Source: Mizuhopecten yessoensis (taxonomy: Eukaryota). From it: 64,000 nucleotides of DNA. The stretch is from positions 876,107-940,106 of the forward strand of contig NW_018408645.1 of assembly GCF_002113885.1 (NCBI RefSeq). Reading direction: 5' to 3'. The number at the start of each line of letters is the position of its first letter. Within the stretch, counting starts at the first letter, position 1. Of the stretch, positions 1 through 64,000 are shown one piece after another. A program made the position numbers and the translations under genes. Below the pieces are notes generated by a model. The model worked only from the letters and a program-made list of their open reading frames with translations, ran no database searches and was not told the DNA's origin.

Positions 1-79
1 AAACTGCCATGAAAAGCTGAATCAGATAATTGTTTTTGCAAACTATAAAAAAAACCTGCAGCAATGCTTCCATAAATAT

Positions 80-1104
80 AACAAGAGGCCCATGGGCCTA
101 AACGGTCACCTGAGTCTACAGTATTTATTTTTGTTGTTGAAATATGTACCAATTTGAGTAAAAAATAGTATAATGTTAACTTAACTTTGTCAGGACCATG
201 AGCTGATCATTCCTAGACCAATTTTAAGTGAGATCGGCCTATTAGAACTTAGTAGCAAAATAGCGGCCATGGCAGCCAAATNNNNNNNNNNNNNNNNNNN
301 NNNNNNNNNNNNNNNNNNNNNNNNNNNNNNNNNNNNNNNNNNNNNNNNNNNNNNNNNNNNNNNNNNNNNNNNNNNNNNNNNNNNNNNNNNNNNNNNNNNN
401 NNNNNNNNNNNNNNNNNNNNNNNNNNNNNNNNNNNNNNNNNNNNNNNNNNNNNNNNNNNNNNNNNNNNNNNNNNNNNNNNNNNNNNNNNNNNNNNNNNNN
501 NNNNNNNNNNNNNNNNNNNNNNNNNNNNNNNNNNNNNNNNNNNNNNNNNNNNNNNNNNNNNNNNNNNNNNNNNNNNNNNNNNNNNNNNNNNNNNNNNNNN
601 NNNNNNNNNNNNNNNNNNNNNNNNNNNNNNNNNNNNAAAAATAACAACACTTTGTCAGGACCATGAGGCGATCATTCCTACCAACTTTCAGTTCAATCGG
701 TCCAGCAGAACTTGACTTTAAGTTTGAAATAGGTTTTCAAAATGGCGGCCGTGGCGGCCATATTGGATTTCTGATCGACCCGAAAAATAACAACACTTTG
801 TCAGGACCATGAGGCGATCATTCCTACCAACTTTCAGTTCAATCGGTCCAGCAGAACTTGACTTTAAGTTTGAAATAGGTTTTCAAAATGGCGGCCGTGG
901 CGGCCATATTGGATTTCTGATCGACCCGAAAAATAACAACACTTTGTCAGGACCATGAGGCGATCATTCCTACCAACTTTCAGTTCAATCGGCCCAGCAG
1001 AACTTGACTTTAAGTTTGAAATGTAAAATGTTAACGGACGACGGACGACGACGGACGAAAACGGATAGCAATAGGTCACTTGAGCTAAAGCTCAGGTGAC
1101 CTAA
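80..1104 (-). mobile_element. HINE/Helentron-type non-autonomous element with a 146-bp tandem core (contains the N gap)
   Basis: One terminus is aacaagaggcccatgggcc (palindrome) plus subTIR ggtcacctgag. It continues through 146-bp core repeats and a (GACG)n microsatellite to the ggtcacttgagctaaagctcaggtgacc hairpin at the other end. Confidence 0.75.
282..636. other. Assembly gap (N run)
   Basis: 355 consecutive n characters inside a tandem-repeat element. Confidence 1.
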
Positions 1105-1228
1105 CAAAATGTAATTCACATAATAAACCTTTTACAGGGCAATTTCTATGAACACAATAAATAATGCACCACTACAACTAGTCGGGTACTGGAGATAAAG
1201 GGCTTTTTCAAAGACAATTTCTAAACAA

Positions 1229-2794
1229 AACAAGAGGCCCATGGGCCTAAACGGTCACCTGAGTCTACAGTATTTATTTTTGTTGTTGAAATATGTACCA
1301 ATTTGAGTAAAATAGTATAATATTAACTCAACTTTGTCAGGACCATGAGCTGATCATTCCTAGACCAATTTTAAGTGAGATCGGCCTATTAGAACTTAGT
1401 AGCAAAATAGCGGCCATGGCAGCCAAATTGTATTTCTGATTGACCCGAAAAATAACAACACTTTGTCAGGACCATGAGGCGATCATTCCTACCAACTTTC
1501 AGTTCAATCGGTCCAGCAGAACTTGACTTTAAGTTTGAAATAGGTTTTCAAAATGGCGGCCGTGGCGGCCATATTGGATTTCTGATCGACCCGAAAAATA
1601 ACAACACTTTGTCAGGACCATGAGGCGATCATTCCTACCAACTTTCAGTTCAATCGGTCCAGCAGAACTTGACTTTAAGTTTGAAATAGGTTTTCAAAAT
1701 GGCGGCCGTGGCGGCCATATTGGATTTCTGATCGACCCGAAAAATAACAACACTTTGTCAGGACCATGAGGCGATCATTCCTACCAACTTTCAGTTCAAT
1801 CGGTCCAGCAGAACTTGACTTTAAGTTTGAAATAGGTTTTCAAAATGGCGGCCGTGGCGGCCATATTGGATTTCTGATCGACCCGAAAAATAACAACACT
1901 TTGTCAGGACCATGAGGCGATCATTCCTACCAACTTTCAGTTCAATCGGTCCAGCAGAACTTGACTTTAAGTTTGAAATAGGTTTTCAAAATGGCGGCCG
2001 TGGCGGCCATATTGGATTTCTGATCGACCCGAAAAATAACAACACTTTGTCAGGACCATGAGGCGATCATTCCTACCAACTTTCAGTTCAATCGGTCCAG
2101 CAGAACTTGACTTTAAGTTTGAAATAGGTTTTCAAAATGGCGGCCGTGGCGGCCATATTGGATTTCTGATCGACCCGAAAAATAACAACACTTTGTCAGG
2201 ACCATGAGGCGATCATTCCTACCAACTTTCAGTTCAATCGGTCCAGCAGAACTTGACTTTAAGTTTGAAATAGGTTTTCAAAATGGCGGCCGTGGCGGCC
2301 ATATTGGATTTCTGATCGACCCGAAAAATAACAACACTTTGTCAGGACCATGAGGCGATCATTCCTACCAACTTTCAGTTCAATCGGTCCAGCAGAACTT
2401 GACTTTAAGTTTGAAATAGGTTTTCAAAATGGCGGCCGTGGCGGCCATATTGGATTTCTGATCGACCCAAAAAATAACAACACTTTGTCAGGACCATGAG
2501 GCGATCATTCCTACCAACTTTCAGTTCAATCGGTCCAGCAGAACTTGACTTTAAGTTTGAAATAGGTTTTCAAAATGGCGGCCGTGGCGGCCATATTGGA
2601 TTTCTGATCGACCCGAAAAATAACAACACTTTGTCAGGACTATGAGGCGATCATTCCTACCAACTTTCAGTTCAATCGGCCCAGCAGAACTTGACTTTAA
2701 GTTTGAAATTTAAAATGTTAACGGACGACGGACGACGACGGACGAAAACGGATAGCAATAGGTCACTTGAGCTAAAGCTCAGGTGACCTAAAAA
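1229..2794 (-). mobile_element. HINE/Helentron-type element with ~9 x 146-bp nearly identical tandem core
   Basis: Same termini as 80-1104. Core period is 146 bp (e.g. 1447, 1593, 1739). Inserted in an A/T tract. Confidence 0.8.
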
Positions 2795-4516
2795 CCTCAT
2801 GAAAATATCAAAACATTAAAATGCCCGGTGTTCTGCTTGAAATTGTATTTATAGTAAATGTGTTACGTAGTTGTTATGGTTAATGTCTAATAATAGGGAA
2901 CAATAGGATACAATCTGACAACATTTGACTTATATGTACATGTATATACATTAAAAACGGTTTTACACTGCAGTGTGTAATTATGCATAAATCACATTTG
3001 ACAATCACAAGGTACAGTGCATGGCTACTCAAGTCATATATTTCCCTTCAAAAAAGAACAATTAAATGGGCGGAGTGGGCCAGTACTTTCAGGGCTTAAC
3101 CCTTTCACCTCTATGTAACTTAAGTAGACTCTACCATGCATTGATATGGACGAGTCCATTATGGACTACAGTGGTGAAAGGGTGAATCAATGAAGGTATC
3201 AACATATCAGACTGTATCACTGTCTGTTTCTAGCTATATTACACCCTATAGAATACACCACACAGAATAAGGAAGTTCAATACAGCTGTAATGAATTCTT
3301 ATAGGATCTGAAGAGTTAATTGTGAATGATTTGATATTAGGCCTTCAATCTGTTCAGTATTATATTTCAAATTTCAAGGATCAATTTTCTAAAGGTTAAA
3401 AAAGGCAACAGATGCAATACTGTGGTTCTAGATTTATATTGAGTAAACCTGACCTATGTGTGAATATCAAAAAGAAAAATCAACCAAAGAAATATGAACA
3501 GATACATGTAGTATAATATAAAGTTTACTCAACTATTGTAGCATGTACTATCACATTGAATACCTTACCCAAGTAGTTTTGAAGGTTTTATTAATCTAGT
3601 AGTCCTGCGGTTAGAATCTAGTCCATTTAAGAATCTAGTCATTCTTTGAAAAGGACTCGAAGCTCTTACTCAAACCTGAAGTTAGACCGATTGATTTTCC
3701 GGCATTAAAGAACATGTATCAAAGTATGATGAAATACTTTCAAAATGTTCCTTTATTAATGAAGGCTAAATAACATCTGTTCTCTTTGATACATGTGCTG
3801 TGGATGCTGAGAATTCACAAAATACAAAAGCTTAGTAAAAGTCCTGTCTATGAAACATTTTTGTCTAAAGACAATATCAAATCTTCTTAACCCATTGTCT
3901 ATGCTGTATAAAATGTAAAAATTGGATACAGTGGTCTAGGAATACTGTTCAGATTTTATAAGATGGGATTTATAGTAGGCAATTCACCATTGCAGAAGAT
4001 TCGTTTAGAGGTGTATGAAGCGACAGAGCAAACTATGTAGCCGCAGGATTACCAAGTTAATAGTTTAATGGTGTTACCTAAACTCACCTGTGTAAGTTAC
4101 CTAATTTACCTTAACTACAGTCAATGAATTGAAAATTTGCCTGATAGTTTGAAGTGCTGATAATCAGAGTCAATTCAAATTCTGTTGATTCAGACATTAC
4201 CATTTCTGTACACAAATGTGATCAAAGTAACTGCAGTTAAGATTGGTTTACTTATCAACATTTCGCCAAATGTCATGATGATCTCACTTAGGCTGTATTC
4301 AGCAGAACTTTATTTCACTTGGTCAACCATGTTACTAAACAATGAACTGTTTAAAAAGAAATAAACAGAATTTAACGATAAATTGGTCGAAAAATTTGAT
4401 CAGGTAATTTATTAACCATTAATACGCAACTTCATATAAATGACCTAGATCAACAATTTTCCATCATTTGTTAACCGTGCACAATAAATAATCCCAGTTG
4501 TTATCCCCATCTAAGG

Positions 4517-7500
4517 CTACGATTTTTCTACATTGTACGGTTCCAGTAGATTTTCGGAAAATTCTGTTATCTTTGTTGCTCCTCTAACTTCCTCGTCCAG
4601 TAAAGGTAACTTTGTCACGTTGAAGTCCTCGTACAGATCTGCAATCTGAAAAATCGGACACACTTACTCTATATTTCATCAGTATCAGAAGTGAGTATGT
4701 TATATAATGCATATTTTTTTCCTTTTTTTACCTGTTTTTTTCATACCAGTACAATATATATCCCACGTGACATAAACACTATAAACTCGTCTGCTGGATA
4801 ACCGAACTACTCGGTAGTGAAGGGGACGTAAAACCAATCAATCAATCAATCAATCAATCAAACACTATAAACCTGGTCTTCTTTAGGATGTTGAACACAG
4901 TCAGACCATTGTTGGTAATGAAAGAGAACAGACCTAGTGGCCTTATTTCTTTGTAAGGTTTGATAAACACTTCAATTTCAAGTCCTATGTTAATAGTTCT
5001 GCCAATGACTGCCCCTGATAAATCTTACATTTAAAAGCAGAGGAAACAGAAGCTCCTCCTACATGAAACTGCCACGATCTATCAAAATTTATTTTTGTAT
5101 ACAATATTCCATTGGGTCTTAATGCTGTGTTTAATACAAAGATATCATGTGATATTCATATTTTACCTATTTTCACCTGTAATTACCTGGTCTAAATACT
5201 TGGCTTGTATTTTGTGTCTAGACTTGCACATTTTGCACGGTTCTGTCCCCTTCTTTAGAAATAAGAGTTGATTGACCACAACATTGTGAGTGTCTATACC
5301 ATATCGCGTCAATTCTTGTACCAGTCTTTCTGTTTCGTACAGTGACAGGAATTCTGCTATACAAACACACACAAATGTTGTTTCATCCTGGAAAGGAAAG
5401 TAATAACTTTTGTAAAAAAAATGAACAAAAAAAATGAACAAATACAAAATACACAAAAAATTACACAATAACACAAGATTGGATGGTATCACCAGACTTT
5501 AAAGAAGCCATTAGTCCTTGGCTAGGGACTAATAAAATCCATTCTTTCAAGTGACTTTTAAGCCACTTGCTCTGATGAATGTTTGAAGCCATTTGCCCTA
5601 ATGACTTTGAAAAGCCTTGGGAATTAGAAAATATCACCTGCTCTAGTGATTGTTCAAAGCCACTAGTTGCCCTAGTTGTTGTGAAAAGCCATAGTTACTG
5701 ATAAAACCCACTTTCACTGTTGATTGATTAAAGCCACTAGCCCAAGTGATTGTTTAAATCAAACTGCCTGAATAAACCATCAGTACAAACCATAAGATTG
5801 GCTCTGAAGCAAAACATCAAGGCATGTTAAACACATATACATGGTATCATTGAAGCAGGGACACATGAATTAATTAGAACGTAAGATTCTGATAAGATGA
5901 TGAAAGGATGTGTATAGGCATTGATTACTCACTGCGTTTTTGAACTGGGCGTTGACATGTCTGATCGTGGTTAGCATGTCCTGTAGTTTGGTGGACATGT
6001 CGTCTGCGTTCATGTCCTGCATCCCCATCATACCTGCCATCTGTTAAACAAGGGAGACAACCATGACACAATTGTAGGCATAGATTTCTTATTTTAGAAT
6101 GACCAGCATGTTTCCGAGATGTGAAAGGATGTGACAATCAGTCATCTGAATGTTGTCTAACTATAGACTGACGAGTGTCATAAGGAAACCTGACAGAGAA
6201 AGGTTGACAAAAATATACTAAATTGGTCAGAAATACAAAACGTATTTTTTTATATGCATTTTGAATATTTATAAAATAAGATTCCAAATGGATTTATGCT
6301 TTAGTCAGTATACACTCAACCTGTATTAAGAGACCACCCTGCGGAAGTGTTCTATTAACACAGGTGGTCTCTTAATAAAGGTTCAAATACCTCTGGTAAT
6401 AATAAAATCACTACAATAAAGAACATTAGAAGTGGATTCTAAACATAGGTAGCCTCTTAATAGAGGTGGGCACATGTGTACGTTTGACTCTAATATATAT
6501 AACAGATTTTAGTTATGTCCTGTAATATCCAAATGATAAAATAGCTCAAAACCACTTTGTTCTGCATGAAACTGATATTTCTGTCCTTGTCTTATCTGGA
6601 CATATTATCTAATCTAACTATGTCAATAAAGACAGGTTCTGGTGTACAACAAGTTTTATGATCTGTTTCTCACCTGTGATATAAATGGTCCCACTTGGTT
6701 TTTTAGTCGGAGAATCTTGCCGAGTCCCTTCTCTATGACGGAGGGAAACGAGAGAAGGCGCAGTGTGTGACCAGTGGGGGCAGTGTCAAACACCACACAC
6801 GAAAAGTTCATTCCGTTCACCAGTCTAAAAACAGGAGGTTATTTTTATACAGTGTCTAGTCTGATCCAAGATATCCATACCTATTGCATATATTTATCTC
6901 GAAGTTTGATCCAAGATCACATTTCTCCGGCCTCTATGTAAGACGAGTGTAAAAGGATACAGTACGGGTGGTAAGGATGTTAATAAAGTAATTTGGGGTT
7001 TGTTGTATAATATTTACAAACATTCTGAATATGAAGGTCATATGATTACAAGAATACCAGGGTGATACATGTTCTATGGAAGTGATAATAACAGAGAAAA
7101 GAAGTATTCTTTGTTCTGCTATGGGGCTACATGTAAACGCTCATTTAATGTACGTTTATCATATGAAACAAACAAAACAAGAGGCCCATGGGCCTTAACG
7201 GTCACCTGATATATTTATACAGAGAGTTGATTTTGTTTTTAACACGAACAGAAATATTATTCAAAGTGACAAAAAACAATAAAACCACCTTATTCAATAT
7301 CTAGCATGCAGATTTAAGACTGAAAAGTATTTGAAACTAGCACCTCTGATTCTAAACAAGGAAAAAGAAATTTTATTTTAGCACACAGACTCCGTGGGGC
7401 CACACCCTACAGCCCTTTTCAAAGTATCAAACTGTCAACTTAGGGTTATGATTCCAATCAAGTTATCAACATGTAATATTCAAAGTATCATTTGCCATTA

Positions 7501-10500
7501 TAAACCATAACAAAGTTTGCCCCCCTCCTTCCCCAGGGGTAAACGTGAGACCCTAGGGTAATAAGATTCACAATTATGGTAGAGCACCTAAAAACCCTTC
7601 CATCTATGAAGAGTATTTGATTCTACCATATCTGGTCTTGAGAAGAGGATTTTGAAATTTCAGTCAATTAGACCCTTTTTAGCCCCAATCATCAGCCCCT
7701 GGGGGTCAGTCAGGGCTGATATGTGCATACCATCAAACTGCTATCCAATACTGATAATGATAACCCAAATTGAATTACTTCCAATGGCAATTAAACAAAT
7801 GTTAGTCCTAAATGTGATTTCCCTATGTAAACTGTAGTAAAGTTTACCCCCTCCCCAGGGGGAAACGTGAGACCCCAGGGGCATGAAATTCACAATTTTG
7901 GTAAAGCACCTTAAGACCCTTCTATCTATGAAGAGTATTTGATTCTACCATATCTGGGTCTTGAGAAGAAGATTTTTGAAATTTCACTCAATTCGACCCT
8001 TTTTTGCCCCACCCCTTAGGCCCCTGGGGGCTGGGGACCATATAATTCACAATTTTAGTTGACCTTTGGCCATGGTAGGTTTCTGCAAAATTTCATTGAA
8101 ATTGGTTCAGGGGTTTTGGAGAAGAAGTCGAAAATGTAAATTGTTTACGGACGCACGACGGACAAAAGGCGATCGCAAATAGGACCTAAAAAGCCTTTGT
8201 TCTACTTAAATCAAACGATCTCTTATTGCATATACAGAGACTGACTACAGAATAAATAGCTGTCCACATGTACAGGGTATCTGGGGTAGTCTGGTACTAT
8301 ATGTATAGGCATGTACAGGGTATCTGGAGTGGTCTGGTACTACATGTATAGGTATGCACAGGGTATCTGGGGTAGTCTGGTACTACATGTATAGGTATGC
8401 ACAGGGTATCTGGGGAGGTACTACATGTATATGTATGCACAGGGTATCTGGGCTGCTACTACATATATATACACAGGGTATCTGGGGTGGTACTACATGT
8501 ATAAGTATGCACAGGGTATCTGAGCTGGTACTACATGTATAGGCATGCACAGTGTATCTGGGGTGGTTCTACATGTAAAGGTATGCACAGGGTATCTGGT
8601 GTGGTAGTACATGTATAGATATTCACAGTGTATCTGGGGTGGTACTACATATATAAGTATGCACAGGGTATCTGAGCTGGTACTACATGTATAGGCGTGC
8701 ACAGGGTATCTGGGCTGGTACTACATGTAAAGGTATACACAGGGTATCTGGGGTAGTACTACATGTATAAGTATGCACAGGTTATCTGGGGTGGTACTAC
8801 ATGTAAAGCTATGCACAGGGTATCTGGGGTGGGACTACATGTATAAGTATGCACAGGTTATCTGGGGTGGTACTACATGTTTAGGCATGTACAGGGTATC
8901 TGTGGGAGTCTGGTACTATATGTATAGGTATTCACAGGGTATCTGGGGTAGTCTGGTACTCCATGTATAGGTATGCACAGGGTACCTGGGGTAGTCTGGT
9001 ACTACATGTATAGTTATGCACAGGGTATCTGGGGAGGTACTACACGTATATGTATGCACAGGGTATCGGGGCTGCTACTACATATATATACACAGGGTAT
9101 CTGGGGTGGTCCTACATGTATAAGTATGCACAGGGGATCTGGGCTGGTACTACATGTATAGGTATGCACAGGGTATCTGGGGTGGTAGTACATGTATAGA
9201 TATGCACAGGGTATCTGGGGTGGTACTACATGTAAAGGTATGCACAGGGTATCTGGGGTGGTACTACATGTATAAGTATGCACAGGGTATCTGGGCTGGT
9301 ACTACATGTATAGGTATGCACAGGGTATCTGGGCTGGTACTACATGTATAGGCATGCACAGGGTATCTGGGGTGGTAGTACATGTATAGGCATGTACAGG
9401 GTATCTGGGGTAGTCTGGTACTATATGTATAGGTATGTACAGGGTATCTGGGGTGGTCTGGTGGTGGAGTGAACAGCATTCTCGCCTTTCACTGCAACAA
9501 CTTGGTTAGATTCCCTGATTAGACTTAACAAGGTAAAGGGGTCACCTGCCCGTCCATGTAGGTTTTCTCTGACTTATCCGGTTTTCTCTCGCATTAAAAC
9601 CACATGCATACTTTCATCTGGACCAGCAAGAGTGATATAAGTTGATACAATTTGTAAAGCAATTGTTATAAAATATATTAAGTTAAATTTCAGTTTAATG
9701 TACTGGGGTATCTAAGATGATTTTATAAGGTCATTGATTATTATGACAAACGAGACTGTTGAGCTTCAGACTGGATGTATCATCTGATTGTAGTAGCAGA
9801 TCTACATTATATTGAGCAATCTGGTTGAAAATAAACAACAGTATATCTGAATGGGAACTCTTAATTCCTACATCCTTTCCAGTAATTAAAATGAAGCCAT
9901 TTATCATATTTCAATAGATTGATTTTCTTACTTCATGACTTCAGCAAAACTCATAGCTTCATCAATTCCAGGAAAAGCACTCAGGAGTTCCCCAACCATG
10001 GCCTTTCCCATGTGCATAGCATCTGAAACAGTGACGAATAATTAATCTCAATTGAATTTGTAAGTTTATTTTTAAGCTGAAGTTTAGATATTTACCAAAT
10101 TATATGTTGTGAATTGAATAGAATTATAATCTATACAATAGAGATGTTTGACTTTATATCCTGGTTGTCACCAATACAGTCTCTGGGACCATCCTACCTA
10201 CAGATTAAGCTGATCATCACCAATACAGTCCCTGGTACCATCTTACCTACAGATTAAGCTGATTGTCACCAATACAGTCTCTGGGACCATCCTACCTACA
10301 GATTAAGTTTATTGTCGCCAATACAGTCTCTGGGACCATCCTACCTACAGATTAATCTGATCATCACCAATACAGTCCCTGGTACCATCTTACCTACAGA
10401 TTAAGCTGATCGTCACCAATACAGTCTCTGGGACCACCCTACCTACAGATTAAGTTTATTGTCACCAATACAGTCTCTAGGACCACCCTATCTACAGATT

Positions 10501-13500
10501 AAGTTTATTGTCACCAATACAGTCTCTGGGACCACCCTACCTACAGATTAAGTTTATTGTCACCAATACAGTCTCTGGGACCATCCTACCTACAGATTAA
10601 GCTGATCGTCACCAATAGTCTCTGGGACCATCCTACCTACAGATTAAGCTGATCGTCACCAATAGTCTCTGGGACCATCCTTCCTACAGATTAAGCTGAT
10701 CGTCACCAATGCAGTCTCTGGGACCATCCTACCTACAGATTAAGTTCTGAATCGACACCTTCTGACTTGTTTTGTTGACTCCAAAGCATACAGAAAATTA
10801 CAACACCGTATATATCTACCTAATTGGGGTTTTATCTAGCGTTTGTCTTATTTTGTTAGTCTTTTGTAAGTTTATACTAGTGGTTCAACACTACAAAGTC
10901 CAAGGACATTTTAACATTGGGTATTACAAAAAATGTAGGTCGGACTGATGTTTTATTTTTCAAAATAGAGTCTATACTAGGTCATAAAAAGTACACTGCT
11001 GCCTGAGGCTGACAAAGAACCCCAGTCATCAGGATAGAACAACTGATTATATCACACTACTCAATTATTTATCACAGCAATTCAAAGAAAACAAACTTTC
11101 TTCTGATCTATGATTCAAGGGAGATAACCTACTCTGAGAAAATTAATAAAATATTATGTAAATCTTTTGAGATATAATCATCTCCAGAGAAAATCCTTTT
11201 AATGGTGCAATAGAACAAACCTACAGGAAATTCTTGGAAGGAGAACTAATGCCTTTTATGTTAATTTTACACTACTTGAGGTTAATTAATTATGTGTCTG
11301 ACAGACATCAATATATCACACAAAGTACCGTAGTTGTCCCAGCAGGACCACACATTAAGTACATATTCTTTTTTAATCATAAATAGTTGTGTCAGATCAT
11401 TTTTAAATGATATGTTTCTAGATAAATTGTTGTATCTTTCATTTCATGAGAAGAGAGACAATTGTGAAAATATCAATATATTTTAGATGATAGATCCTGA
11501 TGCACTCATTTTATTCATACTTCTTCAACGGAAGAAAAACACCTTGATTTATATGAACAAAACAAGATTCAATATCAAAACAAAATAAAAATAGCAATGG
11601 CAGGCATCAAACAATCTGTAAAATGTTATCTCCCCTTGGATCAATGTTATCTCCCCTTATAAATATCATGAATAGTACCATAAACATTACAGAAAAATAT
11701 GAAAACTGTTATTCATTTATACTATTTTGTTTTAATTAACTTTAAAACATACTGTCCCATAGGGAGAAAAAGGACATGATGTGTCAGTTTCCAAGCTTTA
11801 TACTCCAATAACTCACCTGTTATTTCATATGTTGTTTCACTCAGAAAAGTAAACTGCTTAATTTCCTAATCTTTACATATTAATGACCAAACATTGTACT
11901 ATCTATAGACTGCACTTGCATGCAGAGATCTTTTTCATTTGATGAAGATTTTTCTTTTATTTAAATAGAAATGTACTATCCATTCTCACCGAAGAATATA
12001 TGTACATGTAGCTGCATGTGTCTGGTCTAGTAGATAGTTTAGTTAAACCGGTACCAAGTATGTCTTTTGTTTAATGGAGTGTTGCACTGTGTATGTATGA
12101 TAAAATGTATTGCAATCAAACCTTGCTGCTCAAAATATTCATCAGGGAGCTCGGAGAATCCCAAGTTTGGATCTATTTCCTGAAAGAAATCAAAACATGA
12201 TAAGATACTAAGACTCTTTGATAGTCAAATCCTTTCTATGTCATATTGCATTACATCATATTTAATACGTTGTTTGAAATGAGAACCTTTTAATATCACA
12301 TTCTCTTGCAAGTTTCCCCAACATGTCATACTTTTAAAATACCAAACCTATAACATCAATGATGACTTTATTTTCTTGCCATGGCGCTGCAGATTTTCAC
12401 ACCTCAGATTAGATCAAACAAATGTTGAAGAGGTGCATCCATTGAAATAGCTTTGCTTTGTTATGACAAGGGATAACTGATATGTAGTTTTTCAATACAC
12501 ATTTTAACTTTATACTGAAATTGATCTATTTTCATGGAAAAAAGTGTTCTGCTAATGTCAAATGTCAGTTAACATCATTTTCTGCTTTTTATCACATACC
12601 TGTTGAATCTTGTTTTAGTAATACAAGCAATTTTCAGACCATGAAATACAACGTTCTGTATTGCACATGTGAGTGGAATAAGATCCCACCAGATATCATA
12701 TCCTTCTGTACTACTACTGAATCTTTTAAATCTGCTCTCCTTTCACTGTACCCTCAAAATTAAATTTATGTACATGTATATATTATTTTGGCTTTCTTGG
12801 AATCGACTGAATCTCTTTCTCCCTCATGACATTATCTTCAACTTGTTGAAGTTGGTCATTAGCATTTAGAAGAAGAAGAAGTATTTACCTACTAGCCGGA
12901 ACTACCTTTTATGGGAACCCCCCTTTTATGGTGAAAAAGTTCCTGGTATTTGCAAAAAACATCAAAGTTTAAAAAATCTTTGTATCGATCTCTAACAAAC
13001 ACGGAAGGTATGTGATAAAAGCAAGACCACACACTTGTGTTTTTCTAACGAATCAGAAAGCACTCATTTATTGCACGGACGTTATTGTTAGCTTGTGCGC
13101 GTAGCGCACTCGTGAAAATATATTTGTTTGCGCAATAAACTTGTGCTTTCTGATTCGTTAGAAAAACACAAGTGTGTGGTCTTACATATATATTACATTC
13201 CAATTAATATCATGTTCCTTTTATATCACATTGCACTTTATATCATGTTACCCTCTGACAAATGACACATGATATTAAGAGCTGTACTTTTTTATACATG
13301 TACCAGCAAATTATTTTAAAAAGTGTGATATTGATGACTATAAAGGTATTTTGTATACATATACTTGCAAAACAAACAAACTATTATATTTAAGCTAAAT
13401 GCAGGCAAAAACAACCTACTTTTCATCTTCTTTGAGTCAGTTATTTTATTGATAGAAAGATTTACTGAAATTACTTCTGTTCTTGAATTGAAAGCAATTT

Positions 13501-16500
13501 AAAAAAAATAAAAAATTGTGAATTAGGGAAAAATATCTGTCTAATGTACTGTATGTTTAATACTATACCAAAATGTGTGATACATTGCAATTACTGTTAA
13601 GCTCTTACTTGGAAATCTTATGTACTTATAATGTCATATTAATCTAACAAATGAAGGCAAATCATTTGCCATCCTGATTTATGTACATGTTACAAAAAAT
13701 ACTCGCTGGATTTTAGGTCTTTTAACCAGAAATCTGGTACATTATGAATATTCATACAATGACAGACATCAATAACAAACATCTCTGTAGTACCCTCCAG
13801 GCCTATATCATTTAAGAGATATGCACTGCAGTCTGTTTTGTAGTTCAAACCATTAACAGTCATAGGAAATGTATTTATACAATCACTTAAACCGGTTTTA
13901 ATTTCCTCCAATCTTGGTTACATATATGTGCTGTAAGAGGTTATCAGGAAAATGAAACTATGAAATGACATCAATGTGACCCCCAGGCTATTTCTCAGAC
14001 ACACATATGTACAGAATATATCACTCATCGCTTCCTGTGAGTGTAGGTGATTTATTCAGGAAGTAAAGATTCAATATGGTTTTCTATATTGGCCATGTTA
14101 ACCTCCCTATTTCCCTTGTAGCAGGAGACAGACAGTTGGTGTATAATTTTCTGTTTTGACCACAGGTGGCTCGTTACAAAAATAGTCAGAAAGCCATATG
14201 GCTTAAGAGGTAAAATATCCAACCAACCCCTGCCCTCCTCCCCAATGAAATGTTATGACCACCAGAGAATGTCACTTTTTCCAACATGGAGCAGACTGAA
14301 CAAACTAAAGCATTGTAATCCATACATGATCTTTCATCAAAATAGATAACTAGAACACTGACAGGTCTGCAAGGGCTCGCCATATACCTGACTGCCCCCC
14401 ACCCCATCATGGTCTATTTCACCTTGACCTTAAAAATATTTCCCCTGTTGCACATTTACAATGCATGATCAAGTCAAATTCAAAGAGACAGACTTTTGGG
14501 ACTTTTAGATTTCGAGAGAGGGACTGTACACCTCCCTGGCCTATTTTTAGTAACAGTGACCCTGACCTTAAAAATCTTGAAACCCTTATTACACATCAAC
14601 AAATCACAGTGTAGCATCATGCCAAAATCAAATTTAAGAAAGATTAGTCTTTGGGATTCTGAGATAATTTCTCTGGAAACAAAAGTGTGGATGGACGGAC
14701 AGAAAGACAGACAGACATGGTTGTTATTATTATTGGACACCTATAGCTACATCTTTGATGTGGGGCCATTAATAAACCAAATTTAAAAATTTGATAACAC
14801 ACATAGTTTATTTAAAAAGCATTTTGTAATATTCAAGTACTCTAGGTAGCCAGCAGGGAGATTGTAAGCAGGGACTATCTTGTTCACCTTCATTGCAATT
14901 TTAACTGTGATTATTTATCTATCTTTAACTTTGTGTTCTTTGTTAAGTCTGTATTTAATTGTGAATGTCTTGTATGTGGTTATGGTGTATATTGATGTTT
15001 GTGATCTTCACATTTTGCCAGTACCTGAAACAAATATCAAGATTAGTTTCATCATAAATTTGATCACCATTAGGTTATATGTGTAACAAAGGCATCTTAC
15101 CATAGCATACAAGTTTGGGAAACTGCTGACCAGTGTTGGCACCTTGGAGAATTTCTGGTTGAAGGCATCAGAAATATTGTGAGCAGGATCAGTTGATATG
15201 ATCAAGACTGTCTCCCTTACCTTGGCAAGTTGCACTGATAAAGAACAGCTGTAAACAAAACAGATGCTAAATATCAAACTATCATTTTTTTTTTGGTTAT
15301 TTTCTGGGCCATTTGAGATTGTTTGGACCAATCACGTCATAAAGTACAGACAGAATACTTGGTTGCTTATGAATTTGTTAATTTTAAAGTTTCCAAAATA
15401 ATTGAATTAGATATCAACACAAGCTGGTAACCTCTCTACTGGATTGTACATTACCTCCCTTTGAACTAATTTTCAAATTTCTTTAGACCAATTTGCATGA
15501 ATTTTGAAATTTTGTCTAAAGAAATTTTCAAAGATTTTTATGTTTTAAAGCAAAAATAACCTTAAATGATCTTCCTTATACAGAGGTTGGTAAGCATTTA
15601 AAATTACCTAGTCTGGAATGTCGATGGAAATAGTTACATTGTTTTCCAGTGTAAATGTGTCCAAAGCCTAGAAATCTAGATATAGTGTACTTTATTTAAC
15701 GGTTCATTTAGCATAATTAATAAGCGTAAATACAGTCTTTTAACATCCTTGAATAGGACGTTAAACAAAATTAAAGCAAACCAAATTTTAGAGAAGCCAG
15801 AGATATTTTAATCTTATCAACAATGTACTTGTGATATATATATATATATAATAATATGTGCCCCTCTCTGTCAAGATTTAAGAAACAACTGAAAAATGTA
15901 CCTTTTTGCCACTTATTAATTGTTCAACATTTATTGTTGTTCTTGCTTAAATCTTTGTATAAATATTCTTTTATCAGTTATTGGACCTAATTATAGGGTC
16001 TGTTGAATATTGAAATAAATAAATCACGTTCCGACGTATATTTCTTTAAGATAGTTTATCTTGAAGTTTCAATTATTTTTTTGTAGCAGTTTTTTTTTTC
16101 TATAAATACATATAATAGTGATACTCATGGTTAGGAATTGATGCCTCAAGATCATATGGTTATTTTTAGCATTATTTTGTGCAAATTATTATTATAATAT
16201 AAGTTTCAGTACTGACACCTGAGATTGAAGATTTACAGATGAGCAGCTAACTGTATGTGGCAAATAATTTCTATAGTCCAATGAGCTCTCTTATACTGTA
16301 GAATTCCGACCATACTGTGTACTGTTGTAACGCATGATCATGTGCCTTGTTAGTCGCTGCTAGTGATACAGCTCAGAAAAAAATTAACTTAAGTTTACAT
16401 TAATTTCCTCAGACAATTCACACAATTACCTTGTTGTTGTTTTTCCAACACCTCCTTTCCCACCGACAAATATCCATTTCAAACTCGTCTGGTCCACAAT

Positions 16501-16551
16501 ATTCTTCAGAGAAGGTTCCAATTCCACATCAACATCATTGGAAGCCGCCAT
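4517..16551 (-). CDS. GET3: ATPase GET3/ASNA1 (TRC40), tail-anchored protein targeting factor, 8 coding exons, 335 aa
   Basis: Exons on the - strand: 16430-16551, 15101-15248, 12122-12179, 9932-10022, 6674-6824, 5933-6040, 5187-5387, 4517-4645. All are GT-AG with compatible phases, total 1008 nt. The translation has [15 protein letters not shown] (deviant Walker A), [12 protein letters not shown] (switch I), [23 protein letters not shown] (switch II), [13 protein letters not shown] and the CKMC zinc-binding CxxC. Confidence 0.96.
4787..4859 (+). mobile_element. 5'-truncated retroposon 3' end with a (CAAT)n tail and 13-bp TSD
   Basis: Flanked by aaacactataaac at 4774-4786 and 4860-4872. An inverted homologue lies at ~52204-52270. 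Confidence 0.7.
7176..8192 (-). mobile_element. HINE/Helentron-type element in GET3 intron 4
   Basis: Terminus aacaagaggcccatgggccttaacggtcacctga, two ~0.33 kb internal repeats, a ggacgcacgacggac microsatellite and a gacctaaaa end. Confidence 0.7.
8270..9455. repeat. 38(-42)-bp minisatellite
   Basis: Unit acagggtatctggggtggtactacatgtataggtatgc, ~30 copies. Confidence 0.95.
9460..9685 (+). mobile_element. Degenerate tRNA-derived SINE (V-domain-like core)
   Basis: A/B-box-like ggtggagtg..ggttagattccc, then ggttttctctgacttatccggttttctctc, resembling the V-SINE core. Confidence 0.4.
10165..10746. repeat. 49-bp minisatellite
   Basis: Unit caccaatacagtctctgggaccatcctacctacagattaagctgatcgt, ~12 copies. 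Confidence 0.95.
12587..13183. mobile_element. Palindromic MITE-like repeat, copy 1 (GET3 intron 2)
   Basis: Shares tttatcacatacc...ttgcacatgtg and a ~40-bp-arm hairpin (aagaccacacacttgtgtttttctaacgaatc...) with 24636-25051. Confidence 0.65.
12672..12882 (+). mobile_element. 5'-truncated LINE 3' end with a (GAA)n tail, nested in a MITE-like repeat
   Basis: Encodes [23 protein letters not shown] (WN-x-LP...FK..L type ORF2 end) followed by agaagaagaagaag. It is absent from the second copy of the host repeat at 24636. Confidence 0.55.
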
Positions 16552-16689
16552 CGTGAATTATTCGGAACACCTTGGAAGTTTCCTATAACTAAACATAAGC
16601 GAATCAGAGTAGCCCCCCTTCCCTGTTTTGGAAACCGACGCCGGCGACAGGTGCTTGTTTTGGCTTGCAGTACACAAGAAAACAGAATT
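16552..16689. promoter_or_regulatory. Compact bidirectional promoter / 5'UTR region shared by GET3 and TECR
   Basis: The divergent ATGs at 16551 (-) and 16690 (+) are 138 bp apart, with a local CpG-rich patch (ccgacgccggcgac). This depends on the 6-nt TECR first exon being correct. Confidence 0.65.
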
Positions 16690-19600
16690 ATGGAGGTAAC
16701 TGACAATTCTTAACTCAAGTGTGCACTGCTAACTCTGAATTTGTTAATGCTTATCAGATATATGAATTCAATAACAGATCTGAGGCAAAGTTCTCGTCGA
16801 TCGACCTGTGAACTGTTAGTCGGTTTACGGTTGCCTACTGTATCGCCCGAGGCCAAAGGTTCACCCGTTCGTATATCAATGTGCATGATATTCAATCTAT
16901 CTGGTCAGAAGAAATTATTATGCTAATCTTGCATCATGTTTACATATATTCAGACATTAAACTTTTAGAATCGTGAAAATTTAAAGTTTACACATATGAA
17001 AAAAATCAAAAAAATCTGACCTATTTTTATGCAACTTAAAAACTGAAAACCACATAGTTGAATATCTATATAGGCAGGGGGAACCCAGGAATTAATTTTG
17101 GGTGTTGCCCAAAATTTTAAACTCAGAAAAAGCTTCAAAAAAACCTAATAAATTATAATTGTCATGTCGGTTGTGCATGTATACTACTTTCTGGCACCAA
17201 ACAATATATAGAACTTCATTATTTCCGAGATTGTGACAAGTATAATTTCCCTGCCGAGCATAGCAAGGCGATTTTTTTCTCTCTGAAGATGTAATACTAA
17301 ACTTGTTCAAGTGCAGAATGCTAGAATTTATTCGACATTATTTCCATTGTCAAACAGATCGAATAAGGCATAGAATAGTTTTCTGAGTTTGCAGTATTAT
17401 TCCAGGTTATATTTCATAACATAGAGTATTTATATTGTATGATGGCCAAGAGGAGCAAGTGTTAACAAATTCTCTGAAATAATGGTAAAAAAATAGGTTT
17501 TTGGTTAAAATGTTGATGTTTTTTGTCATGCCTTTCATGTGCATGTAGTTTAGGCGAGCATTTTGACAATTAAATATTGATTTATTTTGTCATAAATATG
17601 AATTTGTATGCATGCATATGTACAAGGGCAACACCTGTTAAAAAGAATAAATATATACATGCCAGGCTGTTATGCTAACATTGGTTATTATTCACCTGAT
17701 AACGTGATGCTAAGGTGGCAATCTAATTAAAATCATATCTTCACATCGCTCCCGTTGATGTGAAGATATAGTTAGATTGCTAAGGTGGATGCTTTATTGT
17801 CTTTGAAATGTGTACATGAAACCACTGGTGAAAATACAGGTTTATCTATCATGAAATGGACTCCACCTTTGAAATAACAATTAACATATACATTGTATAC
17901 CTAATTCCAACAGATGGTTTTATCCTCTCTCAACGGACAGGGTGATCACCACACCGTGACATTAGAGCAATATGATTAGGTAGACAGTCCGTTGAGCCTT
18001 CACCACTGACCTGACTGGAGACCCTACTAATATATAAACAAAAGAGAATTAATCCCCTATTGTTTAGAGTATAAGTAGTGGACTCCTTGTTTGGGCAACT
18101 GCACCCTTAGGCATATATAGATATTCAAACTGCTGCTTGCCATAGAAAACATAGTTCACAGGATGGTTGATATTAGAAGAAAATCCCATATGAAAAAGTG
18201 GAAAATCTTCAAAAACCTTAGTCCAGATTTTTTTTGGACACAGAAAAAAGGGTGTTGCCCTGGCAACTAGGGCCCTGGGTCCGCCACTGATAGGTATATG
18301 TTATAAATGAGAAAGAAGTAAAATTACTGATGTTGAAAATTGTTGTACCCTGTACACTGAACAGTATCATCAGTTTAAGCTGGGTCTAAAAAAACAACTA
18401 AACTTTAACAAATTCTCAGGTCTTTGTGTTGGTACATGTACATTAATGTACTCTGCTTACTTTTTAGCCCACCATCATCTGATGGTGGGCTATTCAAATC
18501 ACCCTGCGTCCGTCGTCCGTCCTTAAACAATTCTTGTTATCGGTATTTCTCAAGAAGTACCAGAGGGATATTTCTCAAATTTTATATGTAGGTTCCCCTT
18601 GGTCCTAAGCTGTGCAGGGCAACTTTTGAAACTGCTCGGATAAACAACATGGCCGACAGGCAGCCATCTTGGATTTTGATAGTGAAAGTTTGTTATCGCT
18701 ATTTCTCAAGAAGTGCCAGAGGGATCTTTCTCAAATTTTATATGTAGGTTCCCCTTGGTCATAAACTGTGCAGGGCAACTTTTGAGACTGATCGAATAAA
18801 CAACACGGCCGACAGGCAGCCGTCTTGGATTTTGATAGTGAAAGTTTGTTATCGCTATTTCTCAAGAAGTGCCAGAGGGATCTTTCTCAATTTTTATATG
18901 TAGGTTCCCCTTGGTCCTAAGCTGTGCAGGGCATTTTTTGAGACTGATCAGATAAACAACATGGCCGACAGGCAGCCATCTTGGATTTTGATATTGAAAG
19001 TTTGTTATCGCTATTTCTCAAGAAGTGCCAGAGGGATCTTTCTCAAATTTTATATGTAGGTTCCCCTTGATCTCTTGTTGTACATGTTATATTTTGAGAC
19101 AGATCATAAAAACAAAACGGATTAAAAGAAGAACTAAACAGATCTTTCTCATATTGCAATGATCGATTCTATTTATTTAACATTAAGTACTCTACTAGTA
19201 AATATGTGAAATGACAAACTCACTTTGAAGGTTGTCTTTCATACACATCAGTATTAAGTTTAGATCAAAAGTTACTTCAAGATGCATTTACTGTTAGCAT
19301 GACTCGATCAAACAGATTAGAGGAAAGAAGAGAAAAGATCGAACTGACAAAGAACTTATGAAGATGGTATAAAGGTGGGCGCCAAGATCCCACTGGGATC
19401 TCTTGTTTAGTGATGCAGTCTCTGAGGACACTTCTTTAACTGTGCAGACACATGAATCATAACCCTGATTGTATAAAATGAAAGTCGTTTAATCAAAGCT
19501 GTAAATTTTCCAAATATCACACTGAAACTGTAATTAGGCATGTTGTAGTCAAGAAAATACATATATTCTGCTTTCTTTATTACAAGAATATTTATTTTCA

Positions 19601-22600
19601 TCAATTTTGCAAAACATGCTACATAAGCTACAAAGAGCTTGTATTTCAACAAAACATGAGTATTATAACAGAGACATAAACATTACAACATGAAAAAAAA
19701 CACCAAAACATACATGTACAATACTGTTAACATAGAAAAAGAGTTTATCACTTGGAAAGTATTTTGCACATACTGTAGTAGGCACATTGCACACAGTAAG
19801 CACATCAGCATATGGTAATATAAGCACAATAGCACATTTGCATATACATGTACAGCACATAAAAAACAAAACCATCACATGGAAAGCTTATTAGCACATA
19901 GTAAGCACATTTAATTTGCACAAGTTGTAAGCACATGGTATAGCACATATAACACATGCCTGAGCACATATATCAGCATACAGATTGCATATAGCATGAA
20001 AACACAAATCCAATGGCAGCACATCACAGAAAAAACAGGTTTGTTAGGATATACATAGGGTACATCAGCATTCAGGGTTTTCCCAAATACGGATTATTCT
20101 GCCGAAATCAGAGTAGTTCTCTGCTTTCCGTAACTCATTTGAGAGGCTGTTCCATATCCGGCCACCCTCAAAACGGAAAGACCTTTTTCCATACCTGGTG
20201 GTGTTGACCTGAGGTGGCTGCACTGTGTTTTCATTCCTAAATGAATAGGTAGAATATTTTCTGTTGATTAGTACATGTAGATAATTAGGTGACAGCTTAT
20301 TTACAATTTTAAAAACTTCACCTGCAATGAGTTTCATTGTAGTGATATGTAGGTAAGATGATTTTGCACAAGTTAAAATGTCTTTCTAACTTTGAAATAC
20401 AATCATTTAGTACAAATATAAGTCTTCTTTCTTGTATTTTCTCCATCTTGTTGGTACTTGATTTGTTACAGAAATGCCATATGACAGGACACAAATTGAG
20501 TGAATTTGATAATACAAATGTACAAAAGATTTGATAATTAGCATCTTTACATGTTTGGGCAGACAATTGCCAATACGTTTCAATACAGTCAATTGTTTAG
20601 AGGCTTTCCTGCAGATTTCTGCTATATGTTTATTAAAATTTAACTGTGAGTCAATATCAATTCCATGTAGCTTTATATTTTCCTCACAGATTATATTTAC
20701 ACCTTCAATATCAAGACTGTTGAAAGAATTTTGCTCTTTTCCAAAAATAATAGACTATGGATTTGCTTGCATGACGTAAGAATAAAACCAATGGATGAGG
20801 ACTTTGGCCTCTCTCTCTCTAAAGGACCTGTTTTACACAGATGCATTTCTGTTGGCATAGCTCAATGTGTAGCTGTTATTGACTTATTGACTGTCCTTTT
20901 AATCTGAGGTCGTGAGGACATTTGTTCTAACTTGCAGTCACTTATTACTTGGTATCATTAGCTATAAAGTTATGACCCTTTCCAGGCGTGTATACAGTAC
21001 TTGTAATAGGATAGAAGTGGTAAAAAGAATATGTGTTTGCTGGGACTTGAATGTACATTAATGCACATCCTTTACGCTTGTAGCTGCCACTCAGTGTAAG
21101 CCAATAAGCAGTTGCATGCACTTCAAAAAAATTAAATACAAATTTTTAAATTTAATCACTAAACAATACATCTTCGTAACAGCGATAAGTTTTAACTCTT
21201 TTAGTCAATGTCATGTTCATTTTGTTCACTTGTAGATTACAGTCCTCCATCCAAGATCTGGGAAGACCCTAGCCACTTTAACCAACGTAAGTTTTTGTTA
21301 TGAACAGGAATGCATGATATATATTGAAAACATCCTACTACCCAGACTTATGTTTTCTTAATTAGTAACTATATCGAAAATGTAAGGAAGCCCAGACATA
21401 AACTCTACAAGCCCTGGATATCAGAGTAGTGTAATTGTACATGCTTGTTACTGTTCTTTAGTTCATTTTTCTTTTATACTCAAATTTAAAACACTCCTTG
21501 CAGAGAAGAAAACGTCCATACAAGAATTTGAAAATCATTGTAAATCTTCTGCATGTTGATAAAAAAAGTCAATGAAATGACTATGTCAATAAAATACATA
21601 GTCATTTTAGGCCTGTCATGTTTTATATCTCTGTAACATGTTTAAAATATAGATGTTGGTAAGTTAGCAAACCTTTTCCCCCAAACCGAGTCCTAGACAG
21701 CTGTTTTGAGACCCTGAACAGTATAACCTAAAAAATGTAAAAACTGATACAAATTTTTCATGAGAAAGATAAAAATTGACGGTACATTTGTAGATCTGTA
21801 TTTGTCTTGTTTTTTAGATTTCTACAGGATCCTGTATTGCAGATGTGAAAAGGGAGTATGAGAGGAAATGTGAGTTTGATTTAAATATGGAGAAGTTTTA
21901 CAGAATAACATGTTTTTTTCTGAGATCAAGTATTGGTGAACCATGTGATTCTGTGTTGTATCTCCTACCAAGAAAAATTCCATTTTATTTGACATATTTC
22001 TGACTCAGAGTTGTTTGCCCATTTACTTCAGCAAAACCTTATCGTAATTTCCTCTTTCATAAAATGTCTTTGCCATTCAATCACTGAACCTCTTGAATAC
22101 AGCAGGCATTTATCCACTACATTGCTAGTCATGATTTTTCTTAAGTAATTATATACTGTAGTGTTTCTGGGACAGGGAATCATATTAAAGTGTCATTACT
22201 GCCTTAACCAGACAAGCAACCTGAAAATGTCTTTGTGTGAAATACAAATTCTGTGTTTCCTCAAGATTAATCTCCTTTTATGAAGAAGACCCTTGTTATC
22301 ATCTGTTTCATTCACTTAAAAACAGATGTAGTGTCCTGCTCACTTTTCGAAAAAGGCTGCAAATAAGGGAAAGGTGACTGAGGAAACTTGAGTGTGATAG
22401 GAAAATGCAGTGTTCTATTTCCCCATCATGTGATCAGTATAGTCCAATCAGGTACAACGTTACATAGAATATGTGTAGTAATATGAATTTTTGTGGAGAC
22501 ATAATATGATCTCTTTGCTGTTTATTTCAGTTCCCAAGTATTACCCGACCCGGCAGGCATTTAAAAGTGATCCCAGTAAGTAGAGTTTGAGTTTTCTTGG

Positions 22601-25600
22601 TGGTGATTAACCTCAAACCTTTCCCTCTGATGATGGCTTGCTTGTTCTATAAATGTTTTAGTTTGGCCTGAATTCCGTAATTTACTGTTACAGAGGGAAA
22701 GACACTTAAAGATGAGACGACACTGGAGAGTATAGACTTCACTAAACCGGGAGCACTATACTTCAAGGACCTTGGGCCCCAGGTCGGCTGGACCACCGTG
22801 AGTATACACCCCTCATAGAATCTCCGACCTTTTATAGCATATATCTGACCCCTTCTAGAATCTCTAATCCCTCACATGAACTGCATACTCAACAATAAAA
22901 GTGAAATATTCATCCGTTTATTTGTTTAGATACCAAAATATAAGTAAGAATATATATGGTAACAAGGTGGTTGCCAATAGTTCATGTCTGACTAATGTCA
23001 CTTAACAAAGTAAAAAATATCTTCTTATTTTGATCTATTTATTTTTCTATTATATGATTCATTTTTTAATTTTTCTCAGAACCTGAAGCAAAGAAATATG
23101 ATAGTGCTTATTACATAACATAAACAAATCTAATTATCTTTTGGATAAATCTCTCTTATGACTTATCCTTGATGTTAATTTCAACATACATTTTATGAAA
23201 ACAGAACTGTATATTGTTTGTGTGTGCTTTACTAGGTGTTTATGACAGAATACTCGGGTCCACTCGTAGCTTACCTAATCTTCTACGCCAGGCCGGCCAT
23301 TATATATGGAGCCGCAGCTTCCCAGCCCAGATCCTGGGTAGTCAAGTGAGTTTCATATCATTTTGATAGGCTAATTACCTAAACAATACCGAAAAATACA
23401 GTTGTTGCTAAGGGAATTATTATCTCCCCTGATCGAGTTTGAAGGAGACATTAGAATGATTCTTGTCTTTCAGTTACACCTCCATTTATGCACCATCACT
23501 TCAGTTCCTTAAAGCAACAAATCTAGAGCTTGCTGGGGAACGTTTTTCATGTGCAAAGGTCAAAGGTTATGGTTACTGCTACTATAATAAATATAAAAAG
23601 GAAGATGGTTTTGCACAATAAACTCATGTGGGCCAATCAAACTCAAACTTACTTAAATCAACGTTGGCTAGTCAACCTCAAACCTATTACACTGCTTCCA
23701 TACTGTATATACAATGTGCTTGCTTTTAAAGGGTAAAGGCCAAAGGTCAAGGTCACTTTATGCATAAAAAGAAAAACAGTTTCTGAAAAATGGTTTTGTT
23801 TCCATTGAACCTGGCAAATTCAAACCATGTCATTTCTCAACTTGAACACTGATTGGAGCAAATGTATTGAACTAAGTGTAAGTCCTAAAGACCTTGTTCT
23901 TGTTTGAACTGTCACCTGTATTTCAATTTCCACAAAATACAAAAGCTGCTCAGGGTAAGTAAGACTATCAGCCTACTCTGTGGATATTTCATGTTTCTTT
24001 ACAATATCTCGTTGACCTTTCAGTCTTGCAGCAGCCTGTTTCTCCTTTCACTACGTCAAACGACTACTGGAGACTGTGTTTGTCCATCGCTTCTCCAACG
24101 CCACCATGCCCATCATGAACATCTTCAAGGTAACTGCTTATTAGAAAACCAGGTAATATTCGTGGTTGTGTTATCTTCATGCTTTTAGCAGAAGGATTTC
24201 ATTGCAAATTAACGATGCAGTGCAAGTTTCCAGCTCCAGGCATTCTACTAATATCTAGTTCCAACTTAGCATAAAAAGATCAGAGTATTGTTGGTCGGCC
24301 AACTTCACCCTGAAACTGAATTGGAGGTTTACACATACGTACATGTATAAACTAAGAAGTTGGATAGATACGCTCAGATTGTTTTATGTGTCAGTTTCAA
24401 CAAAAATAACAAAATGAAGGACTGACCTGTTTTTCGCGAACTCTCTACCACTGGAATATCATTTTCCTGACAAAGCACGAAAATAGCACTATGAATATAA
24501 TGACAAATTAAAGGATCTTACAAAAGTTTTAATATTCAGTTAAGAAAAGCAATTGAAAGATACCTACAAAGGAAAATACCTTTGTAATCCAGCCACCACT
24601 AATCTGGTTTTCTCTAGCCTAGATTTATACAGATCTTTATCACATACCTTTTGAATCTTGTTATAGTAATACAACCAATATTCAGACCATGAAATACAAC
24701 GTTCTGTATTGCACATGTGCAATACGGAATATTGTATTCACCTACTATCCAGAACTACTTTTTATGGGAATCCCCTTGTCATGGCGAACTGAAAAGTTCC
24801 CAGTATTTGCAAAAAATATCAAAGTTTATAAAATCTTTTTATCGATCTCTACCAAATAAGGAAGGTATGTGATAAAAGCAAGACCACACACTTGTGTTTT
24901 TCTAACGAATCTGAAAGCACTCATTTATTGTGCGGACGTATATATTCATGAGTGCATACTCATGAGTATATTCGTCCGCGCAATAAACTCATGCTTTCTG
25001 ATTCTTTAGAAAAACACAAGTGTGTGGTCTTGCTTTTATCAAATACCTTCCGTACTGTTATATTTGCATTGTAACAGTAGTTTTATGTTTTTATTGTTAT
25101 GTTTTTATTATGGCAGTAGTTTTATGTTTCTACTGTTATGTTTGCATTGTGACAGTAGTTTTATGTTTCTACTGTTAAGTTTGCATTGTGGCAGTATTTT
25201 TATGTTTCTACTGTTATGTTGGCATTATGACAGTAGTTTTATGTTTCTACTGTTATGTTAGCATTGTGACAGTAGTTTTATGTTTCTACTGTTATGTTGG
25301 CATTGTGATAATAGTTTTATGTTTCTACTGTTATGTTTGCATTGTGACAGTAGTTTTATGTTTCTACTGTTAAGTTTGCATTGTGGCAGTAGTTTTATGT
25401 TTCTACTGTAATGTTGGCATTATGACAGTAGTTTTATGTTTCTACTATTATGTTTGCATTGTAATGGTAGTTTAATGTTTCTACTGTTATGTTAGCATTG
25501 TAATAGTAGTTTTATGTTTCTACTGTTATGTTTGCATTGTGGCAGTAGTTTTATGTTTCTACTGTTATGTTGGCATTATGACAGTAGTTTTATGTTTCTA

Positions 25601-28056
25601 CTATTATGTTTGCATTGTAAAAGTAGTTTAATGTTTCTACTGGTATGTTAGCATTGTAATAGTAGTTTTATGTTTCTACTGTTATGTTAGCATTGTTGCA
25701 GTAGTTTTATATTTCTACTGTTATGTTAGCATTGTAATAGTAGTTTTATGTTTCTACTGTTATGTTTGCATTGTAATAGTAGTTTTATTTTTCTACTGTT
25801 ATGTTAGCATTGTGACAGTAGTTTTATGTTTCTACTGTTATGTTAGCATTGTAATAGTAGTTTTATGTTTCTACTATTATGTTAGCATTGTGACAGTAGT
25901 TTTATTTTTCTACTGTTATGTTAGCATTGTGACAGTAGTTTTATGTTTCTACTGTTATGTTTGGTTTGTAACAATTGTATGTTTGTAGTTAGTTATCACA
26001 CAGTGATGTATTTTTATGTTTACAGAATAGCACCTACTACTGGGGATTTGCTGCCATGATTAGTTACTTTGTCAATCATCCACTGTACACCCCACCAAGT
26101 AAGTCCATGTTACTACCACCATATAACATAACTATCATCAGGATTTATAAGTTAGATCACTGTCAGGAAGATTTCAGAATAGTGTGCCCATGTGTTTATG
26201 CCACAGTGTTTATGTTCAGAATAGTGTGCCCATGTGTTTATACCACAGTGTTTATGTTCAGTATAGCGTGCCATGTGTTTATGCCAGTGTTTATGTTTAG
26301 AATAGTGTGCCCATGTGTTTATGCCACAGTGTTTATGTTCAGTATAGCGTGCTGTGTGTTTATGCCACAGTGTTTATGTTCAGAATAGCGTGCCATGTGT
26401 TTATGCCACAGTGTTTATGTTTAGAATAGTGTGCCCGTGTGTTTATGCCACAGTGTTAATGTTCAGAATAGTGAGCCCTGTGACATCTTTTACAAGCTGC
26501 CTTACAAGCTGTTACTATTTATGTTTTTCAGCCTATGGTGATGCCCAGGTGTATGGTGCCCTGGCTGGTTTCATCGTAAGTACACCATTAACTGCCTACT
26601 GAACTGGTTTACAAGTGATGCCCCCAATACGTTTTCTATACACACACAACTTGCACACAACTTTTTGTTTCTCCTCACATAAACAGGAGCCAGCTTTTAT
26701 TTCAGTTTTCTCTCGCCATTCACAGAAAATTGTCTCTTGGTTCACCTGTTAAAGATTTCTCGGCCAACCATAATAGTATGATTTCTCTTCACACTTGGTA
26801 ATTGTACTGAAGATTGTTTTTATATTCCAGTTCGGTGAACTAGGGAACTTCTCTATACATCTGGCCTTTAGGAACCTCAGACCAGCAGGTAAGCAAATCT
26901 ATACAAATATTTGTAGTTCAGTTTTGAAAGGTAAGAATTAAATATTCAAATTTAAAAATATTTTTAAAAGTTAGTTGTCTAGCTAGCTTTTGTACATATG
27001 ACTATCTGTTTAAGACTCCAGCATATTTGTAAAATGACATTTTTTTTAACATTCTGATCAAAATTTTGTCCACATATTAATACATGTACATTTTTATGAA
27101 ATCAAATCTTTTATTAAACTTTAATCAGATTGTCCAGAAAGATAAAAACAAAGATATTGATCTCAAATGTTTATGCATGAACCACAGTGTCCAGTCACAT
27201 TAGATATTGATAGTGTTAGCTATGCTAGTGTTTTTTGGGCCTGAGACAGGATTGTTCATCTACCCGTAATGTGTTGCAGGAACAAAGGAGAGGCGTATCC
27301 CCGTACAGACCTCTAACCCATTCACGGCCATGTTTAACTTCGTTTCATGTCCTAACTACACATATGAGACTGTCGCATGGGTCAGCTTCAGCGTAATGAC
27401 ACAATGTTTACCTGGTAAGTAAAACTTGTACCAGCTTGACTGTAGTGACAAAATGTTTGTCTTGTAAGTCAAATGTGGACCAACTAAAGTGTAATGACAA
27501 ATGTTTTCAGGTAGGTCAAATGAAGACCAGCTTCAGTCTAATGTCGCAGTGTTTACCTGGAAAGTCTTTTTCTGTTAAGTTAAATTTGGACCAGAATTCA
27601 GTGTAGTGACAAAATGTTTGTCGTGTAAGTCAAATGTAGACCAGCTCCAATGTAATGACAAAAGTTAGCCTGGATGTTAAATTTGGACCTGCTTCAGTGT
27701 AATATTGCAATGTTTACCTGGAAAGTCAAACTGAGACCAGCTTCATTGCAATGACAAAATGAAATTCTGGTTTTAACTAAAATATTTATCAGCTTAAGTA
27801 TAATGACAAAATGATTATCTTTTATGTTACAGCCCTGCTATTTACCACCTGTAACACTAGCTGATTGTTTTATGTTACAGCCCTGCTATTTACCACCTGT
27901 AACACTAGCTGGTTGTTTTATGTTACAGCCTTGCTATTTACCACCTGTGGATTTTATCAGATGGCAGTGTGGGCTCTGGGTAAACACCGTAATTATAAGA
28001 AGGAATTCAAAGACTACCCCAGGAGGAGGAAAGGCATTGTACCATTCCTGCTGTGA
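16690..28056 (+). CDS. TECR: Very-long-chain enoyl-CoA reductase (trans-2,3-enoyl-CoA reductase), 12 coding exons, 303 aa
   Basis: Exons: 16690-16695 (ME; the least certain), 21236-21286, 21818-21869, 22531-22575, 22694-22797, 23236-23345, 24024-24129, 26026-26098, 26532-26575, 26831-26888, 27280-27414, 27929-28056. GT-AG, phase-compatible, total 912 nt. Motifs [59 protein letters not shown] and [13 protein letters not shown] are diagnostic of TECR/Tsc13. Confidence 0.95.
17075..18289. mobile_element. Candidate non-autonomous DNA transposon with CAG...CTG termini
   Basis: Imperfect TIRs cagggggaacccagg / cctgggtccgccactg, subterminal gggtgttgccc at both ends, and a flanking direct repeat ATAGG. 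Confidence 0.45.
18461..19407 (+). mobile_element. HINE/Helentron-type element with a 156-bp tandem core (~3.5 copies) in TECR intron 1
   Basis: Head tttttagcccaccatc..gatggtgggcta hairpin, (CGTC)n, period 156 bp (18563, 18719, 18875, 19031), and tail ggtgggcgccaagatcccactgggatctcttgtt. Confidence 0.75.
20065..20800 (-). mobile_element. Degenerate LINE (CR1/L2-like) ORF2 3' fragment in TECR intron 1
   Basis: Frameshifted - strand peptides [45 protein letters not shown] and [17 protein letters not shown], typical of the post-RT C-terminus of LINE ORF2. Confidence 0.75.
24636..25051. mobile_element. Palindromic MITE-like repeat, copy 2 (TECR intron 7)
   Basis: Homologous to 12587-13183, with nested inverted repeats. 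Confidence 0.65.
25055..25965. repeat. 39-bp minisatellite (TECR intron 7)
   Basis: Unit tgttatgtttgcattgtgacagtagttttatgtttctac. Confidence 0.95.
26172..26475. repeat. 42-bp minisatellite (TECR intron 8)
   Basis: Unit cagaatagtgtgcccatgtgtttatgccacagtgtttatgtt. Confidence 0.9.
27383..27820 (+). repeat. Degenerate ~49-bp repeat derived from the TECR exon 11 end plus donor
   Basis: The first unit, cagcttcagcgtaatgacacaatgtttacctg|gtaagtaaaacttgtac, overlaps the exon. About 8 diverged copies follow. Confidence 0.85.
27821..27948 (+). repeat. 48-bp triplication of the TECR exon 12 acceptor
   Basis: tttatgttacag|cc(c/t)tgctatttaccacctgt with AG ending at 27832, 27880 and 27928. Confidence 0.95.
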
Positions 28057-28927
28057 ACAACAGCTTTCTCGTATGATTTATATAATTATGTAATTCCAAG
28101 CACTTCTTCAATACATGTAATTCATTTCTGATTGTGTTGATCATTCGTGGCAGCACTGTCTTACAAATCTTCGTATTAGCATTTGAAGCAGGGTTTATGT
28201 TATCGTGTTGAAGCAATATTTGTGTCATCTTGTTGAAGTATTGTTTCCATGACCTGTTTGAACATGTTTTAATATGTTACTTTTCTGAAGTTGACAATCA
28301 TTTGACAATTTCTGGAATTTCACCAAATCCACACAAATTCTCCTGACTTTATCGGTGTTGTCAACACTAGAAACTAAATCATGTAAATGTTTGTGTTTAG
28401 TGTATTTAAGAGTGAGCTATGAGACCTGATGAGATGTAGCCAATGTGTTTATGTATTACTAAGAATATAGGAATACATTGTTCGTAGAACACAGTGTTTG
28501 GAGTGTGTGCCAATCAAAACTTTTTATACATAACATTTTTACATAACATTTCTTTTGATTTTGATTACGAAGATTAATTTCAATGATTTTTAAATATGTT
28601 GGATTTTGTGAGAGATTTTATTTTTTGTTTGTGTGAAATGTCAAAAAGTATTTGTTGTGATTTTGTGTAAGTCAGAATAATTTAAATGCATTGAAACTTT
28701 AAAAATTATGATTTTTAAAAACATGCTCTTATTTATGTGTCTGTAGATTTAAAATTTATCTCTTGTAACTCTTAATTTTATTGTATCAACCTGTCTTAAA
28801 CAGACATTTAATTCAATTCTTAAAAAAAATAAAAATGTTTACTCAGTAACTGATGGTTCGTATTTTTTTTTATAAAAAGCCAGGTTTAAGGTCATGCTGA
28901 TCAATCCTATCTATATTACACATAACG

Positions 28928-31900
28928 CGAGAGGAAAGGTCATTGTAGCATGTGATGTCAGAGGAAAGGTCATTGTAGCATGTGATGTCAGAGGAAAGGT
29001 CACTGTAACATGTGATATCAAAAAGGTCATACAAATGACGTCAGAGGAAAGGTCATTGTAACACATGACATCACAAAGGTTATGCATGGGACATTAATGG
29101 AAAGGTCATTGTGTAACACATGACATCACAAAGGTTATATATGGGACGTTAGAGGAAAGGTCATTGTAGCCTTTGATGTCAGAGGAAAGGTCATTATAGA
29201 ATGTGATGTCAGAGGAAAGGACATTATAACACATGATATCAAAAAGGTCATACAAATGACGTCAGAGGAAAGGTCATTGTAACACATGACATCACAAAGG
29301 TTATGCATGGGATATTAGAGGAAAGGTTATTGTAACACATGACATCACAAAGGTTATACATGGGACGTTAAAGGAAAGGTCATTGTAACACATGACGTCA
29401 GAGGAAAGGTCATCATAACACATGACTTCAGAGGAAAGCTCATTGTAACACATGACATCACAAAGGTTATACATAGGACATCAGAGGAAAGGTCTTTGTA
29501 ACACATGACATCAGAGGAAAGGTCAATATAACAAATGACATCAAAAAGGTCATACATGTGTCATTAAAGGAAAGGTCGTTGTAACACATGAAATCAGAGG
29601 AAAGGTCATTGTAACACATGACATCAGAGGAAAGGTCATTGTAACACATGACATCAGAGGAAAGTTATTGTAACATGACATCAGAGGAAAGTCATTATAA
29701 TATGACATCAGAGGAAAGGTCATTGTAACGAGATGTCAGAGAAAAGGTCATTGCAAAATATGATGTCAGTGGAAAGATCATTATAACCTGATGTCAGAGG
29801 AAAATCATTTTAGAATATGATGTCGGAGGAAAGGTCACTATAACGTGATGTCAGAGGAAAGTTATTGTAAAATGTGATGTCAGAAGAAAGGTCATTGTAA
29901 CATGTGATGTAAGAGGAAAGGTCATTGTAACGAGACGTCAGAGGAAAGGTCATTGTAAAATATGATGTCAGAGGAAAGGTCATTGTAACGTGATGTCAGA
30001 GGAAAGTCACTTTAAAAATATGATGTCAGCGAAAAGGTCATTGTAACGTGATGTCAGAGGAAAGTCATTATGAAATGTGATGTCAGAAGAAAGGTCATTG
30101 TAACATGTGATGTCAGAGGAAAGGTCATTGTAACGTGACATCAGAGGAAAGTTATTATAACCCGAGAACTTAGAGGAAAAGTCAATGTAACGTGACGTCA
30201 GAGAAAAGGTAATTGTAACATGTGATGTCACTGGAAAGGTCATTGTAACTTGACGTCAGAGGAAAGTTATTTTAAAATATGATGTCAGCGGAAAGGTCAT
30301 TGTAACGTGATGTCAGAGGAAAGGTCATTGTAACATGTGATGTCAGAGGAAAGGTCATTGTAACGTGGCGTCAGAGGAAAGGTCATTGTAACATGTGATG
30401 TCAGTGGAAAGGTCATTGTAACTTGACGTCAGAGGAAAGTCATTTTAAAATATGATGTCAGCGGAAAGGTCATTGTAACATGATGTCAGAGGCCAATCAT
30501 TGTAAAATGTGATGTCAAAAGAAAGGTCATTATAACATGTGATGTCAGCGGAAAGGTCATTGTAACGTGACGTCAGAGGAAAGTGTCATTGTAACGTGAC
30601 GTCAGAGGAAAGGTCATTGTAACATATGATGTCAGAGGAAAGGTCATTGTAACGTGACATCAGAGGAAAGTTATTATAACCCGAGACTTTAGAGGAAAAG
30701 TCATTGTAACATAACGTCAGAGGAAAAGTCATTGTCACATGACGTCAGAGAAAAAGTAATTGTTACGTGCATCAGAGGAAATTTCATTGTCATGGGACGT
30801 CAGAGGAAAGGTCATTGTAATGTGAGGACAGAGGAAAGGGCATTGTAACATGTGACGTCAGCGGAAAGGTCATTGTAACGTGACGTCAGAGGAAAGTGTC
30901 ATTGTAACGTGACGTCAGAGGAAAGGTCATTGTAACATGTGATGTCAGAGGAAAGGTCATTGTAACGTGACATGAGAGGAAAGTTATTATAACCCGAGAC
31001 TTTAGAGGAAAAGTCATTGTAACATAACGTCAGAGGAAAAGTCATTGTCTCGTGACGTCAGAGGAAAAGTAATTGTTACGTGCATCAGAGGAAATTTCAT
31101 TGTAATGGGACGTCAGAGGAAAGGTCATTGTAATGTGAGGACAGAGGAAAGGTCATTGTAACATGTGACGTCAGAGGAAATGTCACTGTAATATGTGATG
31201 TCGGAGGAAAGGTCTTTGTTACGTGACGTCAGAGGAAAGTCATTGTAAAATGTGATGTCAAAAGAAAGGTCAATGTAACATGTGGTGTCAGAGGAAAGGT
31301 CATTGTAACTTGACATCAGAGAAAAGGTCATTGTAACATGTGATGTTGGAGGAAAGTTATTATAATACGAGACTTTAGAGGAAAAGTCATTGTAACGTGA
31401 CGTCAAGGGAAAGGTCATTGTGACATGTGACGTCGGAGGAAAGTCATTGTAAAATGTGATGAAAGAGGAAAGGTCATTGTAACATGTGGTGTCAGGGGAA
31501 AGGTGATTGTAACGTGATGTCAGAGGAAAGTTCATTGTAACTTGACGTCAGAGGAAAGGTCATTGTTACATATGACGTCAGAGGAAAGGTCATTGTATCA
31601 TGTGATGTCAGAGGAAAGATCATTGTACTGTGACGTCAGAGGAAAGGTCATTGTAACGTGTGAGGGTAGAGGAAAGGTCATTGTTACATGTGATGTCAGA
31701 GGAAAGGTCATTTTAACGTGACGTCAGAGGAAAGGTGATTGTAAAATATGATGTCAGAGGAAAGGTCATTGTAACGTGATGTTAGAGGAAAGATCATTGT
31801 AAAGTGACGTCAGAGGAAAGGTCATTGTAACACATGACATCAGAGGAAAGTCATTGTAACATGACATCAGAGGAAAGGTCACTGTAACGTGATGTCAGAG

Positions 31901-32535
31901 GAAAGGTCATTGTAACGTGACGTCAGAGGAAAGGTCATTGTAAAATATGATGTTAGAGGAAGGTCATTGTAATGTGATGTCAGAGGAAAGTCATTTTAAA
32001 ATATGTGAGAGGAAAGGTCATTGTAACGTGATGTCAGAGGAAAGTCATTGTAAAATGTGATGTCAGAGGAAAGGTCATTGTAACATGTGATGTCAGAGGA
32101 AAGGTCATTGTAACGTGACGTCAGAGGAAATGTCATTGTAAAATATGATGTCAGAGGAAAGGTCATTGTAACGTGATGTTAGAGGAAAGTCATTTTAAAA
32201 TATGATTTCAGCGGAAAGGTCAATGTAACGTTATGTCAGAAGAATAGTCATTGTAACATGTGATGTCAGAGGAAAGGTCATTGTAACGTGATGTCAGAGG
32301 CAAGTCATTGTAAAATGTGATGTCAAAAGAAAGGTCAATGTAACATGTGGTGTCAGAGGAAAGGTCAGTGTATCGTGACGTCAGAGGAAAGTTCATTGTA
32401 ACGTGACGTCAGAGGAAAGTTCATTGTTACATATGACGTCAGAGGAAAGGTCATTGTATCATGATATCAGAGGTGAGGTCACTGTTACATATGTGACGTC
32501 AGAGGAGGTCATTGTAACATGTCATGTCAGAGGTA
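28928..32535. repeat. ~3.6 kb 28-30-bp minisatellite between TECR and ELOVL-A
   Basis: Unit gtcagaggaaaggtcattgtaacatgtgat, more than 100 copies. Confidence 0.97.
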
Positions 32536-34608
32536 CCTCATCTCAATAAATAAAATGTCTAGGGTGGTTTACATTTAACAAGTTGATGCTGGGATGAAAG
32601 GCTATGAAGTTAGATTCATTGTCCTTATATTTTTAAGGTTACAGGGGTCCAATAAGCTTAAAACTTTAAACAGGTTCTTTAGAATGACTTTAAGTCGTAA
32701 ATATTGATATTTTTCCTGAAGCTTTATTTTATTTCACTTTTATTTCATATTTTGTCAAGATATATCCGGCGGAAAATTATCGTACCTTACCCATTTTAAA
32801 TGTCTTAAAAGTACATTTACATTAAAACTATATAGGGAATAATTGGGTGGCTGATAGGAAGGTATTGCTTAACGTTTATTGAGCTCTCATAATTTACAAT
32901 TGGATCCATTGTTTATTGAACTGTGAAAATAATATCTTCAGCTATCAGATAGGTAGATAGATAGTATATCACCAGGATCTTGGAACTTTCAGCGATACCC
33001 AATAAAGACTAACCATCGTTATAATATTATAGGAGAGAAACATTAGTATGCAGTTATATTAAAATCAAATCCTTCAATTTCAGCTTATCGATGTGTAAAC
33101 CCAAATTATGGAAGACAGCTGTTTGAAATTGGATTTCAATCACTGCATGGTATTTGCTTTTCGCCACCATTGTCGATACCATTGAATCTTTTGGAGCAGT
33201 TCATTTATATATAGACGAGACTAAATTTAGAACCTTTGTACAGTCACAGTGATTAATCCGGTACGTGTACTAGGTACCGGGTGTGTGGCCACTAATTAAT
33301 CCGCCACTTAGTACAAGGGCACTATACTCACATTGTACCGGCCGGCCGATGTGTGACCTCTTATTTGACATTACATGTGTACTACCTACTACGTATACCC
33401 AGCCGGTGTACGGGTGGTATACTTAGGTCGGTACACGTGCTTAATTGGTTGTGTAACCGGTTCTAACATGTGCCAACTCGTATACATATACACCTATAGT
33501 AGATCTCCACACACAATGAAGCGCTCGTTTATTTTGTAGTATGTTCTTTTGTATATGTTTAACACCTCTATCCTCGCTACCTGTGCTGTCTATCAGACCC
33601 CTTTAATCAGACGCATTGGTCAGCGGGTATTGATTAATAGTCAGGTTTGTTTGACCCGTACATAATACCAAACTGAGGAATTAGGAACGAGGTCAACTGC
33701 TGAACACCAAGGGTATGTAATATGGTATATATGTTGCTTCAGGGTCGCGTGCACGTGTTATGAGTGTGGCGGGCGTGGTTGGGTGTGGTTAGGTAAGGTT
33801 GGGGTGTGGTTGGACAGGGTGATGGTGACTTTACGTCAAAGAATCATTGTAAAATACAGTCTGTAACCATGTTTGGTAGATTTCTGTTTCCGATGCCCAT
33901 TATTAAAATGGTGGAGGTGTTTGTATTATGGGTTGAATTTGTGGGGGGTTCTCTATATATAGTGTGGGTATGGTTAACGTATGGGAGAATGTTGAAGCAT
34001 ACACGTCACCTCACACACGAAAAATAATACATTATTAAGGACTGTATATATAAACAATATAGAAGGACTGAATAGAATTACACCGTTCAATCCTTATATT
34101 TAGATTCTTAATTTTTATTTATTATCGACCTAAATACAGATATTCCCTTATATTTCCAATATTGATGTGTGTATGTTGTCAGTGCAAACGAGATTCCTGG
34201 AACAGCTTAACGTCATCAAAATGTTTGCTTCCAACGGTTGTCTCATGTTATTCGAGGCGAGAGGAGAAGCTTCGAAATGACGCTGATCCAATTGCGTTCA
34301 AAGCCCTATGATCGTAATTTCTTATGGTAATGCTCATAGTCCTACTTGCAGGAAATGGAAATATACATATATAAAAATTAAGATTCAATAAAGATGTGAG
34401 AGTCAATCAATGACACCGTATGAGTTTGGAAATTATTTCCCCTTTTTTACAAACTACGTCATTGTTTTTGGTTAGTTGTCCCATATATCCCCTTTGTAAG
34501 TTTTGCTATTGCAATGCGTTTAGGATACAATACATGATAATTGAAAATATTTCCTCGGTGTCAAAAAATCGTGATTATGCCGATATCTGTTTTTTTGTAG
34601 GTGAAATC

Positions 34609-37600
34609 ATGGATGTTTTACACACAACCAAAGACCTTTATGACTGGGCATTATCTAAAGGAGGTAAGTTTAATACAACAAAATAAGTATAATGTCGGTT
34701 CTGATTTTGTGTAAATTGAATTCTACCACAGCAGAGACAAGACATATTAACATTGACAGTTACATGATTTAATAGTAAATTTTGTGAGATGAAAATACCG
34801 AAAGTGTATACAACTTTTCACATTATTATAACTACATGTAGCACGAATTCAGGGTCCGTTGTTTACAATGGGAAGCGTTGGATTATGACTGATGTTTGTA
34901 TAAATGTTTAAATAAGAATCAAAATGACAGGAAACTTTTACAAGTAAAACAAATGAACTGATTCAAAATAACAGTGGGGCCTGTATTTCCGTTTCCTTCG
35001 CCGGTAATTATATTTCTCATGTTTGAACATCATTGCTGTTGTGTTAAATCAAATCTGGGACTTCTGTAAAAAAAAATTGTACCAAAGTATCTCCACCTAT
35101 GTGCTATGTCCCCAACTTGTGTCATCTGTACTTCTGTCCCCAGACCCCCGGGTCGAGGCGTGGCCCCTGATGGAATCCCCGGTGCCCGTCCTGACGTTAG
35201 TGGCACTATACCTGGTGATGGTATACCACGGTCCTAGGGTAATGGTACAACAAAAGCCGGTCTCCCTCAATTCTGTCCTAGTGGTCTACAATCTAGGGTT
35301 GGTCGGCCTTTCTGCTTACATGTTTTACGAGGTAGGTTGTAATTCTCAAACAGAATGACTAAACGGTTACATTTTATATAATATTAAGTCTTTGTTTACC
35401 CTCGAGATAAAACCTAACAGCTCATTTTTATGATAGCACAAAACATTTTATGATATGTTAGAATGGCAGCTTATATTATATGTTTGTCAACCTTTGGTAA
35501 CGACAGGAATAATTGTGTCCCCACTGACGACACGCTCAAAAAGACATAAAATTACAGACTAAAACATATCTGATTATTTAAAATAAACCCGTATAACACT
35601 ATCAAGAAATTAAGAAACGCATTTGAGTTATTCATTTATGTTTTATTTACGTTAATTACAGTTCCTAGTGACCAGTGTTCAGGCCGGGTACAGTCTAAGA
35701 TGTCAACCGGTCAATTACTCCAATGACCCTTTAGCACTACGGGTGAGACTTTTCAATTGGAAACATATTTTATTGATTGAATAATTAATCGGATAGGGTA
35801 ACAAACGTATCCTATATACGCCCTAATCGGATACATACGTATCCTATATACGCCCTTTCCTCGGGTGAGACTTTTAGTACATGTGCTTTTTCAAATACTT
35901 TGTGAACTGGTGGCGAATCTCAGGCCCCGAAACGGAACTAGTATGTGTCACAGGGACACGAGAATTCATCACAATATGACAGGAATTTGATCTAAACATT
36001 AAAATCCTAACATTTCCCCTCACACATCAGGAAAGGCCCAATTATACATTTATAAAAAAACACACCATATGATTTTAAAAAGGTAAATCCTCGAAACCCT
36101 TTGATCTGTTAATATAAACTGCATTGTTTCATTTATAGCGCTCTTCTAATAAAAACTCTCCCGTAAAATAATTCAATATCCTTCTCCATTTAGCTCCTTT
36201 CTCATTTACATTCTCTGTTTACAGATGGCGAGTGTCTGTTGGTGGTATTTTTTCTCCAAAATCATAGAATTTTTAGACACTGTAAGTATAACCCAAAGTG
36301 CATTTACCGGAATGTGACTTTCAGATCTATTTGTTTATCATATATGTTTTTTGTTGTTTTCTTATGTATTGCCAATGGCATTCTGATCTCAGCGTTAAGT
36401 TCCATAAGTTCCTATTTTGTTTCAGACATTTTTTATACTAAGAAAGAAAAACGAACAGATCACTTTTCTTCACGTGTATCACCACAGCACCATGCCACTT
36501 AACTGGTGGTTAGGGGTCAAGTTCGTGGCTGGAGGTCAAGGTTAGTTACAACAGTTCAAGGTCGAACTAGAGTAAATAAGATAGTGAAGTATATTTGGAT
36601 TGAAGGATTTCTTGATAAATGTTAATGCCGGTATGAACGCAAATCGGTTACTTTCATATCCAGGGATTACGTTCTCTGCAAAGAGCGAACGTTAACGTAA
36701 CCTCTGGAATATCGAGAATGATGAGGGTTCCATGCTACGTATTGGTGTAACCTATTTGCGTTTATACTTGCATGCATATTAGAAACCATCTCTGTTCCAT
36801 AGACATATTCACATTATAAAGATAAAACTATTAATGATTTAGATATAAGTATTTCCTTATATTTGTGGTATTTAAGTTTGTGTGTTGTCGCCGCAAACGA
36901 TATTCCTCGCCAAAATGAAACCGATAAAATTGCACTCATAATTTTACAATGAAAACGTATATTATGCTCAATAATTTTATAGCTTCGAGGATTTTTCATT
37001 TTTAGCTCACCTGGCACAAAGTGCCAAGTGAGCTTATGCCGTGGTGCGGCGTCCGTCGTCCGTCCGTCTGTCCGTCCGTCCGTCGTCCGTCCGTCGTCCG
37101 GCGTCAATATTTTACTTTAAACGACTTCTTCTTAATAACCGAAAGGCCTAGGGTGATGATATTTGGCCAGAAGCAAACTGGGATGAAGGGCTACCAAGTT
37201 TGTTCAAATAAATGAGCTTGATCCATTTTCAAGGTCACATGGGTCAAATATGTTCAAAACCTTTAAACAACTTCTTCTGAATAACCAAGAGGCCTAGGAT
37301 GATGATATTTGGCCAGTATCATGCTGGAATGAAGGGCTACCAAGTTTGTTCAAATAAATGAGCTTGATCCATTTTCAAGGTCACATGGGTCAAATATGTT
37401 TTTAACCTTTAAACGACTTCTTCTGAATAACCAAGAGGCCTAATATAATGCCAGTAACATGCTGGGATGAAGGACTACCAAGTGAATGACCTTCAGCTCA
37501 CCTGGCACAAAGTGCCAAGTGAGCTTATGCCGTGGTGCGGCCTCCGTCGTCCGCCCGTCCGTCCGTCCGTCCGTCGTCCGTCCGTCGTCCGGCGTCAATA

Positions 37601-40411
37601 TTTTACTTTAAACGACTTCTTCTTAATAACCGAAAGGCCTAGGGTGATGATATTTGGCCACAAGCAAACTGGGATGAAGGGCTACCAAGTTTGTTCAAAT
37701 AAATGCCCTTCATCCATTTTCAAGGTCACATGGGTCAAATATGTTCAAAACCTTTAAACAATTTCTTCTGAAAACCAAGAGGCCTAGGATGATGATATTT
37801 GGCCAGTATCATGCTGGAATGAAGGGCTACCAAGTTTGTTCAAATAAATGACCTTGCCTTATATTCAAGGTCACAGGGGTCAAATATGTTCAAAACCTTT
37901 CTACAACTTCTTCTGAATTACTGAGAGGCCTAGGATGATGATATTTGGCCAGTAACATGCTGGAATGCAGGGCTACCAAGTTTGTTCAAATAAATGGCCT
38001 TGTCTTATATTCAAGGTCACATGGGTCAAATATGTTCAAAACCTTTAAACAACTTCTTCTGAATAACCAAGAGGCCTAGGATGATGATATTTGGCCAGTA
38101 ACATGCTGGAATGAAGGGCTTCCAAGTTTGTTCAAATAAATGGCCTTGCCTTATATTCAAGGTCTCAGGGGTCAAATATGTTCAAAACCTTTAAACAATT
38201 TCTTCTGAAAACCAAGAGGCCTAGGATGATGATATTTGGCCAGTAACATGCTGGAATGCAGGGCTACCAAGTTTGTTCAAATAAATGGCCTTGCCTTATA
38301 TTCAAGGTCTCAGGGGTCAAATATGTTCAAAACCTTTAAACAACTTCTTCTGAATAACCAAGAGGCCTAGGATGATGATATTTGGCCAGTAACATGCTGG
38401 AATGAAGGGCTACCAAGCTTGTTCAAATAAATGACCTTGCCTTATATTCAAGGTCACAGGGGTCAAATATGTTCAAAACCTTTCTACAACTTCTTCTGAA
38501 TTACTGAGAGGCCTAGGATGATGATATTTGGCCAGTAACATGCTGGAATGCAGGGCTACCAAGTTTGTTCAAATAAATGGCCTTGCCTTATATTCAAGGT
38601 CACAGGGGTCAAATATGTTTAAAACCAATGACCTCTTCTTAATAAGCAAAGGCCAAGAGTGATGATATTTGGTTATTAACATGCTGGGATGAAGGACTAC
38701 CAAGTGAATGACCTTCACCCTATCCAAGGTCACAGTGGTGAATAGATATTTAAATCTTTAAATGATTTGTTCTGTATAACCAAAAGGTTTAGGGTAATGA
38801 TATTTTGCCAGAAGCATGCTGGGTTGGAAGACTAAAAACTCTGTTCAACCTAATGTCCTTGTTCGACATTCAAGGTCACAGGCATCATATATTTAAATCT
38901 TTTAATAGGTTCTTATGAACCAAACACTGATATTCTGCCTGTAGCTGTATTTTAGTCAACATTTAAGATTACAAGTGTGAGATTAATACCAGGTGAGCGA
39001 TGCAGGCCCATTGGGCCTCTTGTTAAATGTAATTATATACATATGCATATAGCGGCAAGGGAGATAACTGTAACACCAATTCGACATGCACTGTAGCAAA
39101 CAAAAAAATCAGTGTATTTCATGTAACATGTTTGAAAAATTTAGGGTCCGTAGATAGGGAACTTATTTTATTAAAAAAATAATTTAAGTGTTTTATAAAG
39201 TTATTTTAACTTTAACTTGCCTAAAATAAGTTGAGGGTTGGTAGGGTTACTTTAACTAAAAAAAACAACACTTTTTGCCTTGCCTTATTTTAAATGTATT
39301 TCTTGCTCAGAGAGCATTGCTATGACGTAGATATGAAATTATTTTAGTATAACATGTTTTTATGGATTTGTTTTTCGCATCCTATAAACCACACCTCCAA
39401 TATTAATATGGGCTTCCGAAAGCAATGAATTATTGCTAATGAAGAACTAAAGATACATGTACATATTAATGCGTTTTTCTTTGAAGCTTGGTTTCTGGCA
39501 ATGCTGAATTGTTTCGTCCATATTTTGATGTACACATACTACGGGTTGTCTGCCCTTGGTCCACACATGCAGAAATATTTATGGTGGAAACGCTATCTTA
39601 CAATACTTCAATTGGTAAGTGTTACTTGTAAGACTAGGAAGTCACGCCTAAGTAGGGCTGTTATAGTAAAATCTTTAAGGAGAAACTCTATACCAAAGCA
39701 CGTCTATTATAAGATAGATTTTCGTAAACTTTAATCACGGACTTAGATAGCAATCTAATTCCTTGCCATAATCCAGTTATAAAATTGGAATGATACCATT
39801 GCTTAGATGGTAATAACAAGTTAAAATTGTTTGAGATAGTTGCCGTAGATGAACTTCCCTAGGGGTATTTTTCAATTTTGACTGAATATCACTCACCCCT
39901 CCAAAAATCCACCCAAACAAATTTCACCCATATCGGTCTTTCCGAGTATATTTCTTTGCTATTTCTAAGTGGAACAGAATACATTCCACCCGTCCTAACC
40001 CTTCCCGTCCTTACCCTTCCCATCCTCTGTCATTCTTCGTCTCTTAGGCAACTCACACTGCCAGCCACGAGATAAATCTTTAGATGCGTTATTGGCAGAT
40101 TGTTGATTAGCGCCTTGAAATAAGTCAGCCTTCTTCTACGACCAAAGAAACTACATAAAACGTATTTCTGTTTTAACTGATATTTTCTTTGGTTACAGAG
40201 TCAGTTTTTTGCTGTCATACTGCACACTGGCTACAACATGACGACCGACTGTGATTTCCCCATCGGATTTAACTACGCTGTGTTTATATACGCCATCACA
40301 CTGGTGCTGTTGTTCTCCAACTTCTTCATGCACACTTACACGTCAAAGGAAGACCAACACACACAAGTCAAAGGAAGACCAACACACACAAGTCAAAGGA
40401 AGTTACAATAA
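34609..40411 (+). CDS. ELOVL4: Elongation of very-long-chain fatty acids protein, ELOVL4-like paralogue A, 7 coding exons, 278 aa
   Basis: Exons: 34609-34663, 35144-35331, 35662-35742, 36225-36281, 36426-36540, 39487-39614, 40199-40411. Motifs [41 protein letters not shown] (HxxHH box), [28 protein letters not shown]. Family assignment is secure; the ELOVL4 versus ELOVL1/7 subfamily call is an inference from motif resemblance. Confidence 0.9.
35754..35861. mobile_element. 108-bp insertion flanked by a 14-bp direct repeat that duplicates the ELOVL-A exon 3 donor
   Basis: cgggtgagactttt occurs at 35740-35753 and 35862-35875. Confidence 0.6.
36999..39024 (+). mobile_element. HINE/Helentron-type element with a ~146-bp tandem core and a duplicated head, ELOVL-A intron 5
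   Basis: Head ttttagctcacctggcacaaagtgccaagtgagc, which recurs at ~37495; (CCGT)n; ~145-146 bp repeats; tail caggtgagcgatgcaggcccattgggcctcttgtt. Confidence 0.8.
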
Positions 40412-40419
40412 CTATAGGA

Positions 40420-41595
40420 AGAGCTTAACACAATAACGATAGCTCAAAGGAAGAGCTTAACACAGTTACGATAACTCAAAGGAAGAGCTAAACACAGTTA
40501 CGATAACTCAAAGGAACAGCTAAACACAGTTACGATAGTTAAACAGTTACGATAACTCAAAGGAAGAGCTTAACACAGTTACGATAACTAAATACAGTTA
40601 CGATAACTCAAAGGGAGAGCTAAACACAATTACGATAACTCAAAGGAACAGCTACATACAGTAACGATAGCTAAACACAGTTACGATAGTTAAACAGTTA
40701 CGATAACTCAAAGGAAGAGCTTAACACAGTTACGATAACTAAACACAGTTACGATAACTCAAAGGAAGAGCTTAACACAATTACGATAACTCAAAGGGAG
40801 AGCTTAACACACTTACGATAACTCAAAGGAAGAGCTTAACACAGTTACGATAACTCAAAGGGAGAGCTTAACACAATTACGATAGCTCAAAGGAAGAGCT
40901 TAACACAGTTACCTTAGCTAAACACAGTTACGATAACTCAAAGGGAGAGCTAAACACACTAACGATAACTCAAAGGGAGAGCTAAACACAGTTACGATAA
41001 CTCAAAGGAAGAGCTTAACACAGTTACGATAGCTAAACACAGTTACGATAAATCAAAGGGAGAGCTTAACACACTTACGATAACTCAAAGGAAGAGCTTT
41101 ACACAGTTACGATAACTCAAAGGAAGAGCTAAACACAGTTACGATAACTCAAAGGAAGAGCTTAACAAAGTTACGATAGCTAAACACACTAACGATAACT
41201 CAAAGGGAGAGCTTAACACACTTACGATAACTAAACACACTTACAATAACTCAAAGGAAGAGCTTAACACAGTTACGATAACTAAACACACTTACGATAA
41301 CTCAAAGGAAGAGCTACATACAGGTACGATAGTTAAACACAGTTACGATAGCTAAACACAGTTACGATAACTCCAAGGAAGAGCTTAACACAGTTACGAT
41401 AACTAAACACACTAACGATAACTCAAAGGAAGAGCTTAACACAGTTACGATAACTAAACACACTTACGATAACTCAAAGGAAGAGCTTAACACAGCTACG
41501 ATAGCTAAACACAGTTACGATAACTCAAAGGGAGAGCTAAACACACTAACGATAACTCAAAGGGAGAGCTTAACACAGTTACGATAACTCAAACA
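40420..41595. repeat. 32-bp (and truncated ~20-bp) minisatellite immediately after the ELOVL-A stop codon
   Basis: Unit acacagttacgataactcaaaggaagagctta. Confidence 0.95.
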
Positions 41596-43442
41596 ATAGT
41601 TACATACACACCAGACAAACGATGAAATAGCACATACCTGGTGAAAGAAGAGCTAACTATATTCAATTTCTTGTTACCTTGTTAGAAAGTTCAAGCCTGA
41701 TTCTCGTTGGTTAATCGCGGTGTAAAACCGAACAAAAAGCCTCGTATTCCAGATTTAATAAGACTATTGGTGAACAAGAATAAGAACTTGGTCCCGTTTC
41801 ATCAACGTTCCTCAAATTAAAGGGACTAGAGTGGTAATTAGGTCACTGTTTAAAAATATCACAAAACGTAACATTTTTTACAACATATGCCACAAAACTT
41901 ACAATTTGTCTTAATAATACTAATTAATCATTTACATCATCGATTCCCTGCAGTTTCCTTGGTATAAATGACCAAACACTGTGATACTCACACTCAGGTA
42001 CTGATAGCATTGACTTTATTTACACCTGTTTATTGGAAGCGTTTCAATGTTGATTATACATTGTATAGACATGCTTATTATGAATTTGTGGATTTTTAAG
42101 AATCTACCTCATTAAAATTATTAAAATATTTGTTAATAAAGATTATGTAGTGTGAAAACCATGGTATTGTTTGTCTGATTTTTCTACACAATAGCAATCT
42201 GATGCAGTTCCATATCCGATGGTTTTCTAAATTCGAATGTGGCACTTGACCTCTGCAGCACTGTCTGCGAGTTCTAAGAACTATTCTCTTCCTATCACAC
42301 GGATGTGTAGGATGAGCAGTAATAGGAATGTGGCACTTTGTACCTCTACATTTCATAACATACTGTGTTTAGTATTATCTTAGCAGGTTTGAAGAAACAT
42401 TAAATTCCTTTCGCGTTAACTTTGCTGGCTGTTGTATTTTGTTCATTTAAAACTTATTGTGAAGAACTTAAATAGTATCTGCGACGTACATTAGGGTCAT
42501 TAACAAGACTGCAGGTCTTTATTTTGCGATAACATGTTTTTTTATCGTCCTCCTTTGGGTCTGAAAGTTCTACTTCAGGTGATGCTCAATGCTTCACTTC
42601 CGGTCCTGAAAGTTCCGCTATCGGTTTTGTAATAGAAGTGACTTTTGTCAAACAGGAAATGTTAACGTTCACATCTTTTTTCATTCTTACCTTGCTTGTG
42701 AACAATGAAATTGAGGGATGTTATGTCCATAGTTAAATCGATGAGATTTTGCTGTTTAAACCTCACGTCGGGGATGAACTATGTTTGTCCATCGCCAGGA
42801 GTGGAGCCAAAATATGTGATTTACTCTATCAGATTCGGATGCTTGTCTATCACTAGGAAAGGGTGGGGAACCTACGCCATCAACGGGGATAACGCGGGAA
42901 TAAAAAGGATGCGAGTGGGACTGCTTCGTCGTAAGTATTACACCAATATATCCAAATATTGAGACTGTATTGTTTGCCTATGTTAACTGTTGAAGATCCC
43001 ATGTTGCAAAGAGTCTGTCGGTGTAATTGTTCAAAAAGTCGTGTACAGTTGTGCATCGTACGAACAATTAACGAGGATATGTTAGGACATTTTTGTGGTT
43101 TTCATGCATATTGCCTTACAATGTGAGAATGTAACAAATTACATGTCCGAGGATAATATGAATCGAATATAAATGCTTACTGAGATATACCATTTGAGTC
43201 ATAGGCTCAGAAGTTGTATGTTTCTTATGTTATGGTGAGAAATGTAAAATCGGATATCGGTAGGACTTTACAAATACAGGATATCGTGCGGACATTTTTG
43301 ACAATAGATGTTAAAGATTTTCTATTTCAATATCTTTACCTGATGCATGTAATGAGGATACATATTTCGGTCAAACGTATCTTTTGTCACGACCAGCTTT
43401 TTTTTCGAGGTGTTTTTTGACGATTTTTGTATATGTTTTCAG

Positions 43443-44025
43443 CACATATCTATGCACGGAATGTGGACGGAAAGTGTCAAACCCGTCCTCAAAGAGGAAA
43501 CATGAACTTCGTCACAGGGGTCAGGGAGCTTATAAGTGTGAACAATGCGCTAAACCGTTTCACTGCAAATCTGATATGGACAGGCACGACTGTGCAAACG
43601 TCAAACCACGGATGCACGGGTGTGAGAACTGTGATAAAACATTTTTGACCGAGCGCGATTTGAAAAGGCATGTCAAAAGAGAGAGTAAAGAGCTCAGATA
43701 CAGCTGTGAGCATTGCAATACCCAGTTTGAGGAATTAGCTCAGCTGAAGGACCACCAATCAAAACATGGAGCTGACAAACGCCACAGATGTACCAAGTGC
43801 AACAAGAGTTTTGCCTACAGATCCAATCTGTCGAGACATGCAAGGACCCACACAAGCACACTCGAAACGTCTCAATGTAAGCAGTGCAGCAAGGCGTTTA
43901 AGACACAACGCTACCTGAAAAGACTCTTGGACAGACATGCCTCAGAGGTTTGCCCTAGTAACATTTGTGGTAAAGTTTTCAAATCCAGGGAATATCTAAA
44001 GAAACATGTTTTGAAACATAACTAG
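43443..44025 (+). CDS. C2H2 zinc-finger array exon (7 fingers, 2 degenerate), left arm of the foldback; possibly a pseudogene
   Basis: Acceptor tatgttttcag at 43442, then CxxC...HxxxH repeats to a TAG at 44023-44025. Fingers 3 and 6 each lack a His. I could not find an in-frame upstream exon. Confidence 0.65.
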
Positions 44026-45130
44026 TTTTCCTAAATGTGTGTTACACAGACAGTTACTTATATGTAAAGTGCAAAACGAAAGTAAAATGATACGAAGCGA
44101 AAATGAAATATCCTAAAATCTGTATGATACGAAACAAAACGAAATATCATTGAATATGTAGTATACGAAACAAACGAAATATTATATCAAAATTCCAGAA
44201 AAAAGTGTTCTTGTATGTCTTTTACGATTTGTCTCCCCCTTTCGACAATACAAACGCCAAGAAGGCAAATCGTACTAGACATGCACGAAGTATTTTTTTC
44301 TGTGTAATACTGTGTTGAATTACCATGCATGATCAGTCGGCAAATATTATGTTGCACGTTTGTATATTTGGTAGCTATTTGAGTTCAGATTCATGTTAAG
44401 TCCATATTAGAACTGAAGTTGACAGATATGAGCATTGTCAATGATCAGAACCATTTTGGAAATCAAATATGATAATTAAGAGATTCATTGAGAGTTTTGT
44501 GGGGGTTTAACTTTTAAATGTACTTTATGAAAAATTGAAAATACATAGTTCGCATATTATGTGCTATCGAAGTTAAATTTTCTTAAATAAACGTATTAAT
44601 GCTTAATGGTTGGATAAAATGTAACACTTCGTCCTTATACCTATATAAATGTATTTGATGTTAAAATGATTTTAGTAATTTATATGTTTAGCATACATCA
44701 ATATCCAGCTCTAATTTGGGCTTGCCACCAAAACCTTACTTTCAGTTCAGAACATTATACAGTGCGTGTATTCAATTTTAATACCAATGCAAAACTAAAT
44801 ATAATCGAATCTGCATTTTACGGAACGAAACAAAATATATTAAATCAAAATCCCAGAAAAAAATACTTCTTGCATGTCTAGTACGATTTGTCTTCTTGGC
44901 GTATGTATTGTCGAAAGGGGGAGACAAATCGTAAAAGACATACAAGAACACTTTTTTCTGGAATTTTGATATAATATTTCGTTTGTTTCGTATACTACAT
45001 ATTCAATGATATTTCGTTTCGTTTCGTATCATACAGATTTTAGGATATTTCATTTTCGTTTCGTATCATTTTACTTTCGTTTTGCACTTTACATATAAGT
45101 AACTGTCTGTGTAACACACATTTAGGAAAA

Positions 45131-45713
45131 CTAGTTATGTTTCAAAACATGTTTCTTTAGATACTCCCTGGATTTGAAAACTTTACCACAAATGTTACTA
45201 GAGCAAACCTCTGAGGCATGTCTGTCCAAGAGTCTTTTCAGGTAGCGTTGTGTCTTAAACGCCTTGCTGCACTGCTTACATTGAGACGTTTCGAGTGTGC
45301 TTGTGTGGGTCCTTGCATGTCTCGACAGATTGGATCTGTAGGCAAAACTCTTGTTGCACTTGGTACATCTGTGGCGTTTGTCAGCTCCATGTTTTGATTG
45401 GTGGTCCTTCAGCTGAGCTAATTCCTCAAACTGGGTATTGCAATGCTCACAGCTGTATCTGAGCTCTTTACTCTCTCTTTTGACATGCCTTTTCAAATCG
45501 CGCTCGGTCAAAAATGTTTTATCACAGTTCTCACACCCGTGCATCCGTGGTTTGAGGTTTGCACAGTCGTGCCTGTCCATATCAGATTTGCAGTGAAACG
45601 GTTTAGCGCATTGTTCACACTTATAAGCTCCCTGACCCCTGTGACGAAGTTCATGTTTCCTCTTTGAGGACGGGTTTGCCACTTTCCGTCCACATTCCGT
45701 GCATAGATATGTG
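45131..45713 (-). CDS. C2H2 zinc-finger array exon, right arm of the foldback (near-identical inverted copy); possibly a pseudogene
   Basis: The same 583-nt exon on the - strand. It differs from the left copy by S>A, V>L and P>S plus at least one silent change. Confidence 0.6.
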
Positions 45714-47382
45714 CTGAAAACATATACAAAATTCGTCATAAAACACCTCGAAAAAATGCTGGTTGTGACAAAAGATACGTTTGACCGAAATATGTGTCCT
45801 CATTACATGCATCAGGTGAAGATATTGAAATAGAAAATCTTTAACATCTATTGTCAAATATGTCCGCACGATATCCTGTATTTGTAAAGTCCTACCGATA
45901 TCCGATTTTACATATCTAACCATAATATGAGAAACAAACAACTTCTGAGCCTATGACTCAAATGGTATATCTCAGTAAGCATTTATATTCGATTCATATT
46001 ATCCTCGGACATGTAATTTGTTACATTCTCACATTGTAAGGCAATATGCATGAAAACCACAAAAATGTCCTAACATATCCTCGTTAATTGTTCGTACGAT
46101 GTACATCTGTACACGACTTTTTGAAGAAACAACACGCTTTACCAGATAAACAATTACACCGACAGACTCTTTGCAACATGGGATCTTCAACAGTTAACAC
46201 AGGCAAACAATACAGTCTCAATATTTGGATGTATTGGTGTAGTACTTACGAAGAAGCAGTCCCACTCGCATCCATTTTATTCCCGCGTTATCCCCGTTGA
46301 TGACGTAGGTTCCCCACCCTGTAATATGATTGTAGAAGTGCTTAAATGTTCCTCTCACGTGCTTTTGATTTAATGTCTGCCAATATGAAATATTTTTGTC
46401 GCAATTGTTGTTTCCATGTCAAATTTAGAAGTAAAACATACAACAAATATGTGTTAAAAACATGATAATTACCTGTGAATTTAAACTCCGTTAAACATGT
46501 CTATACTTGTTTAATCCTTTAATACATGTACAAAGATAAATGTCATTTATGCACATTCAAATTCAAATTCTTTTATTACTTTATGGCTTCTCGTATACAT
46601 GTTTATTATCATTGGGGAAGGCACTTTTACCGAAAAACGATCTAAACCTCTCAAACATATACAAATACTCTGAACACCTGAGTTTAGGTCCAAATATAGC
46701 TGAAACAAATTATCAGGTCCCTGTGTATTTCGGCGCAATAACGCTACATTTATTTCTAAATTTAAGTCACGCGACCTGTATTCTGAAGCTAATCGCTTCA
46801 GAAAACACGAGGCAGCAACAAGCCAGAGGGACCCTCAAGAGTCACCCAGCCAAAACAGCTTTTATCTTTACACTGGTAAACGTGAGACCTGAGACTAGAA
46901 ACAGTGTTTCCGGCTTTACTAAAGCGCTTTGATTTAAATCATTTTCGAAAAGAAACCACACACTGCAGGACTTTTATGAGAAATAGAAATAAAATAAACA
47001 AAGTATAAATCAACAACATTGTTTTGAGTGTAAAAATTCAATGAGGCCAAACGGGGATTGGGCTACCTGTTCAAGTGTCCTGGCCCAACTGTGCTACTGT
47101 TAAATCCAATCGGAAGTTAAGGGGATATTAGTCACTCTTGTCGACCCGAATGGAAGCGTGCAGTCTGCATAAGTACCAGAAGAAAAGACACGTGGCTGCC
47201 TTTAGTATTTCTAGTGCGTTGATGAACGTCTTCCGAACAGTGGTCACACTGCTTTCTAGCTATGTCGATTTCAGGAGTAGCATTATATTGCGACAAGACG
47301 TCAATAACGACATACACGAGTTAGATAATCTCATTATGTCGATCTACTTGTCTGGTTATGTCGTATGCCACACCTTGTCGCG

Positions 47383-48984
47383 TTATTTCTCAGTAGAGTA
47401 CCGCAGTAATTTGACATGATCCAGGTAATGTACTGTCCACAGAACGTCGTCCCTGTCCACACACATCGCCCAGGGTTTGTACGCATCTGTATGTAACACC
47501 TTGATGTCCCCGCGTACACTGAGGAGCAGGTGTCTCCGGTTGTGCTGGTCTGCAATGATAAGGTTTCCCAGTCTGTCAAATACGACAGCCATGGGATTAA
47601 ATACATTATGCTCTGTCGGAGACGTACATGTACCAAGTATCTCTCCATGGTACCGGAAATGTTCATTGAAATCCGTATCCATGACAACAATATGTCCTTC
47701 CTTCTTCTCATCTTCCTCCTTCTGATATTTATTAGCGCGATCAATGACTGCGATCTTGAGTGTGACAGGACATTCGGCTATCCTATGGGGCCTACTTACT
47801 AAAGGTTTCCTTTCTCTTCTAGCCATGGCGGTGAGAACAATTTTACCATCTGTGGTGAATTTAGAAAGAGAGTTAGCCATCCCAACAATGACATGGTTAC
47901 TAGAAGTAACGCAAATACACAGGGGTTCATATTTCGTGTTGAATGCACGGACCAACTTTCCTGAAGACAGCTGCCTGACACTGTTGTCATAGCAATGACA
48001 TGTCCACAGTGCATCTGTTGTAGGTGATACACTGATGTCGCGGATATAGTTTCCATGGTTTATCTTCCGAGTGACTCGACCTGTCCTGTTCAGGAGATGT
48101 AAAGTCCACGAGTTGTTGTAAGAGGTCCACACCTGACCATCCTTAGTGGGACATACAGACGTTATACAGCACCGGGACCTAAACTCCTCCATCACTTCGG
48201 TTCGTGGTGGCTGTTCTGATTGAAGTTGTTTACCGGACAATACATTATAGCTTTCATCCAATTCTCCCTCCGTATCTGATGACTCTTCCGAGAGATCCTG
48301 TTCACATGACGTCTGACCCTGACCGGAAGTGACCGTAGTACCCAATGCTTGTTCCAGATATGTCAGAGGATATTCGTTCGGGGTGAAGCTTGCAGCAGTC
48401 AGTGTAGGTTTAACAGTCGATGGGACATCGCATTCAGCGTCATACTCACAGTCATATATCTGCATATCAGTCCCTTGTTGAAGTACAGTTTTGCATTCTT
48501 GTAATTGTTGCTTTAGCTTTTTGTCGTAGACTTCCAGGTCCTGTTTGTAGGTTTCTATGAGTTTGGCGTTATCCTCCTCTATTTGACGGTATCTAGAAAG
48601 CGTCTGTGTTGAAATAGAATCTAGATCTTCTTTTAATTTGTCGGTTTGTCTTTTCAACTTCGCTGCGAGCTTGTCAAACGTGTTGGTATTTTCCTTGAGG
48701 TGATGCTCTGTAGATGTACTATTTTCATGAATTTGTCTAAGATCGTGTTTCTCACTTCTTTCAATGAATTTTTGAATGTCTCGCTTCCTTTTGATAATTA
48801 TTTCACCGAGTTCACAAACGGAATGAGCATCGTGAACCGTAGACAAACATTTACTACAAATAACATCCTCACAGCGTTTGCAGTAGAATTGTAGTTGTTT
48901 CCCGTAGTGGTAGATACAAGTGGTCTGACCTTTGGCTCGTACTGCAATCTGAACTTTACATAAGGAAGTTGATTTCGCAGCCAT
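47383..48984 (-). CDS. Intronless B-box / coiled-coil / NHL-like beta-propeller protein (TRIM-like, no RING), 533 aa
   Basis: Uninterrupted 1.6 kb ORF. It has a B-box2 (CIYH..FYCKRCEDVICSKCLSTVHDAH), a heptad-rich coiled coil, an acidic linker, and C-terminal NHL-like repeats (PLCICVT, PHRIA, FNPMAVVFDRLGNLIIAD, PWAMCVD). Confidence 0.85.
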   Translation of the reverse strand: MAAKSTSLCKVQIAVRAKGQTTCIYHYGKQLQFYCKRCEDVICSKCLSTVHDAHSVCELGEIIIKRKRDIQKFIERSEKHDLRQIHENSTSTEHHLKENTNTFDKLAAKLKRQTDKLKEDLDSISTQTLSRYRQIEEDNAKLIETYKQDLEVYDKKLKQQLQECKTVLQQGTDMQIYDCEYDAECDVPSTVKPTLTAASFTPNEYPLTYLEQALGTTVTSGQGQTSCEQDLSEESSDTEGELDESYNVLSGKQLQSEQPPRTEVMEEFRSRCCITSVCPTKDGQVWTSYNNSWTLHLLNRTGRVTRKINHGNYIRDISVSPTTDALWTCHCYDNSVRQLSSGKLVRAFNTKYEPLCICVTSSNHVIVGMANSLSKFTTDGKIVLTAMARRERKPLVSRPHRIAECPVTLKIAVIDRANKYQKEEDEKKEGHIVVMDTDFNEHFRYHGEILGTCTSPTEHNVFNPMAVVFDRLGNLIIADQHNRRHLLLSVRGDIKVLHTDAYKPWAMCVDRDDVLWTVHYLDHVKLLRYSTEK

Positions 48985-49734
48985 GTTGATTATTCAGATA
49001 AGGGGAATAGTTAAAGATCAACATTTCGCGTGAGATTTATAGATATTAACCATAGAGATACCAGGCTGTATGTCCGTTTTATTCCTGGGAAATTGAAAAG
49101 GTTTTATAATCTGTCCAGAATTATAGTCACATTATTTACAACTGAACGCCAGCTATATAAATCCATTTCATCAAGTCATAATTCATTACCATAATATGTC
49201 CAACATAATTCCGTGCACTGGTTTGTGGAGAGAGGTTTTCAATGAACTACCAGCTCCAATTCTGGCTCTAAAAACAGATACAGTGTATAATTATTTCACT
49301 GTTTCCAATCTGTACAGATAATCCGTCTCTAGCTCAAAATCAAACCTTCCGTCCCCGAACATCAAGATGATACACTCTCTATTCAGAGTTGTCGTTCCTG
49401 ACACAAGTGGGGGTAAGGAACAACAACTCTTGAGTAGATATTGCAATATACCACAGGGATGCGTCACCCTGTGGTCTGACAGACTGTTACCGACTAGAAA
49501 CACTTGAACAAATATTACATATTCAGTGGTTTATTTCCTCGGGTTGTTGACAGAGATATTGAAAGTTAATGCGACATAGCACTGTAATATATCAATCTAA
49601 ATGGTGGACCTGGTTAAGTCATGTCTGTTTAATTTCCACTTATGAAAATGTATATATGATATTTCATATCAATTATAATCAGTTTTTGTCATTACCACTA
49701 CAGATCTGATGTTCTTCTAAACATCAACAACACC

Positions 49735-51280
49735 AAACGACAAAACATATTACAGCGTCAACACAAAACGTCGAAAGCATACCATAGCGTCAACACACCA
49801 TGACAAAAGCATACCATAGCGTCAACACACCATGACAAAAGCATACCATAGCGTCAACACACCACGACAAAAGCATATCAAAGCGTCAACACACAACGAC
49901 AAAAGCATACCATAGCGTCAACACACAACACCAAAAGCATATCCTAGCGTAAACAAACAAGGACAAAAGCATACCCTAGCGTCAACACATCACGACAAAA
50001 GCATACCATAGCGTCAACACACAACGACAAAAGCATACCCTAGCGTCAACACACCACGACAAAAACATACCATAGCGTCAACACACAAGGAAAAAAGCAT
50101 ACCATAGCGTCAACACACAACGACAAAAGCATACCAAAGCGTCAACAAACAACGACAAAAGCATACCATAGCGTCAACACACAAGGACAAAAGCATAACA
50201 TAGCGTCAACACACCACGACAAAAGCATACCATAAGGTCAACACACAACGACGAAAGCATAACGTAGCGAAAACACACAAGGACAAAAGCATACCCTAGG
50301 GTCAACACACCAAGACAAAAGCATACCATAGCGTAAACAAACAAGGACGGAAGCATACCATAGCGTCAACACACAACGACAAAAGCATACCATAGCGTCA
50401 ACACACAAGAACAAGGCATACCATAGCGTCAACACACAACGACAAAAGCATACCATATCGTCAACACACAACGACAAAAGCATACCATAGCGTCAACACA
50501 CAAGGACAAAAGCATACCCTAGCGTCAACACACAACGACAAAAGCATACCATAGCGTCAACACACAATGACAAAAGCATACCCTAGCGTCAACACACCAC
50601 GACAAAAACATACCGTAGCGTCAACACACCACGACAAAAGCATACCCTAGCGTAAACAAACAAGGACAAAAGCATACCCTAGCGTCAACACTTCACGACA
50701 AAAGCATACCCTAGCGTCAACACACCACGACAAAAGCATACCATCGTTTCAACACACAAGGACATAAGCATACCCTAGCGTCAACACACAAGGACAAAAG
50801 CATACCCTAGCGTCAACACACAAGAACAAAAGCATACCATAGCGCCAACACACAACGACAAAAGCATACCCTTGCGTCAACACACAAGGACAAAAGCATA
50901 CCATAGCGTCAAAACACAAGGACAAAAGCATACCATAGCGTTAACACACAATAACAAAAGCATACCATAGCGTCAACACACAACAACAAAAGCATACCAT
51001 AGCGTCAACACACAAGGACAAAAGCATACCCTAGCGTCAACCCACCAAGACAAAAGCATACCATAGCGTAAACAAACAAGGACAGAAGCATACCATAGCG
51101 TTAACACACAATAACAAAAGCATACCATAGCGTCAACACACAACAACAAAAGCATACCATAGCGTCAACACACAACGACAAAAGCATACCATATCGTCAA
51201 CCCACAACGACACAAGCATACCATATCGTCAACCCACAACGACACAAGCATACAATAGCGTCAACACACAACGACATAAA
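49735..51280. repeat. 32-bp minisatellite
   Basis: Unit gacaaaagcataccatagcgtcaacacacaac. Confidence 0.95.
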
Positions 51281-51739
51281 AGGACAAAATACACTAATTT
51301 GATGTATAACTAAAAACACAGATTTAAGAATTTTCAATCAATGCTGCACCCTAGAATGCTCCAGATGACATCAGACATTCAGTTTTTTCACGTTTGGTGC
51401 GAAAATTCGCAAATATGAATGCAAAAATTCAAGGACAATCTGCTTCAAAATAGTGCTACATTGCAGTACCAAAATCGGGACACTAGTAGGGAAAAGTCAC
51501 AAGAAATGTGCATGCTGTGCAAATAAGTATTTTTAAATTGAAAGTATTGATTTAAAGGTGCTGATATACCAATAAAACATCATATGAACTTTATTTACAG
51601 ACACTTATGGTTAGTTACTTTTAGTTTGTAAATAATGACGAAAATGTAACATTCTAATTTGAAGCGCCATGCGACGTTATTTATTTTCAATTTTTGTAAG
51701 TGATTTTTCACAACCCTATTATTTCACAACTAATGGTAG

Positions 51740-52126
51740 TGTAAAAGATGTGGATAAATTAGGTTACCTTACAAGCGTCAGCTGTAGGGAATTTCCCTTT
51801 AGCTCAACGGTAGAGCATCGGGCTTGAGAGCCAAGGGTCGCGGGTTTGAGCCCCTGCGACGGTAATATCTTTATCACTATTCCTCGTCCTTCTACAGACT
51901 GGTGCCGTTGACCCTCCCTGTTCAAGGTAGGAGAACCCTTGGTTGGGAGTCAAAGAACCTGGGTTGGTGTTTGAAAAAAGGATGGAATAGTGTAAAAGAT
52001 GTGGATAAATTAGGTTGCCTTACAAGCGTCAGCTGTAGGGAATTTCCCTTTAGCTCAACGATAGAGCATCGGGCTGGAGAACCAAAGGTTGCGGGTTCGA
52101 GCCCCAGCGACGGCACTATCCGTACA
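51740..52126 (+). mobile_element. Non-autonomous miniature LTR retrotransposon (TRIM) with tRNA-like sequence inside the LTRs (Ajax-like)
   Basis: 5' LTR 51740-51896 (TGTA...TACA); PBS-like TGGTGCCGTTGAC at 51900, resembling a tRNA-His PBS; ~94 bp internal region; PPT gaaaaaaggatggaatag at 51973-51990; 3' LTR 51991-52126 (TGTA...TACA); 4-bp TSD GTAG at 51736-39 and 52127-30. Each LTR has an A box (TAGCTCAACGGT/GAT) and a B box (GGTTCGAGCCC/GGTTTGAGCCC). Confidence 0.85.
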
Positions 52127-52203
52127 GTAGTCTAGTTCGGAAAAGAAATTCATTCAGAACGAAAGATATGCCATGTTCTGCTAAATACTTTTTTCATCTC
52201 CAG

Positions 52204-52270
52204 ATTGATTGATTGATTGATAGCTTTTATGTCCGTTACACTACCGAGTAGTTCGGTTATCCAGCAGACG
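52204..52270 (-). mobile_element. Second copy of the (CAAT)n-tailed retroposon 3' fragment
   Basis: (GATT)n plus cactaccgagtagttcggttatccagcagacg is the reverse complement of 4788-4859. Confidence 0.65.
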
Positions 52271-53432
52271 ATTATTCCAAATATAAGCCAAATTTTATAG
52301 GGTGTCCCAATTTGGGTACAGCTACAACTGTTTCGCGATTACGTAACCATGGCTATATTTCCGGTTGTTATCAAAATGAAATGATAATGATATCTATTTA
52401 GGAAAAGTGACCCAAATTATTGGGATCGGTACTATATGGTATGAAATACATCAATATTTCACTAAAAAGTGTCCCGACTTGAGTACTTGACGTTATCGCC
52501 ACTTCTCCTAGATCCCTAACGCTCCATCTAGATCCGCGTCATGAATTTCAAAGCTCGCCAGGTAGAACTTAATATGTGTATTTTTAACAAGATATCTAAT
52601 CTATCTGGGGCCCAGCTACCCGATAATTTCTTACACAAGTACACACTGGCTCTTCGGACTTTGAACTCTTATTTTATTAAGAGTTATTTCCCTTCCCACG
52701 GACAACAGCAAACAGACGACAAAGGTCCGATGTACAAGACAACTGTTGATACTTAATGAACATCTCCCCCTGTCTCCGTCTTGTGTCCTGGGGATATTGA
52801 CTCGTTACTTAGATTTCTCAGAAGCAGGTAAGTTGTCGAATGCTCATTCTGACTGTTTTGAAACTTGGTAAAGAACTGAACCGTGCGGGGGTGTAAACGC
52901 ACTAAATATCGACGTGGTAGACGTTTTCCAGGTTCCGGATATTAAGTTTTGAAAGTAGAAAATTATGTAGGCGTTAGTTTTGCGTGAATCATTTAAGCCG
53001 AAATAATTTATATATGTGTTTTACAGCCATAGTGTTTTTGAAGATTGATTATACTTTTGGAACATCGTGAAATTTACTGTCAGTGAAAAATAGGTACATA
53101 CGTTTCATAATTAATTTTGTATCAAATGTAAAAAAAAAAATACGGAAAAGTCAGCTTGCGAAATTCAATATACCCGGAATAAAAAAATAAAAAAATCTGC
53201 ATATTTATTTTAATCTTTGACATACGACCAAAAATTAACACAGCGACTTCAGTACATTGCATAACTATTTATTTATAACGTCAGTGGAACAAAACTTGAT
53301 AACTTTTTTTTTTATAGTATTTTGTTATCATGCATTTGATTCGAAAGCAAAGCTTTGTAGATCTACTTAATATTTACTTAATAACATATTTAAGATTTGC
53401 AGTCGTGTCGATTTCAGCCGAAGAAAAGCAAG

Positions 53433-56400
53433 ATGGGAGAAACCTTCATGGAGCAAGTCCGGGACTTTTACTATTCTTCAATGGCACGGGGAGGTAAACA
53501 GTGGATTTACTACAGTCTTATCAAATTTGACATTTCACAACCTTTAATAAAACAGACGTTAGTCAATTAAAATTTCTAAAATAAATATTAACGTTAATAA
53601 TTACTGAATTAACGAAAATATGAAATAAAAACGGGGTAGGATACTTGTCATTTTTTGTAAAGACATTCAATTGAATTTTTTGACTTGGTGATAAATATAG
53701 TGCATATTTTCATGAAATTAAATAGCACGAGTTCAAAAACGATCAATGAAATATCTTATTAATATAACCGTATTCCAGGTAAATGATACCATCAACTTTA
53801 TCTTTATGTATCATTAATATTATGAAATATATTTAAGGCATTTTCTACAGAAGCATTACATATAAATCACTTCTTGCTACGCATTTTACAGAAATGAAGT
53901 CGTTTGAAATTTGAGGTTTTGAAACCAGAAATGAAAATAAACAAATAAAAAAAGAATAAAAACTGCTGGGGTCAAACTTGAACGTTTCCATTGCCAAATA
54001 TTCACTTGTCCGATGTAGAAATAAAATTACACGTATACAAAGTACCAAAATGTAAGGTGAATATCTTGATAAGACAAGGGAGGTTACTCTAAGTAAAAAA
54101 AAGACGTATTCTGTTGCTTTATTGTCTATTTAAAAGGGAGAATACTCAAAATCGAAAAAGCAGGTCTTAACACCTGATTGAACGGTATTTTTGCATGAAC
54201 TAGCAAAATAAACACTTTTTTGTTTATAAAAAATTAATCCAGAAATATCACAACCGCTATAAAAGCCGACAAACGTAACTATATATAGTTGTATTTTTGT
54301 TTGCAAACTTTTTGACTAGGTACTATATATATATGTTAACTTATCTGTGACGTGAACAGGTCAATGTTAGCTATTGTTGGTGAGGCCGGGCCACATGCAC
54401 TTTGTTAATTGTGTTTACAGACAAGAGAGTAGAGAATTGGTTACTGATGGGAAACCCGGCGATCATCTCGGTGATCTTCATGTCCTATCTCGTAGTGGTC
54501 CTTGCTGGCCCCGCCCTGATGAGAGACAGACAGCCTGTCCCTCTGAAATGGGTGCTCCTCCCCTACAATTTCTTCTGTGTCTGTCTCGCAGCCTACATGT
54601 TTTACGAGGTAAGTGTCTAGCTTTATTACAAAACACACATTTTTGTCTTGAATACTGTAATGATAAGGGAATGATTCTAGCGTTTCAACTCTTTTTTGAT
54701 GACAATTGAAATCCCTAAAAGTCGCTGCCAACTTGGGAAATCATCTATCCAAAAAAGGACTAGGGTTGTGGTTGGTCAAAATGGAGAAAAAAACCCTGAA
54801 AATATGCCTTTTTTTCGAAAAAATCAGCAGCTAGATTTCCTCTAACTCGGAAAACTCTTCCACATCCGCCTCCTAAAATGACGATAAAATGTATATCCAT
54901 GATTTTTAAATTCGCAGTGGGTACCGGATCTCATTAGGTTTTATCTGACAAAATTGCTAGAAAGTACACAGGCCCTATAGATACTGGGGTGTTTTTATAT
55001 TTCGCTTGCCTTGAGAAGTACCGGGACCATAATTATGAACCATGTGGAATATATTGATAAACATTATTACATTGTACAGTATATATTTCCTTTTCAGCAC
55101 ACTCTAGAAAATATTTGACTGTCATGAGTAATACAGTACCAATGGTTTTTTACTTCTAATGTCTCAATCCTTTGATATATTTTGTTAAAAAGGATGCATC
55201 ATCGAAGGGCTCTAAGTGGCAGTCTAAATGGATACTATCTCGTTTGTGATGGACGAATGAAATGTTGTTCAATAAAACGATACCTTAAACCACAATTAAC
55301 CAAACACCTCCAGCTAAAAAGAGCATTGTCGTTATATGTGTACAAACACATTCAGATTCCCGTTGGAAAAGACAAATTTATAGATTTCTCTTCGAAAAAT
55401 GTAACGATCTGTTTGGTAGTAAATGTTTGGAAGTTGGAAGATGGAACATAGAGACAATTTCTGCGACATCAATATATCATATCAATATTATGATTAAAGT
55501 TTCAGCTACTTGGTATCAAGGAAACTTTTCTTTGAACTGAGCACCAAGATGCGCATATGTATGTCTGTAGTTATGTATGTCTGTAGTTATGTTGTCTGTA
55601 GTTATGTATGTCTGTAGTTATGTATTAGTTATGTATGTCTGTAGTTATGTATGTCTGTAGTTATGTATGTTATGTATGTCTGTAGGTTATGTATGTCTGT
55701 AGTTATGTATGTCTGTAGTAATGTATGTCTGTAGGTATGTATGTCTGTAGTTATGTTGTCTGTAGTTATGGACGACAACCATATCATTGTTGGTATCCCA
55801 TGTTCCACCGTAAATGGTACTAGTACTTCCCCTGGTTCAGTGCTAGTACTACCCCTGCTACAGTACTAGTACTACCTCTGCTACAGTACTAGTACTACCC
55901 CTGCTACAGTGCTAGTACTACCCCTGCTACAGGGCTAGTACTACCCCTGCTACAGTACTAGTACTACACCTGCTACAGTACTAGTACTACCCCTGCTACA
56001 GTGCCAGTACTACCCCTGCTACAGTACTAGTACTACCCCTGCTACAGTCCTAGTACTACCCCTGCTACAGTGCTAGTACTACTCCTGCTACAGTACTAGT
56101 ACTACCCCTGCTACAGTGCCAGTACTACCCCTGCTACAGTACTAGTACTACCCCCTGCTACAGTACTAGTACTACCCCTGCTACAGAACTAGTACTACCC
56201 CTGCTACATAACTAGTAATACCCCTGCTACAGAACTAGTACTACCCCTGCTACAGAACTAGTACTACCCCTGCTACATAACTAGTACTACCCCTGCTACA
56301 GAACTAGTACTACCCCTGCTACAGAACTAGTACTACCCCTGCTACATAACTAGTACTACCCCTGCTACAGAACTAGTACTACCCCTGCTACAGTACTAGT

Positions 56401-59400
56401 ACTACACCTGCTACAGTACTAGTACTACCCCTGCTACAGAACTAGTACTGCCCCTGCTACAGTACGAGTACTACCCCTGCTACAGTGCTAGTACTACCCC
56501 TGCTACAGTGCTAGTACTACCCCTGCTACAGTGCTAGTACTACCCCTGCTACAGTACTAGTACTACCCATGCTACAGTACTAGTACTACCCCTGCTACAG
56601 TACTAGTACTACACCTGCTACAGTACTAGTACTACCCCTGCTACAGAACTAGTACTGCCCCTGCTACAGTACGAGTACTACCCCTGCTACAGTGCTAGTA
56701 CTACCCCTGCTACAGAACTAGTACTACCCCTGCTACATAACTAGTAATACCCCTGCTACAGAACTAGTACTACCCCTGCTACAGTGCTAGTACTACTCCT
56801 GCTACAGTACTAGTACTACCCCTGCTACAGTGCTAGTACTACTCCTGCTACAGTACTAGTACTACCCCTGCTACAGTACTAGTACTACCCCTGCTACAGA
56901 AGCCACCGTTACAGAGTCAGAATCTCTCTTTTTCACCACAAATTTCAGTAATTGATGGCGATTGACAGAGTTCAATAATTTCGGAATCGACGGAAGACGC
57001 CACTCAGAATATCCTAACATTAATCACAGAATTAGACAGATAATTGCCAAAAATCTAGATAGAAAATAGTCAAACATCCAGAAAGGCGCTGGCAAACATA
57101 TCAGACATGTAAAATATCTTGTAGAAATGTATTTGAAAACTTGCAGAACTTAGTGTTTACAGATTTCGAAGAGACTATAATCCTTTTCATCGTTGTATGT
57201 GGGAACTATCTTCTTGACATAGACAGTTCTCCATCAAAGGACGCCTGTGTGAGCAAGAATGATGTTATTTGTGTATTTTGTGACCTGTATCAGGTTAGAT
57301 AACTCCAATACAGGTGTAGTCTTATAACCCTGGTCATATTACCAGCGTGTTTAAACTGATACTAGCGATACGCAGTTGTTAAAGAGTTGCCATAGTAGTT
57401 ATTGTGCTTCGGGTCGGATGTTTTTGAAAAGTACTTGTGATAACACGCAAACCTGTTACTTCGTGTGATGTGACCTTGAAGTTCTAAATAACGTTTTTTA
57501 ATAACTTACCTTTTTTCCTTTATTTTTTTTTTTACAGTTTCTTGTCACTTCTCTCCTATCCAACTACAGCTACTTGTGTCAGCCAGTTGACTATAGTAAT
57601 AGCCCCCTAGCCTTAAGGGTGAGTGTTTTATATAACATTACAATAAGCTAAGTCAGTATCAACAGTCCCCTAGCCTTAAGGGTGAGTGTTTTATATAACA
57701 TTACAATTAGCTATGTCAGTATCAACAGTCCACTAGCCTTAAGGGTGAGTGTTTTATATAACATTACAATTATCTATGTCGGTATCAACAGTCCCCTAGC
57801 CTTAAGGGTGAGTGTTTTATATAACATTACAATTAGCTATGTCGGTATCAACAGTCCCCTAGCCTTAAGGGTGAGTGTTTTATATAACATTACAATTATC
57901 TATGTCGGTATCAACAGTCCCCTAGCCTTAAGGGTGAGTGTTTTATATAACATTACAATTATCTATGTCGGTATCAACAGTCCCCTAGCCTTAAGGGTGA
58001 GTGTTTTATATAACATTACAATTATCTATGTCGGTATCAACAGTCCCCTAGCCTTAAGGGTGAGTGTTTTATATAACATTACAATTATCTATGTCGGTAT
58101 CAACAGTCCCCTAGCCTTAAGGGTGAGTGTTTTATATAACATTACAATTATCTATGTCGGTATCAACAGTCCCCTAGCCTTAAGGGTGAGTGTTTTATAT
58201 AACATTACAATTATCTATGTCGGTATCAACAGCCCCCTAGCCTTAAGGGTGAGTGTTTTATATAACATTACAATTAGCTATGTCAGTATCACCAGTCCCC
58301 TAGCCTTAATGGTGAGTGTTTTATATAACATTACAACTACCAATGTCGGTATAAACAGTCCCCTAGCCTTAAGGGTGAGTGTTTTATATAACATTACAAT
58401 TATCTATGTCGGTATCAACAGTCCCCTAGCCTTAAGGGTTAGTGTTTTATATAACATTACAATATTAGCTATGTCGGTATCAACAGCCCCCTAGCCTTAA
58501 GGGTGAGTGTTTTATATAACATTACAATTAGCTATGTCAGTATCACCAGTCCCCTAGCCTTAATGGTGAGTGTTTTATATAACATTACAATTAGCTATGT
58601 CAGTATTAACAGTCCCCTAGCCTTAAGGGTGAGTGTTTTTTATAACATTACAATTATCTATGTCGGTATCAACAGTCCCCTAGCCTTAAGGGTTAGTGTT
58701 TTATATAACATTACAATATTAGCTATGTCGGTATCAACAGCCCCCTAGCCTTAAGGGTGAGTGTTTTATATAACATTACAATATTAGCTATGTCGGTATC
58801 AACAGTCCCCTAGCCTTAAGGGTGAGTGTTTTTTATAACATTACAATTATCTATGTCGGTATCAACAGTCCCCTAGCCTAACATTACAATTATTTATGTC
58901 GGTATCAACAGTCCACTAGCCTTAAGGGAGAGGGTTTTATATAACATTGCAATATTAGCTATGTCGGTATCACCAGCCCCCTAGCCTTAACGGTGAGTGT
59001 TTTATATAACATTACAATTAGCTATGTCAGTATCAACAGTCCTATAGCCTTAAGGGTGAGTGTTTTATATAACATTACAATTAGCTATGTCAGTATTAAC
59101 AGTCCCCTAGCCTTAATGGTGAGTGCTTTATATAACATTACAAGTATTTATGCCAATATAAGTGAGTTTTCTATGCCAACAACACCTATCCACTAGCTTT
59201 AAGGGTGCGTTTTCTATTGAAAACATTACAATAACCTACATCAAAGCAACAGTTTCATATCGAGACGATATAAGTCCTACCTTTTTCACTAGTAGCCACT
59301 TTTGTCATCCAATTGAGTAGGCCGACAATTTTAACATTTGACTGTTTTCTTAGTTAGTTATATCATAGTTCATAGACATCTATTATATCAAAACATACAA

Positions 59401-62400
59401 TTTAAACATCTTTAAAAAGAGATCGACATTCTCTACATTTTACTGGAAGTAAAAGATATTCAAAACAGATCCGCATCTCTTCTGATTATCAATTATCATG
59501 TTCTCATGTGATGTTTTTCAGATGGCTAATGTTTGCTGGTGGTTTTTCTTCTCAAAAGTCATCGAACTTTTAGACACGGTAAGTTTAACTGCTATATTGT
59601 CTGTTAAGAATCGGAATGCATAGACAACAATGGATGTGCAGCCTCGTTAGTCTAGCCATCGCTAATCTGGTTGTCCGTCTATCCTGCAATACCTCATCAG
59701 GGTGTCGAACTATCGAACCATCACTAATGTGGTTGTCCGTCTATCCTGCCATCACTAATCTGGTTGTCCGTCTATCCGACATCCCTAATCTGGTTGTCCG
59801 TCTATCCTGCCATCACTAATCTGGTTGTCCGTCTATCCGACATCACTCATCTGTTTGTCCAATACCCAGCCATCACTAATCTGGTTGTCCGTCTATCCAG
59901 CTACTACTAAACTGGGGGTTCGTCTATCCAGCCATCACTCATCTGGTTGACCGTCTATCCAGCCATCACTAATCTGACTGTCCGTCTATCCTGCCATCAC
60001 TAATCTGGTTGTCCGTCTATCCGACATCACTTATCTGTTTGTCCAACTACCCAGCCATCACTAATCTGGTTGTCCGTCTATCCAGCTACTACTAAACTGG
60101 TTGACCGTCTATCCAGCCATCACTAATCTGACTGTCCGTCTATCCAGCCATCACTCATCTGGTTGACCGTCTATCCAGCCTACTACTAAACTGGTTGACC
60201 GTCTATCCAGCCATCCCTAATCTGACTGTCCGTCTATCCAGCCATCACTCATCTGGTTGACCGTCTATCCATCACTAATCTGGTTGACCGTCTATCGCAC
60301 CATCACTAATCTGGTTGTACGTCTATCAAGCTTCCACTAAACTGTTTGGCCGTCTATCCAGCCATTACTAATCTGACTGTCCGTCTATCCTGCCATCACT
60401 CATCTGGTTGTACGTCTATCCAGCTTCCACTAAACTGGTGGTTCGTCTATCCAGCCATCACTAATCTGGTTGACCGTCTATCCAGCCATCACTAATCTGG
60501 TTGACCGTCTATCCTGCCATCACTCATCTGGTTGACCGTCTATCCAGCCAGCACTAATCGGGTTGACCGTCTATCCAGCCATTACTGATCTGACTGTACG
60601 TCTATCCAGCCATCACTCATCTGATTGACCGTCTATCCAGCCATCACTATTGTCCGTCTATCCAGCTACTACTAAACTGGTTGACCGTCTATCCAGCCAT
60701 TACTGATCTGACTGTACGTCTATCCAGCCATCACTCATCTGATTGACCGTCTATCCAGCCATCACTATTGTCCGTCTATCCAGCTACTACTAAACTGGTT
60801 GACCGTCTATCCAGCCATCACTCATCTGGTTGACCGTCTATCCAGCCATCACTAATCTGGTTGATCGTCTATCCATCACTAATCTGGTTGACCGTCTATC
60901 CAGCCATTACTAATCTGACTGTACGTCTATCCAGCCATCACTAATCTGGTTGACCGTCTATCCTGCCATCACTCATCTGGTTGTACGTCTATCCAGCCAT
61001 CACTCATCTGGTTGACCGTCTATCCAGCCATCACTAATCTGGTTGACCGTCTATCCATCACTTATCTGGTTGACCGTCTATCCAGCCATCACTCATCTGG
61101 TTGTTCGTCTATCCAGCCATCACTCATCTGGTTGTACGTCTATCCAGCCATCACTCATCTGGTTGTACGTTTATCCAGCCCCTGCTTTACTGATTGTGTT
61201 TGGTGTCAGTCATCACATGTCTTGTTGTCCCAGTATCCAGCTGCTACAAATTTACCTATCCCCTATCCAGCCAAAACTGTTTTGGTTGTCCCTTTATCAA
61301 GCCACTACTAATCCCGTTGTTGCTCTATCATGCTTCGTTTACACAGCCATCACTGATATGTCTGCCTCTGTATCTTCAAATGTTTTAGGAGACAACTAGA
61401 CATTTTCCTATATTATCTTGGCCCAATTATCCAGCAATCTGATAATCAAGTTAATTTGCAGGGAACGGAAGTCACTGGATAACTATTATGTTTCTACTCA
61501 TCATTGGAGGTTCATTAAAGCTCTAAAATAAATGTTCTCATCAAACTTTATAGAATCATACATTCGTTTAGTTACATTTAATAAAATATGATTTTTGGAC
61601 ATTGCAGGTTTTTTTCATCATGAGAAAAAAGTTTGACCAGGTATCTTTCTTACACGTGTATCACCATTGTACTATGATAATCAACTGGTGGCTAGGTGTC
61701 AAGTACATTGCGGGGGGTCAAGGTAAGATATTCGCCATTCTATACTTTTGAACCTTTTTTTTAATTCATAACTGGATTTTAATAAAGATGTCAAACATAA
61801 CTGAAATTGACAATTCTAAAACAATACATCAGTATATATCATCCTGTCAGAGTATCCAGTTTCGCCTGTGCTTTTTTGGTATCGTTATGTCGAGAGGTTG
61901 CCTGTCTCTTGATTCTGATCTTAAATATCCATAAATTGTGATTAAAATTAGTCGAATAAATTTTGTTCTGTTTGCAGCATTTTTTATAGGGATGTTGAAC
62001 TCTTTTGTACACATCATAATGTATTCCTACTACTTCCTGTCTGGTGTCGGACCACACATGCAAAAGTATCTTTGGTGGAAACGCTACCTCACAAGACTGC
62101 AGTTGGTAGGTAATTCTATATATCTTAACACTATTTAGTAAAACCCAAGCCCACAAAATGTGATTAATTCGATGGCAAGTTGATATCTGATCTTGTTAAT
62201 GGGTGGGTGATTGATACTAAAGTCGACCCCACCCCACCCCCAATCTACAGAGGATTAAATTAAGATACGTTAGTGAATCAAGTATGATGATGGTAAACTA
62301 AATTTGTCCCCGACCGAAAGCATAATAATGAACTCACTTGTCCTCAACCTGAAGCCCACTACACAAAAACTTCCCTGGTCCCCAACCTGAAATTTACTTA

Positions 62401-63275
62401 ACATAAACTTCACTTATTCCCAATCTGAAACCCGTTACACTTATACTTCACTGATCCCCACACTGAAGCTCACTAAAACTGAACTTCACTAATCCCCACC
62501 TGGTGTTCACTTAATATAAACGAAGTATCTTATATATGATAATGATATGACAATTAATTGCAACTTACATTAAATGTGCGTTTGACTCCCTGGTAAGGAT
62601 GACCAAATTAAAATTGACCTTTGACATAAGACTGGGAAATCTATTCAAAATATAAATACCAAAAAAGAGCACACAATCACTTATATTGATCATAGACGTA
62701 CTTAAAGTTTCAAATGGTGTTCATTTTTGAAAGCAAATTGCTATGTCGTCATATAAGTATCACAGAAATAATACATTTTAATTAAATTTTGTTAGAATTC
62801 ATTGTATTAAGTATATAAAAAATATTAATATAAGTTCAACTTTAAAAGGGAAACCGATTAGTTATTATGTTAAGACTATGGTGTTTAATGGAGTTTAATA
62901 TATTGTTAATGGTATTTTGGTTTACACATTGAATGGAGTTTTAAATGTTAATAATAGGGTTTCACTTCAAAATGAAACACATATGTTAATTATTATTTGG
63001 CTAACACATACAACGGGGTATATACGTTAATGATATTCAGGTTAATACACGGAATTTAATTATTTTGTTAACGATATTTGTGTTTTGCATTGTAGATCCA
63101 GTTCGTGGCGTTCGTCATACACACAGGGTATAACTTGCTAATCGACTGTGACTTTCCTCAAGGATTTAACGTCGCCGTTTTCCTCTACTCGATTTCTCTC
63201 ATCTTTCTGTTTGGTAACTTCTACTATCGTGCCTACCTCCTCAAACAACGGGAACAGAAGAAGAAACTGTACTGA
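53433..63275 (+). CDS. ELOVL4: Elongation of very-long-chain fatty acids protein, ELOVL4-like paralogue B, 7 coding exons, 269 aa
   Basis: Exons: 53433-53493, 54421-54608, 57538-57618, 59522-59578, 61608-61722, 61978-62105, 63096-63275. Internal exon sizes (188, 81, 57, 115, 128) are identical to paralogue A. Motifs [33 protein letters not shown] and C-terminal KKLY (KKxx ER retrieval). A probable 5'UTR exon donor lies at 52828. Confidence 0.9.
55556..55770. repeat. 16-bp minisatellite
   Basis: Unit atgtctgtagttatgt. Confidence 0.9.
55830..56900. repeat. 23-bp minisatellite with an internal palindrome
   Basis: Unit agtactacccctgctacagtact; adjacent units form the palindrome agtactagtact. 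Confidence 0.95.
57601..59206 (+). repeat. 63-bp minisatellite containing the ELOVL-B exon 3 donor (~25 units)
   Basis: Unit ag(c/t)cccctagccttaagg|gtgagtgttttatataacattacaattatctatgtcggtatcaac. The first unit overlaps the exon end. Confidence 0.97.
59655..61180. repeat. 31-bp minisatellite (ELOVL-B intron 4)
   Basis: Unit ccagccatcactaatctggttgaccgtctat. Confidence 0.95.
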
Positions 63276-64000
63276 TTAGGGAAAGTTACACTCATTCCAA
63301 TCGTGATATACCTCACAGTACTCCTTAGTGGTATGAAGGTTCCGTCGCTCGGGTCTGTCGCATATAGTGCATCTCAGTACAACTTAGCTGTACTAGCTGA
63401 ACGAAGGATCCAGGATCAAACTTACCTTTGTCTACCTACTCTGTCTGTTGCATTATGTTAATTTAAAAAAAATAAATCATTTTTTCATGTATATCACGTG
63501 TCATGTGACATGTCCGATGTGTGGTGATAGTCTTGGCCGTTGGTTTGTACATTTGAACCGCGAATATTTGTACATAGAAAATGTACAACGTATCAAATTA
63601 CAAGTGCCAACCGACCATGCAATTTTGTATCAAAGTTAAACCATAAAATAATGAATCGAGGAACATTTCATGCAGTGCAGTACATCATTCATGTATAAGA
63701 GAGGCCAGTCAAGTTGTCAAAGAGATAACACACTGCTTACATTTATTATTTTAGAAAACATGAAATAAATTCATATATTTGTGTTTAGCTTTTAAGATTA
63801 TAGATAGTCCTGTCTCGGGCTGATTTTAAGTCCTTAAACACGTGATTTTTGTACAAATATCAATTTTTATTACAGTTGCTTACTTTTCACATAGTTTTGT
63901 AGTTTGTGATAAATATAATTCAAAAAGCGTTACCAATGTTTAATAAATTAATTTTATATCAACAAAATATTTGGTACTTTTTTATAATACAGCCCGGCAC

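What the first reader, a model, noticed from the sequence alone, without database searches (positions are those of the whole stretch)
42590..46320. Zinc-finger foldback: potential ~1.4 kb hairpin RNA locus
Seen: two near-identical convergent C2H2 exons with their upstream intron form ~1.45 kb arms around a 550 bp spacer. Only the left arm continues outward into promoter-like sequence (ETS motif ACTTCCGG at 42596, ATG at 42705); the right arm is cut at 46320. Most visible coding differences are non-synonymous, two fingers are degenerate, and the nearest upstream donor (gtaagt near 42931) does not give an open frame. Inference: rather than two genes, a read-through transcript could fold into long dsRNA (an endo-siRNA or ADAR substrate) targeting related zinc-finger genes or the parent transposon. 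A flanking neighbour points towards it on each strand (ELOVL-A on +, the B-box/NHL gene on -).
Basis: partly seen in the sequence, partly recalled or inferred. Interest (0 to 1): 0.7.

Follow-up and report, generated by a model that had tools for sequence, protein, structure and literature searches.

The report
Edited foldback from exonuclease-bearing P transposon
This mirror-image DNA is two right-hand ends of a dead jumping gene fused back to back, each carrying the element's own zinc-finger gene; RNA from the neighbouring gene likely runs through it and is likely edited as a long double-stranded hairpin, and the parent family's cutting enzyme is predicted to be P-element-like with a phage-type exonuclease built into it.

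Summary
The inverted repeat is real (arms 42860-44302 and 44854-46320, 29 substitutions and 2 indels, 551-nt spacer); both outer junctions recur in 4 of 4 DNA runs. It is not a pair of host genes. Both arms are the right end of a dispersed DNA transposon (at least 7 other places; ~460-bp TIRs starting CAGGG; 5-bp target duplications at 3 of 4 other two-ended copies), and the spacer is internal element sequence, inverted. The zinc-finger exon is element cargo evolving neutrally. Relatives encode a ~1,450-aa protein whose models match P-element transposase (Z 22.5) and lambda exonuclease, the latter apparently inserted inside the catalytic core. Host zinc-finger genes are too distant to be targets, and molluscs reportedly lack a dedicated siRNA pathway. 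Verdict: Galileo-like foldback derivative, likely an incidental ADAR substrate; the parent lineage is the more novel part.

The parts
42860..44302 (+). Left arm: inverted copy of the element's right end (positions 4859 to 3449 of the 4860-bp copy C3088); terminal C missing, no matching target duplication
42860..43306 (+). TIR part of the left arm (shared with the element's left end); holds exon 1 with its start codon lost (42906), donor at 42931 and most of the intron
43443..44025 (+). C2H2 zinc-finger exon, left copy (7 finger-like units, 4 Pfam stretches)
44303..44790 (-). Spacer: internal element sequence (C3088 positions 3095 to 2605), collinear with the left arm after a ~350-bp deletion (TG microhomology) and inverted relative to the right arm
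44790..44792 (.). Fold-back junction between inverted internal sequence and the forward right half; CG microhomology if 44791 is G, as in run X3
44792..45019 (.). Remnant of the element's internal imperfect inverted repeat (about 70-75% identity); both inner junctions fall in its left half
44792..46321 (+). Right half in canonical orientation (C3088 positions 3386-4860) with intact terminus; 44854-46320 pairs with the left arm
45131..45713 (-). C2H2 zinc-finger exon, right copy; in frame with exon 1
46250..46275 (-). Coding part of exon 1 inside the right TIR (ATG 46275, GT donor 46249, acceptor 45714); predicted 202-aa spliced product
   Evidence: donor seen used by a transcript of another copy in X13 and X15 (table 7)
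46322..46326 (.). Presumed 5-bp target-site copy TAATA; no partner at the left end
46319..47066 (-). Likely 748-nt GT-AG intron joining the B-box/NHL 3' region to the element; the terminal CAG serves as acceptor
   Evidence: one X12 contig, 25 letters on the far side; sites read; 25-mer unique in the genome
47383..48993 (-). Host B-box/NHL ORF (536 aa stop to stop), member of a large family; likely source of read-through
41960..42859 (-). Host flank downstream of the left arm on the - strand, covered by RNA contigs; AATAAA on - at 42523, 42034, 42020; holds the ETS motif and ATG 42705, outside the element

Best explanation
The locus is a non-autonomous foldback derivative of a dispersed DNA transposon, made of two right ends joined head to head around inverted internal sequence; it likely arose by local duplication within one copy, is likely read through on the minus strand from the B-box/NHL gene, and the resulting 1.44-kb stem is likely hyper-edited by ADAR as a by-product rather than a selected silencing device. 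Shown: element identity, junctions, arm relatedness, neutral zinc-finger divergence, presence in four DNA runs. Inferred: formation by two microhomology template switches at the element's internal palindrome plus a terminus-precise left join (transposase-made, or a two-ended unit that moved and later lost its left boundary); splicing of the host 3' UTR into the terminal CAG; editing; probable nonsense-mediated decay or nuclear retention of that isoform (untested). The parent element is predicted to encode a P-type transposase with a lambda-exonuclease domain inserted after the first catalytic aspartate, opposite a convergent zinc-finger gene.
For: Ends: 10 of 15 matches to 42400-43400 begin at query 461 = window 42860 and one at 466; 8 exact terminal 16-mers, control 0; 5-bp duplications at C3088, C5167, C5138. 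Layout and junctions. Arms differ by 2.1% but by 3.9-6.1% from five other right ends and share 12 derived positions. dN/dS 0.73, 1.06, 1.39 in 3 of 3 pairs. Transposase remnants in 5 of 5 other copies examined; homologues with YqaJ and PF21787 hits; model of homologue P0016 matches P transposase 6p5a at Z 22.5, rmsd 2.8 A, 275 residues and lambda-type exonucleases at Z 14-16; first-aspartate segment aligns to P-type proteins of this genome, E 5e-4, reversed control 0.58. DNA: both outer junctions covered in 4 of 4 runs, 44791 at flank-like depth in 4 of 4; an X11 contig spans both inner junctions with 0 differences. RNA: A>G plus T>C = 43 of 52 (X11), 22 of 58 (X13), 10 of 23 (X12), 11 of 34 (X15) against 11 of 54, 17 of 72, 12 of 64, 15 of 80 in DNA runs; T>C alone exceeds the DNA comparator in 4 of 4 (p 1e-7 to 0.035). 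The 11 listed flank or spacer pieces carry 0-1 differences; four X11 arm contigs carry 10-17.
Against: All runs are contigs: unstranded, no matched DNA of the same animal; three of four 'RNA' runs are guessed to be RNA; DNA and RNA were laid on slightly different stretches and thresholds (90 vs 93). On A>G plus T>C only X11 is significant (others p 0.06, 0.06, 0.23). 100 rows of the site table were not shown, so edits were not placed site by site. Several arm contigs are nearly unchanged (X15 record 25: 0; X11 record 3: 1; X12 records 12, 13: 3, 2). The splice join rests on one contig in 1 of 4 runs with 25 letters on one side, under the tool's 31-letter bar, and 5 letters fit either side. No contig spans the whole unit. 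No target duplication at the window copy or at C5536. The window copy has no transposase; the fold evidence is from homologues about 45% identical to the remnant. A non-canonical join 42607-44856 in two RNA runs is unexplained.
Confidence: 0.72

Rival explanations
1. Same transposon origin, but the locus is essentially silent; the RNA signal comes from DNA carry-over and from transcripts of other copies.
For: RNA cover is patchy and shallow; the deepest contigs (X13 records 18 and 22) come from other copies; no silent-stretch control could be laid; other copies have 460-bp TIRs that can also pair.
Against: Two heavily changed X11 contigs (43438-43605, 45104-45363) lie in the zinc-finger region, which is paired only in this foldback; an X13 contig across the unique left junction has 20 differences; the 46322-47071 join uses a genome-unique sequence and GT-AG sites.
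Confidence: 0.13
2. A host-retained hairpin or piRNA-trap locus that silences the parent transposon family.
For: Stem energy -2597.5 kcal/mol and 939 perfectly paired 21-mers; present in 4 of 4 DNA runs; other copies are about 94-96% identical; inner arm more homogeneous than outer (Fisher p 0.043, post hoc); molluscs have abundant piRNAs (PMC12479628 abstract).
Against: No intact copy found to silence; substitutions fall on both arms about equally with no sign of constraint; no dedicated endo-siRNA pathway reported in molluscs (PMC12479628); editing would melt the stem.
Confidence: 0.08
3. The right arm is a working (domesticated) zinc-finger gene driven by the B-box/NHL promoter or its own TIR exon; the left arm is a by-product.
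For: Right arm keeps ATG, donor, acceptor and a 202-aa frame; both exons are free of stops; an X12 contig starts to align exactly at the exon's first base with 30 other letters ahead (record 15).
Against: dN/dS about 1; finger 6 has lost a histidine in both arms; that X12 contig has a 25-nt deletion, so is another copy or allele; at about 2% divergence per arm an open 194-codon frame is unremarkable (my estimate).
Confidence: 0.05
4. Assembly artefact (fold-back chimera or two haplotypes joined).
For: Near-identical inverted arms are a known artefact pattern (recalled); no piece spans the whole unit.
Against: Arms differ at 31 places; outer junctions and 44791 are covered in four independent DNA runs; both inner junctions lie on one X11 contig.
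Confidence: 0.02

Closest known systems
[quoted passage not shown]
   Same: P-type parent with long TIRs; non-autonomous copy whose TIRs are lengthened by internal sequence duplicated in inverted orientation.
   Different: Here the recruited sequence is a whole passenger zinc-finger gene from the transposase-distal side; Galileo makes 7-bp duplications (PMC3698922 passages), this family 5 bp; no exonuclease or zinc-finger gene is mentioned for Galileo in the passages I read.
Drosophila P element transposase (PDB 6p5a, 6pe2) and P superfamily (P, 1360, Galileo; PMC3698922 passages)
   Same: Catalytic-domain fold (Z 22.5); conserved D, D, DxxH, E in homologues; termini begin CA.
   Different: About 1,450 aa with a coiled coil plus lambda-exonuclease insert (~430 aa) after the first aspartate and a second ~340-aa insert; no THAP hit in 22 homologues; 5-bp rather than 7-9-bp duplications; convergent C2H2 gene.
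KolobokE and ISL2EU, DNA transposons with a lambda-exonuclease/YqaJ domain (PMC9587614, PMC4482050; passages read)
   Same: DDE transposon carrying the same class of nuclease.
   Different: [quoted passage not shown]
ADAR-edited inverted repeats in 3' UTRs, e.g. inverted Alu pairs (recalled, no call)
   Same: Host read-through across inverted mobile-element copies gives a long stem with clustered A-to-G changes.
   Different: Single rearranged DNA transposon, 98% paired over 1.44 kb; entered by splicing into the element's own terminal CAG.
Drosophila hairpin-RNA (hpRNA) endo-siRNA loci (recalled, no call)
   Same: Long fold-back transcript built from duplicated coding sequence.
   Different: No complementary host target found; siRNA output untested and the pathway reportedly absent in molluscs.

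Membership tests
TIR DNA transposon (parent element) | Dispersed copies with shared precise termini and TIRs | tested here: met
   At least 7 other places; ~460-bp TIRs at 4 two-ended copies
TIR DNA transposon (parent element) | Target-site duplication | tested here: met
   5 bp at 3 of 5 two-ended loci of this family (not at C5536 or the window) and 1 of 3 distant relatives
P superfamily (P, 1360, Galileo) | P-type RNase H transposase fold | tested here: met
   Homologue model vs 6p5a Z 22.5, rmsd 2.8, 275 residues; Foldseek E 1e-4. The N-terminal model alone did not list it.
P superfamily (P, 1360, Galileo) | Catalytic D, D, DxxH, E | tested here: met
   P0006 D351 13 of 13, D871 16 of 16, D1254 and H1257 17 of 17, E1419 17 of 17; segments align in order to P-type proteins, but only the first is significant (E 5e-4; others 0.06 and 0.38)
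P superfamily (P, 1360, Galileo) | 7-9-bp target-site duplication (PMC3698922) | tested here: not met
   5 bp
P superfamily (P, 1360, Galileo) | N-terminal THAP domain (recalled as typical) | tested here: not met
   No THAP hit in 22 homologues, several of them incomplete at the N-terminus. So: works like P, not filed under any canonical P family.
Galileo-type extended-TIR (2RT) structure | TIRs longer than in the full element through inverted duplication of adjacent internal sequence | tested here: met
   1.44-kb arms vs ~460-bp TIRs; definition from PMC3573991. A structural class, not descent from Galileo.
KolobokE | Exonuclease downstream of the transposase domain | tested here: not met
   YqaJ lies between first and second aspartate
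ISL2EU | YqaJ in a separate ORF; GG termini | tested here: not met
   One fused ORF; CAG or CAC termini
Transib / hAT5 (5-bp duplications, recalled) | Transib- or hAT-type transposase | tested here: inconclusive
   Not among the listed fold matches; P transposase ranks first by a wide margin
ADAR-edited inverted repeat | Excess A>G (T>C) changes in RNA, confined to the paired arms | tested here: inconclusive
   Strong in X11 (p 4e-11), weaker in three runs; flank and spacer pieces clean; sites not listed one by one
ADAR-edited inverted repeat | Changes absent from the same individual's DNA | not testable with these tools
   No matched DNA/RNA pair was offered
hpRNA / endo-siRNA locus | Transcript able to form a long duplex | tested here: met
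   Duplex energy and perfect runs up to 353 bp; contigs across junctions
hpRNA / endo-siRNA locus | Phased ~21-nt siRNAs from the arms | not testable with these tools
   No small-RNA reads available
hpRNA / endo-siRNA locus | Complementary host target genes | tested here: not met
   8 of 8 DNA matches are element copies; host fingers at most 36% protein identity among 130 further matches

The most novel reading that the evidence does not exclude
The parent is an undescribed animal lineage of P-like transposons whose transposase carries a catalytically intact phage-type 5'-3' exonuclease inserted inside its RNase H core, makes 5-bp target duplications, comes with CAG or CACTGTG ends, and uses one TIR-borne first exon to feed both a transposase and a convergent zinc-finger gene; end resection by that nuclease could itself favour fold-back, two-right-end derivatives like this one, which then turn neighbouring host transcripts into kilobase ADAR substrates.
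Probability: 0.4. Interest if true: 0.72.

Novelty: new variant of a known kind. Interest (0 to 1): 0.52.

Why it matters
The hairpin itself is an ordinary kind of event (extended-TIR derivative, edited inverted repeat), but a clean test case: a 98%-paired 1.44-kb stem under a host 3' UTR in a mollusc-like animal shows directly whether long dsRNA there is diced, edited or fed to piRNAs, which PMC12479628 leaves open. The parent family matters more: a P-type transposase with a conserved exonuclease active site inside its core and a changed target-duplication length suggests a cut-and-paste enzyme that processes its own ends or donor site, found from bivalves to amphioxus, and testable in vitro.

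Tried and rejected
Prokaryote genome scan for the transposase: 74 pattern hits, none related; metagenome scan gave 7 short loci, the longest with no zinc-finger match and no usable pair of ends. Sequence search of PDB with P0006 found nothing; the profile found only lambda-type exonucleases. Whole-profile HHalign to P-type proteins was weak (E 0.063, 0.012). The zinc-finger tblastn used a wrong frame and was repeated. Spy (no duplication), Kolobok (TTAA) and hAT (8 bp) were considered from the termini (features recalled) and dropped. No empty-site joint was listed in 4 DNA runs, which shows no absence since contigs drop rare variants. The 42607-44856 join fits no GT-AG reading on either strand. 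Literature: 10 searches found no description of this lineage; two reviews sought by recalled DOI are not held; Repbase and Dfam could not be searched. No supplements were read; those of PMC9587614 or Repbase entries may bear on novelty.
Full report
Observation. The inverted repeat is as described: arms 42860-44302 and 44854-46320, 551 nt apart, differing by 29 substitutions in 1442 columns, a 25-bp indel and a 1-bp indel. Each holds a C2H2 exon with 4 Pfam finger stretches. The outer junctions are covered by contigs in 4 of 4 DNA runs from four studies (on the right with about 30 letters on the element side, and on the left 28 letters in X3), and position 44791 has flank-like depth in all four; a 711-nt contig of run X11 spans both inner junctions without a difference. 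One DNA run may be the assembly's source. An artefact is unlikely.

What it is. The exon has 8 DNA matches in the genome, on five contigs. Searching 42400-43400 gave 15 matches; 10 begin at window 42860, one at 42865, and the flank left of it is single-copy apart from one 72% match. Four other loci are two-ended elements of 4860, 4693, 3336 and 2697 bp with ~460-bp TIRs starting CAGG; one more has lost its right end and two are fragments. Five-base target duplications flank C3088 (ACAAT), C5167 (TAAAT) and C5138 (TTGTC), not C5536. The canonical order is left TIR, transposase remnants on +, internal sequence with an imperfect ~290-bp inverted repeat, zinc-finger exon on -, right TIR. The window copy reads, in C3088 positions: 4859 to 3449 inverted, 3095 to 2605 inverted, then 3386 to 4860 forward. 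It is two right ends with no transposase. The right terminus is intact and followed by TAATA; the left lacks its first base and a matching duplication. The inner joins have 2-bp microhomologies (TG; CG when 44791 is G as in X3) and both fall in the left half of the internal inverted repeat. The arms are closer to each other (2.1%) than to five other right ends (3.9-6.1%) and share 12 derived positions, so the duplication was local. Zinc-finger dN/dS is 0.73, 1.06 and 1.39 in the three full-length pairs, on few changes: no sign of selection.

Gene structure. The TIR holds a short first exon. In the right arm ATG 46275, donor 46249 and acceptor 45714 give a 202-aa in-frame product; the left arm has AAG at that codon, and ATG 42705 splices out of frame. 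Contigs in X13 and X15 from another copy leave the TIR at 46249 for sequence that translates to a stretch of the left-end interior, so this donor is used and one exon may serve both genes (inference).

Parent transposase. A 214-aa remnant from C5167 finds 13 proteins, up to 1515 aa; a C-terminal search finds 33, from bivalves, amphioxus, an annelid and a brachiopod where named. The host is therefore likely a bivalve (inference, also from the B-box/NHL expansion). Of 22 homologues scanned, 16 hit YqaJ and 12 hit the P-type RNase H family PF21787, mostly below its cut-off; none hit THAP. In 17 aligned proteins D351, D871, D1254xxH and E1419 and the exonuclease residues E598, D640, E659, K661 are invariant among rows that cover them. 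The model of P0016 (pLDDT 77) matches P transposase 6p5a at Z 22.5 over 275 residues from chain position 249 onward, and lambda-type exonucleases at Z 14-16. The segment before the insert aligns its aspartate to the first aspartate motif of P-type ORFs from this genome (E 5e-4; the later segments align in order but not significantly). I read this as an exonuclease inserted within the P-type core; no single model held all parts. Of 5 distant relatives in this genome (30-36% identity), 2 have a convergent zinc-finger frame (C5203, C3025), and 2 others have TIRs of the CACTGTG type, one with a CTCAT duplication.

RNA. Four of the 7 listed RNA or guessed-RNA runs were laid, from three studies. A>G plus T>C make up 43 of 52, 22 of 58, 10 of 23 and 11 of 34 differences, against 19-24% in the DNA runs; versus the highest DNA run p = 4e-11, 0.057, 0.060, 0.23, and for T>C alone 1e-7, 0.005, 0.008, 0.035. 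T>C outnumbers A>G in 4 of 4, as expected for A-to-I editing of a minus-strand transcript, though arm reads can be placed on either arm. Listed flank and spacer pieces have 0-1 differences (11 of 11); four X11 arm contigs have 10-17, two of them in the zinc-finger region that is paired only in this foldback. In X13, 39 of 58 sites are listed; the other 19 include 14 T>C and no A>G, and the contig across the unique left junction has 20 differences, so it probably carries most of them (inference by subtraction). Other arm contigs are nearly unchanged. One X12 contig runs from the element end into window 47071 onward, a 25-mer unique in the genome, which reads as a GT-AG intron 47066-46319 on the minus strand, 316 nt behind the B-box/NHL stop. 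This is a single contig below the tool's bridging bar. Limits: contigs only, no strand, no matched DNA, no silent-stretch control.

Mechanism. Most likely a canonical copy underwent fold-back template switching at its internal palindrome, replacing the left part with an inverted right part; the terminus-precise left join suggests transposase involvement or loss of a boundary after the two-ended unit moved (not resolved). The terminal CAG acts as a splice acceptor for the neighbouring host gene, whose transcript crosses right arm, spacer and left arm and may end near the AATAAA signals at 42034-42020; the stem (duplex -2597.5 kcal/mol) is edited. No host target exists at DNA level, and PMC12479628 (abstract and passages) finds no dedicated endo-siRNA pathway in molluscs and suggests editing as the fate of such dsRNA.

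Known kinds and novelty. The structure equals Galileo's extended-TIR class (PMC3573991, abstract and passages). P, 1360 and Galileo make 7-9-bp duplications (PMC3698922, passages); KolobokE and ISL2EU carry the same nuclease class in other arrangements (PMC9587614, PMC4482050, passages). Ten library searches found no account of a P-like element with an internal exonuclease, a convergent zinc-finger gene and 5-bp duplications, but Repbase was out of reach and I have an unverified recollection that such a group may be catalogued there. An unchecked note of this scan (e1-9181860) reports the same architecture and a similar foldback in another genome; it is a lead, seen after I had reached the reading. 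Verdict: new variant of a known kind; interest 0.52.

Noticed in passing
window 42607 / 44856: Two RNA runs of different studies (X13, X12) hold a join that skips the left arm and spacer through a 4-base microhomology, 2 nt from a good minus-strand acceptor but with no GT-AG reading; in X13 it sits on a contig with a 2-base insertion at 44972 absent from the window. Not listed in 4 DNA runs. Deletion allele or reverse-transcriptase switch; an editing-made acceptor on the + strand (GT at 42612, AA at 44858-59) is a remote option.
   Followed up: partly
G000:C2599:340428-342916 and G000:C5138:934482-940991: A second subfamily of the same transposase has CACTGTG...CACAGTG ends and a 5-bp duplication at C2599, features recalled as typical of Transib/RAG ends, here with a P-type enzyme.
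   Followed up: partly
window 42860-43400 vs 43400-44302: Outer part of the arms differs more (18 substitutions in ~540 bp) than the inner part (11 in 903), and shared derived sites are mostly inner (9 of 12): possible gene conversion or spacer flipping; p 0.043, post hoc.
   Followed up: partly
window 42596-42625: ETS-like motif cluster in the host flank; no gene assigned. 42420-42537 has one 72% match on C4827.
   Followed up: no
window 40201-41600: The likely last ELOVL exon runs straight into an array of 19-, 32- and 51-bp tandem units; all four DNA runs carry a 35-bp insertion at 41989 that the window lacks.
   Followed up: no
G000:C5435:460868-462150: This element copy has a four-fold in-frame tandem repeat of 68 codons in the transposase N-terminus, giving a 482-aa open frame.
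   Followed up: no
window 46584-46767 and 46952-47135: Two very high-copy repeats (depth thousands to tens of thousands in DNA runs) lie inside the presumed intron; loose ends at 47073 look tRNA-derived.
   Followed up: no
L094:1-182 and 2944-3125: A metagenome contig with a related transposase fragment has a 182-bp, 99% inverted repeat that runs off the contig start.
   Followed up: no
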